In this document: piece after piece, positions 1-25,456 of the stretch
How the letters are laid out: each line of letters opens with the position of its first letter
How positions within the stretch are numbered: position 1 is the first letter of the stretch
UHGV virus genome: UHGV-0039951
Length of the DNA: 25,456 nucleotides
Strand: one strand, 5' to 3'
Origin: a virus
The notes under the pieces: generated by a model
Seen by the model: the letters and a program-made list of their open reading frames with translations, nothing else
The model's database searches: none
Told to the model about the DNA's origin: nothing
Translations under genes and position numbers: made by a program

Positions 1-56
1 GTCTTGAGTCTTGAGTCTTGAGTCTTGAGTCTTGAGTCTTGAGTCTTGAGTCTTGA
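1..56 (-). repeat. Heptanucleotide tandem repeat, 8 copies of GTCTTGA on plus (= TCAAGAC / AAGACTC register on minus); tract may continue beyond the window edge
   Basis: Direct reading: positions 1-56 are 8 perfect 7-nt units, followed by cata. On the minus strand the tract follows an ATG at 59..57 in frame. Confidence 0.9.
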
Positions 57-59
57 CAT
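1..59 (-). CDS. neuO: 5' end (partial) of a polysialic acid O-acetyltransferase NeuO-like gene with phase-variable heptad repeats
   Basis: Minus strand reads AGGA-N8-ATG then (TCAAGAC)n, encoding M-S-R-L-K-T-Q-D-S-R-L-K-T-Q-D with no stops. The neuO gene of K1 prophage CUS-3 is known to carry 5'-AAGACTC-3' heptad repeats in its 5' coding region. The rest of the gene lies outside the window. Confidence 0.6.
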   Translation of the reverse strand, partial: MSRLKTQDSRLKTQDSRLK

Positions 60-75
60 ATTAGTATCCTACGTT

Positions 76-104
76 ATTTTACCACTAGTTACTTTTCTTG
101 TCAT
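76..104 (-). promoter_or_regulatory. Putative sigma70 promoter for the neuO-like gene (-35 ATGACA at 104..99, 17-nt spacer, -10 TAAAAT at 81..76)
   Basis: Hexamers read on the minus strand upstream of the ATG at 59; a weak SD (AGGA) lies between. Sequence pattern only. Confidence 0.3.
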
Positions 105-212
105 TAAAAAGCATTTAAATTTTTATATTTAATTTCGTTGACGTCAATGTTTTTTGCCAATGTACTTACTTCTTTATGTGAGCAGTTCATATTTTTGACG
201 CCAACGAAACAT

Positions 213-3158
213 TTAGTGCTTCCCTTCTATTAAGTCTAACCTAGCTTTTATTCTTTCTATTTCTCTGCGCTGCCATGCCGCCTCGATATAGAATAAGAGA
301 TCAGGTCTGACCCCCCATCTAGATCCTGCTGGCGTTATTTCAACGCGCTCAATGATGTCTTCCATTACCATCACTGGATTATCATCCTCATCAACAATGA
401 TGCTCCCGTCATTATCAGTCAGCGGCATTTCCCTTTGGCCAGTAATGACGTCATCATATACTGCGGGATAATCGTCATAGCAAAGAAAGGCATAGCGGCA
501 TGTTGTGCTTTCTTCTTCCATGAGTCCGTGAGAAATAAGAACATCACGAAGTTGCTGCGCGATTACACCATGATGTATCCTCGCCCCTTCTTCCCCCTTT
601 ATAGCGACAGCGTTCAGCCATTTATAAGCGATATACCTGACGTCACCCCAGGCATCCAGCAATGTTTCGTCAGGAGAGACCGGCTCTGTCTTTAATGTTC
701 CGTCACTGGTAACCACAGGATTGGAGCCAAGATAAACTATCGAGAACCTGTTTCCCGGACCACCAAGAGCATTTACATTATCAAGATAAGGTTTAACATC
801 TCCGTTCTCAAAAAGATGTTCGAGTGCGTTATATACCGCGCGACGTGGAGTACTGCTTCCGGAACCATGCAACGTTATCATTGCACCATCTGCTGAAGAC
901 GTTGTTTCACCGCCGCTAACGATTAATCTCTGAGCGGTAACATCATCAGACGGTACTTTCTTCGCAATAATGGCGTAATTACCCTCAAGTTTGACTTCCG
1001 CGCGAACTTGTCCTGATGTACCTGCATGGACAGTCAGTGACTGGACGGCAACATCATCTGTGAAATCAACGGGTACAGGAACCGTCCTCACGCCTGACGT
1101 CGACATAAAAGTAGGAAGCGTTCTGTTAGGAGTGGCTCCGTAGACAAAATCCCTTGAAACAAATTCTTCCTGTTTAATTTTCACCCTGAAACAATACAAA
1201 TCAGCCGGGTGACCATCGTGAACATAAGGATATTTTCTGTTGTTATCCCCTATGCTCCATGGGTTTAGAAAGTCTTCCCCACCGAAAATGTAGTACAGCC
1301 AGTTGTCTTTGATACAAACTGAACCAACACCAACCGCAGAGTTAACTATTCCGCCCTGATAAATCTGATCAGTAACATTAACCCACTCTACATTATCCAG
1401 ACTCCACTCATTGACGTTAACTCTGGTCATAAATGTTCTTGGATAGTTTCCTGCATAACGGTTATCAGGTTCTCCTCCTTCCCACTCACCAAATGCGCGC
1501 TCACTGCCAAAAATAATCAGCTCATCGCCAACTTTGGCAAAAGGAAGGTTTGAGTGATGAACATTATTTGGGAAGCGAAGAGAATTCCATGATGTACCTA
1601 AATCAGAGCTTCTGTGCAATGAACTACCGGGTTGAGTACTTAATGTCCCCCTGGTCGTCAGATACAGAATGCCATCATAATATTTTACACATGGCTCAGA
1701 TGCATTCGCCTCATATTCTGCAGGTATGCGTCTGCGAACAAAGCTACCAGGAGAACCGAAAGCATCAGAGAAATAGAGTATCCCAAGCTCGCGTGGACCA
1801 ATATCACCATTATGGTAGCCAACAGCAAAACTGTTATCGCTAATCGTCGCAAAACTGTGAATCTCAGTAACAGGAGTGCTTCCGTCAACAAAAGAAGGAA
1901 TAGTTCCAAGACTGGTTTTTCTCCATGGTGACGAGTGAAATGATGTACCAAAACTCCAGTATCTACCCTCGTTATTCTGATCCACATCCTGGGTATTTTG
2001 CGTCGTAACTGTAAAAGTATTTTTATCAATAACAGTAGTCACCGTCATATTCCCGGTAACACCTGTAACACCAGAGTTTGAGAAGTTGACAAAATCACCA
2101 GCAAATAATCCGTGATCAGTAATGCGAATATAAGCGACTTGCTGATTTGCTGCTTTCGTTATACCACCATAAACGCGAAGGCTGCGACTCATTGGGCGAT
2201 CCCACAACTCTGCAACCTGCAGTTTATTTCCGCTCACGGTCCGCGTCTCAATTACAGCAAAAAGGCGATTTCTGACAACCCCCATACTCATGCAGTGATA
2301 GTTAACTGTGGGATAGTTTTCATGTAAATCTGTAAGCCATTCCGGCGTTGTCCAGGTCTTCCCGTCATCTCCTGAGCGAACCCATGCAACATGGAGGTTA
2401 TTTACACCATGGCGGTCTCCAGCCATAAAAGGCGCATAGATGACATTGTCATATACAAACGTTTTATCCTGCGTCCAGGCGTTGTACCACGGTGTATCTG
2501 TAATTTTAAATAACTCTCCCTGGATAAAATCTTCAGAAACATAAAAAAGAGGCTGACCCGGTATTCTCTCAAATAAAAAACGAGCATTTTTAAATCGACT
2601 GACATCTGGAAGAGTTGATACTTTAAAAGTAAGCCCTCGCCCATCTATCTTTTCACCACCTGTTGCAACAGAAAGTAATTCTGATAGAGCTGATGTATCA
2701 TCATGAACACCATCACCAATAGCCCCCCAACCTCTTACATCATAACTGTCTCTCCATCTTGCTATCTGAAGTTTTGGGTATTTATTCGCTCCATCTGGGT
2801 CTTCTAATTGCTGCCGTAACTGATCAGGATCATACTTCAGCACATTCGGAAAATAGAACTGCTGTGTACCATACGCATCATAAACAGCCATAGAATGGCC
2901 TTGCACGGTTACGAATTTGGCAATCTGTCCGTTATATACCGGATATCCAGCAGCGTTAATGATGATTGGTTGAGAAACAGGAACGTGAGATCCATCTTCG
3001 TTCTCTACATAAACCTGAATCTGGTTTTCAGGATTTACCGGGTCAGTGTCAATTTTTCCGATATAAATTTTGCCATTGGCTACGGCTTTAAAAGAACGCG
3101 CCATAGTGAAGAGTTGCGAAGGCATACTCACTACAACATTGGCTGTAATGTCTGTCAT
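213..3158 (-). CDS. Tailspike protein: P22 gp9-type head-binding N-terminal domain, sialidase-like (Asp-box) receptor-degrading domain, likely endosialidase; C-terminal intramolecular chaperone (peptidase S74-type) domain
   Basis: 981 aa. The N-terminal ~110 aa ([56 protein letters not shown]...) match the P22 tailspike head-binding domain as I recall it. Two Asp-box motifs ([16 protein letters not shown]) and xRIP motifs (FERIP, RRRIP). The C-terminal ~160 aa begin at S818 in the motif SDGTLK, the pattern of self-cleaving chaperone domains of endosialidases and T5 L-shaped tail fibre. Confidence 0.85.
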
Positions 3159-3290
3159 TTAATTTGCTCCAGATACAAGGAATGGCCGCAGCATGGCTAC
3201 GGTTGGCATTTGTTACATACCGAAACGGTACGATTGTTGATTTGTACAGTGGGTTTTACGATGCCATTCCACCCATTTGGTGAGGCATTG

Positions 3291-3548
3291 ATGATGTACA
3301 GCAAATACGATGAGGCGCAGTTCCACTTGAGGCTTACACACGAGTTGCACGCTAAGATTAAGCAGCGTGCAAAAATGAATAACAGGTCTATCAATTCCGA
3401 AATTGTGGCTACGATGGAAGAATCACTCTCCAAACCATCACCTGTAAGCGGGTATCGTGATGAAGAAGAGAGGCTGGCCTCATTAATCTCGGAACGAGTA
3501 AAAGAAGTTGCGGCTGAAATTCTAAGGAAAGAAAAAACCCGCGATTAA
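3291..3548 (+). CDS. mnt: Mnt-like ribbon-helix-helix (Arc/MetJ superfamily) repressor, 85 aa
   Basis: Only the C-terminal part of ORF 2895..3548 is plausible. ATG at 3291 is preceded by GGTGAGG (3278-3284). The protein (FHLRLTHELHAKIKQRAKMNNRSINSEIVATMEESLSKPSPVSGYRDEEERLA...) closely parallels P22 Mnt (NGRSMNSELLQIVQDALSKPSPVTGYRNDAERLA) as recalled. Confidence 0.7.
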   Translation: MMYSKYDEAQFHLRLTHELHAKIKQRAKMNNRSINSEIVATMEESLSKPSPVSGYRDEEERLASLISERVKEVAAEILRKEKTRD

Positions 3549-3563
3549 GCGGGTTTAGTTTTC
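3532..3563. terminator. Bidirectional intrinsic terminator between the convergent mnt-like gene and the antirepressor gene
   Basis: Stem AAACCCGC / GCGGGTTT with loop GATTAA, flanked by an A-run on the 5' side and T-rich sequence on the 3' side, so it works in both orientations. The mnt-like stop codon lies in the loop. Confidence 0.6.
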
Positions 3564-3574
3564 ATTATAAAATG

Positions 3575-4303
3575 TTACGCCACATTTGAGCCATGTAGCA
3601 GGTGTTGTAGTGCTTTAACGCCTTCAGAATTGTAACGGAACGCCTCTACCTGTTTGCTGGAATGCGCCGATTTATCTAGGAAGAACTTCCCGTACTGCTC
3701 AGTTTTGAGGTTGTTTGCGTTAGCAATGCGACCAATCTTGTTGGCCGTTACTCCAAGCTGCTCTGCAACCTCCCCTGCTGAGTAGTAATGCTCTTCTATT
3801 GCCGGAAGAGGTATTGCATTAAAACCAACGAGCGGGTTGATTATACTTGCTGCCGCTGTCTGCTTTGCCTCAGGCGCAAGATTTGGCATCAGATCGAACA
3901 GATTGGTAACAGCTTCAACCGTCATTTTCAATGTTCTCGCTTGACGATACTCAACAAGTCCACTCGCTGATTTACCGCTTTTAATGTGCGCTTCTTGCAT
4001 ACTTTCAAGTTGGTCTACCAGTGAGCGGCGAACGGCTTTTGACTCGCGAGCGGCAACTCGCAATGCTTGCTTGATTGACATCTCAATGATAACCATCGAA
4101 GTTTTGTTCGCTTTTTGCACTACACTTTTTGTGTAGTGCTCTCCATCCAATTCATCTTCAATTTTCTCGATGAATTTGTTATTACGAACCTCCGGCTCAC
4201 CGCACTGTCTACGAGCCTGATTTACCATCTCAAGCAGGCGCTGGCTGTCAATGGTTTTATCCGTGACAACGGATCCGATGTTTGCTACATTCTTAAAAGT
4301 CAT
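3575..4303 (-). CDS. Antirepressor-like protein (AntA-like N-terminus, KilAC-like C-terminal motif), 243 aa
   Basis: ORF 3575..4354 trimmed to the ATG at 4303 (MTFKNVANIG...), which is preceded by AAGGAA at 7-nt spacing. The C-terminal motif YYSAGEVAEQLGVTANKIGRIANANNLKTEQYGKFF resembles KilAC domains. Family assignment from recalled motifs only. Confidence 0.5.
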   Translation of the reverse strand: MTFKNVANIGSVVTDKTIDSQRLLEMVNQARRQCGEPEVRNNKFIEKIEDELDGEHYTKSVVQKANKTSMVIIEMSIKQALRVAARESKAVRRSLVDQLESMQEAHIKSGKSASGLVEYRQARTLKMTVEAVTNLFDLMPNLAPEAKQTAAASIINPLVGFNAIPLPAIEEHYYSAGEVAEQLGVTANKIGRIANANNLKTEQYGKFFLDKSAHSSKQVEAFRYNSEGVKALQHLLHGSNVA

Positions 4304-4371
4304 TAGGCATTCCTTATGTGGTAGTAAGGGTGTGACATAGGCCGCCAGCAGCACACTGGCGGTTTTCTTTT
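4298..4371 (+). ncRNA. Putative Sar-like antisense RNA covering the RBS and start codon of the downstream antirepressor gene
   Basis: Candidate promoter GTGACA (4263-4268), 17-nt spacer, TACATT (4286-4291), then about 74 nt to the plus-strand terminator. The transcript would be complementary to the ATG at 4303 and SD at 4311-4316. Analogy to P22 sar RNA; inference only. Confidence 0.25.
4342..4371 (+). terminator. Plus-strand intrinsic terminator antisense to the antirepressor operon
   Basis: Perfect 7-bp stem CCGCCAG / CTGGCGG with 7-nt loop, followed by TTTTCTTTTT on the plus strand. On the minus strand the hairpin is followed by no U-tract, so it is orientation-specific. Confidence 0.55.
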
Positions 4372-4391
4372 TGCGCCGTCCGGCGCACCAA

Positions 4392-5030
4392 TCAATGAAT
4401 CCATTCCTCGCCGCGCAGTTTTGCCAGCATTGGCTGAGCGTTCTTTACGACAAAATTGTTGGTATCAAGATTCTTCATTTCACGAAGAAGTGATTTCTTG
4501 GTTTCTTCTGACATGTAGCGAGTCTCATATGCAATATCGTAAATCCTTCCAGAAAGCTCAGAACCAATTTGCTTCATTCCTGGGTAGATGTGTTTGCACA
4601 TTTGTTGACTCTTCTCCATCCACAATTGTAAGTAGCAGAGATTAACCAGCTCTTCGTCAGTAAACTGTTTTGCAATCGGTGAGCATTCTGCCTGCCGATC
4701 CAAAATATCCAGCACCCAGCGGCGGAACTCTTTAGCCTTGGGCGTAGAAGCAAACATCGCCACCAAGTGAGCGCCTCGGAGCGAGTAAACTCTGACCGAT
4801 TTGTTACGTAAGCTATTGTTTATCCCGTTGACCTTCATATTGAGGGTCAATGACATTGAGTCGGAAAACTCGTCAGCATTACGGGCATAAATTTGGCTGA
4901 TGGCATCAGTTTTTTTATAGCCGAGAGCCTTAGCTAGTTCGGTGGAGGTAAACCAGATAGACCCACCCTCTGTTACAGGGTTAAAGGTGAATCCTTGGAA
5001 GTTATAATCTGATTTTGCTATAATGTTCAT
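4392..5030 (-). CDS. ant: Antirepressor with BRO-N-type N-terminal domain (Ant-like), 212 aa from ATG 5030; ORF could extend to 5114
   Basis: The motif YNFQGFTFNPVTEGGSIWFTSTELAKALGY is typical of BRO-N/antirepressor N-termini. ATG at 5030 is preceded by AAGGAA. An alternative start at 5114 also has an SD and would overlap the arc-like stop. Confidence 0.6.
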   Translation of the reverse strand: MNIIAKSDYNFQGFTFNPVTEGGSIWFTSTELAKALGYKKTDAISQIYARNADEFSDSMSLTLNMKVNGINNSLRNKSVRVYSLRGAHLVAMFASTPKAKEFRRWVLDILDRQAECSPIAKQFTDEELVNLCYLQLWMEKSQQMCKHIYPGMKQIGSELSGRIYDIAYETRYMSEETKKSLLREMKNLDTNNFVVKNAQPMLAKLRGEEWIH

Positions 5031-5103
5031 GTTAGTTTCCTTGCATACGGTTACTGACATAGAGGCCCGGTTTGTGTTCGCGCACTGCCGGGCTTCACTG
5101 TTT

Positions 5104-5277
5104 TTACTGGGCATTAGCTCTTTCCTCTCTCAGGCTTTTAGCCAGTCGCTGCACAATCGCAGAGTTGATAGAAATTCCATCCATTTCAGCAACACGTCTA
5201 ATCTCCTCCTTCATTCGCGCTGGCAAACGAAGCTGGAAACTTTGGCTTTTACGACCTGTGTAAAGCACATCTTTCAT
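5104..5277 (-). CDS. arc: Arc-like ribbon-helix-helix repressor, 57 aa
   Basis: ATG at 5277 preceded by GGGAGA. The protein MKDVLYTGRKSQSFQLRLPARMKEEIRRVAEMDGISINSAIVQRLAKSL parallels P22 Arc (QFNLRWPREVLDLVRKVAEENGRSVNSEIYQRVMESF). The ORF-track start at 5292 is a GTG inside the SD region. Confidence 0.65.
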   Translation of the reverse strand: MKDVLYTGRKSQSFQLRLPARMKEEIRRVAEMDGISINSAIVQRLAKSLREERANAQ

Positions 5278-5298
5278 AAGTAATTCTCCCACAATGAT

Positions 5299-5356
5299 AC
5301 CAACTTGGTTCTAGAACCAATTTAACACCATTTATTTTGATGTCAAGTTGGTGCTA
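5299..5356. promoter_or_regulatory. Divergent control region: Pant-like promoter on minus strand (-35 TTGACA 5346..5341, -10 TAAATT 5324..5319) with operator-like palindromes
   Basis: Perfect 16-bp palindrome TTGGTTCTAGAACCAA (5305-5320) overlapping the -10 and start site. Inverted half-sites ACCAACTTGG (5299-5308) and CAAGTTGGTG (5347-5356). The arrangement mirrors the P22 immI Pant/Omnt/Oarc layout. Confidence 0.45.
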
Positions 5357-5388
5357 TTGTTTAGCGAACATCTTTACGTTGAGGTCAT

Positions 5389-5772
5389 ATGAGCAAGTTC
5401 CCTAGTCATGAAATGGATAGGTTCAATATCAGGCTTCCGGCAGGAATGCGGGATGCTATAGCCTTAAGAGCAAAGGAAAACGGCAGATCAATGAATACAG
5501 AACTAGTGTTTATCATTGATGATGCATTGAAGTCTCCGGTGCCTGCTGAGGTTGATAACTCAAGGATTATGAAGATTTACTCAAACCTCTCCGGGAACAG
5601 GCCATCAAACAAAGAAGAGTTTGAGCGGTGGGAGAATGAGCTAGTCAAAGCAATTTTCTACTTACTAGATAGCATCAGTTCTCATTCGCAAATGTACCAA
5701 GCTCTCAGGAGCTTAAGGCAAGATGCATATAAAAATGTTTTTGGCGATGATGCTGAAGACATCCAGTTTTGA
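5389..5772 (+). CDS. Mnt/Arc-type ribbon-helix-helix regulator with ~80-aa C-terminal extension, 127 aa
   Basis: ATG at 5389 preceded by GAGG. The N-terminus ([38 protein letters not shown]) is an RHH motif of Mnt type. Divergent from the arc/ant operon. Confidence 0.7.
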
Positions 5773-5816
5773 AGACCATTTCATCTGGTATCTTGCGTAA
5801 AACTAAGGAGGTTGGT

Positions 5817-6311
5817 GTGTCTGATTCTATGAGTTACGCTGTGCTAGTTGCCGCAACTCTATTTCTGGGGATAGGGTTGCAGATTGCGTGGTTCTTTTTT
5901 TCTAGTTTTATTAAACGTAAAAGAATTGAATCAAGGATATCTGAGATTTCTATTGCTATAGGGAAAAATGCTGAAAATCCAGAGAATGAGGCCTGCGCAC
6001 TGAATTACCTTAAAGAAAAGTTTTCCCCTGAAAAATTTGAAAACAGAATTACTGATGCTCTTGGATTGGTAATATCAGTAATTCATATGCCACTAAGTTT
6101 GCTGATAACAGTGTGGTACTTCGCCATGATCGCCGGAAGAATATTTGGCTTCATGAATATAGAGCCTGTAGTTCTTTGGGTTCCAATGATACTGCAACTG
6201 TTGTTAAGCGTTGCTATCTTTATTTTTTCTGTTTTTATAAAAATTGTCTTTGGAAGATACCCCGGAGAAGCGAAGGGATTTAATAAAGAATTCATAAAAA
6301 CTATAAAATAA
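5817..6311 (+). CDS. Small integral membrane protein (3 predicted TM helices); candidate superinfection-exclusion or lysogenic-conversion protein at the position sieA occupies in P22
   Basis: The ORF-track start at 5769 is TTG. A strong SD (AAGGAGG, 5804-5810) sits 6 nt before GTG 5817. Three hydrophobic segments. AT-rich composition relative to neighbours. Confidence 0.55.
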
Positions 6312-6333
6312 ATGCCGTCCTTGGCTTACAGTG

Positions 6334-8175
6334 CTACTGCCGGGTCGCTTCGTTAGCTAAGAGCGGGCGCACGGCAGTAGCCGCCTGATTTAGCGCTCTT
6401 TCATAGGCTGGTGTTCCTGCTTTGGTGTTTGCCAGACGTAAGAGCGCATTCCTTGCTGCTTTGGACTCATACAAACGCATCATTGCACCAAAACCAGCCT
6501 CAAGCCCCATTGATACGCCAAGAGTCGCGGTTGCGCCAATCGTCCTTATCCTGTTGGCTTGCGATTGCCCCGTCTGAGTTACTACATTTGCGGTGTCTGA
6601 CCTTGCTGTTTGCTGTAGAACTTCATGAAGAGCATCAAGCTCTTTCATATGCTTTCCAGAAAAAATAGTGTTGTAAATTTCACCACCTGACTGAGATTTC
6701 AGCTTATTAACTTCAGTGATGAACTTGGCTGGAGAGTCACCGGCCTTTTCCGCTATTTTGCTGACGTAAGCTGCACGCATAGCATCTTTACCATTATCAT
6801 CCAATGCGCTCCAGATTCGTTTCACGTCAGATGGTTTTCTGCTTAATACAACGGTATTTATAAGTTCAGGGCTGGCTTCACTACTTGCCTTATTGAGCTT
6901 GTTAGCAATGTTTTTATTAAGCACCTTATTATAAACGTTTGCATAATCGGAATTTGCTTTAAGGTATTTTGCTGCGTCTGATGCACCGCGGTTTTTAGCA
7001 ACTGCGTTACGAAGGTCTTTTGACATTGCATTCTCTACCATATTGGTAGCTGCTTTTGCCTGGTTGGGGAAGACCATAGCATCTCCCTGAACATTAGATC
7101 TAAATGCTGTTCTGTGCTGACGCAAGAGATCAAACGTAACCTCCAAATCAGTTGCAGGGTTTGCTAATTCTTCACGTAGGTTACGTAAGGATGTAAGCAG
7201 GCTTTGATTGGCAGACGTCCCAAGCCGTTCCTGTCTTGCGATCGCTGTATTCAGAGCATTCATGGTATTTGTGGTATCAACTGCGGCATTACCCATTTTA
7301 TTGGTGACGTCATTGATAACAGCGCCAGCGGCATCCTTCCGCCCCCTTAACGTGGTGGTCAGAGATTTCACCACATCATCAGGGTTGTACTCACCAAAAC
7401 GGTCAAAATAATTACTTACCAGCTTACTACGCGTTGCATATTGCTCCGCTCGCTTTGAGCCTGTCCCGAGCAAAGCCCCCTCGGCATCCTGAGTAAGGCC
7501 GCGAGTGAAAGCATTTTTCGGCGGGATAACATCAGATGTCATTGGTGTCACGCCCATCGATTCTGATGTGGCAATTTTATTCGCCACTTCTGGCGCAATA
7601 TCACCTTTTATAGCCGTTATTCCACGCCCTATTCCCTTTGCTGCTGCGGAAAGAACACCCTGAGCGGCAAGGTTAACTCCGGCATTTTTAGCTGCATTTT
7701 GTGCGAAATCGCCTTTCTGATTTGCGGCCTCTGCCAGTGAGCCAATAGCCATGCTTCCTGCCGTTCCAACTCCTGGAACTAAATACCCACCAATTGTTTC
7801 ACCGGCTTGCGCGTAGGGGTCTGTCGGTCTGTCTACTGGACGATAAACATCATCCAAAACCTTGGGTCCACCAAGCCCCTGACTGATTGCATTAATCAGA
7901 CTTGCGCCACCCTGCAAAACGTCAAATGGTATGTTCACCAGACCACGACCAGCCTGTTCTGCAATTTGCCCTGCACTTTGACCACCAGTGAGCCAATCGC
8001 CAGCTTGTTGCATCAATGATGGTTCTTCACGTGCTGGTTCATTATTGGCCTGATTAACTGTTTGTTGCTGAACAGCCTGACCAGCAAAATACTCATCAAT
8101 GGCGGTGCCAATATCTTCCGTGCTCGTACCATCAGGGAAGGTAAATGTCTTACCGTTTGCAGTTACTTTCATCAT
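6334..8175 (-). CDS. Ejection (injection) protein, P22 gp16-like
   Basis: 613 aa; last of three ejection-protein genes after the tail needle, in P22 order 7-20-16; size matches P22 gp16 (~609 aa). Assigned by synteny and size. Confidence 0.7.
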
Positions 8176-19247: not shown

Positions 19248-19771
19248 TTTCCGAATAGAGTGCTCATCGGTGATGTTTCAATCTGGATTGCGCCGCCGTC
19301 TTTGCCTGTTAGTTCGTGAGAAGCTTGTTCTTTAAACGCCTGAACAGAAACATGCTTACCAAGAAGTTCGAGGTTTTTAACCTTATCAGGCCATTTGATT
19401 TTCTTCAGGAGTGCGGCGCTATCTGCGGATGCCATCTCCACGACATCCATTCCTGATAACGTTGTGCGCCATACCTTAGGCCAGTCTTTAATGGGTTTTA
19501 GCTCACCGTTTTGCAGGAGAATGTCAAGCACATCCATCTGGTCGATTTCAATAAGGCGATTAAGTACATATTCTGCATTAATACCAACAAGATCATTGCG
19601 TTGTGCTTTCAGTTCGGCGATTCTGAGTTGTATGTCAGGTTTTGACATGTTTTCGGACGCAGTACGGTTGGCTGTTTTTGCGCTGTACCCCGCCCGAATA
19701 GCCGCTTGCGTGGCGTTTAAATCGATGAGGTACTCGCGACAGAACATTTCTTGCTTGTCGGTGAGTGCCAT
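19244..19771 (-). CDS. Terminase small subunit (Terminase_2-like N-terminal DNA-binding domain)
   Basis: 175 aa. The N-terminus MALTDKQEMFCREYLIDLNATQAAIRAGYSAKTA is the hallmark of small terminase subunits. The C-terminal tail ...GKDGGAIQIETSPMSTLFGK resembles the Sf6 gp1 C-terminus as recalled. Confidence 0.85.
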   Translation of the reverse strand: MALTDKQEMFCREYLIDLNATQAAIRAGYSAKTANRTASENMSKPDIQLRIAELKAQRNDLVGINAEYVLNRLIEIDQMDVLDILLQNGELKPIKDWPKVWRTTLSGMDVVEMASADSAALLKKIKWPDKVKNLELLGKHVSVQAFKEQASHELTGKDGGAIQIETSPMSTLFGK

Positions 19772-19795
19772 TTAATTACCTTTGGGAGATGCCCA

Positions 19796-20329
19796 ATGAG
19801 TTTAGAAAAATTACTAATCAAAAACAGAAAGTGCGGTTCATGCTCTGTGTGCTGCACTTCGCTACGAATTGAACAGCCAACGTTAAAAAAGTTGGCTGAC
19901 ATCCCATGCCAGCACCTTAAACATCAGGGAGGATGTGCAATTTATGATGAACGCCCTTCTGTTTGCCGCACTTGGTATTGCGGATGGCGAATTCTGGATA
20001 TAGGACCAGAGATGCGTCCTGATCGGAGTGGAGTTCTAATCCGTTATGATGGATCATCACTCTGCTTTCAACCCGTAGACAAAAACCGCGTATCTGCTTT
20101 GATCGAACCAGAGCCTCTGCGAATTTTGGGTGGCCTGATAGATCAAGGTATGAAAGTGGAAATATCGGTTCCAACAAAGGAAGGGTATTGCTCAGCCAAT
20201 ATTAATGTCACTGAGCATATGTCAGAGGTTGTAAAAAGCAGAGAGTATGTAAAAATGCGTTCGGCTCTTTTGGCGCTCATTCAATTCGCATCACGAGCAA
20301 AGACAGATCCAGTAGAACCGCTGGAATGA
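19796..20329 (+). CDS. Cysteine-cluster protein (YkgJ-like CxxCxxCC domain) with ~100-aa C-terminal extension; accessory gene on the opposite strand
   Basis: The ORF-track start at 19751 is TTG. The first ATG at 19796 is preceded by GGGAGA. Motifs CGSCSVCC ... CQHL ... GGCAIYDERPSVCRTWYCGW fit the YkgJ Zn/Fe-binding family as recalled. AT-rich composition. Confidence 0.7.
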   Translation: MSLEKLLIKNRKCGSCSVCCTSLRIEQPTLKKLADIPCQHLKHQGGCAIYDERPSVCRTWYCGWRILDIGPEMRPDRSGVLIRYDGSSLCFQPVDKNRVSALIEPEPLRILGGLIDQGMKVEISVPTKEGYCSANINVTEHMSEVVKSREYVKMRSALLALIQFASRAKTDPVEPLE

Positions 20330-20337
20330 TTATTCAG

Positions 20338-20361
20338 GTCGGGTTTAACACCCGGCTTTTT
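20338..20361 (+). terminator. Weak intrinsic terminator after the Cys-cluster gene
   Basis: 5-bp stem CGGGT/ACCCG with loop TTAAC, followed by GCTTTTT. Confidence 0.35.
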
Positions 20362-20604
20362 GAAATGGTACTCATTGCATCGCTTAATTTTCTTTAAATG
20401 AGAAACGTCCTCTTTCTTAACTGAAGACATTAATTCTTTATCAGTTCGAACATTCATTTTTTTCCATTGCATGATCTTCGCTAATTTATAATTTGCAGTT
20501 CTCCTGCAACGATTTGTTATGTGATAGGATATCTCTCTTCGTTTGGCGGTCCATTACTTCAATATCGTGATCATTAAGGTATAGGCTTTGTAATGCCTAC
20601 ATGG

Positions 20605-21084
20605 TTAAATGATTTGCCAGTCTTCAGCCATCAGGTCGCCAATGGATGGAGCCCATGTAGCAAGGCGGTTCTGTGAGTTTTTCAATACAAGCGTGTCATT
20701 GAAAGTTGGCTCGCCAACATATTCGCCAAAGCCATAACCCAACGCAGACGCTAATTTTTCTCCTTTCACGAGATAAACAAACTGATCTTTCCCATTCCAT
20801 CCTGCCCGCTGCAAACTTTTGCCCTGTTTTAACGCTTCCATGGCAAGGCCGAAACTTAGCCCTGATACCGGACGATAAGCCTTTTCGAATACTTCTTTTG
20901 GACTCCAGCTAACGTAGCCATCAAAGCGATCGGTGTTAGGTTTTCCGCCATCCAGATATTCAACCAGATAGCCTTCGTCCTCGCCGTTTTCTCCGGCAGG
21001 AAGCTGCCAGCCACGAAAATCGTTATATGCCTGTCTCGTCATCGGAAAGGCGTTAATCAGTTTTACGCCAATATGCTGGGTCAT
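20605..21084 (-). CDS. DUF2829-like (Tad2-like fold?) accessory protein with N-terminal extension, 160 aa
   Basis: ATG at 21084 (MTQHIGVKL...). The first 41 codons of ORF 20605..21207 look non-coding. The C-terminal half (FGLAMEALKQGKSLQRAGWNGKDQFVYL ... WAPSIGDLMAEDWQII) matches the DUF2829 pattern as I recall it. Confidence 0.55.
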   Translation of the reverse strand: MTQHIGVKLINAFPMTRQAYNDFRGWQLPAGENGEDEGYLVEYLDGGKPNTDRFDGYVSWSPKEVFEKAYRPVSGLSFGLAMEALKQGKSLQRAGWNGKDQFVYLVKGEKLASALGYGFGEYVGEPTFNDTLVLKNSQNRLATWAPSIGDLMAEDWQII

Positions 21085-21106
21085 AAAATTACCTATGGAG
21101 TTGGGA

Positions 21107-21131
21107 ATAAAAAAACCCCGCGAATGCGAGG
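21107..21131 (-). terminator. Intrinsic terminator downstream of Rz
   Basis: Minus strand reads CCTCGC-ATTC-GCGGGG (6-bp stem with one G-U pair) followed by TTTTTTT. Confidence 0.55.
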
Positions 21132-21306
21132 CTAAATCCTGGTGTTTGTGATGACTGGCTCTTATCTCAACGCAGCCCCTTACCGCGCGCCAGATGCTCA
21201 ATATCAAGCATCAGCAATGAGATGTTTAATCTGGATTCACTCCAGAAGTGATCACCACCCTGTCTACAGAGCCAGATGTGAAGGATGATGAGTAAAATTA
21301 TCGTTA

Positions 21307-21744
21307 TCATCGAAGGCATTGCGCCCTGATGTACTCCTGCAGGTAGTTAACCTGCGCGGTTATTCTGTCGATTCCACTTCGTAGACGGTAATAATTGAGT
21401 TTAGCATCTGCTGTAAGTCTTGGGCTTTCTCCATCGCCCATGCTGCTGGCTCCGGTCGTTGACTTTGCACAGGTGGCAGCGACTTGCAGGCGCTTACGAC
21501 CAGCAGAAATATCAGCACGGAGACTTTCGATAGTCGCGTTAGCATCAGCAAGCTCCTTTGTATATCTGGCATCGAGTTCTGCTACATCACGTTGACGCTT
21601 CTGCATATCAGCGATTGTGGATGTGGCCTTATCGCGCTGCTCTTTGTAGGTAATGGCGTTATCACGGTAATGATTAACAGCCCATGACAGACAGACGATG
21701 ATGCAGATAACCAGAGCGGAGATAATCGCGGTTAACCTGCTCAT
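21307..21744 (-). CDS. Rz: Rz i-spanin
   Basis: ATG at 21744 overlaps the endolysin stop (ATGA). N-terminal TM segment ([20 protein letters not shown]) followed by a coiled-coil-like periplasmic domain; contains an embedded +1 lipoprotein ORF. Confidence 0.85.
21360..21545 (-). CDS. Rz1: Rz1 o-spanin lipoprotein, embedded in Rz in the +1 frame
   Basis: [20 protein letters not shown]: signal peptide with lipobox VSAC, then a Pro-rich mature region ([16 protein letters not shown]). Entirely inside Rz. Confidence 0.8.
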
Positions 21745-22244
21745 TGCTGCCCCCACAAACAGACTTCACGCTCAATATCGCGACGGGTCATCAGCCCTTT
21801 CCATTGCTTACCGCCAGCGTATGTCCAGCGACGCAGCTGGTCACATGCGCCCTTGATATCGCCCTGGTTGATTTTGCGAAGAAGCGTCGATGTTCTGAAA
21901 TTGCCAGCCCCCACGTTGTAGACGAACGAGTAAAGAGCGCCGCGCGTTGTTTCCGGTATATCGACTTTGATGTACGGGTTAATTTGTCTGGCGACCGTGG
22001 CAAGGTCTTTGTTCAGGAGAGCTTTGCATTCTGCTTCGGTATACGTTTTACCGAGCATGATGTCTTTTCCGGTGTGTCCGTGACATACAGTCCATACACC
22101 AACAATATCTTTGTATGGTATGTAGCTGACACCTTCCAGACCATCGTTACCACTTGGTCCAGTGATTAACACAGATGCTATAGCAATAGCCCCGCCACTT
22201 ATCGCCGCTATTACGCTATTTCGTAGTGCCGGTGACATTGCCAT
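21741..22244 (-). CDS. R: SAR endolysin (phage lysozyme with N-terminal signal-anchor-release domain)
   Basis: 167 aa. N-terminal Gly/Ala-rich weak TM segment ([16 protein letters not shown]), then a lysozyme core matching phage 21-type R as recalled. Overlaps the holin 3' end. Confidence 0.9.
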
Positions 22245-22419
22245 TCAATCTGTCCTCGCGCTCTTTGCGCTTGTAGTACCAGTTGATGCCAAATGTGCCG
22301 ACAGTACAAAGAATACCAATGATGACAGCCCAGTCATTCAGGGAGAGAATGCCACCCATCGCAGTCAGTCCTCCGAAGCTGTAACTGAACCATTCTCTGA
22401 TTTTGTCCATACGGTACAT
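22216..22419 (-). CDS. S: Class II holin (pinholin-like) with dual-start motif
   Basis: 67 aa with two TM segments. N-terminus MYRMDK gives Met1/Met4 alternative starts with a basic residue between, like S21 (MKSMDK). First gene after the PR' leader, paired with a SAR endolysin. Confidence 0.85.
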
Positions 22420-22711
22420 GCTCTACCCCTTCATTGAGGGGATTTGCTCTATTTAATTAGGAATAAGGTCGATTACTGATAGAACAAATCCAGGCTACTG
22501 TGTTTAGTAATCAGATTTGTTCGTGACCGATATGCACGGGCAAAACGGCAGGAGGTTGTTAGCGCAACCTCATGCCACCCGCTTTCACGAAGCCAGCCAT
22601 TGCGCTGGTTTTCTTTTATGCAAAGCACACCGCACCGTAGCCACAGCGGATAAGGTGATTATTTTTGTCTGTCTGGTATTTGGTTTGATGTGCTTTCAGA
22701 AAGGCCGTGCT

Positions 22712-22748
22712 TAAAACGCAAAAAGCCCCGAGCTATTAACTCAGGGCT
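22712..22748 (-). terminator. tR'-like intrinsic terminator of the short PR' transcript
   Basis: Minus strand reads AGCCCTGAG-TTAATAG-CTCGGGGCT (9-bp stem, one G-U pair) followed by TTTTTGCGTTTT. It lies about 30 nt downstream of the predicted PR' start site. Confidence 0.6.
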
Positions 22749-22769
22749 TTATTTAACGAGTGCATTTAT

Positions 22770-22813
22770 CCATCGTTGAGTCAAATTTACCCAACTTTAT
22801 TCAATAAGTCAAT
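22770..22813 (-). promoter_or_regulatory. Late promoter PR' with qut-like region (-35 TTGACT 22812..22807, -10 TAAATT 22789..22784, AACGAT pause element downstream)
   Basis: TTGACT, 17-nt spacer, TAAATT, then TGACTCAACGATGG immediately downstream of Q. The same hexamers and pause element as lambda PR', as I recall it. Confidence 0.6.
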
Positions 22814-22854
22814 ATTATGCCGTTAATATGTTGCCATCCGTGGCAATCATGCTG

Positions 22855-23478
22855 CTAACGTGTGACAGCATTCAAAATGTTGTCTGCGATTGACTCTTCT
22901 TTGTGGCATTGCACCACCAGAGCGTCATACAGCGGCTTAACAGTGCGTGACCAGGTGGGTTGAGTAAGGTTTGGGATTAGCATCGTTACAGCGCGATATG
23001 CGGCGCTTGCTGGCATCCTTGAATAACCGACGCCTTTGCATCTTCCGCACTCTTTCTCAACAACTCTCCCCCACTGCTCCGTTTTGGCTATATCAACCGC
23101 ACGGCCTGTACCGTGGCAATCTCTGCATCTTGCGCCCGGCGTCGCGGCACTACGGCAATAATCCGCATAAGCGAATGTTGCGAGCACTTGCAGTACCTTT
23201 GTCTTAGTATTTCCTTCAAGCTTTGCCACACCACGGTATTTCCCCGATACCTTGTGTGCAAATTGCATCAGATAGTTGATAGCCTTTTGTTTGTCGTTCT
23301 GGCTGAGTTCATGTTTACCACAGAATGCAGCCATTCCGAATCCGGCTTGTGATTGCGCCATCCCCATAGCAGCCATCACATCAGTACCGGAAAGAGAGTC
23401 AGAAGCCGTAGCCCGTGGTGAGTCGCTCATCATCGGGCTTTTTGGCGAATGAAATTTAGCTACACTTTCGAGTCTCAT
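22855..23478 (-). CDS. Q: Late-gene antiterminator Q (lambda type)
   Basis: 207 aa. N-terminus MRLESVAKFHSPKSPMMSDSPRATASDS and zinc-finger cysteines (CRDCHGTG...CGRCKG) match lambda Q as recalled. Directly upstream of PR'. Confidence 0.9.
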   Translation of the reverse strand: MRLESVAKFHSPKSPMMSDSPRATASDSLSGTDVMAAMGMAQSQAGFGMAAFCGKHELSQNDKQKAINYLMQFAHKVSGKYRGVAKLEGNTKTKVLQVLATFAYADYCRSAATPGARCRDCHGTGRAVDIAKTEQWGRVVEKECGRCKGVGYSRMPASAAYRAVTMLIPNLTQPTWSRTVKPLYDALVVQCHKEESIADNILNAVTR

Positions 23479-23663
23479 GGTCTACCCCTCTTGCCCTGTT
23501 TGACCATCAGGACGCCGTTAACTATTACGTGACGCTCACCTTTGCTGTCTCGGTTGTACTTGAGCACTGTTCCTCTTGCACAGGAAAGCATCCTCGCCAC
23601 CTCGGTCTGATTGCCTCGTGTCTGGATAAGAAGCTCTGGTATCGTTTGAATTGTGGCGTTCAT
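23475..23663 (-). CDS. ninH: NinH-like protein
   Basis: 62 aa; motif GNQTEVARMLSCARGTVLKY...HVIVNGVLMV parallels lambda NinH; ATGA overlaps with neighbours. Confidence 0.8.
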   Translation of the reverse strand: MNATIQTIPELLIQTRGNQTEVARMLSCARGTVLKYNRDSKGERHVIVNGVLMVKQGKRGRP

Positions 23664-24022
23664 GCGTTCTCCAGTTCGGTGATTTTTATTCCAAGCCGTC
23701 CGCCTGGTACTTTCACACCACGAATTACGCTAATGTCATCGAATTGCTCGTCGTCTTCCGCAAATCCGGCGTGGATAAGGGAATCGAGTAAACATTTCAG
23801 GATGTTATCGAGGTCGCGGCGGCGGTAGTCTGGAACGTCTGCGATGACTTTGATGCGGAGTCGTGATTTGGTGAAAATATCTAACTTGAGTTGGTGGATG
23901 ATTTGCTGAACGTCTTTTCGGTATTTCTGGCCTTTATGGCTGATGTAGTATTGGCTTCCCCGTCTTCGCCAGTAGGTATTCACCGACGGCGGGTATGGAA
24001 GCACAAACTGATATTCGTTCAT
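23660..24022 (-). CDS. rusA: Holliday junction resolvase RusA
   Basis: 120 aa; LPYPPSVNTYW ... DVPDYRRRDLDNILKCLLDSL ... GGRLGIKITE matches the RusA family. Confidence 0.9.
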   Translation of the reverse strand: MNEYQFVLPYPPSVNTYWRRRGSQYYISHKGQKYRKDVQQIIHQLKLDIFTKSRLRIKVIADVPDYRRRDLDNILKCLLDSLIHAGFAEDDEQFDDISVIRGVKVPGGRLGIKITELENA

Positions 24023-24309
24023 GACTTAATCTTCCCCTCCTTCAGCAGTATCGCCTGCGTCCTGATTACGCCTTCGAGGTGGTAAAGTCTGGCGTCTTTG
24101 TTGTCGAGATTATGGGTGCGTCGGTCGATTTCATCGTGACACGCGCTACAAGCCCATGCGCCGATCAGGTCGTCAGGTTTCATTCCCGTTCCGCAAATTC
24201 CAGCCATCCGGTAATGTGCCAGAACTGTAGTTTCAGGATTACCATTGCATACGCCGTAAATACGTACCTGGCATTCTCTGCCGCGCGCTTCTTTGCGTAG
24301 GTTAGCCAT
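24019..24309 (-). CDS. YbcO-like (DUF1364) small Cys-rich putative nuclease
   Basis: 96 aa, Cys/His-rich, immediately upstream of rusA as in the DLP12 ybcO-rusA arrangement. Confidence 0.65.
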   Translation of the reverse strand: MANLRKEARGRECQVRIYGVCNGNPETTVLAHYRMAGICGTGMKPDDLIGAWACSACHDEIDRRTHNLDNKDARLYHLEGVIRTQAILLKEGKIKS

Positions 24310-25031
24310 TAAGCAGCCTCCCCTGTTACTTTCAGCATTCCGTTATCGAGCAGCTTTCTGGTCAGCCACTGTTGACCACGCCCGGTGATTTTTGTGGTGA
24401 ACGATATCTGTATTCCGTGATTTGTGTTGACCGCTGTTTCTTTCACTGTGAAATAGCCGCGATCCATATATTCCTGCATTGGCACATTTCGCCGGGAACC
24501 TGAAGCAATAAGGATTTTGTGATCGCGCATCCACGCAAACAGTTTGTTTGGACCAATTCCAACAACCTTTGCAAAGTTTCCAATCAAAATTCCGCTGGCC
24601 TCGCCAACGCGATCGGCAAACTCAACTTTAGGTGCGGCAATTGCGAGCTGGTTTTCCAGTTGCATTTTCTGCTCAGCAAGATCAGCAGCAAGGCGCAACG
24701 CTTCCGGTAGCGTTTTGGGGATATTAACCGCAGCTTCTTCAAGCTCTCGCCAGCGGTCAACAAGGCGAGCGGTGAATTCCGGCGACAACTGGGCAACAAC
24801 AACAATACTATCTCGCTTACCTTGTTCGCCTTCGAAGACGTAATGCTCGTACTGAACATTGAACCCTAAGTTATTGATTCTTTCGGAAACCTCAATTTGA
24901 GGAAGCCGGATAACACCATTTTTAGCCAGCGTTTCGATGGTACGTTTCACATTGTCATGACGCTTACCCACCAACTCAGCGATTTCAATGCTTGTCATTT
25001 TGATGGCATTGCCATTTATTAACTCATTCAT
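24309..25031 (-). CDS. Rha-family phage regulatory protein / antirepressor with KilAC-like C-terminus
   Basis: 240 aa. The N-terminal motif TSIEIAELVGKRHDNVKRTIETL is the Rha signature. The C-terminus ILIGNFAKVVGIGPNKLFAWMRDHKIL is a KilAC-like motif. Confidence 0.8.
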   Translation of the reverse strand: MNELINGNAIKMTSIEIAELVGKRHDNVKRTIETLAKNGVIRLPQIEVSERINNLGFNVQYEHYVFEGEQGKRDSIVVVAQLSPEFTARLVDRWRELEEAAVNIPKTLPEALRLAADLAEQKMQLENQLAIAAPKVEFADRVGEASGILIGNFAKVVGIGPNKLFAWMRDHKILIASGSRRNVPMQEYMDRGYFTVKETAVNTNHGIQISFTTKITGRGQQWLTRKLLDNGMLKVTGEAA

Positions 25032-25194
25032 CGTCTTCTTCCTCGTACATTGAGCTATTCGGATCGCTCATCAGTTCTGCACAGCAGTGCTCACACACGT
25101 GAACTTCCAGCACATGCAGCTTCTGACCGCAATTAGCGCACGTTAAAGCCCGCTCGACGCTTTCTTGTTCGTAACTTCGATTTTGGTCAATCAC
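25024..25194 (-). CDS. ninF: NinF-like protein
   Basis: IDQNRSYEQESVERALTCANCGQKLHVLEVHVCEHCCAELMSDPNSSMYEEEDDE matches lambda NinF as recalled. Likely start is the GTG at 25194 (SD GAGGAAAA upstream) rather than the GTG at 25224. Confidence 0.7.
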   Translation of the reverse strand: MIDQNRSYEQESVERALTCANCGQKLHVLEVHVCEHCCAELMSDPNSSMYEEEDDE

Positions 25195-25374
25195 CTTGTT
25201 TTCCTCGCACGATGTCTTAGCCACCGGATATCACCACAGGTGAGCCGTGTAGTTGAAGGTTTTTACGTCAGATTCTTTTGGGATTGGCTTGCGGTTATTT
25301 CTGGAGCGTTTCGTTGGAAGGTATTTGCAGTTTTCGCAGATGATGTCGGTGATACTTCGTCGCTGTCGTCTCAT
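25191..25374 (-). pseudogene. ninE: ninE with apparent +1 frameshift near 25233 (truncated to 47 aa in the window; the conserved C-terminus is readable in the shifted frame)
   Basis: [47 protein letters not shown] then stop at 25233..25231. The next frame immediately encodes DIRWLRHRARKTR ending in a TGA that overlaps the ninF GTG, which is the lambda NinE C-terminus as recalled. Confidence 0.5.
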
Positions 25375-25456
25375 GCTGCCCTGTCTCCCCATCGCGCTTT
25401 CCATTCGAGAGCCAGTCGCGCTTCGTCTGACCACTTAACGCCACGCTCTGTACCGA

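Follow-up and report, generated by a model that had tools for sequence, protein, structure and literature searches.

Organization of the locus

The stretch of DNA analyzed here, referred to as the window, is 25,456 nucleotides long and comes from the virus genome UHGV-0039951 (Table 1). It begins inside a tandem repeat: positions 1..56 consist of 8.0 copies of GTCTTGA, with a period of 7 and 100% matches (score 112 in Tandem Repeats Finder). A 21-nt probe made of three units has six overlapping matches in the window, and none of 100 dinucleotide-preserving shuffles matched it. On the minus strand the region reads AGGATACTAAT-ATG-TCAAGACTCAAGACTC..., with AGGA at 70..67 and the ATG at 59..57, and the sequence across the start of neuO is ...GTAGGATACTAAT ATG TCA AGA CTC AAG ACT CAA GAC... 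The reading frame which opens at this ATG translates to MSRLKTQDSRLKTQDSRLK and leaves the window at its left edge.

The first-pass annotation of this DNA, made from the sequence alone, had reported eight perfect copies of GTCTTGA at positions 1-56 and a minus-strand ATG preceded by AGGA, and both are borne out, the frame being open up to the left edge. It had also placed the tract directly after the ATG. The ATG does lead into the tract, but the AAGACTC register starts 2 nt after the start codon, in the order ATG, TC, seven full units and AAGAC. The tract in the window, 56 nt or seven full units and 5 nt of an eighth, is a lower bound: since the window starts inside the tract, the copy number can be read only as a minimum. 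The part of neuO that lies inside the window amounts to 19 codons; the body of the acetyltransferase is beyond the left edge, and so is the information on the full number of copies and on the phase. The annotation was therefore correct in its caveat that neither the copy number nor the ON/OFF state can be read from the window.

The gene immediately upstream of neuO has the same length as siaK1 of phage CUS-3. Its Pfam matches (End_beta_propel with an E-value of 1.2e-233, End_tail_spike, End_beta_barrel, End_N_terminal, Head_binding and Peptidase_S74) correspond to a P22 head-binding domain, an endosialidase N-terminal extension, a β-propeller, a β-barrel, a tailspike domain and a C-terminal intramolecular chaperone. 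The remainder of the window is a late region of the P22/HK620 type, in which antirepressors, an Arc-like regulator and a SieA-like exclusion gene are followed by DNA-transfer proteins, head and portal genes, the terminase, a lysis cassette, Q and nin genes. No kps/neu genes are present within the window.

Table 1. Positions of the features described in the window (all coordinates refer to the 25,456-nucleotide stretch).
Feature	Position	Strand	Basis and remarks
Promoter-proximal neuO poly-psi VNTR	1..56	minus	TC + 7 x AAGACTC + AAGAC (plus strand: 8 x GTCTTGA); SRLKTQD heptads; cut by the left end
neuO start codon ATG	57..59	minus	RefSeq CDS starts at the equivalent base (window 59) in 7/7 phase-ON genomes
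Shine-Dalgarno-like AGGA, 7 nt 5' of the ATG	67..70	minus	sequence; kept in 15/15 loci compared
AT-rich intergenic region, siaK1 stop codon to neuO ATG	60..212	minus	holds the 5' leader and promoter region
Proximal sigma-70-like site: ATGACA, 17-nt spacer, TG-extended TAAAAT	76..104	minus	10/12 consensus matches only
Distal sigma-70-like site: TTGACG, 17-nt spacer, AAAAAT	119..147	minus	9/12 consensus matches; overlaps the palindrome TTGACGTCAA
siaK1-type endosialidase tailspike gene, 981 aa, immediately upstream of neuO	213..3158	minus	CUS-3 identity and Pfam
Two antirepressor genes	3575..4354 and 4392..5114	minus	immI-like region
Arc-like regulator	5389..5772	plus	immI-like region
SieA-like superinfection-exclusion gene	5769..6311	plus	immI-like region; low GC, about 0.34-0.40

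Relation to phage CUS-3

Positions 1-3203 of the window are 99.1% identical to Enterobacteria phage CUS-3 (CP000711.1). The CUS-3 record annotates the homologous tract as 'neuO, poly(psi) domain', with 19 copies of the heptanucleotide AAGACTC, adjoining siaK1. The neuO poly-psi locus of CUS-3, from E. coli K1 strain RS218, was described by Deszo et al. 2005, as cited in PMC3046976. The window shares with it the heptamer, its position 2 nt after the ATG, the Shine-Dalgarno sequence, the leader (1 mismatch in 159 nt) and the endosialidase tailspike gene upstream (99.1% over 3.2 kb); the relatives described below also have the same protein and obey the same frame rule. The proposal that this is the architecture of neuO in CUS-3, next to an endosialidase tailspike gene, is thus supported by the identity over 1-3203, by the annotated tract of CUS-3 and by the Pfam domains of the upstream gene. 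The tract belongs to the neuO poly-psi contingency locus proper, rather than to a system that only resembles it. All the defining features that can be read in the window are present there, and the others are found in relatives whose upstream flank differs from that of the window by 0-1 mismatches. This reading of the tract is already known and fully described, and it leaves the knowledge of the mechanism unchanged.

The window differs from the reference phage in some respects. Codon 2 of neuO is TCA (Ser) in the window and TTA (Leu) in CUS-3 of RS218, and both alleles occur among public contigs. Past window position 3203, the backbone of the prophage diverges from that of CUS-3. The immI-like region, 3100-6400, differs from that of reference CUS-3, and in its late region the window is overall nearer to HK620 (54% covered) than to CUS-3 (44% covered). 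The immI segment (3100-6400) has a 100% match only in two chicken isolates, MS1657 (24 units, ON) and VTB96929v (23 units, OFF). The backbone of the window is therefore a known variant of CUS-3 from avian extraintestinal pathogenic E. coli (ExPEC), distinct from the RS218 reference.

These two isolates are also the genomes with the best match to the window. MS1657 carries an IS66-family element, ISCro1, within its tailspike gene (L003 4640-7200), and VTB96929v carries IS2 within its lysozyme gene (L155 10871-12199). Both elements are absent from the window, whose prophage region looks less decayed than those of the two isolates.

The right end of the window (25300-25456) falls where ninE meets ninB in the lambdoid nin region; this region is present in 2337 of 5426 genomes, in up to eight places per genome. 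As for the left end, seven of the 16 neuO-bearing IMG/VR contigs also end inside the heptamer tract, hence a break at this position is common in assembly and is not necessarily biological. With both of its ends in repeated DNA, the window has the appearance of an entire short-read contig delimited by breaks in the assembly, and it was probably interrupted on each side by the repeats.

It might be argued that the edge repeat is not genomic DNA but was produced during sequencing or assembly, for example by the collapse of a contig end or by chimerism, considering that it stands exactly at the end of the window and that its perfect periodicity extends over 56 nt, which would be near common assembler k-mer sizes. 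The same junction, AGGATACTAATATGTC followed by AAGACTC units, is however found in 14 E. coli chromosomes that are complete and for the most part long-read, and it recurs in all but one (L139) of the 16 neuO-bearing IMG/VR contigs; in CUS-3, the TC is replaced by TT. An artefactual origin is thus exceedingly improbable. The existence of the tract is settled, and any artefact would be limited to its truncation.

Copy number and reading frame in related loci

The tract was compared between 15 loci, those of CUS-3 and of 14 complete E. coli chromosomes carrying the segment. These 14 genomes were partly chosen by annotation, and the ratio of seven ON to eight OFF loci is therefore not a population estimate. 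The numbers of units are 19, 8 (followed by two interrupted units), 24, 23, 30, 8, 16, 15, 18, 20, 33, 31, 18, 23 and 27, a range of 8-33, compared to 8 to 32 or more in viral contigs. On the upstream side, the 159 nt next to the tract show no mismatch to the window in any of the 14 E. coli genomes and one in CUS-3. On the downstream side, 640 nt differ by 0-3 mismatches in 14 of the 15 loci; the comparison is out of register for the remaining one, MS1718, whose neuO body, when it is read directly, looks like that of the other loci. The neuO tract is thus hypervariable amid nearly invariant flanks, which is the signature of a slippage-prone repeat. The window's own allele could conceivably have a tract length or an interruption which has so far gone unreported, but we regard this as improbable.

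When the number of units is divisible by 3, the ATG opens a full-length acyltransferase. This is the case in all seven such loci, with products of 251, 258, 258, 272, 279, 286 and 293 aa, that is, a core of 216 aa plus 7 aa for every three units. In the eight loci where the number is not divisible by 3, the frame yields stubs of 22-77 aa. Seven of these eight stubs end in ...SRLVFR or in ...RFPLMIMDQVIFLYVEIL before the stop codon, MS1718 being the exception: numbers congruent to 1 modulo 3 lead to ...SRLVFR and a stop, and those congruent to 2 lead to ...KTRFPLMIMDQVIFLYVEIL and a stop. The RefSeq annotation follows the same division. The ON loci have a full-length acyl/acetyltransferase CDS which starts at the ATG, and the OFF loci have only a C-terminal fragment of 111 aa. 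The expectation that only repeat numbers divisible by 3 keep the frame is thus verified in the relatives, the window's own allele lying outside this test.

The 111-aa 'acyltransferase' of the OFF genomes was considered as an alternative product and rejected, as a fragment initiated at an internal ATG and a by-product of annotation. It starts at the methionine of the HDCMIARD motif and excludes the catalytic histidine, which lies just N-terminal of that methionine (His119 in NeuO, PMC3046976).

The protein of 272 aa encoded by one of the ON loci matches PDB entry 3JQY, 'polysialic acid O-acetyltransferase', with an E-value of 1.9e-160 and is essentially identical to it over 242 residues. It also passes the Pfam threshold for Hexapep (1.5e-10). 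The claim that an acetyltransferase lies downstream of the tract is borne out in the relatives by these two matches, while the corresponding body is outside the window. In the crystal structure of NeuO, the heptad domain is disordered (PMC3046976).

Several loci depart from the regular pattern. In MS1718 (L002 2985-3056), which is 100% identical to window 1-1200, eight perfect units are followed by AAGACTA and then by AAGACTC. Through this C-to-A change the frame meets a TAA after 22 codons, although ten units would be out of frame anyway. Judging from its sequence, this interruption looks like a mutation that may stabilize or lock the tract. In the viral contig L139 (IMGVR_UViG_3300007747_000060), the tract comes directly after AGGA, the start codon being absent together with the rest of the 12 nt TACTAATATGTC. 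Contig L137 carries AGGATACTAACATGTC.

These departures bear on whether the tract of the window could be a mere remnant, with neuO truncated or inactivated past the window edge by a deletion, an insertion sequence or an interrupted repeat, in which case the repeat would control nothing. CUS-3-like prophages are indeed often decayed, as illustrated by the insertions in the tailspike gene of MS1657 (IS66 family) and in the lysozyme gene of VTB96929v (IS2). Degraded forms of neuO itself are also found: strain CE10 has a 5'-truncated copy (PMC9659370), the C-to-A change puts a TAA in frame in MS1718, and L139 is devoid of the 12 nt that hold the start codon. Nevertheless, in each of the 15 loci with the same upstream sequence the tract leads into the neuO body, neither the tailspike gene nor the late region of the window contains an IS insertion, and stopping inside the tract is a property that the window shares with seven of the 16 neuO-bearing viral contigs. 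We consider it very unlikely that the tract is a remnant. The source genome likely carries an intact neuO body past the edge of the window; this is said to be likely rather than certain because degraded copies, such as those of CE10 and MS1718, exist.

Leader and candidate promoters

The GC content of the first 300 nt of the window is 34%. Two sigma-70-like sites are found between siaK1 and neuO (Table 1). The proximal one, at 104..76, would yield a very short leader, and the distal one, at 147..119, is a candidate for a promoter of neuO's own, on the grounds of its sequence. A perfect palindrome of 10 bp, TTGACGTCAA, at window positions 138-147 overlaps the -35 element of the distal site; it could be a binding site for a putative regulator.

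A terminator scan of window 1..600 detected no intrinsic terminator between siaK1 and neuO, so that neuO may also be transcribed by read-through out of the late operon. Neither an Rfam scan at the gathering threshold nor a tRNA scan produced any match over the whole window. A 12-codon ORF, MFRWRQKYELLT, found on the minus strand right after the tailspike stop codon (about 212..174), was rejected, there being no support for it beyond its existence.

Distribution and genomic site in E. coli

Among 5426 complete E. coli genomes, 194 have the 1.2 kb segment corresponding to window 1-1200, and it is chromosomal in every case. According to published surveys, neuO occurs in 43.5% of 8,659 K1 genomes and in 88.1% of ST95 genomes, and 64 complete genomes have between 3 and 53 repeats, with 65.6% OFF (PMC13001214).

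In the arrangement of CUS-3, neuO is flanked on its far side by the integrase, attL and the argW tRNA, all of which would lie outside the window. In most of the loci that were opened, the neuO-siaK1 segment adjoins the integrase gene intS, and tRNA-Arg and yfdC are visible near neuO in the two wider views, which come from genomes with identical flanks. In strains 19AR1321 (L006) and SW4848 (L014), the segment is found near torT or ybhB, with only a fragment of an integrase gene, and not at argW. These copies fit the second insertion site of CUS-3-like prophages that was reported in PMC9659370. Some genomes have up to four places which match window 1-1200.

Comparison with other systems

The neuO tract has the general attributes of a contingency locus: it is a perfect short repeat, it lies in the 5' part of a coding sequence, and the length of its unit is not a multiple of 3. 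Intragenic simple-sequence contingency loci are known from mucosal pathogens, for example lic1A and lic2A of Haemophilus influenzae, with (CAAT)n, and opa of Neisseria, with (CTCTT)n. These genes have in common with neuO a short repeat near the 5' end of the ORF, a translational switch based on slipped strands, and a target which modifies the cell surface. Unlike lic1A and opa, neuO has a 7-nt unit, its repeat is translated into an RLKTQDS domain that tunes activity, and it is carried by a prophage instead of the core genome; these differences are known ones.

Other P22-like phages have serotype-converting morons at the junction between tailspike and integrase genes, such as oac of Shigella phage Sf6 and gtrABC of P22. 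The genomic slot is the same as that of neuO, and in each case a prophage alters the surface polysaccharide recognized by its own tailspike. The products, however, are a membrane acyltransferase-3 and glucosyltransferases, and these genes are not known to have a heptanucleotide frame switch.

To our knowledge, OatWY of Neisseria meningitidis W/Y has no AAGACTC tract and is not borne by a prophage. Among homologues with a solved structure, it stands nearest to the NeuO core after NeuO itself, being the next-best structure match of the 272-aa protein (2WLC, 6e-31). OatWY has a left-handed β-helix hexapeptide fold and catalyzes the same chemistry on sialic-acid capsules as NeuO, but it is devoid of the N-terminal heptad domain (PMC3046976).

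AAGACTC arrays in other bacteria

An exact scan for four AAGACTC units, with one genome per species, found them at a minimum of 120 loci (L016-L135); it carries no information on neuO's host range. These loci are arrays of four units or more in unrelated environmental bacteria (e.g., L024 1608-1649, L055, L068, L081 and L105), and none of the array loci listed is neuO. Among the matches listed, the hosts include Acidobacteriota, Planctomycetota, Balneolaceae, Bacteroidota and a Methylococcales sponge symbiont; arrays occur on at least 11 contigs of the Acidobacteriota MAG SZAS-13 and on at least nine of the sponge symbiont. The environmental tracts, again among the matches listed, have 4-17 units and are usually located inside mixed arrays of the related heptamers AGGACTC, AAGGCTC and AAGACTA. 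In the Methylococcales symbiont, a conserved CTCCTTGATTTTTG comes after several of the tracts.

Considering the 83 listed matches with enough flanking sequence, an array lies within 40 nt 5' of an ATG-initiated ORF of at least 100 aa in nine cases on the AAGACTC strand versus one on the opposite strand. By eye, the genes downstream of the arrays seem to be ordinary, housekeeping-like ones (hemL-like, a subunit of glycine dehydrogenase, an aldo-keto reductase, TetR and a porin). One could imagine from these data that AAGACTC arrays form a widespread class of structure-free heptamer leaders and that the switch of neuO arose by the capture of one of them into an ORF. If this were true, the neuO tract would not be a one-off invention, but we find such an origin very improbable.

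The same strand bias among the listed matches, nine against one, could also suggest that the array of neuO acts mainly on transcription or as a leader, for instance through promoter spacing or as an unstructured 5' leader, and not as a frame switch. The tract has no predicted self-structure, as would be expected of such a leader. The regulator DsdC was found to act on neuO by binding within and just downstream of its coding sequence, at a resolution which does not single out the tract, and an influence on slippage was speculated; its binding to the promoter at neuO is weak (PMC9659370). However, the tract of neuO lies downstream of both the Shine-Dalgarno sequence and the ATG, the frame rule predicts the integrity of the ORF in 15 of 15 loci, and the gain of a single unit, from 38 to 39, was enough to switch on O-acetylation experimentally (PMC8653822). 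We therefore attach practically no weight to a role of the neuO array as a leader or transcriptional element in place of a frame switch.

Proposed mechanism

The best explanation as a whole, which we hold with great confidence, is that the tract is the neuO poly-psi tract of a CUS-3-like prophage and that it operates as a slipped-strand frame switch of NeuO. The present analysis shows the anatomy of the locus and its identity with CUS-3, a copy number which varies between invariant flanks, the rule for keeping the frame, and which protein the gene encodes.

The 7-nt unit is read as part of the gene, 2 nt past the ATG, and slipped-strand mispairing at replication would add or remove units. Slippage as the mechanism is taken from the literature, and so are the enzymatic activity and the phenotypes. 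The tract was described as a VNTR located two nucleotides past the start codon, with 2-93 copies and mostly single-unit changes by strand slippage (PMC3046976). Within a single culture, fragment analysis showed that 93% of the population had 21 repeats, 1.9% had 20 and 5.4% had 22 (PMC13001214). Folding of the tract as single-stranded DNA predicts no self-structure (MFE of 0 kcal/mol). An instability driven by hairpins is therefore unsupported, and simple out-of-register re-annealing is sufficient.

Since 7 is not a multiple of 3, only numbers of units divisible by 3 keep the frame and give active NeuO (phase ON); with other numbers, translation stops a few codons beyond the tract (phase OFF). 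Each ON allele contains one RLKTQDS heptad for every three units. This agrees with the published description, in which full-length translation occurs at multiples of three only and three units encode one RLKTQDS heptad (PMC3046976). The experiment mentioned above illustrates the switch: an OFF strain with 38 repeats gave rise to ON variants with 39 repeats after four passages, and O-acetylation increased from 3% to 44% (PMC8653822). [quoted passage not shown] The frame rule and this published dependence together imply that the tract is both an on/off switch and a gain control.

On the left of window position 1, one would expect to find more AAGACTC units, then GTTTTCCGTTGATGATAATGG, then the hexapeptide-repeat ORF of NeuO.

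Significance

The practical value of these results lies in annotation: they assign the window to a CUS-3-like prophage of K1-type ExPEC. Because contigs break at the tract, gene callers and short-read assemblies miss neuO or assign it the wrong phase.

According to the literature, the O-acetylation of the K1 capsule alters its antigenicity and protects the cell against K1-specific phages. The protective effect of NeuO against K1 phage was reported in PMC9659370, and neuO was also found to protect against K1 phage and neutrophils (PMC13001214). The gene is a textbook case of a mobile contingency locus, in which prophage-borne repeats stochastically switch and tune the O-acetylation of the K1 capsule, a modification with effects on antigenicity, on how susceptible cells are to K1 phages, on their killing by neutrophils and by serum, and on resistance to desiccation.

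Follow-up and report, generated by a model that had tools for sequence, protein, structure and literature searches.

The window, by which we mean the whole analysed DNA stretch of 25,456 nucleotides, carries on its minus strand a tailspike gene of 981 codons, and inspection of the ORF list confirmed it as described. The gene is preceded by a ribosome-binding site and, according to sequence comparison, the approximately 45 nt in front of its ATG are conserved in CUS-3 and HK620. Downstream follows the 5′ end of neuO, whereas an immI-like region and genes for virion proteins are located upstream. The main features with their coordinates, together with the functionally relevant residues of the tailspike, are collected in Table 1. 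The residue equivalences were derived from an alignment to a K1F-like endosialidase of 1064 aa, the numbering of which equals that of endoNF.

Table 1. Features of the tailspike locus and residues of the tailspike protein (aa, residue of the 981-aa protein; positions in nucleotides refer to the window)
Feature	Position	Strand	Basis or remark
neuO 5′ end, cut by the window edge	1..59	-	ATG 59..57, TC, AAGACTC seven times in full and once in part; sequence and TRF
Tailspike gene (siaK1 homologue), complete	213..3158	-	ORF list; start ATG 3158..3156, stop 213..215
C-terminal intramolecular chaperone domain (Peptidase_S74), aa 818-981	216..707	-	Pfam PF13884 over aa 818-878, E 3e-10
Stalk (tail-spike) domain, aa 663-817	708..1172	-	Pfam PF12219 End_tail_spike, 1-160/160, E 1e-77
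Six-bladed beta-propeller catalytic domain (GH58), aa 213-662	1173..2522	-	Pfam PF12217 End_beta_propel
Asp-box 2, SSDLGTSW, aa 517-524	1587..1610	-	regex; aligns to endoNF SRDIGQTW
Beta-barrel domain inserted in the propeller, aa 324-406	1941..2189	-	Pfam PF12195 End_beta_barrel, 1-83/83, E 1e-46
Asp-box 1, SGDDGKTW, aa 262-269	2352..2375	-	regex; aligns to endoNF SGDDGQTW
Endosialidase N-terminal extension, aa 146-212	2523..2723	-	Pfam PF12218 End_N_terminal, E 3e-37
Linker, aa 114-145, start of endosialidase-type homology	2724..2819	-	module junction DPDQ/L, aa 113/114
P22 gp9-type head-binding (particle-binding) domain, aa 1-113	2820..3158	-	Pfam PF09008 Head_binding, 1-113/113, E 6e-67
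Ribosome-binding site GGAG of the tailspike gene	3167..3170	-	8 nt upstream of ATG; direct sequence reading
Arc-family ribbon-helix-helix gene 1	3294..3548	+	immI-like region
259-aa ORF without Pfam match	3575..4354	-	immI-like region
Bro-N/P22_AR_C antirepressor gene	4392..5114	-	immI-like region
Arc-family ribbon-helix-helix gene 2	5104..5292	-	immI-like region
Arc-family ribbon-helix-helix gene 3	5389..5772	+	immI-like region
180-aa ORF with hydrophobic stretches, without Pfam match	5769..6311	+	between Arc-family gene and gp16-like ejection protein gene
Catalytic residue, endoNF H350	H250		alignment
Catalytic residue, endoNF R549	R456		alignment
Catalytic residue, endoNF E581	E488		alignment
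Catalytic residue, endoNF R596	R503		alignment
Catalytic residue, endoNF R647	R554		alignment
Self-cleavage dyad, endoNF S911	S818		alignment
Self-cleavage dyad, endoNF K916	K823		alignment
Essential residue in the chaperone domain, endoNF G956	G864		alignment

The comparison with known phages left little doubt about the identity of the gene. Over its full length it is 99.1% identical at the nucleotide level to siaK1 of CUS-3 (CP000711.1), and the encoded protein differs from CUS-3 SiaK1 in just five of the 981 residues (V9I, P43T, T98A, P121T and G767R; 99.5% identity), with zero differences in aa 146-662 and aa 818-981. Both proteins (ABQ88383.1 and CAJ29292.1 for CUS-3) share the length of 981 aa and the domain order, and in both cases neuO with poly-psi repeats is found downstream. 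CP000711.1 names the product 'endosialidase tailspike protein' and flags its endo-alpha-sialidase activity as directly assayed (IDA); this status of the CUS-3 enzyme was taken from the GenBank annotation and from reviews. By this near-identity, the tailspike is to be regarded as SiaK1, the endosialidase tailspike of the P22-like E. coli K1 prophage CUS-3, and is already known; it was reportedly described by Stummeyer et al. in 2006 and by King et al. in 2007. A K1 polysialic-acid depolymerase mounted on a P22-type virion, as predicted by the initial annotation, is what has been published for phage CUS-3. The enzyme with its three modules, the self-cleaving chaperone and the pairing with neuO are known from publications dating back to 2005-2010, and we attach little weight to them as a discovery. 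The sole point that is mildly new is that in this prophage the CUS-3 neuO-tailspike cassette is joined to an HK620-like backbone.

Positions 1 to 9,158 of the window recur with 100% nucleotide identity in a prophage on the chromosome of E. coli VTB96929v, a chicken isolate. The gene neighbours there comprise an acyltransferase fragment, intS, a tRNA-Arg gene and yfdC, so that the integrase and tRNA-Arg neighbourhood of CUS-3 is also found at the identical chromosomal copy of the present gene. In RS218, CUS-3 is located between dsdC and the argW tRNA gene (PMC9659370). At least 80% of the tailspike gene is present in 181 of 5426 complete E. coli genomes. RefSeq labels the identical copy only as 'phage tailspike protein'. 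The practical use of the identification lies in mending this annotation and in providing a clean case of tailspike module exchange.

Six Pfam domains were detected in the tailspike, all of them far over the curated cut-offs. The three-module composition proposed in the initial annotation is borne out for all modules by the profiles and by solved structures, and even the proposed boundaries proved nearly exact. The head-binding profile covers the N-terminal segment of about 110 residues that had been assigned to the P22 particle-binding domain. In a PDB search, aa 1-118 aligned to the solved structures of Sf6 gp14 (7sg7) and P22 (1lkt, 2vky); the P22 head-binding structure 1lkt matched aa 6-109 with an E-value of 6e-45. 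For the central part, a profile search had been suggested to distinguish a GH58 endosialidase from other sialidases, and it clearly returned the endosialidase propeller (PF12217, full profile 1-367/367, E 1e-233, 775 bits). The endoNF structures 1v0e and 3gvl align end to end over aa 146-817 with about 1047 bits, the first residue of the endoNF crystal chain being aligned at aa 145/146. By profile and structure matches, aa 146-817 are thus assigned to a GH58 endosialidase consisting of the N-terminal extension, the propeller with inserted beta-barrel and the triple-beta-helix stalk. The C-terminal part, aa 818-981, was expected to yield a Peptidase_S74 match, which was found with 40.8 bits at a cut-off of 22, and the endoNF chaperone domain structure 3gw6 matched the whole domain (E 1e-65). 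The last residue of the crystal chains 1v0e and 3gvl aligns to T817, so that the chaperone domain, once released, would start with S818, in agreement with the domain start given before; the string SDGTLK begins at this residue. The computed masses are 109.3 kDa for the precursor, 90.6 kDa for the part before S818 and 18.7 kDa for the 164 residues from 818 to 981, the last value being close to the C-terminal fragment of about 18 kDa that had been anticipated.

All five residues with catalytic roles in endoNF, namely H350, R549, E581, R596 and R647 (PMC12632334), have their counterparts in the tailspike, and the same is true for the S911/K916 dyad and the essential G956 of the chaperone domain (PMC3742443). 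Sequence identity, domain architecture and the conservation of these catalytic and cleavage residues are directly established. Both Asp-boxes noted at the outset are present and align to the boxes of endoNF. For the K1F enzyme, two Asp-boxes were described in blades 1 and 4 (PMC2716378 Table 2), and the pair in the tailspike agrees with this two-box arrangement. Nothing speaks against the assignment as endosialidase tailspike; minor points are D819 and M760. The latter aligns to endoNF Q853, a polySia-binding site in the stalk.

Taken as a whole, the gene product is almost certainly a receptor-destroying tailspike, belonging to a temperate, P22-like E. coli K1 phage of the CUS-3 type. For activity, processing and virion mounting we rely on the near-identity to characterised proteins. 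The C-terminal chaperone domain would assist the 109 kDa precursor in forming trimers. After folding of the stalk, the S818/K823 dyad would be positioned to cut the T817-S818 bond, by which the 18.7 kDa fragment is set free. [quoted passage not shown] Genes for a P22-type virion are found in the same window: Pfam matches were obtained for P22_gp7 and Inj_translocase (gp20-type injectosome translocase), and genes 1, 2, 10, 16 and 20 of HK620 were matched with 96.6% nucleotide identity.

Different readings of single modules were considered. The propeller could be a conventional domain of the GH33 exosialidase type, or have another glycan specificity, and the two Asp-boxes, two RIP tripeptides and a weak match to BNR_2 might be quoted in its favour. 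The initial annotation had in fact listed xRIP motifs as typical of sialidase propellers. The strings themselves exist (ERIP at 197 and RRIP at 476); an equivalence to the sialidase FRIP motif did not hold up. According to the Pfam boundaries, ERIP197 is situated in the N-terminal extension and hence outside the propeller, and RRIP476 has RRQIP as its counterpart in the crystallised endoNF. In exosialidases the FRIP arginine is a member of the catalytic triad (PMC10298468), whereas the active-site arginines of the tailspike, R456, R503 and R554, have no RIP context. The BNR_2 sialidase profile stays below threshold in the tailspike with 17.4 bits (Pfam cut-off 31.4), against 775 bits for the endosialidase propeller, so neither a FRIP motif nor a BNR/sialidase profile as features of the GH33-type exosialidases was found in the protein. 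Moreover, the catalytic domain does not differ from the one in CUS-3 SiaK1 at any residue, and we regard a GH33-type or otherwise specific propeller as hardly conceivable. A comparable argument concerns the C-terminus, where the chaperone domain might be retained in the mature spike without self-cleavage. The Asn that follows the S74 nucleophile is absent, with D819 in the position of endoNF N912, and N912 of the K1F enzyme was reported to be essential (PMC3742443). However, the protein has kept the S/K dyad as well as G864, and its chaperone domain shares 100% identity with the one in CUS-3 SiaK1. An Asp in this position also occurs in the solved S74-type tailspike 9vvr (SDARDK), and MYRF likewise has it after the nucleophile (S578/D579/K583; PMC3742443). 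D819 is therefore best read as family variation and does not disqualify the domain from the S74 family. We consider a permanently attached chaperone domain highly improbable.

More weight has to be given to the question whether the phage itself is still alive. In this reading the prophage would be decaying and not inducible, the tailspike gene would look intact but be a relic whose product never becomes part of a virion, and only neuO would matter to the host. CUS-3-like prophages are indeed prone to decay, and their tail and coat genes are often pseudogenised (PMC9659370). In the present case, however, the tailspike ORF shows no interruption and has kept all of its functional residues, and for the ejection proteins, coat, scaffold, portal and terminase the window likewise has ORFs that are full-length and of the size to be expected. 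These late genes show the 96.6% identity mentioned above to a viable phage, HK620, and the identical RefSeq copy has no annotated pseudogene within the first 9,158 bases. We consider such a relic unlikely and favour a functional tailspike that is carried by virions.

Among the known endosialidases, endoNF, the tailspike of phage K1F (1v0e, 3gvl, 3gw6), has the same GH58 core with the inserted beta-barrel, the stalk and the self-cleaving chaperone. Compared to endoNF, the present tailspike carries an insertion of seven residues (FVDGSTP, aa 423-429). For the endosialidase of the K1F-like Kayfunavirus vB_EcoP_F (1064 aa), identity to the present protein amounts to 69% for the propeller, 55% for the stalk and 52% for the chaperone domain, with all catalytic and cleavage residues conserved. 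The adaptors to the virion are different: that of K1F is T7 gp17-like, whereas the present tailspike has a P22 gp9-like one. The reverse holds true for the tailspikes of P22, Sf6 and HK620 (gp9/gp14), which have a homologous head-binding domain and the same genomic position downstream of the immI region, but which bind their receptors with O-antigen endoglycosidases of the right-handed beta-helix type and have no S74 domain. These show no homology to the present protein past aa 113. A further combination is found in the Uetakevirus vB_EcoP_ZX5. Its spike contains the same endosialidase module with 99.5% nucleotide identity over about aa 175-966 (803..3922 of the compared stretch), linked to another N-terminal adaptor of approximately 230 aa and another set of last 15 residues, in an epsilon15-like genome. 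A very recent transfer of the endosialidase module between unrelated podovirus lineages is thus indicated.

In a tblastn search a protein with 59% identity to aa 114-980 was noted in PV615262.1 (39.6 kb), named Acinetobacter phage vB_Aba_01KA. It represents a full endosialidase with chaperone domain, which is unexpected for the stated host.

The junction between adaptor and enzyme is sharp. HK620 gp9 is about 95% identical over aa 1-113, with an abrupt end at DPDQ/L, and has diverged from aa 114 onwards; in tblastn, every alignment to endosialidases of K1F-like, phi92 and 63D type begins at aa 114. A second breakpoint is located outside of the gene, where the 99.1% identity to CUS-3 breaks off at window position 3,203, just upstream of the tailspike gene, and the prophage backbone differs from CUS-3 further upstream. 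From position 2,812 onward, HK620 is the best match as a whole phage (96.6% identity, 54% query cover; 44% for CUS-3). The window can accordingly be equated with CUS-3 only in part, as it is closer to HK620 beyond 3,203, and from these matches the prophage is classified as a mosaic. Four of the five differences to CUS-3 SiaK1 lie within the first 121 residues. Since the residue of HK620 is present at aa 9 and 43, recombination inside the conserved head-binding segment would fit this pattern. Modular exchange is a published conclusion for these phages, as stated in the review PMC5380687 with reference to Stummeyer 2006.

The neuO-like switch that had been proposed next to the tailspike is real, as the 5′ end of neuO, a phase-variable gene for a capsule O-acetyltransferase, lies with its heptad repeats directly at the window edge. 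The layout of the poly-psi repeats is that described in PMC3046976, and in CP000711.1 this repeat is likewise annotated in the corresponding position downstream of siaK1 in CUS-3. In the identical copy of VTB96929v, the neuO array consists of TC followed by 23 AAGACTC units (9103..9265 of the compared stretch). As 23 is not divisible by 3, neuO is predicted to be phase-OFF in this copy, and the remnant annotated in RefSeq, just a 336-bp 'acyltransferase' fragment, fits this prediction. O-acetylation by NeuO lowers the killing by K1 phages, and superinfection exclusion has been proposed (PMC13001214; PMC9659370). The pair of capsule modification and capsule recognition formed by neuO and the tailspike, which had been suspected from the gene order, is thus real and already published.

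Between the tailspike stop codon and the ATG of neuO there is an AT-rich spacer of 153 bp (60..212). It contains two minus-strand matches to a sigma-70-like consensus, at 104..76 (with an extended-10 TG) and at 147..119; the promoter scan of positions 1 to 3,700 gave counts near shuffle expectation. No terminator-like hairpin was found in the spacer in the scan of 1..3700. Because of the sigma-70-like matches, which are consensus matches only, and the lack of such a hairpin, neuO may be transcribed from its own promoter in addition to read-through from the late operon.

A more far-reaching idea would be that the neuO-tailspike pair is a mobile cassette, moving as one unit between P22-like backbones via recombination in the conserved head-binding segment, and that substitutions in the stalk and binding sites with respect to K1F, such as M760 in place of Q853, tune the handling of O-acetylated polysialic acid. 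The mosaic junctions are observed, whereas the part on O-acetyl sensitivity is purely hypothetical, and we put the combined proposal forward as speculative and rather unlikely. If it were true, the neuO phase would set a phase-variable, self-directed barrier to superinfection.

The immI-like region (3294..5772) upstream of the tailspike gene is unlike those of CUS-3 and HK620. It comprises three genes of the Arc family together with the antirepressor gene and the 259-aa ORF. The adjoining 180-aa ORF presumably occupies the position where P22 has its superinfection-exclusion gene sieA; for this, synteny is the only hint. Within the region, the first Arc-like gene is separated from the 259-aa ORF by a perfect, GC-rich 8-bp hairpin at 3535..3556 (AAACCCGC...GCGGGTTT) with T runs on both strands, which looks like a putative bidirectional terminator.

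Follow-up and report, generated by a model that had tools for sequence, protein, structure and literature searches.

On the minus strand of the window, as we call the whole 25,456-nucleotide stretch of DNA that was analyzed, the open reading frame list gives three genes in the order arc, ant and a third gene termed here gene2, and the PGAP annotation of an identical E. coli prophage contains the same three genes. They are located within the late operon, with the DNA-ejection genes on one side and the tailspike gene on the other, and at each end of the trio there is a Mnt-like gene in the opposite orientation. As in P22, a gp16-like gene, a sieA-like gene (phrog_7745, E 8e-109) and a tailspike gene whose product carries the P22 head-binding domain flank the region, and sieA and gene 16 show ~94% identity to their P22 counterparts. 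The window is a P22-like E. coli prophage, and the region is probably a P22-type immunity-I (immI, 'ant moron') cassette that has room for two effectors.

The sequence scan placed arc, ant and gene2 in one minus-strand unit with a single promoter-like site, upstream. The absence of a minus-strand terminator between ant and gene2, already claimed in the first-pass annotation, was confirmed: within the ant-gene2 spacer neither a terminator nor a promoter was predicted on this strand, and the sole terminator found there, a hairpin followed by a T-run, belongs to the plus strand. A bidirectional intrinsic terminator closes the arc-ant-gene2 operon and, from the other side, the convergent gene encoding the Mnt homologue (Table 1). 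Because the homologues and PGAP start at 4303 (ATG) for gene2 and at 5030 for ant, and conservation does not reach into the in-frame extensions, GTG 4354 and ATG 5114 were rejected as the respective start codons. The numbers of promoters and terminators predicted in the single sequence of the window were not above the shuffled expectation, and the case presented here is one of cross-species conservation.

Table 1. Positions of the genes and predicted elements of the arc-ant-gene2 region in the window.
Feature	Position	Strand	Basis and remarks
Mnt homologue gene, full length (85 aa)	3291..3548	+	Convergent with gene2; Pfam Arc E 3e-15; PGAP start 3261
Bidirectional intrinsic terminator	3535..3556	both	Scan
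gene2 (242 aa)	3575..4303	-	phrog_1726 'anti-repressor' E 9e-101; P1-Ant-like N-domain, helical linker, winged-helix C-domain
Psar2, GTGACA-17-TACATT, TG-extended	4263..4291	+	Predicted antisense promoter inside gene2 codons 5-14; scan 9/12
sar2, predicted ~78-nt antisense RNA	4297..4375	+	Lies over the start codon and ribosome-binding site of gene2; ends in intrinsic terminator (hairpin 4339..4365, then T-run)
ant (212 aa)	4392..5030	-	Pfam Bro-N E 1.5e-10 and P22_AR_C E 2.6e-13; phrog_245 'anti-repressor Ant' E 6.5e-64
Psar1, TTGGAA-18-TATAAT, TG-extended	4995..5024	+	Scan; predicted antisense promoter inside first ant codons
sar1, predicted antisense RNA	5031..5106	+	Spans arc-ant spacer and ant ribosome-binding site; aligns with P22 sar
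arc (57 aa)	5104..5277	-	Pfam Arc E 1e-11; PGAP; ribosome-binding site GGGAGAA
Perfect 16-bp palindrome	5305..5320		Just downstream of Pant -10; candidate Mnt/Arc-type operator, putative binding
Pant-like promoter, TTGACA-16-TAAATT, TG-extended	5319..5346	-	Consensus scan 10/12; putative function
Mnt-position ribbon-helix-helix gene (127 aa)	5389..5772	+	Divergent from arc; Pfam Arc E 1e-16; phrog_3178 E 2.6e-59
gp16-like gene	6334..8175		Flanks the region

An Arc-like ribbon-helix-helix (RHH) gene followed on the minus strand by a BRO-N antirepressor gene had been read at this locus, and the Pfam matches listed in Table 1 agree with both assignments. As in P22-type immI, the Arc-family gene is the first of the antirepressor operon, and the Pant-like promoter is placed upstream of it as in P22. 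The palindrome TTGGTTCTAGAACCAA, at a site that corresponds to the O_mnt position of P22, occurs once in the window, with no second copy. The divergent Mnt repressor of the P22-type immI has two Mnt-like candidates. The 127-aa RHH protein, named 'Arc family DNA-binding protein' by PGAP, is 50% identical to P22 Mnt, an identity limited to the 42-aa RHH domain, and the 85-aa protein, annotated as 'mnt' in phage JEP4, is 45% identical to it over 73 aa that include the C-terminal part. The palindrome TACCGAAACGGTA upstream of the gene for the latter protein is likewise a single occurrence, which gives no operator set for this Mnt homologue. The gene falls outside the span covered by the first-pass annotation (3575-5277).

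The ant product has the P22_AR_C domain in common with P22 Ant and differs from it in the N-domain, which is Bro-N here and P22_AR_N in P22. A PDB sequence search with Ant returned only spurious designed-repeat matches. By analogy, Ant, with its Bro-N and P22_AR_C domains, would most likely inactivate a C2/CI-type repressor by binding to it. The promoter Psar1 aligns with the Psar region of P22 (TTGCTATAAT against TTGCTATACT), and the antisense unit that would start from it beside the ant ATG forms two stem-loops on folding (-33.3 kcal/mol, z -4.8) and has sequence homology to P22 sar, which makes the predicted sar1 a homologue of this RNA. P22 sar itself was located through Rfam RF00262 (97.8 bits); the same family gave no match in positions 3000..6400 of the window even at E<=5, and sar1 is thus below Rfam detection.

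That the second open reading frame is a real gene is indicated by its 2109 homologues, its strong conservation and its ribosome-binding site AAGGAA. It had been described as antirepressor-like and unrelated to the first, which is what the comparisons returned (BLASTP between the two proteins, E 0.26), and domain assignment led to antirepressor families for both products (phrog_245 and phrog_1726). Searches of Pfam and NCBIfam with the gene2 protein gave no significant match, with neither module covered, searches of PADLOC and PDB sequences gave nothing significant, and no solved or characterized close relative was found except one domain of P1 Ant1, residues 112-206 of which are identical to the gene2 N-domain at 63 of 95 positions (66%, E 6e-39). 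The C-half is a MerR/Xis-like winged helix that is found elsewhere fused behind Bro-N, Rha, KilA-N, ORF6N, P22_AR_N or AntA domains. The KilAC-like identity proposed for this C-terminus had to be rejected, since the Pfam ANT/KilAC model (PF03374), which P1 Ant1 matches at E 1e-30, did not match gene2 at E<=0.1 and the hhalign probability was 0.7%. Foldseek returned full-length matches to phage 'antirepressor/KilAC/KilA' proteins, and gene2 resembles KilAC proteins in overall fold and architecture only, not in sequence. Sequence comparison supports the membership of gene2 in the antirepressor architectural class. The protein is 65-90% conserved across phages with differing Ant partners, an unexpected conservation that counts against a repressor-specific antirepressor role. 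Gene2 is, most likely, another antirepressor-type factor, whose target would differ from that of Ant and be more conserved; its DNA-binding-like winged helix would also fit a transcription factor. That the two proteins may target two different repressors, one of the options raised in the first-pass annotation, is a hypothesis.

Like ant, gene2 appears to have its own plus-strand antisense unit over the ribosome-binding site. Neither unit was contained in the first-pass annotation, and this predicted antisense layer, with one unit for each gene, is newly recognized here. The -35 box, the TGnTAnAnT motif and the 17-nt spacing of Psar2 are invariant in 16 loci, with the spacer fixed in length and variable in sequence. 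The third positions of gene2 codons 5, 6, 7, 12 and 13, which are invariant in 15/15 loci while the amino acids vary, fall exactly on the -35 and -10 boxes. The sar2 hairpin is 99.2% paired, with compensatory changes in 4 of 8 pairs and a score reached in 0/500 shuffles, and RNAalifold recovered the same terminator hairpin. Separate scans of the window and of a Salmonella tail operon (locus L012) each picked up the promoter and the terminator. Phage JEP4 has sar2 as well, together with this ant-gene2 pair. A covariance model of sar2 matched the window at 4297..4373 (75.9 bits) and gave 33 matches at E<0.01, all antisense to gene2-type genes at their 5' ends, and every gene2-type start that was checked falls under its model match. 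Eleven of the matched loci have an N-domain other than the P1-Ant-like one, and in the three of them that were read it was Rha-type (two) or Bro-N (one). The model found no match in P22, P1 and a Stx phage. A search of the window with Rfam returned only noise, i.e. terminator-driven matches to RyhB, SymR, isrK and SgrS at E>0.3, and sar2 is a predicted small RNA family outside every Rfam family.

The arc-ant-gene2 order was present in 53/5426 complete E. coli genomes and also in siphovirus-type prophages of Serratia, Morganella, Salmonella, Yersinia and Proteus, and the trio was co-directional with the late genes of the prophage in every case. At 13 of 14 species loci, gene2 is preceded on the same strand by an antirepressor gene at a distance of 60-90 nt, and at the remaining one an Arc gene lies ~190 nt upstream, also on the same strand; three further variants showed the same gene order again, and in Xenorhabdus gene2 directly follows arc. 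The L012 locus contains gene2 and sar2 in the absence of arc and ant, and therefore Arc control is not obligatory. To judge from these sequences, arc-ant-gene2 is a widespread, conserved mobile cassette across many genera and phage types. The 'expanded immI-like module' of the first-pass annotation accordingly stands as to the P22-type immI slot and the Arc-first operon, but the arrangement is found well beyond this phage. The immI region and the ant moron of P22-like phages have been described (PMC2629481), as has ant-moron variability (in the 2008 epsilon34 paper), and we found no description of the arc-ant-gene2 tandem or of sar2 in the literature on tandem antirepressors and the ant moron.

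By analogy with P22, the following two-slot immI regulation can be proposed with moderate confidence. Upon infection, Pant would fire, Arc, Ant and the gene2 protein would be made, and Arc would then shut off Pant, which in the lysogen would be held silent by a Mnt-like repressor. Late-operon read-through transcripts would run across both effector genes, ant and gene2, and we propose that each of them therefore has its own cis-antisense RNA, starting at the TG-extended -10 promoter within the first codons and stopping at the terminator of the upstream spacer. The sar1 RNA would pair with the ribosome-binding region of ant and sar2 with that of gene2, and translation would be blocked. A more far-reaching reading, which we regard as unlikely, is that the product of the second slot acts in trans on a broad target, with an N-domain that tunes specificity and with sar2 to silence it in late read-through transcripts. 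If so, the conserved linker and winged-helix C-domain would act on a target common to many temperate phages or present in the host, the exchangeable N-domain would be P1-Ant-like, Rha or Bro-N, and an infecting phage could wake or disarm heteroimmune resident prophages. The locus would then be an anti-immunity cassette of two effectors and two sRNAs, passed between the late operons of podoviruses and siphoviruses.

Rather than an antirepressor, gene2 might be a regulator that binds DNA, or a 'Kil/Rha-like' protein directed at the host; it would then have only the modular architecture in common with antirepressors and be silenced as toxic or mistimed. We take this to be possible though doubtful, because gene2 shares 66% identity with the core of P1 Ant1, whose antirepressor role is proven, its predicted Arc-controlled slot is beside ant or, in Xenorhabdus, directly after arc, and the tight double control proposed here agrees with the known control of P22 ant. 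It is distinctly improbable, in turn, that gene2 is a separately controlled, independent moron, placed downstream of ant by chance and outside the Arc/Mnt-controlled operon. The L012 locus would suit such an origin, and the spacer hairpin might attenuate sense transcription; nevertheless, the ant-gene2 spacer has no predicted promoter or terminator on the minus strand, and the constant upstream position of an antirepressor or Arc gene at the 14 species loci, together with the gene order of the three further variants, argues for a common operon.

The sar2 elements could also make no RNA regulator at all, the hairpin and T-run being a leftover or protective plus-strand terminator and the promoter conservation reflecting a constraint on gene2 coding or mRNA structure. 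The promoter-like score of Psar2 (only 9/12), a hairpin that is conserved on both strands through symmetry and the lack of an Rfam family would all fit this explanation, which we nonetheless judge to have a low probability. The G-U pairs are possible, and the T-run is present, on the plus-strand RNA only, the invariant third-codon positions coincide with the promoter boxes while the residues vary, and the spacing is fixed while the spacer sequence changes. Furthermore, sar2 accompanies gene2-type genes regardless of the N-domain they encode, it is missing at the Stx-phage homologue, which lies outside a late operon, and its design is the same as that of P22 Psar/sar.

With sar2 as a predicted antisense RNA and gene2 as an antirepressor-type factor, the control logic of P22 immI seems to occur twice, the second time for an effector related to P1 Ant, in a two-slot version that is common in Enterobacterales prophages. 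A protein family of >2000 members annotated as 'hypothetical' now has a link to an antirepressor of proven function, and sar2 constitutes a concrete, testable prediction of a small RNA family with a clear promoter and terminator. The cassette also offers a natural system for asking whether tandem antirepressors act against different repressors, i.e. for prophage cross-talk.

Among the modular phage regulators that combine Bro-N, KilA-N, Rha or AntA with KilAC or P22_AR_C, the two-module layout with a helical linker and the recombination of modules with classic domains are as in gene2, whose modules nevertheless lie outside the Pfam and NCBIfam models. Stx2a-converting phages (Stx2a_WGPS6, PA2) carry full-length gene2 homologues (~60% identity) that, as in the window, adjoin a second antirepressor-type gene, there AntA plus P22_AR_C. 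In contrast to the window, these genes are in the early-left region near int, in reverse order and outside the late operon, with no Arc gene, no sar2 unit and a sense terminator upstream of the gene2 homologue.

In the immI region of P1 (c4 RNA, icd, ant1/ant2, then kilA), the counterpart of the gene2 N-domain is within Ant1, and a second gene, the KilAC-class kilA, directly follows ant as gene2 does here. Heinrich et al. are said to have described in 1995 an antisense promoter, P53as, at the 5' end of P1 kilA. However, gene2 is unrelated to KilA and does not have the Pfam ANT/KilAC C-domain of Ant1, the gene upstream of gene2 is ant and there is no icd, and Rfam found no match to C4 RNA in the window. 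P1 Ant is an anti-repressor of C1, and its synthesis is restrained by an antisense-type RNA, a further likeness to the window (PMC8201110).

The closest parallels are those with P22, whose immI is the standard example of an antirepressor controlled in several layers, namely by Mnt, Arc and sar. Both regions have gene 16/sieA on one side and the tailspike gene on the other, and both have an Arc-family first gene, a divergent Mnt-like gene, a P22_AR_C antirepressor and homologous sar units in the arc-ant spacer. Unlike P22, the window has a different RHH gene, that of 127 aa, in the mnt position, a full-length Mnt homologue at the far end and, after ant, a second effector gene with its own predicted antisense unit. 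In P22, gene2 is reduced to an 18-aa relic. The cassette described here also points to an ancestor of P22 that had two slots.

The three minus-strand genes reported by the first-pass annotation are real, arc by its Pfam match, ant by its domains and the second antirepressor-type gene (gene2) by a PHROG match, and comparison of the Ant and gene2 proteins revealed no relationship between them, as that annotation had held. Because P22 Ant is composed of P22_AR_N and P22_AR_C, Ant of the window carries the C-terminal domain of a characterised antirepressor behind a different N-domain. A terminator scan bore out the claim that no minus-strand terminator separates ant from gene2; the sole terminator between them faces the plus strand.

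Features of the arc-ant-gene2 region and its neighbours (window positions)
Feature	Position	Strand	Remarks
Tailspike gene	213..3158	minus	neighbour of the trio; P22 head-binding domain joined to endosialidase
Palindrome TACCGAAACGGTA	3218..3230		upstream of Mnt homologue (region 3160..3290)
Full-length Mnt homologue	3291..3548	plus	45% identity over 73 aa; convergent with gene2
Bidirectional terminator	3535..3556	both	end of arc-ant-gene2 operon
gene2	3575..4303	minus	242 aa from ATG; same start in PGAP
Psar2 (predicted)	gene2 codons 5-14	plus	GTGACA-17-TGcTACATT
sar2 terminator hairpin (predicted)	ant-gene2 spacer	plus	
GACATAG, sar2	4331..4338	plus	
GC hairpin GCGCCGGACGGCGC	~4376..4389		directly 3' of ant stop codon, past sar2 T-run
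ant	4392..5030	minus	Bro-N + P22_AR_C
Psar1 (predicted)	4995..5024	plus	TG-extended TATAAT promoter inside first ant codons
ant in-frame upstream extension	5031..5114	minus	MPSKNSEARQCANTNRAS...
GACATAG, sar1	5057..5064	plus	
arc	5104..5277	minus	Pfam Arc match
Mnt-position gene	5389..5772		127 aa; Mnt resemblance in RHH domain only
P22 gene-16-type ejection protein			neighbour of the trio
SieA-like gene			neighbour of the trio; ~94% DNA identity to P22

The full-length Mnt homologue, which falls outside the interval first annotated (3575-5277), is located in the gene2-tailspike interval and oriented against late transcription. Just after the -10 of Pant, the promoter-like site upstream of arc, comes a perfect palindrome of 16 bp, TTGGTTCTAGAACCAA, at the position that corresponds to O_mnt in P22; the palindromes examined as operators of individual RHH proteins could not be assigned to any of these proteins.

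gene2 has no domain in Pfam or NCBIfam and belongs to an Enterobacterales family of more than 2000 members, nearly all labelled 'hypothetical'; it matches PHROG 1726 ('anti-repressor') with an E value of 9e-101. When 1.8 billion representatives were searched with a profile, the protein proved to be modular: many relatives share only residues ~105-240 and others only ~12-110. The upstream partners of the C-half (n = 66) were Bro-N (21/66), Phage_pRha (16), KilA-N (12), ORF6N (7), P22_AR_N (4) and AntA (3), and Pfam ANT/KilAC stood behind a gene2-type N-half in 5 of 18 proteins. The main rival reading, that the gene2 product is a DNA-binding or host-directed factor and not an antirepressor, fits the winged-helix C-domain and the high conservation of gene2 across phages whose Ant partners differ. 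What we regard as the decisive link emerged when phage genomes were searched with tblastn: gene2 residues 14-106 were 66% identical to residues 112-206 of Ant1 from phage P1, whose Ant has been defined experimentally as a C1 anti-repressor (PMC8201110). In P1 Ant1 the domain held in common with the gene2 N-half is followed by KilAC. Because of this link and of the domain partners, the description of gene2 as a second antirepressor-like gene is right, and its 'KilAC-like C-terminus' holds solely as a statement that this part occupies the equivalent place in the architecture.

The predicted antisense RNA at ant (sar1) would start at ~5031, run across the ant ribosome-binding site and end after a strong hairpin, whose region folds with a z of -4.8. 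This stretch aligns with Psar and sar of P22; Rfam located the P22 sar with 97.8 bits, and the window copy, too diverged, gave no match to the Rfam sar model. The in-frame upstream extension of ant resembles a conserved 'peptide' in many loci; since the same DNA specifies the sar1 hairpin and the extension is missing in Proteus and Pantoea alvi, its conservation is probably RNA-level rather than coding. Other loci show covariation (GCGCATGGGATGGCGC, GCGCTTAGAACAGCGC) in the small GC hairpin that follows ant.

The sar1 design is repeated at gene2, where a predicted RNA of 78 nt (sar2) covers the gene2 ATG together with its AAGGAA ribosome-binding site. Directly 5' of the terminator hairpin, both predicted RNAs carry GACATAG, with CTGACA at its place in P22 sar; the motif may be functional or may reflect common ancestry. 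Because single-sequence promoter and terminator counts in the window were not above chance, the argument for sar2 is comparative. The -35, TGnTAnAnT and the 17-nt spacing are invariant at 16 loci of different genera, with a variable spacer sequence, and the third positions of gene2 codons 5, 6, 7, 12 and 13 are invariant in 15/15 sequences though the residues vary, third positions elsewhere in these sequences being mostly free. The hairpin is 99.2% paired, with compensatory changes in four of its eight pairs; its score was reached by 0/500 shuffles, slid registers collapsed, RNAalifold predicted the same hairpin, and G-U pairs and T-run occur on the plus strand only. A covariance model built from the conserved sar2 sequences and run on the comparison loci gave 33 matches (E<0.01), all antisense to gene2-type genes and including 11 loci with an N-domain other than P1-Ant-like. 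Each gene2-type start checked lay under a match, and none was found at sar1, in P22, P1 or one Stx phage.

The window is an E. coli prophage of the P22-like (Lederbergvirus-type) kind, and two avian E. coli chromosomes are 100% identical to the 3.3 kb around the trio. Its gene-16-type, SieA-like and tailspike neighbours place the trio where P22 has its immunity-I region, a slot that Villafane, Casjens and colleagues named the 'ant moron' and showed to be hypervariable, sixteen genomes representing ten types (PMC2629481). In the chimeric tailspike, the P22 head-binding domain (residues 1-113) is joined to a complete endosialidase (N-extension, beta-propeller, beta-barrel and tail-spike domain) and a Peptidase_S74 intramolecular chaperone, domains that suggest a P22-like phage of the CUS-3 type, specific for the K1 capsule. 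In strain MS1657 (L002 1..3559), whose prophage is otherwise identical, the IS66-family element ISCro1 interrupts the tailspike gene, an annotated pseudogene there and intact in the window.

Comparison of loci indicates that the arc-ant-gene2 tandem is a conserved mobile cassette, whose anatomy, homologies and conservation are observed. At least 80% of the block is present in 53 of 5426 complete E. coli genomes. Siphovirus-type prophages of Morganella, Serratia and Salmonella have the order divergent RHH or LexA-like repressor, arc, Bro-N Ant, gene2, located between the tail chaperone and tape-measure genes and co-directional with the tail genes. Among 14 loci from different species, gene2 was preceded by a Bro-N Ant at 12, by a true P22-type Ant at one and directly by an Arc gene at one; the C-terminal domains of the Bro-N Ants are of at least two kinds (P22_AR_C in 5/8 scanned, no Pfam C-domain in 3/8). 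The second-slot genes of Chimaeribacter, Yersinia and Proteus combine a Rha-type or Bro-N N-domain with the linker and C-domain of gene2. Four second-slot genes in other genera (L026, L030, L032 and L037, with starts near 4001, 3677, 3764 and 3755) have a Rha-type (VTKMSSREIA...) or Bro-N N-domain in exchange, retain linker, C-domain and the sar2 unit, and show the recombination joint just past the antisense promoter. Some cassettes have, instead of the divergent gene at the mnt position, one for an HTH + Peptidase_S24 (C2/LexA-like) repressor (JEP4, L001 6437..7078; Morganella, L004/L007 3033..3884), which would connect a cleavable repressor with the antirepressor operon.

The cassette is most likely an Arc/Mnt-controlled two-effector operon with one cis-antisense RNA per effector. 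Its transcription, RNA action and protein targets we infer: the operon would yield two different antirepressor-type proteins, each additionally gated by its own antisense RNA. Earlier work already covers the ant moron and its variability as well as sar; the literature searched held no description of the arc-ant-gene2 cassette or the gene2-P1 Ant link, and neither it nor Rfam one of a second sar-type RNA.

In P22 itself, a gene2 relic of 18 aa, RLGNELEGETYKKIVGRK, lies between gene 9 and the ant terminator (L003 ~2138..2191); tblastn matched it to family members with 67% identity (E 0.002 for this locus), and its presence agrees with descent from an ancestor with two slots. The gene-9 leader sequence AAAATTCACCGTAGCCA occurs in two copies flanking the relic, an arrangement that suggests deletion of the second slot. 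gene2 also has matches in more than 100 Stx2a-converting phage records, with 59-63% identity over 84-98% of the protein in those listed. At the one locus read, in phage WGPS6 (L071 3492..5176), the homologue lies in the early-left region close to int and adjoins a gene for an antirepressor with AntA and P22_AR_C domains; an Arc gene is absent, and in place of the sar2 unit a sense terminator lies upstream. By the rationale established for P22 (PMC2629481, PMC12111858), a cassette exposed to read-through from late transcription has to block translation of every harmful ORF that it carries; the conservation of sar2 and the contrast with the Stx phage fit this rationale.

Follow-up and report, generated by a model that had tools for sequence, protein, structure and literature searches.

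Gene content of the ant1-ant2 locus

The window, by which we mean the whole 25,456-nucleotide stretch of DNA analysed here, is the immI or "ant moron" region of a P22-like E. coli prophage. Its genes follow the order ejection genes (minus strand), sieA and mnt (plus), arc-ant1-ant2 (minus), a second mnt-like gene (plus) and tailspike gene (minus), with synteny seen for the ejection genes and the tailspike gene. The genes bordering the element described below are as follows:

3291-3548, plus strand: mnt-like gene, with its own bidirectional terminator at 3535-3556
3575..4303, minus strand: ant2, the putative target gene (242 aa); ATG is the complement of 4301-4303 and the Shine-Dalgarno (SD) sequence AAGGAA is the complement of 4310-4315
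4392..5030, minus strand: ant1, the upstream gene, encoding a Bro-N + P22_AR_C antirepressor; its mRNA runs on into ant2

The first-pass annotation had called ant2 a second antirepressor gene. This designation is backed by a match to PHROG 1726, labelled "anti-repressor" (E = 7e-101), but neither Pfam nor NCBIfam holds a family matching ant2, and BLASTP shows no resemblance to P22 Ant; we therefore refer to it as a putative antirepressor, on the basis of the PHROG label. A sequence search of the PDB with ant2 yielded no identification, and the AlphaFold model (pLDDT 67), when compared with the PDB using Foldseek, shows over its last ~70 residues a weak likeness (E about 0.1) to MerR/RacA/Xis-like winged-helix proteins. 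The gene family is widespread, with 2,109 homologues in the database, and is present in 77 of the 5,426 complete E. coli genomes as well as in Salmonella, Klebsiella, Proteus, Morganella, Serratia and others. Neither the function of ant2 nor an antisense RNA is annotated in the records examined.

Between the start of ant2 and the end of ant1, and extending into the first codons of ant2, lies a set of elements oriented opposite to both genes:

4263..4268, plus strand: -35 hexamer GTGACA of the predicted promoter, complement of the third base of ant2 codon 12, codon 13 (GTC) and codon 14 (AC)
4269..4285, plus strand: 17-nt spacer with TGc at its end, an extended -10 motif (TG at 4283-4284)
4286..4291, plus strand: -10 hexamer TACATT, complement of ant2 codons 5-6 (AAT GTA)
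4298..4372, plus strand: predicted non-coding antisense RNA of about 74-75 nt, fully complementary to the ant2 mRNA between about -69 and +6, counted from the A of AUG
4299..4336, plus strand: predicted 5' stem-loop (SL1), in which GUC 4299-4301 pairs with GAC 4334-4336, with inner stem CCUUAU/GUAAGG
4339..4365, plus strand: predicted terminator stem-loop (SL2) of 10 pairs, 6 of them G-C, with the loop at 4349-4355
4363..4372, plus strand: U tract TTTTCTTTTT, terminator tail and end of the mobile module

A candidate antisense promoter within the first codons of ant2

The first-pass annotation had proposed a promoter, GTGACA-17-TACATT, inside the 5' end of ant2. The window promoter is near-consensus, with 5 of 6 matching bases in the -35 hexamer plus the extended -10 TG (4283-4284), an element absent from that annotation. 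Taken by itself, such a match is not above chance, as 4 sites were found in the region versus 5.2 +/- 2.4 in region shuffles. The significance of the promoter therefore derives from comparative data, which bear out both its position and its conservation. In 178 of 179 related loci encoding an ant2-type N-terminus (many of them closely related and mosaic, such that locus counts overstate independent events), promoter and hairpin keep a constant distance to the start codon.

The -35 hexamer is GTGACA in 70 of 75 unique relatives, TCGACG in 4 and TCGACA in 1, with an information content of 1.65-2.0 bits per position, and the synonymous positions of ant2 codons 12-13 are 100% conserved. By contrast, spacer positions carry 0.08-0.9 bit, yet the spacer measures exactly 17 nt in 178/178 loci. 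The T and G of the extended -10 motif are invariant (2 bits each), with C, T, A or G as the following nucleotide, and the -10 hexamer (TACATT, TAAATT, TAAAGT, TAAACT or TACAGT among relatives) is invariant at positions 1, 2, 4 and 6, varying at positions 3 and 5 only, even when the amino acid changes; because TG and TA...T were required by the regular expression used for tabulation, their invariance carries weight only in view of the register with the start codon that is kept in all 178 loci. The start-codon CAT always lies 9 nt past the end of the -10 hexamer. The predicted +1, A4298, is located 7 nt after the -10 hexamer, and the corresponding position is an A in 41 of 46 unique promoters.

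The same constraint is visible in the coding sequence. Synonymous-codon identity over codons 1-14 of ant2 is 0.934, the highest of 229 windows along the gene (gene mean 0.72, sd 0.09), and drops directly past codon 14. Replacements in codons 5-7 (N to T, V to L and A to T) touch tolerated promoter positions only. Collectively, ant2 codons 5-14 carry a sigma-70 extended -10 profile on top of their coding sequence, which argues for a plus-strand promoter that is itself under selection. The palindrome ATCCGT-GACA-ACGGAT spanning the -35 hexamer was also considered as an operator and was ruled out because other lineages do not retain it.

A predicted intrinsic terminator between ant1 and ant2

The CCGCCAG-N7-CTGGCGG hairpin, reported by the first-pass annotation as a strong plus-strand terminator in the gap between ant1 and ant2, maps to 4342-4362, 28 nt past the ant1 stop codon, and its coordinates hold. 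The 8-bp core of SL2 is formed by GCCGCCAG (4341-4348) and CUGGCGGU (4356-4363), with two further pairs involving the U tract. Among 66 unique RNAs, the stem occurs in 13 variants and the core is 100% paired, compared to 20-55% in controls in which the stem was slid. Compensatory changes were observed at three stem pairs, with 41 double-change cells versus 10 +/- 2.3 after shuffling (0/500 as high).

Both the stem and its tail are strand specific. Pairing is complete on the plus strand (600/600 cells) and incomplete on the minus strand (545/600), the difference being 55 cells that are G.U on the plus strand but A.C or C.A in the mRNA, so that an unbroken stem forms on the plus strand only. In the 9 nt located 3' of the stem, 75 unique relatives carry on average 7.4 T (minimum 6) on the plus strand versus 2.9 on the minus strand. 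Thus, covariation, G.U pairs confined to the plus strand and the U tract all point to an intrinsic terminator that would define the 3' end of a transcript from the antisense strand.

The contention that there is no plus-strand open reading frame (ORF) to terminate requires a qualification. A 63-aa ORF with a TTG start is present at 4115-4306 on the plus strand, antisense to ant2 and containing the promoter, and its stop codon lies 36 nt before the hairpin. However, it is a shadow ORF of variable length, encoding 52-84 aa in some relatives and missing from others, and was ruled out as the terminated gene.

The predicted RNA and its conservation as a module

Transcription from A4298 to the terminator would yield an RNA matching in position the ~74-nt species (A4298 to about 4371) suggested by the first-pass annotation to be complementary to the SD and start codon of ant2. 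The only reading frame that it holds is ATG-TGG-TAG, so it would be non-coding. A covariance model of the ant2 unit, R1, recovers 4298-4372 with 75.4 bits (E = 5e-12) as the sole copy in the window, and scores 43.6 bits on SPN3UB, which was outside the training set. In our literature searches, we found no dRNA-seq of antirepressor antisense RNAs, no second sar-like RNA and no mention of the hairpin sequence.

Several types of RNA body have arisen by divergence, including the window type, the "GGTTGGACCC" type and the Proteus type, each of which perfectly matches its own gene, and the body covers the SD and AUG in every lineage despite this drift. The anti-SD (4310-4315) sits within the inner stem of the predicted SL1. 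The closing pair of SL1 co-varies between lineages (GUC/GAC, CUCA/UGGG and UUC/GAA), co-variation that applies to this pair and at the lineage level only, SL1 not being positionally alignable across lineages. Statistical support for the predicted SL1 is weak: the 5' bodies have a mean z of -1.05, with values below -1.64 in only 9/51, and RNAalifold applied to 16 sequences recovered the terminator only, with no shared 5' stem.

The boundary of the unit falls exactly at the T tract, and the flanks past it group into 28 unrelated clusters. The element stays linked to ant2 and not to ant1: it is kept in phiKp_30 although ant1 is deleted there, and is also found in the siphovirus SPN3UB ahead of a gene with a related N-terminus. 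An identical copy of the unit is present in the E. coli lysogen MS1657 (NZ_CP135957, 1578272-1578442). Conversely, promoter and hairpin are both missing from five loci with a diverged N-terminus (L088-L091 and L208). As judged from these sequences, promoter, predicted RNA body, terminator and gene form one recombination module whose parts move together.

Comparison with sar, c4 and OOP

P22 ant is transcribed from PLATE as well as PANT, and the sar mechanism has been described (PMC12197685, PMC12111858, PMC2629481). The ant2 unit resembles P22 sar in several respects. In both, a promoter with a TGc extended -10 lies within the first codons of the target and points upstream, the RNA is about 70 nt long (68/69 nt for sar; 63-78 nt predicted for the ant2 unit in relatives), and two stem-loops are formed or predicted, SL1 closed by the 5'-terminal nucleotides around the anti-SD and SL2 being an intrinsic terminator located between the target and the gene upstream of it. 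Complementarity to the SD region is perfect, and the target is a gene of the arc-ant operon that is also crossed by late transcription. The length, the promoter in the 5' end of the target and the two stem-loops, of which SL1 is the weakly supported one, thus reproduce the architecture of sar.

Homology is a different matter. The Rfam sar model (RF00262) has no match in the window at the gathering score of 43 bits and none at E <= 10 in 2.5-kb and 0.87-kb stretches spanning the site, whereas the positive controls P22 and SPN3UB scored 97.8 and 48 bits, respectively; the R1 model, in turn, does not match P22 sar. No Rfam family matches the ant2 unit in scans of the window and 21 related loci, and matches to SgrS and Hrs13 at 13-14 bits were regarded as noise. 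The common TGcTA in the -10 region and the UGAC motif closing SL1 were considered as traces of shared ancestry with sar, but homology is not demonstrable. The unit also differs from sar in its location between ant1 and ant2 rather than between arc and ant, and in its target family, which is unrelated to P22 Ant, P22_AR_C being found in ant1 and not in ant2. Furthermore, the whole AUG is covered, and the -10 hexamer is separated from CAT by 9 nt, as opposed to 3-4 nt in P22 and in a unit predicted over ant1 (see below). The two also coexist in one operon: in relatives L029, L101 and L096, a genuine Rfam sar (84, 50 and 45 bits, respectively) lies over ant1 and an ant2-type unit over ant2, and the sar matches always fall on arc-ant1, never on the ant2 unit. 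The first-pass description of a sar-like antisense RNA is therefore apt with regard to analogy, which conservation supports, but not to homology, against which the covariance models speak in both directions; the predicted ant2 unit is an analogue of sar and not a member of its family.

The c4 RNA is encoded on the same strand as, and upstream of, icd-ant, is processed from the operon transcript and pairs via short loop motifs, whereas the ant2-unit RNA would be transcribed from the opposite strand and be fully complementary to its target; the Rfam scan of the window gave no C4 match. The predicted RNA would nevertheless share with c4 the property of being a small RNA acting on the ribosome-binding site (RBS) of an antirepressor-type operon gene, c4 of P1/P7, located in immI of P1, being a small RNA that blocks icd-ant translation by pairing around the RBS (PMC12197685). 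Lambda OOP, aQ, P22 sas and 23as are short, terminator-ended cis-antisense RNAs tuning a lysis-lysogeny regulator (PMC12197685, PMC13397905), and the ant2-unit RNA, as predicted, is likewise short, cis-antisense and terminator-ended. However, OOP covers the 3' end of cII and leads to RNase III-dependent decay, whereas the ant2 unit covers the translation initiation region.

Proposed mechanism and alternative explanations

We consider it probable that the unit encodes a cis-antisense RNA that blocks translation of the read-through ant2 message, following the logic of sar. We infer that the RNA is made, as well as the repression of translation and its timing, along the following lines. A constitutive-type sigma-70 extended -10 promoter, opposite ant2 codons 5-14, would fire at about A4298 and produce a ~75-nt non-coding RNA stopping at the intrinsic terminator in the ant1-ant2 gap. 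Being the exact complement of the ant2 5' UTR, SD and AUG, this RNA would pair with any ant2 message and block 30S binding, and the duplex of about 70 bp would probably also be cut by RNase III. No conserved sense promoter fits between the hairpin and the SD, and ant2 must therefore be expressed by read-through, which would originate at Pant and, during late infection, in the late operon reading toward the tailspike gene. Because ant2 would be read by the late operon en route to the tailspike gene, it could not be shut off transcriptionally without losing the tailspike; a dedicated antisense RNA would solve this problem by translational silencing, as sar does for ant in P22.

An alternative, which we regard as unlikely, is that the RNA is real but that its promoter works mainly by transcriptional interference with transcription arriving from Pant or the late operon, or the RNA mainly by RNase III cleavage that uncouples or destabilises ant2 mRNA, with RBS occlusion being secondary. 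The near-consensus promoter, the convergent geometry with Pant and the late operon, and the full complementarity over about 70 bp, which makes a good RNase III substrate, are all compatible with this possibility. Yet the RNA body keeps covering the SD and AUG in each lineage despite drift, termination at about 75 nt leaves little room for interference of the collision type, and strong interference would be costly given that late transcription needs to pass through to the tailspike gene. Chance, or a non-functional arrangement, has hardly any credibility: it would fit the occurrence of promoter-like matches at the regional background rate, but the entire body of comparative evidence stands against it, as the conservation would have to have arisen without selection.

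The elements could also have been maintained for reasons other than an antisense RNA. The hairpin might serve solely as a terminator, insulating ant1 and arc from stray plus-strand transcription, for instance from the mnt-like gene (3291-3548), with the promoter a by-product of protein and translation-initiation constraints. Synonymous constraint is indeed frequent at the 5' ends of genes for other causes, such as translation initiation, the lone promoter match is at chance level, and a plus-strand gene lies about 750 nt upstream. Nonetheless, that gene already has a bidirectional terminator, and the unit occurs in 28 contexts, many of which lack a comparable upstream plus-strand gene. Moreover, conservation tracks the sigma-70 profile rather than the codon pattern, the length of an otherwise free spacer is fixed, amino-acid changes spare the critical promoter bases, and promoter and hairpin were lost jointly in the five diverged loci, all of which renders this explanation very improbable. 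We give still less weight to a role of the hairpin in the sense (minus-strand) mRNA, where it would separate ant1 from ant2 as an attenuator or as an element governing processing or stability. Its position behind the ant1 stop codon and its ability to fold in the mRNA as well (-19.5 kcal/mol) would suit such a role, and Watson-Crick covariation is strand-neutral; the G.U pairs and the T tract, in contrast, distinguish the strands in favor of the plus strand, and the element accompanies ant2, not ant1.

Implications

To our knowledge, sar is the textbook case, and essentially the sole one, of a P22-type antirepressor kept in check by an antisense RNA. The ant2 unit would represent a second RNA family, unrelated to sar, predicted to play the corresponding part for another gene family, itself widespread, in the form of a conserved ~75-nt antisense RNA gene that was previously unannotated and for whose annotation the R1 covariance model can be used. 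The existence of a dedicated lock hints that the ant2 protein may damage lysogeny or late development so much as to require one. The unit further offers a clean example of a predicted promoter that is embedded in, and constrains, the first codons of a gene.

More tentatively, the ant2-type gene and its RNA might constitute a portable "self-silenced gene cassette", each antirepressor-like cistron having its own RNA lock. Because the RNA bodies have diverged into types and yet perfectly match their own genes, the RNA might in addition act in trans on other phages, whether co-resident or superinfecting, as an RNA-level immunity-specificity determinant comparable to c4 for P1/P7. We deem this scenario possible but rather doubtful. 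If it were true, the cassette, with its promoter in codons 5-14 and its terminator as the recombination boundary, could be inserted behind any late or immI operon gene.

A divergent unit over the ant1 RBS

A sister unit, not described in the first-pass annotation, is found at the canonical arc-ant position:

4995..5097, plus strand: predicted divergent sar-like antisense RNA over the ant1 RBS, with promoter TTGGAA-18-TGcTATAAT

This region (4995-5097) has no Rfam sar match. It is predicted to fold into two stem-loops (z = -5.55), and its 5' half aligns with P22 sar.

Organization of the ant locus

The window corresponds to the immI ('ant moron') region of a prophage of the P22-like, Lederbergvirus type, and phage JEP4 has an identical arrangement (94% identity). 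The genes are as follows:

8172-9551 and 6334-8175, minus strand: ejection genes (PHROG 'released upon infection' and 'DNA transfer protein')
5769-6311, plus strand: sieA-like gene
5389-5772, plus strand: Mnt/Arc-like RHH gene
5104-5292, minus strand: arc
4392-5030, minus strand: ant1, with Bro-N and P22_AR_C domains
3575-4303, minus strand: ant2, PHROG 1726 'anti-repressor'
3291-3548, plus strand: second small Mnt/Arc-like RHH gene, encoding 85 aa and flanked by ant2 and the tailspike gene
213-3158, minus strand: tailspike gene

The ant1 ORF reaches back to an ATG at 5114, overlapping arc (4392-5114, minus strand); its likely start is the ATG at 5030 with the SD AAGGAAA (product of 212 aa), which leaves 5031-5103 as an arc-ant1 intergenic region holding a sar-like terminator. 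The second RHH gene is convergent with ant2, and the two have a bidirectional terminator in common (3535-3556, AAACCCGC-N6-GCGGGTTT, with T runs on both strands). The putative assignment of ant2 as an antirepressor comes from PHROG 1726 only: neither Pfam nor NCBIfam assigns the protein a domain, it shows no similarity to P22 Ant, and its 2,109 database homologues, from Enterobacterales and Morganellaceae, are nearly all annotated as 'hypothetical protein'. AlphaFold gives a medium-quality model (pLDDT 67), and the sole hint of a fold is a weak winged-helix resemblance (MerR/RacA/BldC/Xis-like, E ~0.1) in the C-terminal ~70 residues.

An antisense unit over the ant2 ribosome-binding site

The first-pass annotation proposed a Sar-like antisense RNA over the ant2 ribosome-binding site, and its elements are all present. 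The plus-strand promoter consists of GTGACA (4263-4268), a 17-nt spacer and TACATT (4286-4291); TG (4283-4284) precedes the −10, and the promoter is thus of the extended −10 type. The GC-rich hairpin has a 7-bp core, extendable to 10 pairs (4339-4365), and runs into the T tract TTTTCTTTTT (4363-4372). The predicted transcript, from A4298 to ~4371, has the expected length of 74 nt and would be exactly complementary to the translation initiation region of ant2, in which the ATG is the complement of 4301-4303 and the SD AAGGAA that of 4310-4315. It lacks an ORF, containing only ATG-TGG-TAG. As a single-sequence match, the promoter is at chance level (4 sites versus 5.2 ± 2.4 in shuffles), so that the case has to rest on other evidence.

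A 63-aa, TTG-initiated plus-strand ORF (4115-4306, stop TAG at 4304-4306) lies opposite ant2 codons 1-63. Given that its counterparts vary in length (52-84 aa) and are missing from several relatives, a shadow ORF is the most likely reading. A perfect palindrome, ATCCGT-GACA-ACGGAT (4258-4273, plus strand), overlaps the −35 hexamer; not being conserved in other lineages, it is probably fortuitous, but could be a lineage-specific operator.

Selection on the promoter within ant2 codons

We compared 179 loci encoding an ant2-type N-terminus, drawn from one genome-collection scan, three viral-contig scans (queried with the window ant2 protein and two relatives at 60-65% identity) and GenBank phages. 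The antisense-strand promoter was found in 178 of them, with the −10 ending exactly 9 nt ahead of the start-codon CAT. Of the 75 unique sequences, 70 have GTGACA as their −35, 4 have TCGACG and 1 has TCGACA, and the spacer is always 17 nt. The TG dinucleotide of the extended −10 is fixed, the next base being C, T, A or G, and the −10 itself is TACATT, TAAATT, TAAAGT, TAAACT or TACAGT, with positions 1, 2, 4 and 6 invariant and variation confined to the two positions best tolerated by sigma-70; the tabulating pattern demanded TG and TA...T, and this invariance is meaningful only because no locus has the match out of register with the start codon. Information content is 1.65-2 bits at the −35, 0.1-0.9 bit in the spacer and 2 bits at T, G and TA.A.T, and the predicted +1 is A in 41 of 46 unique promoters.

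The promoter bases coincide with ant2 codons 5-14. Synonymous-codon identity over codons 1-14 is 0.934, the highest of 229 sliding windows (gene mean 0.72, sd 0.09); it reaches 1.00 at codons 5-7 and 12-13, is lower at spacer codons 8 and 11, and falls to 0.3-0.6 directly past codon 18. Where the protein changes from NVA to NLA, TLA, TLT or TVA, the nucleotide changes hit tolerated promoter positions.

Selection on the terminator and its strand

The terminator stem occurs in 13 sequence variants (for example, GCCGCCAG/CTGGCGGT, GCCAGCAG/CTGTTGGC, GCCGATAG/CTATCGGC, GCCGGTAG/CTACCGGC and ACCGTCAG/CTGACGGT), and its loop (5-7 nt) is free to vary in both length and sequence. All 66 unique aligned RNAs keep the 8-bp core paired, with compensatory double changes at three pairs, one of which occurs in five types (CG, GU, AU, GC and UA). 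Double-change cells number 41, compared with 10 ± 2.3 in column shuffles (0/500 as high), and sliding the partner by 1-3 columns lowers pairing to 20-55%.

The hairpin could also be thought to act purely at the level of the ant mRNA. Against this, 55 of the 600 stem cells are G·U on the plus strand and hence A·C or C·A mismatches in the mRNA, so that pairing is perfect (600/600) in the plus-strand transcript only, compared with 545/600 on the minus strand. The 9 nt past the stem contain on average 7.4 T (minimum 6) on the plus strand and 2.9 on the minus strand. Together, these features rule out a minus-strand terminator and speak against a purely mRNA-level hairpin.

Between promoter and terminator, the RNA body has drifted into several sequence types, all of which keep the complement of the start codon and SD. 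The predicted fold of each has the terminator preceded by a 5′ stem-loop (SL1), which nucleotides 2-5 close. The closing pair of SL1 tracks codon 2 (mostly GUC/GAC, CUCA/UGGG in the Proteus group and UUC/GAA in locus L117), accounting for the 'TGACAT' motif that immediately precedes the hairpin. SL1 statistics are weak (mean z = −1.05), and RNAalifold found no 5′ stem shared by position.

A mobile module

The unit is modular. Similarity between loci stops right past the T tract, where the following 60 nt fall into 28 unrelated clusters, most of them 3′ ends of differing Bro-N-type ant1 genes. A deletion in phiKp_30 has removed ant1 except for 20 nt at its 3′ end, yet the unit is kept. The module crosses phage morphotypes: siphovirus SPN3UB (L002, 2420-2531) carries the same hairpin and a TCGACA-17-TGcTACATT promoter ahead of gp22 ('transcriptional regulator'). 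The related N-terminus of gp22 is 5 residues longer, and the predicted RNA (~81 nt) therefore overlaps ~20 nt of coding sequence. A covariance model of the unit trained without SPN3UB scores it at 43.6 bits; in the window, the model has exactly one copy (4298-4372, 75.4 bits, E = 5e-12), with no other credible match in 69 kb. Five loci with a diverged N-terminus (the IMG/VR contigs L088-L091, and L208) have lost promoter and canonical hairpin together, as would be predicted for a single functional unit.

Just downstream in one of these, L088 (IMG/VR contig, 3408-4906), are three sRNA-Xcc1 copies (RF02221, 67-73 bits), suggesting a different, possibly integron-like context. In the window, an inverted repeat, GCGCCGTCCGGCGC (4373-4386), lies directly past the T tract, before the ant1 stop codon (4392-4394); it is part of the flank 3′ of ant1, and several relatives have degraded versions (GCGCCGTCCTGTGC, GCGCAGTCCGGCGC).

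Relationship to sar and other antisense RNAs

In P22, sar (Rfam RF00262) is assigned the role of silencing ant by antisense pairing at the SD/AUG (PMC12197685, PMC12111858), and the ant2 unit would work in the same way. The topologies match, SL1 of sar (GUUGGU/ACUGAC) enclosing the anti-SD and being followed by the terminator. Nevertheless, the unit lies outside the sar family: the Rfam sar model gave no match to it, even at E ≤ 10 on 0.87 kb, whereas P22 scored 97.8 bits and diverged copies 45-84 bits, and the reverse search with the ant2-unit model did not find P22 sar. Unlike sar, which is located between arc and ant, the unit lies between ant1 and ant2, and its target is unrelated to P22 Ant. 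Two details are common to both and may reflect convergence or very old common ancestry: an 'x-(I/V)-A' codon triplet houses a TGcTA extended −10, and SL1 is closed by a UGAC-type motif. Among other systems, c4 of P1/P7 also represses an antirepressor, but is same-strand and processed, and the overlap of OOP with its target gene is at the 3′ end of the latter.

A further antisense unit covers the ant1 ribosome-binding site at the canonical arc-ant position (4995-5097, plus strand); it has two stem-loops (z = −5.55) and a TTGGAA-18-TGcTATAAT promoter. P22 sar can be aligned with this promoter and with the 5′ half of the unit, but the Rfam sar model gave no match to the unit even at E ≤ 10; it is a divergent sar variant beyond the reach of the family model. 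Canonical Rfam sar occupies the ant1 position in the relatives L029, L101, L096 and SPN3UB, in the first three of which it coexists with the ant2 unit.

Proposed role of the ant2 antisense RNA

The comparison shows the elements themselves, the selection on them, their strand and their modularity. A functional promoter-terminator unit very probably exists, and its RNA probably represses ant2 translation; we infer its transcription, repressive action and timing as follows. The gap between hairpin and SD is ~30 nt, where no conserved sense promoter can fit, and upstream contexts vary by locus, so that ant2 must be transcribed by read-through. This would come from Pant via arc and ant1 and, in a P22-like genome, also from the late operon, which must cross the region to reach the tailspike gene; such late transcription across the ant region is established in P22 (PMC2629481, PMC12111858). 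Transcriptional repression by Arc/Mnt would be unable to silence ant2 on late transcripts, whereas an antisense RNA occluding the SD/AUG could do so, repressing translation by pairing along its full length, with RNase III cleavage probably following. Each antirepressor-like cistron of the operon would then have its own antisense lock.

Rfam 15, the GenBank/RefSeq annotations inspected and the literature searched, including by the hairpin sequence itself, yielded no description of this RNA. The unit occurs in 77 of 5,426 complete Escherichia coli genomes, none of which has an RNA feature annotated there. The RNA family is new, its kind is well known, and its comparative support is unusually clean; the principle will not surprise a specialist, but the family is widespread and unannotated, guards an uncharacterised gene and provides a neat example of a promoter embedded in the first codons of a gene.

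Follow-up and report, generated by a model that had tools for sequence, protein, structure and literature searches.

A type A sieA gene beside an Mnt-like regulator gene in a P22-like Escherichia coli prophage, and a conserved leader that may mark a cargo slot

Introduction

The superinfection exclusion protein SieA of phage P22 was reportedly studied by Susskind in 1974 and by Hofer in 1995, and Hofer et al. are said to have defined, in the 1995 work, the putative promoter PsieA. P22 SieA is located exclusively in the inner membrane and blocks DNA injection; the infected cells show no K+ release, as is the case with particles that lack the ejection proteins (Leavitt et al. 2024, PMC10883804). 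The protein is effective only against P22-like phages, is active in E. coli, and is escaped only by phages in which both gp16 and gp20 are altered in their C-terminal parts (PMC10883804). The prophages of E. coli carry either type A or type B SieA, and the most conserved feature across all three SieA types is the motif FxRYPxEAxxFNK, at residues 145-157 of the P22 protein; experimental proof of both the block and the inner-membrane location is available for the P22 and HS1 proteins only (PMC10883804). A single copy of the P22 gene, with no more than 85 bp of the DNA before it, is enough to exclude phage (PMC10883804), and established lysogens express sieA much less strongly than newly infected cells do in the early period (Cenens et al. 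2015, PMC4697819). In P22 the gene belongs to the immI region, or 'ant moron', in which the order is 9, ant, arc, mnt, (ORF59), sieA, 16 (Villafane 2008, PMC2629481).

Here we analyse a locus of this kind in a virus genome from the UHGV collection (UHGV-0039951). We refer to the whole stretch of 25,456 nucleotides as the window, and all positions are counted from its first letter. A preliminary description of the segment 5389-6311, made from the letters alone, had proposed an Mnt-like regulator co-transcribed with a small membrane protein that might act in superinfection exclusion or abortive infection. We consider it highly probable that the window is part of a P22-like E. coli prophage in which 5104-6311 forms the gene-16-proximal end of the 'ant moron' (immI region), a judgement that we make jointly with the SieA and Mnt-type readings developed below.

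Results

Layout of the locus

Two E. coli isolates from chicken have the stretch 3500-6400 in their chromosomes at 100% identity, and the RefSeq labels there read, in order, Arc-family, hypothetical, P22AR-domain, Arc-family, Arc-family, hypothetical and DNA transfer protein. Four genes described here lie on the minus strand at the left: a long ORF homologous to the tailspike gene (213-3158), a gene matching PHROG 1726 'anti-repressor' (3575-4354), the antirepressor gene ant (4392-5114), whose product combines Bro-N and P22AR_C (PF02498 and PF10548) and matches PHROG 245 'anti-repressor Ant' at 6.5e-64, and an arc-like gene for a 57-aa ribbon-helix-helix repressor (5104-5277). The last protein (WP_000655894.1, named 'Arc family DNA-binding protein' by RefSeq) matches Pfam Arc at 1.1e-11 and is 42% identical to P22 Arc. 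Its gene is the first of a leftward arc-ant operon and overlaps ant by 11 nt; an identical arc/ant overlap is seen in a Cronobacter prophage. On the plus strand follow the mnt-like gene for the 127-aa regulator (5389-5772; Pfam Arc and PHROG 3178) and the 164-aa membrane protein gene (5817-6311; P22 SieA and PHROG 7745). The latter is convergent with a gene 16 homologue on the minus strand (6334-8175), which would encode a DNA-transfer or ejection protein (PHROG 770 'DNA transfer protein', 1.9e-278; RefSeq 'DNA transfer protein'), and P22 gene 16 is in the equivalent position. The gene order in the window matches the layout of the P22 immI region or 'ant moron'. The product of gene 16 belongs to the protein class that SieA targets. 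An Rfam scan of 3000-7000 (E<=1) gave chance-level matches only, and no sar-like RNA.

The membrane protein is SieA by sequence

The preliminary description had placed a candidate membrane-level exclusion determinant at the position of P22 sieA, which proved to be an understatement: judged by sequence, the protein of 164 aa is orthologous to SieA of type A, that is, the gene is sieA itself, and its family has already been characterised. In BLASTP, 152 of its 164 residues (93%) are identical to P22 SieA, with no gaps (E=3e-114); PHROG 7745 'superinfection exclusion SieA-like' is aligned over positions 1-164 of 164 (E=7.1e-109), and the FxRYPxEAxxFNK motif is present at the C-terminal residues 145-157. 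The DNA differs from that of P22 at 22 of 492 positions (about 95% nucleotide identity), and megablast retrieved the segment at 94-95% identity from P22 and some 40 other Salmonella P22-like phages, several of which have the gene annotated as 'superinfection exclusion protein'. The position is also that of P22, between the homologues of genes 16 and 9, with mnt/arc/ant and the tailspike gene on the other side.

A different and novel exclusion or abortive-infection effector, merely sitting at the sieA position, might be suspected from the RefSeq name 'hypothetical protein', from the Pfam and PADLOC searches, in which no model matched SieA, and from the unrelated ORFs that do occupy this position in other phages. 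This reading is refuted by the full-length identity of 93% to P22 SieA, by the motif and by the full-length PHROG 7745 match, and we give it practically no credence. The suggestion of abortive infection is unsupported as well, P22 SieA being a protein that blocks DNA entry (PMC10883804). In most of the E. coli genomes among the matches listed, RefSeq gives this SieA the name 'hypothetical protein', and the identification of sieA could be used to correct the annotation.

The frame 5817-6311 comprises 165 codons including the stop, and hence the membrane protein has 164 aa, one fewer than originally stated. The mnt-like gene ends with TGA at 5770-5772 and sieA begins with GTG at 5817-5819; the start had been rightly placed 45 nt after the regulator stop, the intervening gap being 44 nt. 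The Shine-Dalgarno sequence, earlier called near-consensus, is in fact a perfect 9-nt complement to the 3' end of 16S rRNA, TAAGGAGGT, at 5804-5812, and ends 4 nt before the GTG. An ORF from a TTG, 5769-6311 (180 aa), is only the longest frame that can be drawn mechanically, and was set aside. Three hydrophobic segments are predicted by the Kyte-Doolittle scale (residues ~7-30, 81-111 and 114-148, with 19-residue peaks at 9-27, 81-99 and 128-146), with no signal peptide, which accords with the three-helix membrane protein first described and with the three TMHMM helices published for P22 SieA (PMC10883804). The coding sequence has 35.8% GC (32.7% GC3) against a window mean of 47.0% and is the lowest-GC stretch of 495 nt in the whole window, so that the earlier remark on its AT-richness was correct. 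It had also been said that an ORF without coding potential or conservation would speak against an exclusion gene; the sieA ORF is conserved, being present in 44 records of phages and in 35 E. coli genomes that are complete, and its dN/dS of 0.33 relative to P22 sieA indicates purifying selection.

Helix 1 is followed by the sequence KRKR, and the protein has a basic C-terminal tail. By the positive-inside rule, these features suggest that SieA would insert in the inner membrane with its short N-terminal end and the loop that joins helix 2 to helix 3 in the periplasm, and with the loop of residues 30-80 and the C-terminal motif in the cytoplasm; such a location of the motif agrees with the published prediction. 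The protein of the window differs in 12 residues from the tested P22 protein, and the 93% identity between the two argues for the same function. The prophage SieA would then keep the DNA of superinfecting P22-like phages from crossing the inner membrane, and would most likely do so by interfering with the gp20/gp16 ejection-protein conduit.

The sieA cassette and its boundaries

Homology to P22 starts 31 nt before the GTG, at the left edge of a conserved 34-nt leader, TGGTATCTTGCGTAAAACTAAGGAGGTTGGTGTG (5786-5819, plus strand), which ends in the sieA GTG and forms the left boundary of the sieA cassette. From there the identity to P22 is about 95% over ~5786-6390 (93-98% from 5810 to ~6350). 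The right end of this block was placed by sliding identity within 6312-6390, which consists of the 22-nt spacer and the last ~55 nt of gene 16; beyond it, the identity falls via 83% and 75% to 53-80% in the gene 16 stretch compared, and genes 16 and 20 overall are 76% identical to those of P22. Such sharp boundaries indicate that a cassette of ~600 bp, from the leader to the 3' end of gene 16, has been exchanged between Salmonella- and E. coli-type phages. The horizontal acquisition that had been proposed on the ground of base composition is therefore supported by mosaic boundaries, and not by composition alone. The joints of this exchange with Salmonella P22-type phages would have been the leader, at the left, and the 3' end of gene 16, at the right. 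The type A sieA block occurs in 35 of 5426 complete E. coli genomes, and the exact junction of mnt-like gene and sieA in 2 of the 5426.

The 127-aa regulator and the divergent control region

An Mnt-type ribbon-helix-helix (RHH) N-terminus had been recognised in the 127-aa protein, and the searches agree: Pfam Arc (PF03869) matches residues 7-50 above the cut-off (E=1.1e-16), and the closest solved structure by sequence (phmmer) is that of P22 Mnt (1MNT, 2.3e-8). The identity to P22 Mnt reaches 50% and is confined to residues 12-53; hhalign aligns the two proteins over residues 11-53 with a probability of 98.7%, and we place the RHH domain at residues ~7-53. The BLASTP, phmmer and hhalign alignments all end at residue 53, and none of them detected homology to the C-terminal tetramerisation domain of P22 Mnt (residues ~52-82). 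A phmmer search with the C-terminal 76 residues against PDB sequences gave noise only, and Foldseek with the AlphaFold2 model of the regulator retrieved the RHH part only (AmrZ, Arc), with nothing at E<=0.001. In this model, for which an alignment of 18 sequences was the input, helices are predicted at residues 59-69 and 75-121, with pLDDT values of 84-94 over residues 61-120.

The C-terminal extension had been described as some 80 extra residues and as unusual. The extra residues are present (~74), but they are not unusual, since they belong to the standard architecture of PHROG 3178, which is widespread in Enterobacterales. The 125 positions of PHROG 3178 are aligned, from 1 to 121, with residues 1-121 of the regulator (E=2.6e-59); an 84% identical full-length homologue is found in Salmonella phage Oslo, and full-length homologues of 50-66% identity are found in Yersinia, Cronobacter, Enterobacter, Serratia and Rahnella. 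By these matches the regulator is a member of a widespread family of ~125-aa proteins, PHROG 3178.

The region between the arc-like and mnt-like genes (5293-5363) has the features of a divergent control region. It contains a consensus-like leftward promoter site on the minus strand (-35 TTGACA at 5346-5341, extended -10 at 5324-5319), a perfect 16-bp palindrome, TTGGTTCTAGAACCAA (5305-5320), which abuts the leftward -10, further ACCAA/TTGGT half-sites (5299-5308, 5326-5331 and 5344-5354) and a rightward extended -10-like sequence, TGCTATTGT (5352-5360, plus strand). The palindrome TTGGTTCTAGAACCAA is the sole match in the window even with three mismatches, and 13 of 100 shuffles also gave one such match. 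The operator Omnt of P22 occupies the equivalent place relative to Pant. The siphovirus Oslo carries a nearly identical core 5293-5363, the core is conserved in Cronobacter and Yersinia prophages, and in Cronobacter the two arms of the palindrome change symmetrically, from TTGGTTC..GAACCAA to TTGGTAC..GTACCAA. The whole triad, with ant and arc leftward and the mnt-like gene divergent from them, is kept in four genera (the examples include Salmonella phage Oslo and prophages of Cronobacter and Yersinia), in P22-like and in siphovirus prophages, and is retained even where the module is embedded in a cluster of siphovirus tail genes.

The conserved triad and the control region, with a palindrome placed as the P22 Mnt operator is, argue for an Mnt function. 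The 127-aa protein is most likely the Mnt-type maintenance repressor of this immI variant, serving to repress the antirepressor in the lysogen. Its RHH domain would bind the palindrome that overlaps the -10 and start of the leftward arc-ant promoter and would so keep the antirepressor off. By analogy, we infer that the long helical C-terminal domain may supply the dimer-of-dimers contact, as an unrelated short coiled coil does in P22 Mnt. We also weighed whether the RHH protein is an antitoxin or a ParG-like partition adaptor instead of an Mnt analogue, a reading suggested by weak, sub-threshold Pfam matches (FitA-like, RHH_5 and HicB) and by PHROGs 795 and 2685 'partition protein ATPase', which also match. 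However, neither a toxin gene nor a ParA gene is adjacent, the regulator is always divergent from arc-ant in the P22-like and siphovirus prophages compared, and its best relative among solved structures is P22 Mnt; an antitoxin or partition role is thus very improbable.

Transcription of sieA

The leader contains an extended -10-like element, TGGTATCTT (5786-5794, plus strand), which reads TGGTATCYT across loci. No -35 was recognisable upstream of this element, and the promoter scan did not call it. Of the 85 bp that are sufficient for the expression of P22 sieA, 34 are conserved in the window. A terminator scan of 5000-6500 found none in this range and none between the mnt-like gene and sieA, and the P22 spacer with ORF59 and a terminator-like sequence (a hairpin plus T-run) is absent from the window. 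A hairpin after sieA (6333-6381) was not better than shuffles (z=-1.07). Given the 44-nt gap and the absence of a terminator-like site, read-through from the mnt-like promoter is plausible, and the co-transcription of the two genes that had been proposed is possible, and is not required for sieA expression.

In a stricter version of the operon, sieA would be the second gene of an mnt-like/sieA unit and would have no other source of expression, with exclusion coupled to Mnt autoregulation. The short gap free of terminator-like sites, the loss of the P22 ORF59 spacer and the -10-like element without a recognisable -35 are all in keeping with it. Against it, the identical leader is found behind 12 unrelated upstream sequences, mostly with no abutting gene in the same orientation; the mnt-like gene abuts the leader in only 3 of 124 loci among the matches listed; and 85 bp of upstream DNA are enough for a single copy of P22 sieA to be effective (PMC10883804). 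We regard an obligate operon as unlikely. The preferred reading is that sieA would be transcribed probably from a weak extended -10 promoter inside the 34-nt leader and translated from the GTG at 5817 behind the perfect Shine-Dalgarno sequence, and that read-through from the mnt-like promoter may add to its transcription. From the comparison of loci, we conclude that the leader probably acts as the slot's own expression signal and as a recombination joint, mnt read-through being at most an addition in the window.

A possible leader-defined slot by gene 16

E. coli MDR_56 has this mnt-like gene and this leader too, but the ORF behind them is a wholly different one, of 109 aa. An exact-pattern scan of IMG/VR, with a search pattern of 31 fixed bases, found the leader in at least 120 contigs, and all leader contigs among the matches listed have a P22-like context, with immI/tailspike on one side of the leader and gene 16 on the other. 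The ORFs that start at the shared GTG, with sizes of 62-164 aa, belong to at least 12 unrelated families, and their sequences diverge directly after the GTG. SieA accounts for 13 of 121 loci among the matches listed. The other cargos include PHROGs 5962, 2651, 8100, 21338, 7294, 10450 and 19844, all of 'unknown function'; eight of the cargo families fall in different PHROGs, three in none, and one is YobH-like. In most cargo ORFs the N-terminal part includes a hydrophobic segment. The DNA on the upstream side of the leader is of 12 unrelated types, which occur in free combination with the types of cargo among the matches listed, and conservation collapses at both edges of the leader. The 60-nt 3' tail of gene 16 varies with the cargo. 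When loci with 97-99% identical gp16 were compared, 58 of 76 carried the leader core AAAACTAAGGAG, the others having a diverged variant. The loci with AAAACTAAGGAG include type B SieA and a 161-aa lipoprotein, each of which uses its own ATG after the Shine-Dalgarno sequence.

Taken as a whole, these comparisons lead us to propose, tentatively and with a little less than even confidence, that the leader (consensus TGGTATCYTGCNNAAAACTAAGGAGGTTGGTGTG) may be a fixed expression and recombination adaptor that defines a single-gene cargo slot by gene 16 in P22-like phages. The conservation of the leader might instead reflect recent common descent, or the ribosome-binding site of a divergent hkcC-like gene, and not a shared cargo module. 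Such an explanation gains from the search pattern itself, which was fixed at 31 bases, and from a minus-strand ATG that abuts the leader in 124 of 124 loci among the matches listed, opening into a 121-aa hkcC-like ORF in 39 of the 124. The remaining minus-strand ORFs are remnants of 2-32 codons (23 codons in the window), and since these are the majority, an hkcC-like gene cannot explain the conservation of the leader. Moreover, the flanks are unrelated among loci and combinatorially mixed, which points to repeated recombination at or inside the leader, and the leader variants retain the Shine-Dalgarno core even where the cargo uses its own ATG. We therefore hold descent or an hkcC-like gene to be an improbable source of the conservation.

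If the cargo slot is real, SieA would be one cargo among at least 12, and no other among them has a known function. The other cargos would form a repertoire of candidate envelope-level exclusion or lysogenic-conversion proteins, most of them with an N-terminal signal peptide or membrane anchor, and recombination within the leader and within the 3' end of gene 16 would replace one cargo by another.

Discussion

Earlier publications already describe SieA and Mnt/Arc/Ant, and also the rapid flux in the 'ant moron' (PMC10883804, PMC2629481). Our result, in which a well-studied exclusion gene and a repressor family of common occurrence are identified once more, is as such of little consequence. What may be new is confined to the proposed leader-defined cargo slot. 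In PMC2629481 and the other literature searched, the coverage of which was incomplete, we found no description of a conserved leader that delimits a slot, and its sequence appeared only inside a deletion primer. The term 'ant moron' occurred in a single paper of the literature searched (PMC2629481), which makes no mention of a conserved boundary sequence.

The comparison of loci also bears on the start codon of SieA, which was left open by Leavitt et al. 2024 (PMC10883804). Since unrelated cargos share the same GTG, the comparative evidence settles the start in favour of that codon and of a protein of 164 aa. The leader would further provide a sequence handle for collecting all cargos of the sieA slot, a compact set of proteins, candidates for an anti-phage or envelope-modifying role, to which the existing SieA assays can be applied.

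The closest known system for the membrane protein is P22 SieA itself. The two proteins share the length of 164 aa, the three transmembrane segments and the motif, and the two genes share the GTG start, the Shine-Dalgarno sequence, the place convergent with gene 16 and the low GC content. They differ by the 12 substitutions in the window protein and by the host, E. coli and not Salmonella. The surroundings differ more: in the window the 127-aa mnt-like gene lies 44 nt upstream of sieA, whereas P22 has ~410 nt with hkcC/ORF59, and only the proximal 34 nt of the DNA upstream of P22 sieA are kept. More distant parallels are HK97 gp15, T4 Imm and the lactococcal Sie2009, small inner-membrane proteins, encoded by prophages or phages, that halt the entry of related phage genomes after adsorption. 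These proteins act on tape measure or PtsG pathways, whereas SieA acts on the podovirus ejection proteins gp16 and gp20, and we know of no sequence relationship between SieA and any of them.

The regulator resembles P22 Mnt (1MNT) in its RHH domain, which is 50% identical, in its orientation divergent from arc-ant and in the symmetric, operator-like palindrome at the start of the leftward promoter. In contrast to P22 Mnt, it has 127 aa and not 83, and its C-terminal part is predicted to consist of two helices, one of them of ~47 residues, in which no homology to the coiled coil was detected. At the first base-contacting position of the beta-strand the regulator has Arg, where Mnt has His6, and the sequence of the putative operator differs too. 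Finally, the locus as a whole resembles the 'ant moron' of P22-like phages (PMC2629481) in its place between gene 16 and the tailspike gene, in being an independently expressed module of highly variable gene content, and in its mnt/arc/ant and sieA-like genes; compared with the published 'ant moron', the window has in addition a second antirepressor-like gene and a third Arc-family gene.

Small ORFs behind the conserved leader

At least 120 viral contigs of the P22-like type carry the 34-nt leader whose last three bases are the sieA GTG (5786-5819 in the window), and the small ORFs that follow it, 62-164 aa long, fall into at least 12 unrelated groups (the window and loci L003-L123). Most of these ORFs encode membrane or secreted proteins without an assigned function, and the cargo types are mixed combinatorially with the sequence types upstream of the leader (L003-L123). 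The leader region looks like a cargo slot, in which the promoter-like element, the Shine-Dalgarno sequence and the start codon are all fixed. Escherichia coli MDR_56, for example, has the identical mnt-like gene and leader, but the place of SieA is taken by a 109-aa protein (L003:5527-5856; WP_000895335.1, PHROG 5962, unknown function) that combines a coiled coil with a membrane anchor at its N-terminus. The family of this protein is the most frequent cargo in the viral-contig sample, accounting for 23 of the loci listed. As to SieA itself, RefSeq/PGAP gives this orthologue the name 'superinfection exclusion protein A' in a single record among the 12 E. coli genomes listed (H71-H82); in the other 11 it is a 'hypothetical protein'.

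At its other edge the leader is abutted in every locus by a minus-strand ATG (5783-5785 in the window and the equivalent position in L001-L123). In 39 of the loci listed this ATG opens a 121-aa hkcC-like ORF; the loci without that ORF keep only short remnants, and in the window the remnant has 23 codons and is antisense to the mnt-like gene. Since the ATG has been kept, with either the 121-aa ORF or remnants of one, the leader is a one-time intergenic region between two divergent genes.

Gene 16 and the tailspike gene

The C-terminal 12 residues of gp16 also co-vary with cargo type (window 6334-6390; loci L125-L204). The protein ends in VRPLLVNEATRQ with SieA cargo, in VRPLLTNEATRQ with cargo family 3 and in IRPLL/FATEATQQ with cargo families 1, 4 and 8. 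This pattern is compatible with a recombination boundary within the 3' end of gene 16, and may be of interest because SieA escape mutations map to the C-terminal region of gp16 (PMC10883804).

At the left end of the window, the tailspike gene (213-3158, minus strand) is an uninterrupted 981-aa ORF, whereas that of E. coli MS1657 is annotated as truncated, beside an IS66-family (ISCro1) transposase (L002:1-2659). No long plus-strand ORF lies in the window at the place corresponding to this transposase. Given both differences, the sequence left of approximately 1630 may come from a strain other than MS1657.

Control modules of the immI type

Adjoining the tailspike gene is a third Arc-family gene (3261-3548, plus strand; 95 aa, RefSeq WP_042041822.1), and a second antirepressor-like gene lies at 3575-4354 (minus strand; PHROG 1726). 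Their presence suggests that the immI-type control module in the window is duplicated or composite. The arrangement ant <- arc <-|-> mnt-like, together with the conserved control region, was also found within siphovirus-type tail gene clusters of phages and prophages, namely Salmonella phage Oslo (L124), Cronobacter (L205/L206) and Yersinia (L207/L208), and is therefore a portable module common to different virion types.

Follow-up and report, generated by a model that had tools for sequence, protein, structure and literature searches.

A reverse-oriented gene for a putative 177-aa metal-cluster protein in the lysis-to-packaging gap of a P22-like Escherichia coli prophage

The bor gene of phage lambda and its kin are morons in reverse orientation between the Rz and terminase genes, independently transcribed and expressed in the lysogen, and Bor itself is a lipoprotein whose gene has its own promoter. 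The YkgJ/CxxCxxCC proteins are defined by the motif that gave them their name together with further conserved cysteines, eight in all, and E. coli YkgJ is itself without known function. The sole characterised relatives with a comparable N-terminal Cys cluster in the literature searched are the flagellin lysine methyltransferase FliB, in which the Cys motif ligates an oxygen-sensitive [4Fe-4S] cluster (PMC8598068), and the preQ1 methyltransferase DpdM, which acts on phage DNA and has been placed in the DUF3109 family as a homologue of YkgJ (bioRxiv 10.1101/2023.04.13.536721). The closest described locus is that of pid in phages P22 and BTP1 (Cenens 2013, PMC3573128; Wolput 2022, PMC8835761), a site at which related phages carry no insert or another one. 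The -10 box and the transcription start of pid have been mapped, the latter 174 nt upstream of the ORF, and the promoter (Ppid) is constitutively active on a plasmid (PMC8835761). In P22 it needs upstream sequence, since it is no longer active once what lies beyond 244 nt upstream of the pid ATG is removed (PMC8835761). In lysogens pid ranks in the top five of the BTP1 prophage genes by expression, with TPM>100 (PMC7067206).

We analysed a stretch of 25,456 nucleotides (UHGV virus genome UHGV-0039951; hereafter the window) from a P22-like E. coli prophage, in which the gene for a 177-aa protein, probably one with a metal cluster, stands backwards between the lysis and packaging genes (Table 1). 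Its ATG at 19796 faces away from the ATG of the small terminase gene, terS, at 19771, as an earlier sequence-only reading had stated, and it is the true start, as every homologue begins with MSLEKLL there; a start at 19751 is merely a TTG-extended reading of the same frame. Against four relatives the dN/dS of the gene is 0.09-0.12 in both domains, and a value of ~0.1 rules out a chance reading frame and makes the ORF a real gene under purifying selection. PGAP lists the product as a YkgJ family cysteine cluster protein (WP_001525208.1). Its homologues form 57 protein clusters, and 243 full-length representative clusters (50% identity) match it at E<=1e-30. The arrangement is rare among complete E. 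coli genomes, where it was found in 5 of 5,426, all five 100% identical. Strains SCU-124, A42 and MS1657 are examples of E. coli that carry this prophage. That this is the only sizeable plus-strand gene of the late operon is correct from ~6.3 kb to the right end of the window, but further left there are Arc/Mnt-like genes on the same strand.

Table 1. Coordinates of the features at and around the Cys-cluster gene, in positions of the window
Feature	Position	Strand	Basis or remark
Arc/Mnt-like genes	2895-3548 and 5389-5772	+	immI-type region adjoining the tailspike
terS, small terminase, Terminase_2 family	19244-19771	-	Pfam PF03592, E 3.2e-39; PGAP 'terminase small subunit'
Predicted weak sigma-70 promoter in terS	19596-19624	+	-35 TTGCGT 19596-19601, 17-nt spacer, -10 GATTCT 19619-19624
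Predicted 5'UTR, ~165 nt	19631-19795	+	By homology to the pid 5'UTR (174 nt); complementary to terS codons 1-47 and the terS ribosome-binding site
Predicted stem-loop in the 5'UTR	19729-19769	+	Folding energy
terS ribosome-binding site (complement of AAAGG)	19779-19783	-	Sequence
Cargo Shine-Dalgarno GGGAG, 7 nt before the ATG	19784-19788	+	Sequence
Cys-cluster gene, 177 aa and stop	19796-20329	+	ORF list, homologue starts, dN/dS
8-Cys cluster domain, ~aa 10-66	CxxCxxCC motif 19832-19855	+	Alignment of 36 homologues
Family-specific alpha/beta domain	~aa 75-177	+	Conservation, AlphaFold2
Small ORF, 63 aa, unannotated	20281-20472	-	Convergent with the 3' end of the gene, 49-nt overlap
Intrinsic-terminator-like hairpin GTCGGGT-TTAAC-ACCCGGC, then T5	Hairpin 20338-20356, T5 20357-20361	+	Sequence

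From one start to the other the two codons are 25 bp apart, which leaves 24 nt in between, and within this interval the two Shine-Dalgarno sites do abut. Homology between terS loci ends exactly at the terS ATG, and the GGGAG site marks the recombination joint between slot and cargo. Over the first ~73 nt of terS (19701-19773) the identity to the 5'UTR of P22/BTP1 pid, just upstream of pid, is ~96%, and in tblastn searches the region upstream of pid reads as a frameshifted and stop-containing terS of the same family. The pid promoter region turns out to be a decayed terS of the Terminase_2-type family, an origin that is not mentioned in PMC3573128 or PMC8835761 and that explains the leader of pid, 174 nt long, and its weak promoter as relics of a terminase gene. 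The Cys-cluster gene occupies the same slot as pid does in P22. It is not itself a homologue of pid, the two proteins being unrelated (phrog_9155 vs phrog_16546).

To see how the slot is used we drew on 80 IMG/VR loci with terS 79-100% identical, and 69 of them have, at a distance of 12-30 nt from the terS ATG, the start of a divergent ORF that is 35 aa or longer. There is therefore no room for a promoter of its own before such a cargo, and because the cargo ORFs start so close to terS, their expression signals are to be sought inside it. The cargos of the 80 loci belong to at least 20 unrelated families, or are absent; E. coli strain 53 has merely an 11-aa stub at the slot, and further cargos are found in E. 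coli CREC-544 and Cronobacter ES2. For ten further slot cargos the searches of Pfam and PADLOC matched only DUF2158 and, weakly, DUF2441. Many unrelated lambdoid prophages, with terminase genes of several unrelated types, also have a homologue of the Cys-cluster gene in inverted orientation between their lysis and terminase genes. That the gene is a moron, as had been proposed, is supported on three counts: the site is empty or otherwise occupied in related phages with this terS, a terminator of its own is predicted, and inverted homologues occur in unrelated prophages. AT-richness, which had been given as a further mark of it, is a weak argument, as the GC content is 44-48% in the gene vs 46-49% in its neighbours and falls to 36-39% only at 20150-20600, which covers the 3' end of the gene and its flank.

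The promoter that we predict inside terS is the positional homologue of the P22/BTP1 pid promoter, TTGCTT-17-AATCCT, by alignment and tblastn; its -10 box at 19619-19624 aligns with the mapped one of pid, and alignment to the mapped pid start puts the predicted transcription start near 19631. Its matrix score of 4.17 is equal to that of Ppid, yet at background level, and a consensus promoter scan found no promoter on the plus strand. Conservation of the hexamers extends to 72-73 of 73 related loci, where the same letters are also terS coding sequence, and the upstream sequence that Ppid needs is poorly conserved in the window. The best plus-strand candidate by matrix, TTGACA-15-TACGGT at 19642, was rejected; it is not outstanding, and its counterpart in P22 lies within a fragment without promoter activity (PMC8835761). 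Both the homology of the terS 5' end to the pid upstream region and the short distance to terS at which most cargos start speak for a promoter inside terS, as the sequence-only reading had predicted, and the RNA antisense to the terS 5' end that it foresaw would follow from that location. The predicted 5'UTR folds with z = -2.45. Its stem-loop, which is retained in BTP1, has -19.4 kcal/mol (z -3.44) on the plus strand vs -13.7 kcal/mol (z -2.33) on the minus strand, the RNA of the plus strand being more stable because of three G-U pairs. A search for covariation in the leader hairpin gave no double changes, the sequence being too conserved to vary, and Rfam had no match across 19300-20700. By analogy with pid the Cys-cluster gene may be expressed in lysogens.

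The protein has two parts. In an alignment of 36 homologues the residues C13, C16, C19, C20, C38, C47, C57 and C62 are invariant or at least 90% conserved, and CGWR...RPD is likewise conserved; the metal-binding signature described earlier, CxxCxxCC with four further cysteines, is thus kept across the family. To call it YkgJ-like is right as far as the eight conserved cysteines and the PGAP name go, but the Pfam CxxCxxCC match (PF03692) reaches 21.1 bits vs a gathering cut-off of 23 (E 5e-4) and is below threshold. PF03692 is matched at E<=0.01 by 15 of the 36 family members (best E 2e-4), a precomputed PF03692 domain is absent from all 57 homologues, and hhalign against E. coli YkgJ gives a probability of 48% with just 16 columns aligned. 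The protein is probably a sub-threshold, divergent member of the YkgJ/CxxCxxCC superfamily. The AlphaFold2 model has a mean pLDDT of 90.6, and the C-terminal ~100 aa, rightly called uncharacterised, form a conserved alpha/beta domain. A structure search of the PDB with the model gave neither a match nor a SAM-binding fold, a profile search against PDB sequences had no meaningful result, and the matches in BFVD are uncharacterised phage proteins only. There was no match of any kind in NCBIfam, the Pfam search did not match DUF3109, and no defence-protein model of PADLOC-DB v2 matches at E<=0.1; the assignment to phrog_9155 concerns the N-terminal part only. We found no structure or described function for the family in the databases and literature searched.

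Many members of the family are ordinary chromosomal genes with variable neighbours. On two contigs a fused hydantoinase A/B and a TPP enzyme lie upstream, while the others differ, and because this context is inconsistent we assign no pathway to the protein. It is probably cytoplasmic and most likely binds an Fe-S cluster, or alternatively zinc. The eight conserved cysteines, the borderline PF03692 match and the parallel to FliB support a metal cluster. We infer that the protein probably is a small enzyme or redox module that acts on a target of the host or of an incoming phage, as an accessory trait of the lysogen.

The terminator that had been ascribed to the gene is borne out as a prediction, with a hairpin and T5 after the stop codon and, in relatives, a hairpin and T-run kept at the same place 3' of the gene with different stem sequences. 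This hairpin sits within the small convergent ORF, a companion that lies beyond what the sequence-only reading saw. Nearly all enterobacterial loci have the 63-aa ORF downstream of the Cys-cluster gene, in classes from 42% to 100% identity, and it is represented by 21 protein clusters in the gene calls of other pipelines. It has a conserved core, x[ST]DxxLM..L.K....F.F, and its motif codons show synonymous variation. A tblastn search of isolated phages with the small ORF gave no match, and in alignment-based scans of the locus conserved stretches were lacking.

Relatives of the Cys-cluster gene have a leader of ~100 nt of their own with a positionally conserved candidate promoter; both are absent from the present copy, where the homology to these relatives begins just ~12 nt before the ATG. 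In another locus (L020) a different cargo of 203 aa abuts terS and the Cys-cluster gene comes next, with its own leader. We hypothesize that the ORF was joined straight to the terS slot by a deletion or a recombination event at the ribosome-binding site, so that the native leader was lost. A weak constitutive sigma-70 promoter, antisense within the terS coding sequence and with its start near 19631, would then give an mRNA with a leader of ~165 nt complementary to the terS 5' end, the ribosome-binding site of the cargo, the 177-aa ORF and the intrinsic terminator. Lysogens and carrier-state cells, in which the late operon is silent, could then express the gene, and during lytic growth the convergent late transcription should swamp the transcript of the cargo. 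We have reasonable, if far from full, confidence in this explanation as a whole, that is, in a moron of the pid slot with a promoter internal to terS, a fused copy and an accessory protein with an eight-Cys metal cluster. Of this, the anatomy of the locus, the homologies, the selection on the gene and the repeated filling of the slot are observed; transcription, metal binding and the role in the cell are putative. What speaks against it is that the present copy may be poorly expressed with its native leader and promoter missing, that the upstream sequence which Ppid requires is poorly kept here, that the predicted promoter is at background score with a conservation confounded with terS coding, and that the family assignment is weak and the chromosomal neighbours variable, so that the cellular role is a guess.

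The missing leader and candidate promoter could also mean that the fusion to the slot left a stranded passenger, a gene without its native promoter that is essentially silent and heading for decay. The weakness of the predicted promoter fits this, as do the truncated or frameshifted copies that exist among the homologues (P0012; L034), and five identical copies in E. coli allow no test of selection within the lineage. Nevertheless we hold it to be unlikely. The intact cargo ORFs at a promoter-less position in 69 of the 80 loci would make no sense unless the slot provided for their expression, pid reaches TPM>100 in lysogens from the homologous platform (PMC7067206), and the ORF, ribosome-binding site and terminator of the present copy are all intact. 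It could instead be the RNA that matters, with an antisense transcript over the terS start that controls terS translation or packaging, or excludes related phages, and with the ORFs as incidental. In 69 unique relatives the synonymous-codon identity of terS codons 1-30 is unusually high, 0.86-0.93 vs 0.50-0.80 in other windows of the gene, the 73-nt segment is ~96% identical in P22 despite its dead terS, the hairpin over the terS start is biased to the plus strand, and there is a precedent in BTP1, where the antisense RNA STnc6030 acts in exclusion (PMC7067206). However, P22 has retained the segment with no such terS left to regulate, strong purifying selection acts on the cargo ORF, the hairpin shows neither covariation nor an Rfam match, and the conservation could equally well be that of a recombination linker where two modules meet, which makes this reading very doubtful.

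Two further rivals concern the protein. It could block superinfecting phages, with the 63-aa ORF neutralising it in the phage's own lytic growth, as the two ORFs are tightly linked through classes of 42% to 100% identity and lie on opposite strands, where expression in opposite phases of the life cycle is expected. Counter-defence genes are held in the gap between lysis and terminase genes (a Tad2-like gene adjoining here, an Acb2/Tad1-like gene in locus L101), and BstA is a precedent for prophage defence with a cognate self-immunity (PMC8585504). We regard such a module as rather improbable, given the lack of a PADLOC match, the 63-aa ORFs that stand without a Cys-cluster gene (L101, probably L103), the dN/dS of just 0.43-0.48 of the 63-aa ORF, which is based on few substitutions, and the many family members that are ordinary chromosomal genes. 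A modifying enzyme like the Fe-S methyltransferases of the FliB/DpdM type, with a part in lysogenic conversion, seems a poor prospect. FliB, with its [4Fe-4S] cluster and SAM (PMC8598068), and DpdM have related Cys clusters and both are methyltransferases, and the conserved C-terminal domain could hold a substrate. Against this stand the motif of FliB, CX4CX3CC vs CX2CX2CC in the present protein, the lack of NCBIfam, DUF3109 and SAM-binding fold matches reported above, and a length of just 177 aa.

Returning to the moron of the pid slot, the Cys-cluster gene is an unstudied cargo in a slot that already has been the source of an unusual host-manipulating protein, Pid. The slot can be found from a conserved segment of ~90 nt in terS, and the small proteins that it holds in the 80 phage contigs, of at least 20 unrelated kinds, are almost all uncharacterised and probably expressed in the lysogen, which makes them a list of candidates for defence, counter-defence and host-modifying functions. 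Since the Cys-cluster family is large, with its 243 representative clusters, and we found no described function for it, any phenotype would annotate many genes. As a more daring idea, for which we would claim little probability, the terS 5' end could be a portable expression platform for ORFan cargos, and the Cys-cluster protein with its 63-aa partner an undescribed Fe-S-dependent module for defence and self-immunity, or for host modification. The platform would consist of the promoter, the structured leader and the recombination joint, and would serve hypervariable, lysogen-expressed cargos next to Terminase_2-type terS genes in enterobacterial phages.

Compared with the known systems, the protein shares with the YkgJ/CxxCxxCC family (PF03692, formerly UPF0153) the N-terminal CxxCxxCC and the further cysteines, eight in total, and a stretch of the GCxIYxxRPxxCRxF/W type aligns with E. 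coli YkgJ; the latter, with its 109 aa, lacks however the ~100-aa alpha/beta domain and the invariant RPD motif. FliB and DpdM are much larger, with no sequence or fold similarity detected beyond the Cys cluster and, in FliB, another spacing of the cysteines, so we use the parallel as a working analogy and not as membership. To our knowledge Bor has no sequence relationship to the Cys-cluster protein, and we know of no bor promoter embedded in terS. The nearest likeness is to the pid locus of P22 and BTP1, which also lies opposite to the late operon between lysis and packaging genes, adjoins the same conserved first ~73 nt of a Terminase_2-type terS (~96% identical), and has a long leader (predicted here), its own ribosome-binding site and a Rho-independent terminator at its 3' end. 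The products differ, Pid being a protein of 86 aa (phrog_16546) and the Cys-cluster protein one of 177 aa (phrog_9155). The terS next to pid in P22 is no more than a dead remnant, and that phage has its real terminase gene elsewhere, whereas terS in the window is intact, and because of this the predicted leader would in the present prophage be antisense to a working gene.

The window corresponds to the late region, encoded on the minus strand, of a P22-like E. coli prophage. The 721 nt around the Cys-cluster gene are 100% identical in five of 5,426 complete E. coli genomes, and in all five PGAP places a "YkgJ family cysteine cluster protein" beside the "terminase small subunit". The tailspike joins a P22-type head-binding domain to endosialidase domains and an S74 chaperone, which suggests a CUS-3-like prophage of the P22 type, specific for the K1 capsule. 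An immI-type "ant moron" adjoins the tailspike, and its plus-strand genes contradict the sequence-only reading that the Cys-cluster gene is the sole sizeable plus-strand gene of the late operon. The gap between the lysis and terminase genes likely also holds a counter-defence gene, the Tad2-like gene (Thoeris anti-defence 2, PF11195/DUF2829) between Rz and a 63-aa ORF, and the same gap of a Kosakonia prophage contains an Acb2/Tad1-hairpin protein (L101 1176-1457). Part of the AT-rich stretch ahead of the Tad2-like gene (20493-20589) is 76-80% identical to unannotated stretches of ~48-kb E. coli plasmids, which may be phage-plasmids, and of a few chromosomes.

Features of the prophage late region around the Cys-cluster gene and the tailspike
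Feature	Position	Strand	Remarks
Q antiterminator	22855-23478	-	
Holin, lysozyme, Rz	22419-21307	-	
Tad2-like gene	20605-21084	-	E 2.4e-21; ORF reaches 21207 with TTG start
63-aa ORF	20281-20472	-	Unannotated; overlaps Cys-cluster 3' end by 49 nt; terminator hairpin inside
Hairpin + T5 (candidate terminator)	hairpin 20338-20356	+	3' of Cys-cluster stop codon
Cys-cluster gene	19796-20329	+	177 aa
terS	19771-19244	-	
terL and portal, then head and tail genes	after terS	-	
180-aa ORF	5769-6311	+	No Pfam match
Arc/Mnt-like ribbon-helix-helix genes (two)	2895-3548, 5389-5772	+	immI-type region
Bro-N/P22_AR_C antirepressor	4392-5114	-	
Endosialidase tailspike	3158-213	-	

The proposed opposite-strand gene beside terS was borne out, and so was its divergent start: 24 nt separate its start codon from the terS ATG (19771-19769), and the two ribosome-binding sites abut (19779-19783 and 19784-19788). 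A TTG lies at 19751, the first position of the listed span 19751-20361, but every homologue begins MSLEKLL, so the TTG was rejected as the start. Eight cysteines (C13, C16, C19, C20, C38, C47, C57 and C62) are invariant or nearly so among 36 homologues of 24-94% identity; G46, Y50, R53, C62-G63-W64 and R74-P75-D76 are also invariant, and R65 is found in at least 90%. Both halves of the protein give a dN/dS of 0.09-0.12 against four relatives, which indicates a real, constrained gene. AT-richness, which had been suggested for the gene, is clear only in its 3' flank. A GC-rich hairpin and a T-run recur at the same place in relatives despite differing stems, which argues that the hairpin acts as the gene's own terminator. 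Truncated and frameshifted copies show that the gene decays in some lineages, e.g. a homologous cluster in Shigella flexneri and E. coli (P0012, 105 aa, 100% identity over 59% of the length) and a 121-aa remnant (L034 5001-5529).

When the region was compared with phage genomes by megablast, only 19701-19773, the first ~72 nt of terS, matched, with ~96% identity to P22, BTP1 and relatives. In BTP1 the match stops where the "pid regulatory protein" begins, and pid is transcribed opposite to the late genes. Judged by this alignment, the Cys-cluster gene occupies the pid slot, the insertion site adjoining the 5' end of terS. A tblastn search with the terS of the window revealed that the region upstream of pid in BTP1 is itself a member of this terS family, now decayed: residues 1-28 are read in one frame, where GTG replaces the ATG, and residues 37-89 in a second frame interrupted by two stops. 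The promoter and leader of pid would then originate from terS, an origin not mentioned in the pid papers (Cenens 2013, PMC3573128; Wolput 2022, PMC8835761).

To assess the slot more widely we fetched 80 viral contigs from IMG/VR (L112-L191) with a terS 79-100% identical to that of the window. A divergent ORF of at least 35 aa begins 12-30 nt from the terS ATG in 69 of them, and together they represent at least 20 unrelated ORFan families of 41-192 aa, the Cys-cluster gene being one of the 80. Similarity between loci ends exactly at the terS ATG, and its own ribosome-binding site is all that each cargo brings. The slot is general and hypervariable. For ten other cargos, Pfam gave only DUF2158 and a weak DUF2441, and PADLOC gave no match. 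Besides DUF2158 proteins, the cargos include hydrophobic, putative membrane proteins of 83-90 aa, and cargos of 174 and 190 aa resemble each other.

With only 12-30 nt of private upstream sequence none of these cargos has room for its own promoter, and no other argument speaks as strongly for a promoter inside terS. The pid promoter is weak; its -10 box AATCCT sits 181-186 nt, and its transcription start 174 nt, upstream of the ATG (PMC8835761). Its -10 aligns to GATTCT (19619-19624) and its -35 to TTGCGT (19596-19601) in the window, which predicts a start near 19631 and a leader of ~165 nt, antisense to terS codons 1-47. The predicted promoter scores 4.17, the same as the validated pid promoter, both being at background level, and the conservation of the hexamers is confounded with terS coding. 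In P22, removing the sequence that lies beyond 244 nt upstream of the pid ATG abolishes promoter activity (PMC8835761); the pid promoter therefore needs upstream sequence, which is poorly conserved in the window. According to the pid literature the function of the Pid protein is seen in carrier-state cells and not in stable lysogens; its transcript is nonetheless abundant in BTP1 lysogens, where pid is among the five most highly expressed prophage genes (PMC7067206). Among 69 unique terS relatives, codon identity to the window, scored only where the amino acid is unchanged, reaches 0.86-0.93 in terS codons 1-30 (19682-19771) versus 0.50-0.80 in other parts of terS. A stem-loop at 19729-19769, retained in BTP1, is more stable in plus-strand than in minus-strand RNA (-19.4 versus -13.7 kcal/mol). 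No covariation was seen in it, the sequences being too similar to show any, and the conservation of these codons could therefore reflect a leader element or a recombination linker at the module boundary. Taken together, the comparative evidence supports the earlier proposal of a moron with its promoter inside terS and a transcript antisense to the terS 5' end.

At least 40 viral contigs and several genomes contain homologues of the Cys-cluster gene. Nearly all of these lie on the strand opposite to both flanks, with a lysis cassette on one side and, on the other, terminase genes that are of several unrelated types. Most are not adjacent to terS; they carry their own conserved leader of ~100 nt and a candidate promoter whose position, ~100-125 nt ahead of the ATG, is conserved. 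Similarity of the window copy to these homologues starts only ~12 nt ahead of the ATG. L020, whose protein is 95% identical, is the closest relative; there the ORF abutting terS is a different cargo of 203 aa, and the Cys-cluster gene follows it on the same strand with its own leader. The simplest account is a promoter swap in the window copy, in which a deletion at the ribosome-binding site, or a recombination there, would have joined the ORF to the slot. In the native leader (L020-L036), ~60-100 nt ahead of the ATG, the motif GTGTTTTTATCAGGATATCCAAAC is conserved, with a GGATATCC palindrome; it may be an operator or RNA element and is absent from the window copy.

A homologue of the convergent 63-aa ORF is found at the same place in nearly all enterobacterial loci, across Cys-cluster protein classes 42-100% identical. 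The family has the core x[ST]DxxLM..L.K....F.F, whose codons vary synonymously, and matches nothing in Pfam or PHROG. For the ORF, few substitutions are available and give a dN/dS of 0.43-0.48; other gene-calling pipelines recognise it in 21 protein clusters. In one widespread cluster it is paired with the 177-aa gene in five of five contexts, and also in Rahnella. A Kosakonia prophage has the small ORF without the Cys-cluster gene, the sequence diverging exactly at the C-terminal tail of the small ORF, and the same is probably the case in another locus (L103). The two genes are tightly linked but separable, and a functional link is possible.

AlphaFold2, run on the 36-sequence alignment, gave a confident model in two parts (mean pLDDT 90.6), in which Cys-rich N-terminal sequence precedes an alpha/beta domain that begins at about residue 75; the structural search of BFVD returned solely uncharacterised phage proteins, including cyanophage proteins that have this N-terminal domain too. 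An exhaustive profile search yielded 243 full-length representative clusters with E≤1e-30 and 4,806 with E≤1e-10; the family is large, mostly environmental and unstudied. Neighbours of chromosomal members vary. In two alphaproteobacterial contigs, one recorded as Caulobacteraceae (L012), the homologue lies 4 nt after a fused hydantoinase A/B gene, beside a TPP enzyme, and another homologue precedes an AMP-binding enzyme. The distant homologues at L011 6001-6552 and L012 5001-5540 overlap the end of the fused 1,200-aa hydantoinase A/B gene by 4 nt, with a TPP-dependent enzyme adjoining. This context may hint at an ancestral cellular role, but is not conserved in other members.

Three results go beyond the original finding, namely the derivation of the pid promoter and leader from terS, the wide occurrence and varied cargo of the slot, and a small partner ORF that is conserved. 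Related Cys clusters occur in two characterised proteins: FliB is a [4Fe-4S] SAM-dependent methylase with the motif CX4CX3CC (PMC8598068), and the preQ1 methylase DpdM, which belongs to the DUF3109 family, is described as a YkgJ homologue (bioRxiv 10.1101/2023.04.13.536721). From their Cys clusters we consider Fe-S binding the most likely property of the protein, and a reasonably probable one; an enzymatic or redox role is our working guess, while methyltransfer and defence are both improbable. The designation YkgJ-like holds for the Cys motif, but the Pfam CxxCxxCC match is below threshold (21.1 bits, cut-off 23), and hhalign aligns only GCAIYxxRPxVCRxWY of E. coli YkgJ. In P22 the terS adjoining pid is dead and the ~96% segment has been kept; the window shares the slot with P22 and BTP1 and differs in its cargo, the Cys-cluster gene being a new cargo in the known pid slot, drawn from a divergent, uncharacterised branch of the CxxCxxCC superfamily.

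Follow-up and report, generated by a model that had tools for sequence, protein, structure and literature searches.

Phage-encoded sponge proteins are a main viral means of shutting down nucleotide-based immunity such as Thoeris, CBASS and Pycsar. Tad2 of phage SPO1 (Gp34.65; PDB 8SME/8SMF/8SMG/8WJE; Pfam PF11195) is the founding member of the Thoeris anti-defence 2 sponges, and typical members of its family are single domains of about 90 aa (89 aa in SPO1 Tad2) in which an N-terminal helix leads into an antiparallel sheet of five strands, whose β2-β3 and β4-β5 loops carry helices. Four of the five Tad2 homologues tested inhibited Thoeris, about 1% of short Tad2s are predicted to be unable to bind gcADPR, and in some clades the ligand is His-ADPR, N7-cADPR or cUMP, which either replaces gcADPR or is bound in addition to it. 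Acb4 and Sequestin are also sponges by experiment, and the fusions Acb4-Tad2 (Pasteurella phage Pm86), Tad2-Sequestin and Acb4-Sequestin (Tal et al. 2025; Ab09 gp59) carry several anti-signalling modules in one polypeptide, with ligands shown for both named modules, and block two systems. The sponge criteria of Tal et al. (2025) are a short protein or domain, a homo-oligomer, a positively charged pocket of 200-700 Å2 at the protomer interfaces, and fusion to known sponges. In RyR-Tad (gp68 of Pectobacterium phage vB_PatP_CB1; Fedorova et al. 2026, bioRxiv 10.64898/2026.06.04.730250) an N-terminal domain precedes the sponge domain, which is an RyR repeat made up of helices only. In the crystal this N-terminal domain forms a strand-swapped dimer (strand β1 is exchanged between protomers to give a five-stranded sheet, which aids dimerisation); this domain alone (gp68_N) has no activity against type I Thoeris.

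The window analysed here, 25,456 nucleotides of the virus genome UHGV-0039951, belongs to a temperate P22-like E. coli prophage. It encodes a 159-aa protein made of two modules, a Tad2 domain (residues 75-159) and a separate N-terminal domain (residues 1-74, hereafter N-domain), so that 74 residues are added before helix α1 in comparison with SPO1 Tad2, which comes from a lytic Bacillus myovirus. The same N-Tad2 architecture, at 43-99% identity, is found in coliphage N4 gp49 and in "DUF2829 domain-containing proteins" of enterobacterial prophages (phrog_872), alleles of which differ sharply in the Tad2 insert; we found no published functional test of proteins of this type in the literature. 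We consider it likely that the protein is a two-module phage counter-defence protein, in which a gcADPR-sequestering Tad2 domain is joined to a dimerising N-domain and which is made from the late Q transcript. The Tad2 half by itself adds little, being a further family member in a temperate coliphage, and the N-domain matters more. Compared with the fusions of Tal et al. (2025), the protein likewise joins modules in one chain, but one of its modules is without a shown ligand.

The gene and its genomic context

The features needed for the description of the locus are the following:

20605-21084, minus strand: coding sequence for both domains, 159 aa and a stop codon (ORF list and sequence; RefSeq WP_001525210.1, "DUF2829 domain-containing protein")
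20608-20862, minus strand: Tad2-like domain, residues 75-159 (PF11195 match, PDB sequence matches, AF2 element order)
20863-21084, minus strand: N-domain, residues 1-74, a small β-barrel in the AF2 model (phrog_9467, phrog_32732)
21107-21133, minus strand: intrinsic-terminator-like hairpin AGCCUCGC-AUUC-GCGGGGUU followed by U7, with an 8-bp stem and a 4-nt loop, 22 nt upstream of the ATG
21167-21319, minus strand: conserved 50-aa ORF lying downstream of Rz and ahead of the terminator (phrog_11822, E 1.9e-37; annotated in RefSeq)
22722-22812, minus strand: site resembling a late promoter (TTGACT-17-TAAATT, 22812-22784) and, like it downstream of Q, a terminator-like hairpin of 13 bp (22750-22722); the two are presumed to be pR'/tR'

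The reading frame starts with the ATG at 21084 and stops with the TAA at 20605-20607. The ORF coordinates thus give 159 aa instead of the 160 aa of an earlier sequence-only reading, which had given 20605-21131 as the span of its observation; the coding part of that span ends at 21084, and beyond it lie the 5' leader and the greater part of the hairpin. The C-terminal strings quoted in that reading are found in the protein, which is 100% identical in E. coli chromosomes and is matched over its full length by phrog_872 (E 1.7e-68).

All genes lie on the minus strand, with the gene order Q-holin-endolysin-Rz, and the N-Tad2 gene occupies a variable slot between the lysis cassette and terS. It had been placed directly downstream of a terminator after Rz: the terminator-like hairpin is indeed present 22 nt before the ATG, but the 50-aa ORF separates Rz from it. 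The proposal of late Q-antiterminated readthrough agrees with the position of the gene relative to the pR'-like and tR'-like elements on the same strand, and from this arrangement we infer readthrough expression. As the gene has no promoter of its own and lies behind a terminator, it is probably read as part of the late transcript antiterminated by Q, shortly before the structural proteins. Sponges are not usually expressed late, which speaks against the counter-defence reading. In phage Huey the same slot holds N-Tad2 together with Acb4, and in the anti-signalling hotspot of N4 the gene for Acb4 (gp48) adjoins that for N-Tad2 (gp49). The analysis suggests that in P22-like phages the Rz-terS slot is a site for anti-signalling cargo, parallel to the N4 hotspot.

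The Tad2 domain and its ligand contacts

The DUF2829/Tad2 assignment of the sequence-only reading is borne out by both profile and sequence searches. Pfam PF11195 ("Tad2-like") matches residues 77-159 with E 1.4e-21 and 77.2 bits (cut-off 25 bits) over profile positions 2-73 of 73. In a phmmer search against PDB sequences the crystallised SPO1 Tad2 (8sme/8wje) aligns end to end with the 85 residues 75-159 (E ~1e-25, ~50% identity), followed by ModTad2 (9eib, E 1.6e-18) and the Tad2 of 8v3e (E 1.9e-18); HgmTad2/AcrIIA7 is a much weaker match than SPO1 Tad2 or ModTad2 (E 1e-5). In the AF2 model (pLDDT 86.6 for this half) the elements are α1 78-86, β 91-93, β 102-106, α2 108-115, β 131-135, β 141-143, α3 148-152 and β 156-158, and this order, α1-β-β-α2-β-β-α3-β, equals the published Tad2 topology when compared by element order. 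Residues 75-159 are therefore, by sequence, an added member of a known family, already annotated as such in RefSeq and Pfam, and most likely constitute a Thoeris-signal sponge. The extra domain sets the architecture apart from that of typical Tad2 proteins but does not exclude the protein from the Pfam family. A "transcriptional regulator" label from phrog_643 (E 2e-5) on this half was taken for an artefact in the annotation of a DUF2829 family and set aside.

According to Yirmiya et al., gcADPR is contacted directly by W25, N26, W73 and D79 of SPO1 Tad2, whereas S76, T78, I63, T65, D67 and H71 make water-mediated or adenine-side contacts. The corresponding positions and the variable insert are encoded as follows:

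20794-20799, minus strand: codons of W96-N97, equivalent by alignment to W25-N26 of SPO1 Tad2 (gcADPR stacking and phosphate contacts), invariant in 34 homologues
20635-20655, minus strand: codons of W144-A-P-S147-I-G149-D150, equivalent by alignment to SPO1 W73..S76..T78-D79, with W, S and D kept
20686-20766, minus strand: variable insert within the Tad2 domain (residues 107-132 of the protein), KGEKLASALGYGFGEYVGEPTFNDTL, short and SPO1-like

The equivalents of the four direct contacts (W96, N97, W144, D150) and of S76 (S147) are kept and are invariant across the 34 homologues. By analogy with SPO1 Tad2, the module would assemble via helix α1 into a homotetramer, in which the pockets between protomers (with W96/N97 from the two chains, W144, S147 and D150) would sequester the TIR-made signal 1''-3' gcADPR (3'cADPR), with the consequence that ThsA would never be activated. 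Placement of the N-domain on helix α1, the tetramerisation helix, might alter this assembly.

Five other contact positions are changed relative to SPO1 Tad2: the adenine-contacting T78 is replaced by G149, T65 by N136, D67 by Q138, H71 by A142 and I63 by L134. Judged by the alignment, the four second-shell or adenine-side changes G149, N136, Q138 and A142 could mean that the preferred ligand is another ADPR-derived signal. Two alternatives have to be considered here, namely that the domain is tuned not to gcADPR but to another signal, be it the His-ADPR of type II Thoeris, the N7-cADPR of type IV or the cUMP of Pycsar, or that it has an anti-CRISPR role of the AcrIIA7 type: the T78, T65, D67 and H71 equivalents change in a coherent subclade pattern (PS.GD, LKN.QN), Tad2 clades of other specificity are known, a homologue is labelled "anti-CRISPR protein" in phages Huey and Louie, and AcrIIA7 belongs to DUF2829. 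We regard both variants as unlikely, as the direct gcADPR contacts are preserved and SPO1 Tad2 (E 1e-25) is far closer than ModTad2 (1e-18) or HgmTad2/AcrIIA7 (1e-5). The sole tie to the anti-CRISPR is the common DUF2829 domain, and Li et al. could not reproduce anti-Cas9 activity of AcrIIA7/HgmTad2 or other Tad2s. E. coli, moreover, is not known to carry type II-A CRISPR. We prefer the gcADPR sponge for the Tad2 half.

In HgmTad2 the region of the insert forms a second pocket for cyclic dinucleotides, which SPO1 Tad2 does not bind. The insert of the present protein and that of SPO1 Tad2 are of the same short GxGFGEY..EP.F type, which speaks against a second, cyclic-dinucleotide pocket; the residue that blocks the second pocket in SPO1 Tad2, F44, corresponds to L115 in the alignment. 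Other alleles have 21-40 unrelated residues in place of this insert.

A conserved N-terminal domain fused to sponges

The sequence-only reading had described an extra N-terminal module of about 80 aa that it could not place. The module is a separate, well-folded domain of 74 residues (AF2 pLDDT 94.4, a confident fold), and no match to it was found in Pfam, NCBIfam or PADLOC. Its elements are β1 2-5, β2 9-16, α1 17-24, a long acidic loop 25-36, β3 37-43, a loop 44-57, β4 58-62 and α2 63-69, and its signature reads G6 K8 .. PM.R..YN..RGW..P..E...D.GYLVEY.DGG..N.....GY.SWSP...F...Y. The domain profile has 1,566 cluster representatives at E<=1e-3, carriers of which include N4 gp49, gp41 of the prototypical crAssphage, and P22-like phages. 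About 30 of the 74 positions are near-invariant (among them K8, R17, R24, Y20, W26, Y43, Y57, W60 and Y70), and invariant exposed polar and aromatic residues are kept from Clostridium phages to crAssphage. The N-domain is better conserved than the Tad2 half (mean pairwise identity 0.67 versus 0.55), and its net charge, calculated from the sequence, is acidic.

Searches for a known relative gave little outside the RyR-Tad group. The N-domain profile had no match among PDB sequences except one chance match at E 1.6, and no significant structural neighbour was found in the PDB. A diverged duplicate of Tad2 was ruled out by an hhalign probability of 0.2%; the values against Acb4 and Sequestin were 5% and 0.2%, respectively, and those against the OB-fold of phage L Dec (6E3C, a domain left out of the sponge screen by Hadary et al. 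and considered as a candidate identity of the N-domain) and 18 Dec homologues were 0.2-0.3%. A two-segment motif match between the N-domain and Dec, seen by eye, was equalled by 4% of shuffles and is not significant. Lockin, Acb5 and TadIV-1 were rejected as identities of the domain on their distributions, which do not fit.

About 70% of the closest N-domain representatives are fused to Tad2, Acb4 (PF13876) or Sequestin (PF21825), the partner counts in the best 150 of the 1,566 representatives being 52 for Tad2, 38 for Sequestin and 22 for Acb4. By architecture the census gave N-Tad2 46, N-Seq 19, Acb4-N-Seq 7, N-Acb4 5 and N-RyR 1. The domain is placed before, behind or between modules of four unrelated sponge families, including a position inside many Acb4-...-Sequestin proteins. 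Among the unannotated partners of RyR-Tad and of the three families proven by experiment to be sponges it ranks first in frequency, and it is better conserved than these sponges. Because it has no Pfam entry, it is invisible to the Pfam-based fusion query that yielded Sequestin. One "stand-alone" N-domain gene lies directly upstream of a separate Tad2 gene, and several "stand-alone" proteins come from N-Tad2 genes that are split or disrupted by a frameshift, not from genuine single-domain genes.

Possible roles of the N-terminal domain

The only experimentally studied homologue is found in RyR-Tad: BLASTP aligns the N-domain of gp68, which spans its residues 1-65, with residues 1-67 of the present protein (34% identity over 67 aa, E 7e-6), with the motifs K..A.PMT, EGYLV.Y and SWSP..VF in common, and an RyR-domain protein of Yersinia phage TG1 also matches the N-domain (E 2e-4, TM 0.76; Foldseek, BFVD). 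In both RyR-Tad and the present protein the N-domain precedes a gcADPR sponge domain (predicted in the 159-aa protein), an RyR repeat in the former and Tad2 in the latter. The CB1 domain is a divergent copy without R17, N21, R24, W26 and the DGG.PN loop. Since this sole studied homologue is a strand-swapped dimer, the N-domain is expected to dimerise and would thereby hold Tad2 units together; from its conservation, and from the separate ORFs in which it is sometimes encoded, an additional binding function of the domain itself seems likely.

What this function might be can be read in several ways. It is possible, though on the doubtful side, that the N-domain is itself a sponge for a different immune signal and that the protein is a dual-specificity fusion. 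Its fusion habits resemble those of known sponges (variable order, two to three modules per protein, split versions), Sequestin was found by the same guilt-by-fusion logic, and the near-invariant K8, R17 and R24 together with the aromatics Y20, W26, Y43, Y57, W60 and Y70 have the make-up typical of nucleotide pockets; one fusion joins the N-domain to a MazG-like NTP pyrophosphohydrolase-like region. Measured against the criteria of Tal et al. (2025), the domain is short and fused to known sponges, but its acidic net charge contrasts with the positively charged pockets typical of sponges. It also has no similarity to any solved nucleotide-binding fold, and gp68_N is inactive against type I Thoeris, although this is a single reported result on a divergent copy.

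The inactivity of gp68_N alone means that the N-domain may be purely structural. A dimerisation or scaffold module that only gives the attached sponge a higher oligomeric order, more stability or greater avidity would agree with the RyR-Tad crystal, in which the homologous domain swaps β1 and contributes to the dimer, and with the finding that the N-domain accompanies sponges of different ligand specificity. However, Tad2, Acb4 and Sequestin form oligomers without it, and conservation above that of the ligand-binding domain, with invariant exposed polar and aromatic residues, is not expected of a mere scaffold; we consider an exclusively structural role rather improbable, if conceivable. Binding of a protein (TIR, CD-NTase, an effector, a Panoptes-type guard that senses sponges, or RNA polymerase), by which the N-domain would deliver or complement the sponge, appears quite unlikely. 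In fold only, the N-domain resembles DUF1653 (PDB 3BE3) and Tudor-like RNA-polymerase-interacting domains (Mfd RID, CarD, the UvrD/PcrA C-terminus), with weak scores, 4-19% identity and no sequence relationship.

A probably dimerising domain with a suggested binding function of its own remains our preferred description of residues 1-74. We put forward more tentatively, at somewhat less than even chance, that they define a new widespread family (at least 1,566 clusters, from Clostridium phages to crAssphage, N4 and P22-like phages) which is either a further immune-signal sponge, for a new ligand, or a universal companion module that sponges require; the latter would be involved, for example, in assembly of a higher-order cage or in evasion of sponge-detecting guards such as Panoptes. 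A ligand or target specific to the N-domain would bring to light an additional immune signal or arms-race layer, and a scaffold role would account for the way in which modular sponges are put together; in both cases the domain is a search handle for new anti-defence domains. Uncharacterised partners make up about a quarter of the N-domain architectures and, if the new-family reading is true, would be candidate new anti-defence domains. When three partners of unknown type were compared with the PDB, two had no match and one gave the MazG-like match (E 4e-5).

The gene and its place in the late operon

The host element is identified as a P22-like (Lederbergvirus) prophage by its minus-strand genes, which run in the order Q, holin, endolysin, Rz/Rz1, two-domain gene, TerS, TerL, portal, scaffold and P22-type coat. 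Of 5,426 complete E. coli genomes, 45 carry the two-domain gene, on the chromosome in every case. RefSeq labels its product "DUF2829 domain-containing protein" in E. coli prophages that are 100% identical; the copy in Escherichia phage HZ41 is 98.5% identical in DNA, across the part that matched, and 99.4% identical in protein. A longer, TTG-initiated ORF (to 21207) was rejected, as it crosses a terminator-like hairpin and is unused in the RefSeq annotation.

Features of the locus
22812-22784, minus: pR'-like, sigma-70-like site between Q and the holin gene (sequence)
22750-22722, minus: tR'-like strong 13-bp hairpin between Q and the holin gene (sequence)
21167-21319, minus: conserved 50-aa ORF (phrog_11822, E 1.9e-37; annotated in RefSeq, Kapi1 and Huey)
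21133-21107, minus: terminator-like hairpin followed by U7 (sequence)
ATG at 21084 to TAA 20605-20607, minus: two-domain CDS, 159 codons (ORF list and sequence)
20281-20472, minus: unannotated 63-aa ORF, convergent with the YkgJ-family gene
19796-20329, plus: YkgJ-family cysteine-cluster gene (PF03692 CxxCxxCC, E 7e-4; phrog_9155)

The site at 22812-22784 and the hairpin at 22750-22722 look like pR' and tR', and from there to portal all genes are on the minus strand except the antisense YkgJ-family gene. The sequence-only reading had placed the terminator before the two-domain gene directly after Rz; in fact the 50-aa ORF, which overlaps the Rz stop and has a hydrophobic N-terminus (a predicted signal peptide in the Kapi1 record), precedes the hairpin. 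The gap between the U-tract and the ATG is just 22 nt and shows no promoter-like site; the simplest inference, as the sequence-only reading proposed, is therefore that Q-modified polymerase would read through the 21133-21107 hairpin into the gene. Speculatively, a sponge (a phage protein sequestering an immune signal) translated just ahead of the late structural proteins would be timely, because some of these, such as tail fibres and capsid vertex protein, act as triggers of several signalling systems. No tRNA genes are annotated in the Q-holin interval, unlike in phage Kapi1 (annotation only).

The Tad2 domain and its predicted ligand pocket

The proposed DUF2829/Tad2 assignment is borne out by a Pfam match to PF11195 "Tad2-like" over residues 77-159 (E 1.4e-21, 77 bits, threshold 25) and, in a phmmer search of all PDB chains, by an alignment without gaps of SPO1 Tad2 (8SME, 8WJE) to residues 75-159 (E about 1e-25). 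ModTad2 and one further Tad2 are the next matches (about 1e-18), and with SptTad2, HgmTad2 and AcrIIA7 the match is limited to the N-terminal helix and GWNG loop. In the whole-protein AF2 model (pLDDT 86.6) the secondary-structure elements follow the published Tad2 order. With this part a known and already annotated family gains one new member.

SPO1 Tad2 contacts 1''-3' gcADPR directly through W25, W73, N26 and D79, and through water-mediated or adenine contacts of S76, T78, I63, T65, D67 and H71 (Yirmiya et al.). When these residues were mapped onto the query via the phmmer alignment, W25, N26, W73, D79 and S76 were found kept as W96, N97, W144, D150 and S147, all invariant in 34 homologues, by which the pocket core is judged intact from the alignment. 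T78, T65, D67 and H71 are changed to G149, N136, Q138 and A142, and I63 conservatively to L134; these adenine-side substitutions are common to the query's subclade. The beta2-beta3 segment of HgmTad2 forms a second, cyclic-dinucleotide pocket, which in SPO1 Tad2 is blocked by F44 stacking. The query segment (LASALGYGFGEYVGEPTF) is short and SPO1-like, with L115 in place of F44; the domain is therefore expected to be a gcADPR-type sponge without a cyclic-dinucleotide site. We can only infer the exact ligand, since other Tad2 clades favour His-ADPR, N7-cADPR or cUMP.

The sequence-only reading is upheld, with small corrections. The evidence best supports a counter-defence protein of two modules. 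Its Tad2 module would form tetramers that soak up a TIR-derived ADPR signal (most probably gcADPR), leaving ThsA blind.

The N-terminal domain and its fusion partners

The extra N-terminal module noticed in the sequence proved to be a separate domain (N-domain, residues 1-74), which modelled alone (pLDDT 94.4) is a small beta-barrel that also has two helices and a pair of long, conserved loops. It has no match in Pfam, NCBIfam or PADLOC, no significant structural neighbour in the PDB (Foldseek), no match in a profile search of PDB sequences, and PHROG matches only to families without assigned function. The two-domain architecture, and this module most of all, is a variant about which little has been established; the module receives a passing mention in one 2026 preprint. 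When all 1.84 billion cluster representatives were scanned with HMMER, 1,566 proteins (72-370 aa) matched these residues at E<=1e-3, of which 838 also passed E<=1e-10; the N-domain lies at their N-terminus, in the middle or at the C-terminus. Some 30 positions reach 90% conservation or more across the best 149 representatives (G6, K8, A12, M15, R17, Y20, N21, R24, W26, P29, E32, D36, G38, L40-Y43, D45-G47, N50, G56, Y57, S59-P62, F66, Y70).

In a Pfam scan of the 150 best N-domain proteins the partners were Tad2-like (52), PF21825 crAss001_48 (38), PF13876 Phage_gp49_66 (22) and the singletons WDGH, DUF7307, AP2 and HNH (1 each). PF13876 corresponds to Acb4, a family of 3'3'-cGAMP sponges (Chang et al.). 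PF21825 is the 3'cADPR sponge Sequestin, which came to light because no other Pfam family is fused to Tad2 and Acb4 as often (Tal et al.); the N-domain could not surface in that query because it lacks a Pfam entry. Iterative HMMs attached at least one known module to the N-domain in about 70% of the 149 representatives.

Main architectures among the 149 representatives (others carry an undefined region on either side)
N-Tad2: 46
N-Sequestin: 19
Acb4-N-Sequestin: 7
N-Acb4: 5
Acb4-N: 3
N-RyR: 1
N alone: 10
N plus one undefined C-terminal region: 24

RyR is a fourth sponge partner (Fedorova et al. 2026): residues 1-63 of gp68, the RyR-Tad of Pectobacterium phage vB_PatP_CB1, align with query residues 1-67 (34% identity, E 7e-6) and share the motifs K..A.PMT, EGYLV.Y and SWSP..VF. 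An independent structural match in BFVD is the Yersinia phage TG1 RyR protein, related to gp68. Because the N-domain recurs with four sponge families in very distant phages, the locus is of moderate interest and open to direct experiment.

Three roles of the N-domain are live options. In the gp68 crystal its strand beta1 is swapped between two protomers and contributes to dimerisation, and the domain alone has no anti-type-I-Thoeris activity (Fedorova et al. 2026); a strand-swapping scaffold is the sole option with experimental support, although from a divergent copy. A scaffold fails to explain why the N-domain is conserved above the ligand-binding modules that accompany it (in N-Tad2 proteins it is the more conserved half: its mean pairwise identity is 0.67, whereas Tad2 reaches 0.55 and the Tad2 insert 0.43), nor why modules that oligomerise unaided would need it. 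A further ligand-binding sponge is suggested by the guilt-by-fusion logic that uncovered Sequestin and is in keeping with the basic and aromatic residues that are invariant, but the domain is net acidic. For a protein-binding module the argument is confined to a weak fold resemblance and the existence of protein-binding Tads.

Two partner arrangements were also seen. In the 230-aa representative P0149 a region similar to a MazG-like NTP pyrophosphohydrolase (PDB 3NL9, E 4e-5), another nucleotide-directed partner, stands on the N-terminal side of the N-domain. Gene 2 of Pseudomonas phage Arace01 (L005 2165-2926) has three modules, Acb4 (17-90), N-domain (about 113-179) and Sequestin (191-248); published accounts of 'Acb4-Sequestin' fusions in Pseudomonas N4-like phages make no mention of the middle domain.

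Distribution, mosaic alleles and the Rz-terS slot

By tblastn the N-domain occurs in 137 of 50,697 phage records. Coliphage N4, with gp49 (N-Tad2), is one of them; prototypical crAssphage gp41 and a Clostridium phage CP51 protein are both N-Acb4, and one Vibrio phage has N-Sequestin. In metagenomic phage contigs an 80-aa N gene that seems to stand alone lies directly upstream of a separate Tad2 gene and so represents the N-Tad2 pair in split form; further "stand-alone" representatives resemble frameshifted N-Tad2 genes. Kapi1_043 of phage Kapi1 (L001 4022-4543) is identical to the query through residue 81 and then has a different Tad2 body (mosaic stretch of the query 20608-20820, minus), with a Cys-containing insert of 40 residues against the SPO1-like 26 of the query. 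Klebsiella and Raoultella alleles carry further insert types (21-40 aa). This mosaicism, with the differing inserts, suggests that the second-pocket region is exchanged between otherwise near-identical genes.

The Rz-terS slot is a variable cargo space in P22-like phages, holding dec in phage L (L008 552-956) and, in phage Huey, N-Tad2 with an adjoining Acb4-family (PF13876) gene (L002 382-762); PF13876 is named after Sf6 gene 66, in the same slot. In coliphage N4 the N-Tad2 gene gp49 likewise adjoins an Acb4-family gene, gp48 (L003 2609-2980), and the vRNAP gene. Because of this shared adjacency the slot behaves like the anti-signalling hotspot described in N4-like phages. Both Huey genes are annotated 'anti-CRISPR protein', probably wrongly.

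By eye, phage L Dec (GGYLFRS...LYMSKTAFEANY) resembles the N-domain (EGYLVEY...SWSPKEVFEKAY), but the relationship is without statistical support (hhalign probability 0.2%; motif match reached by 4% of shuffles), and profile-profile comparison links the N-domain to none of Tad2, Acb4, Sequestin and Dec. Hadary et al. 2025 left out sponge homologues that also carry the OB-fold domain of phage L Dec ('PDB 6E3C'). The 63-aa ORF has no homologue in Pfam, PHROGs or PADLOC. The YkgJ-family gene lies antisense within the late operon, with the Tad2-like gene on one side and terS on the other, and is an unexplained moron.
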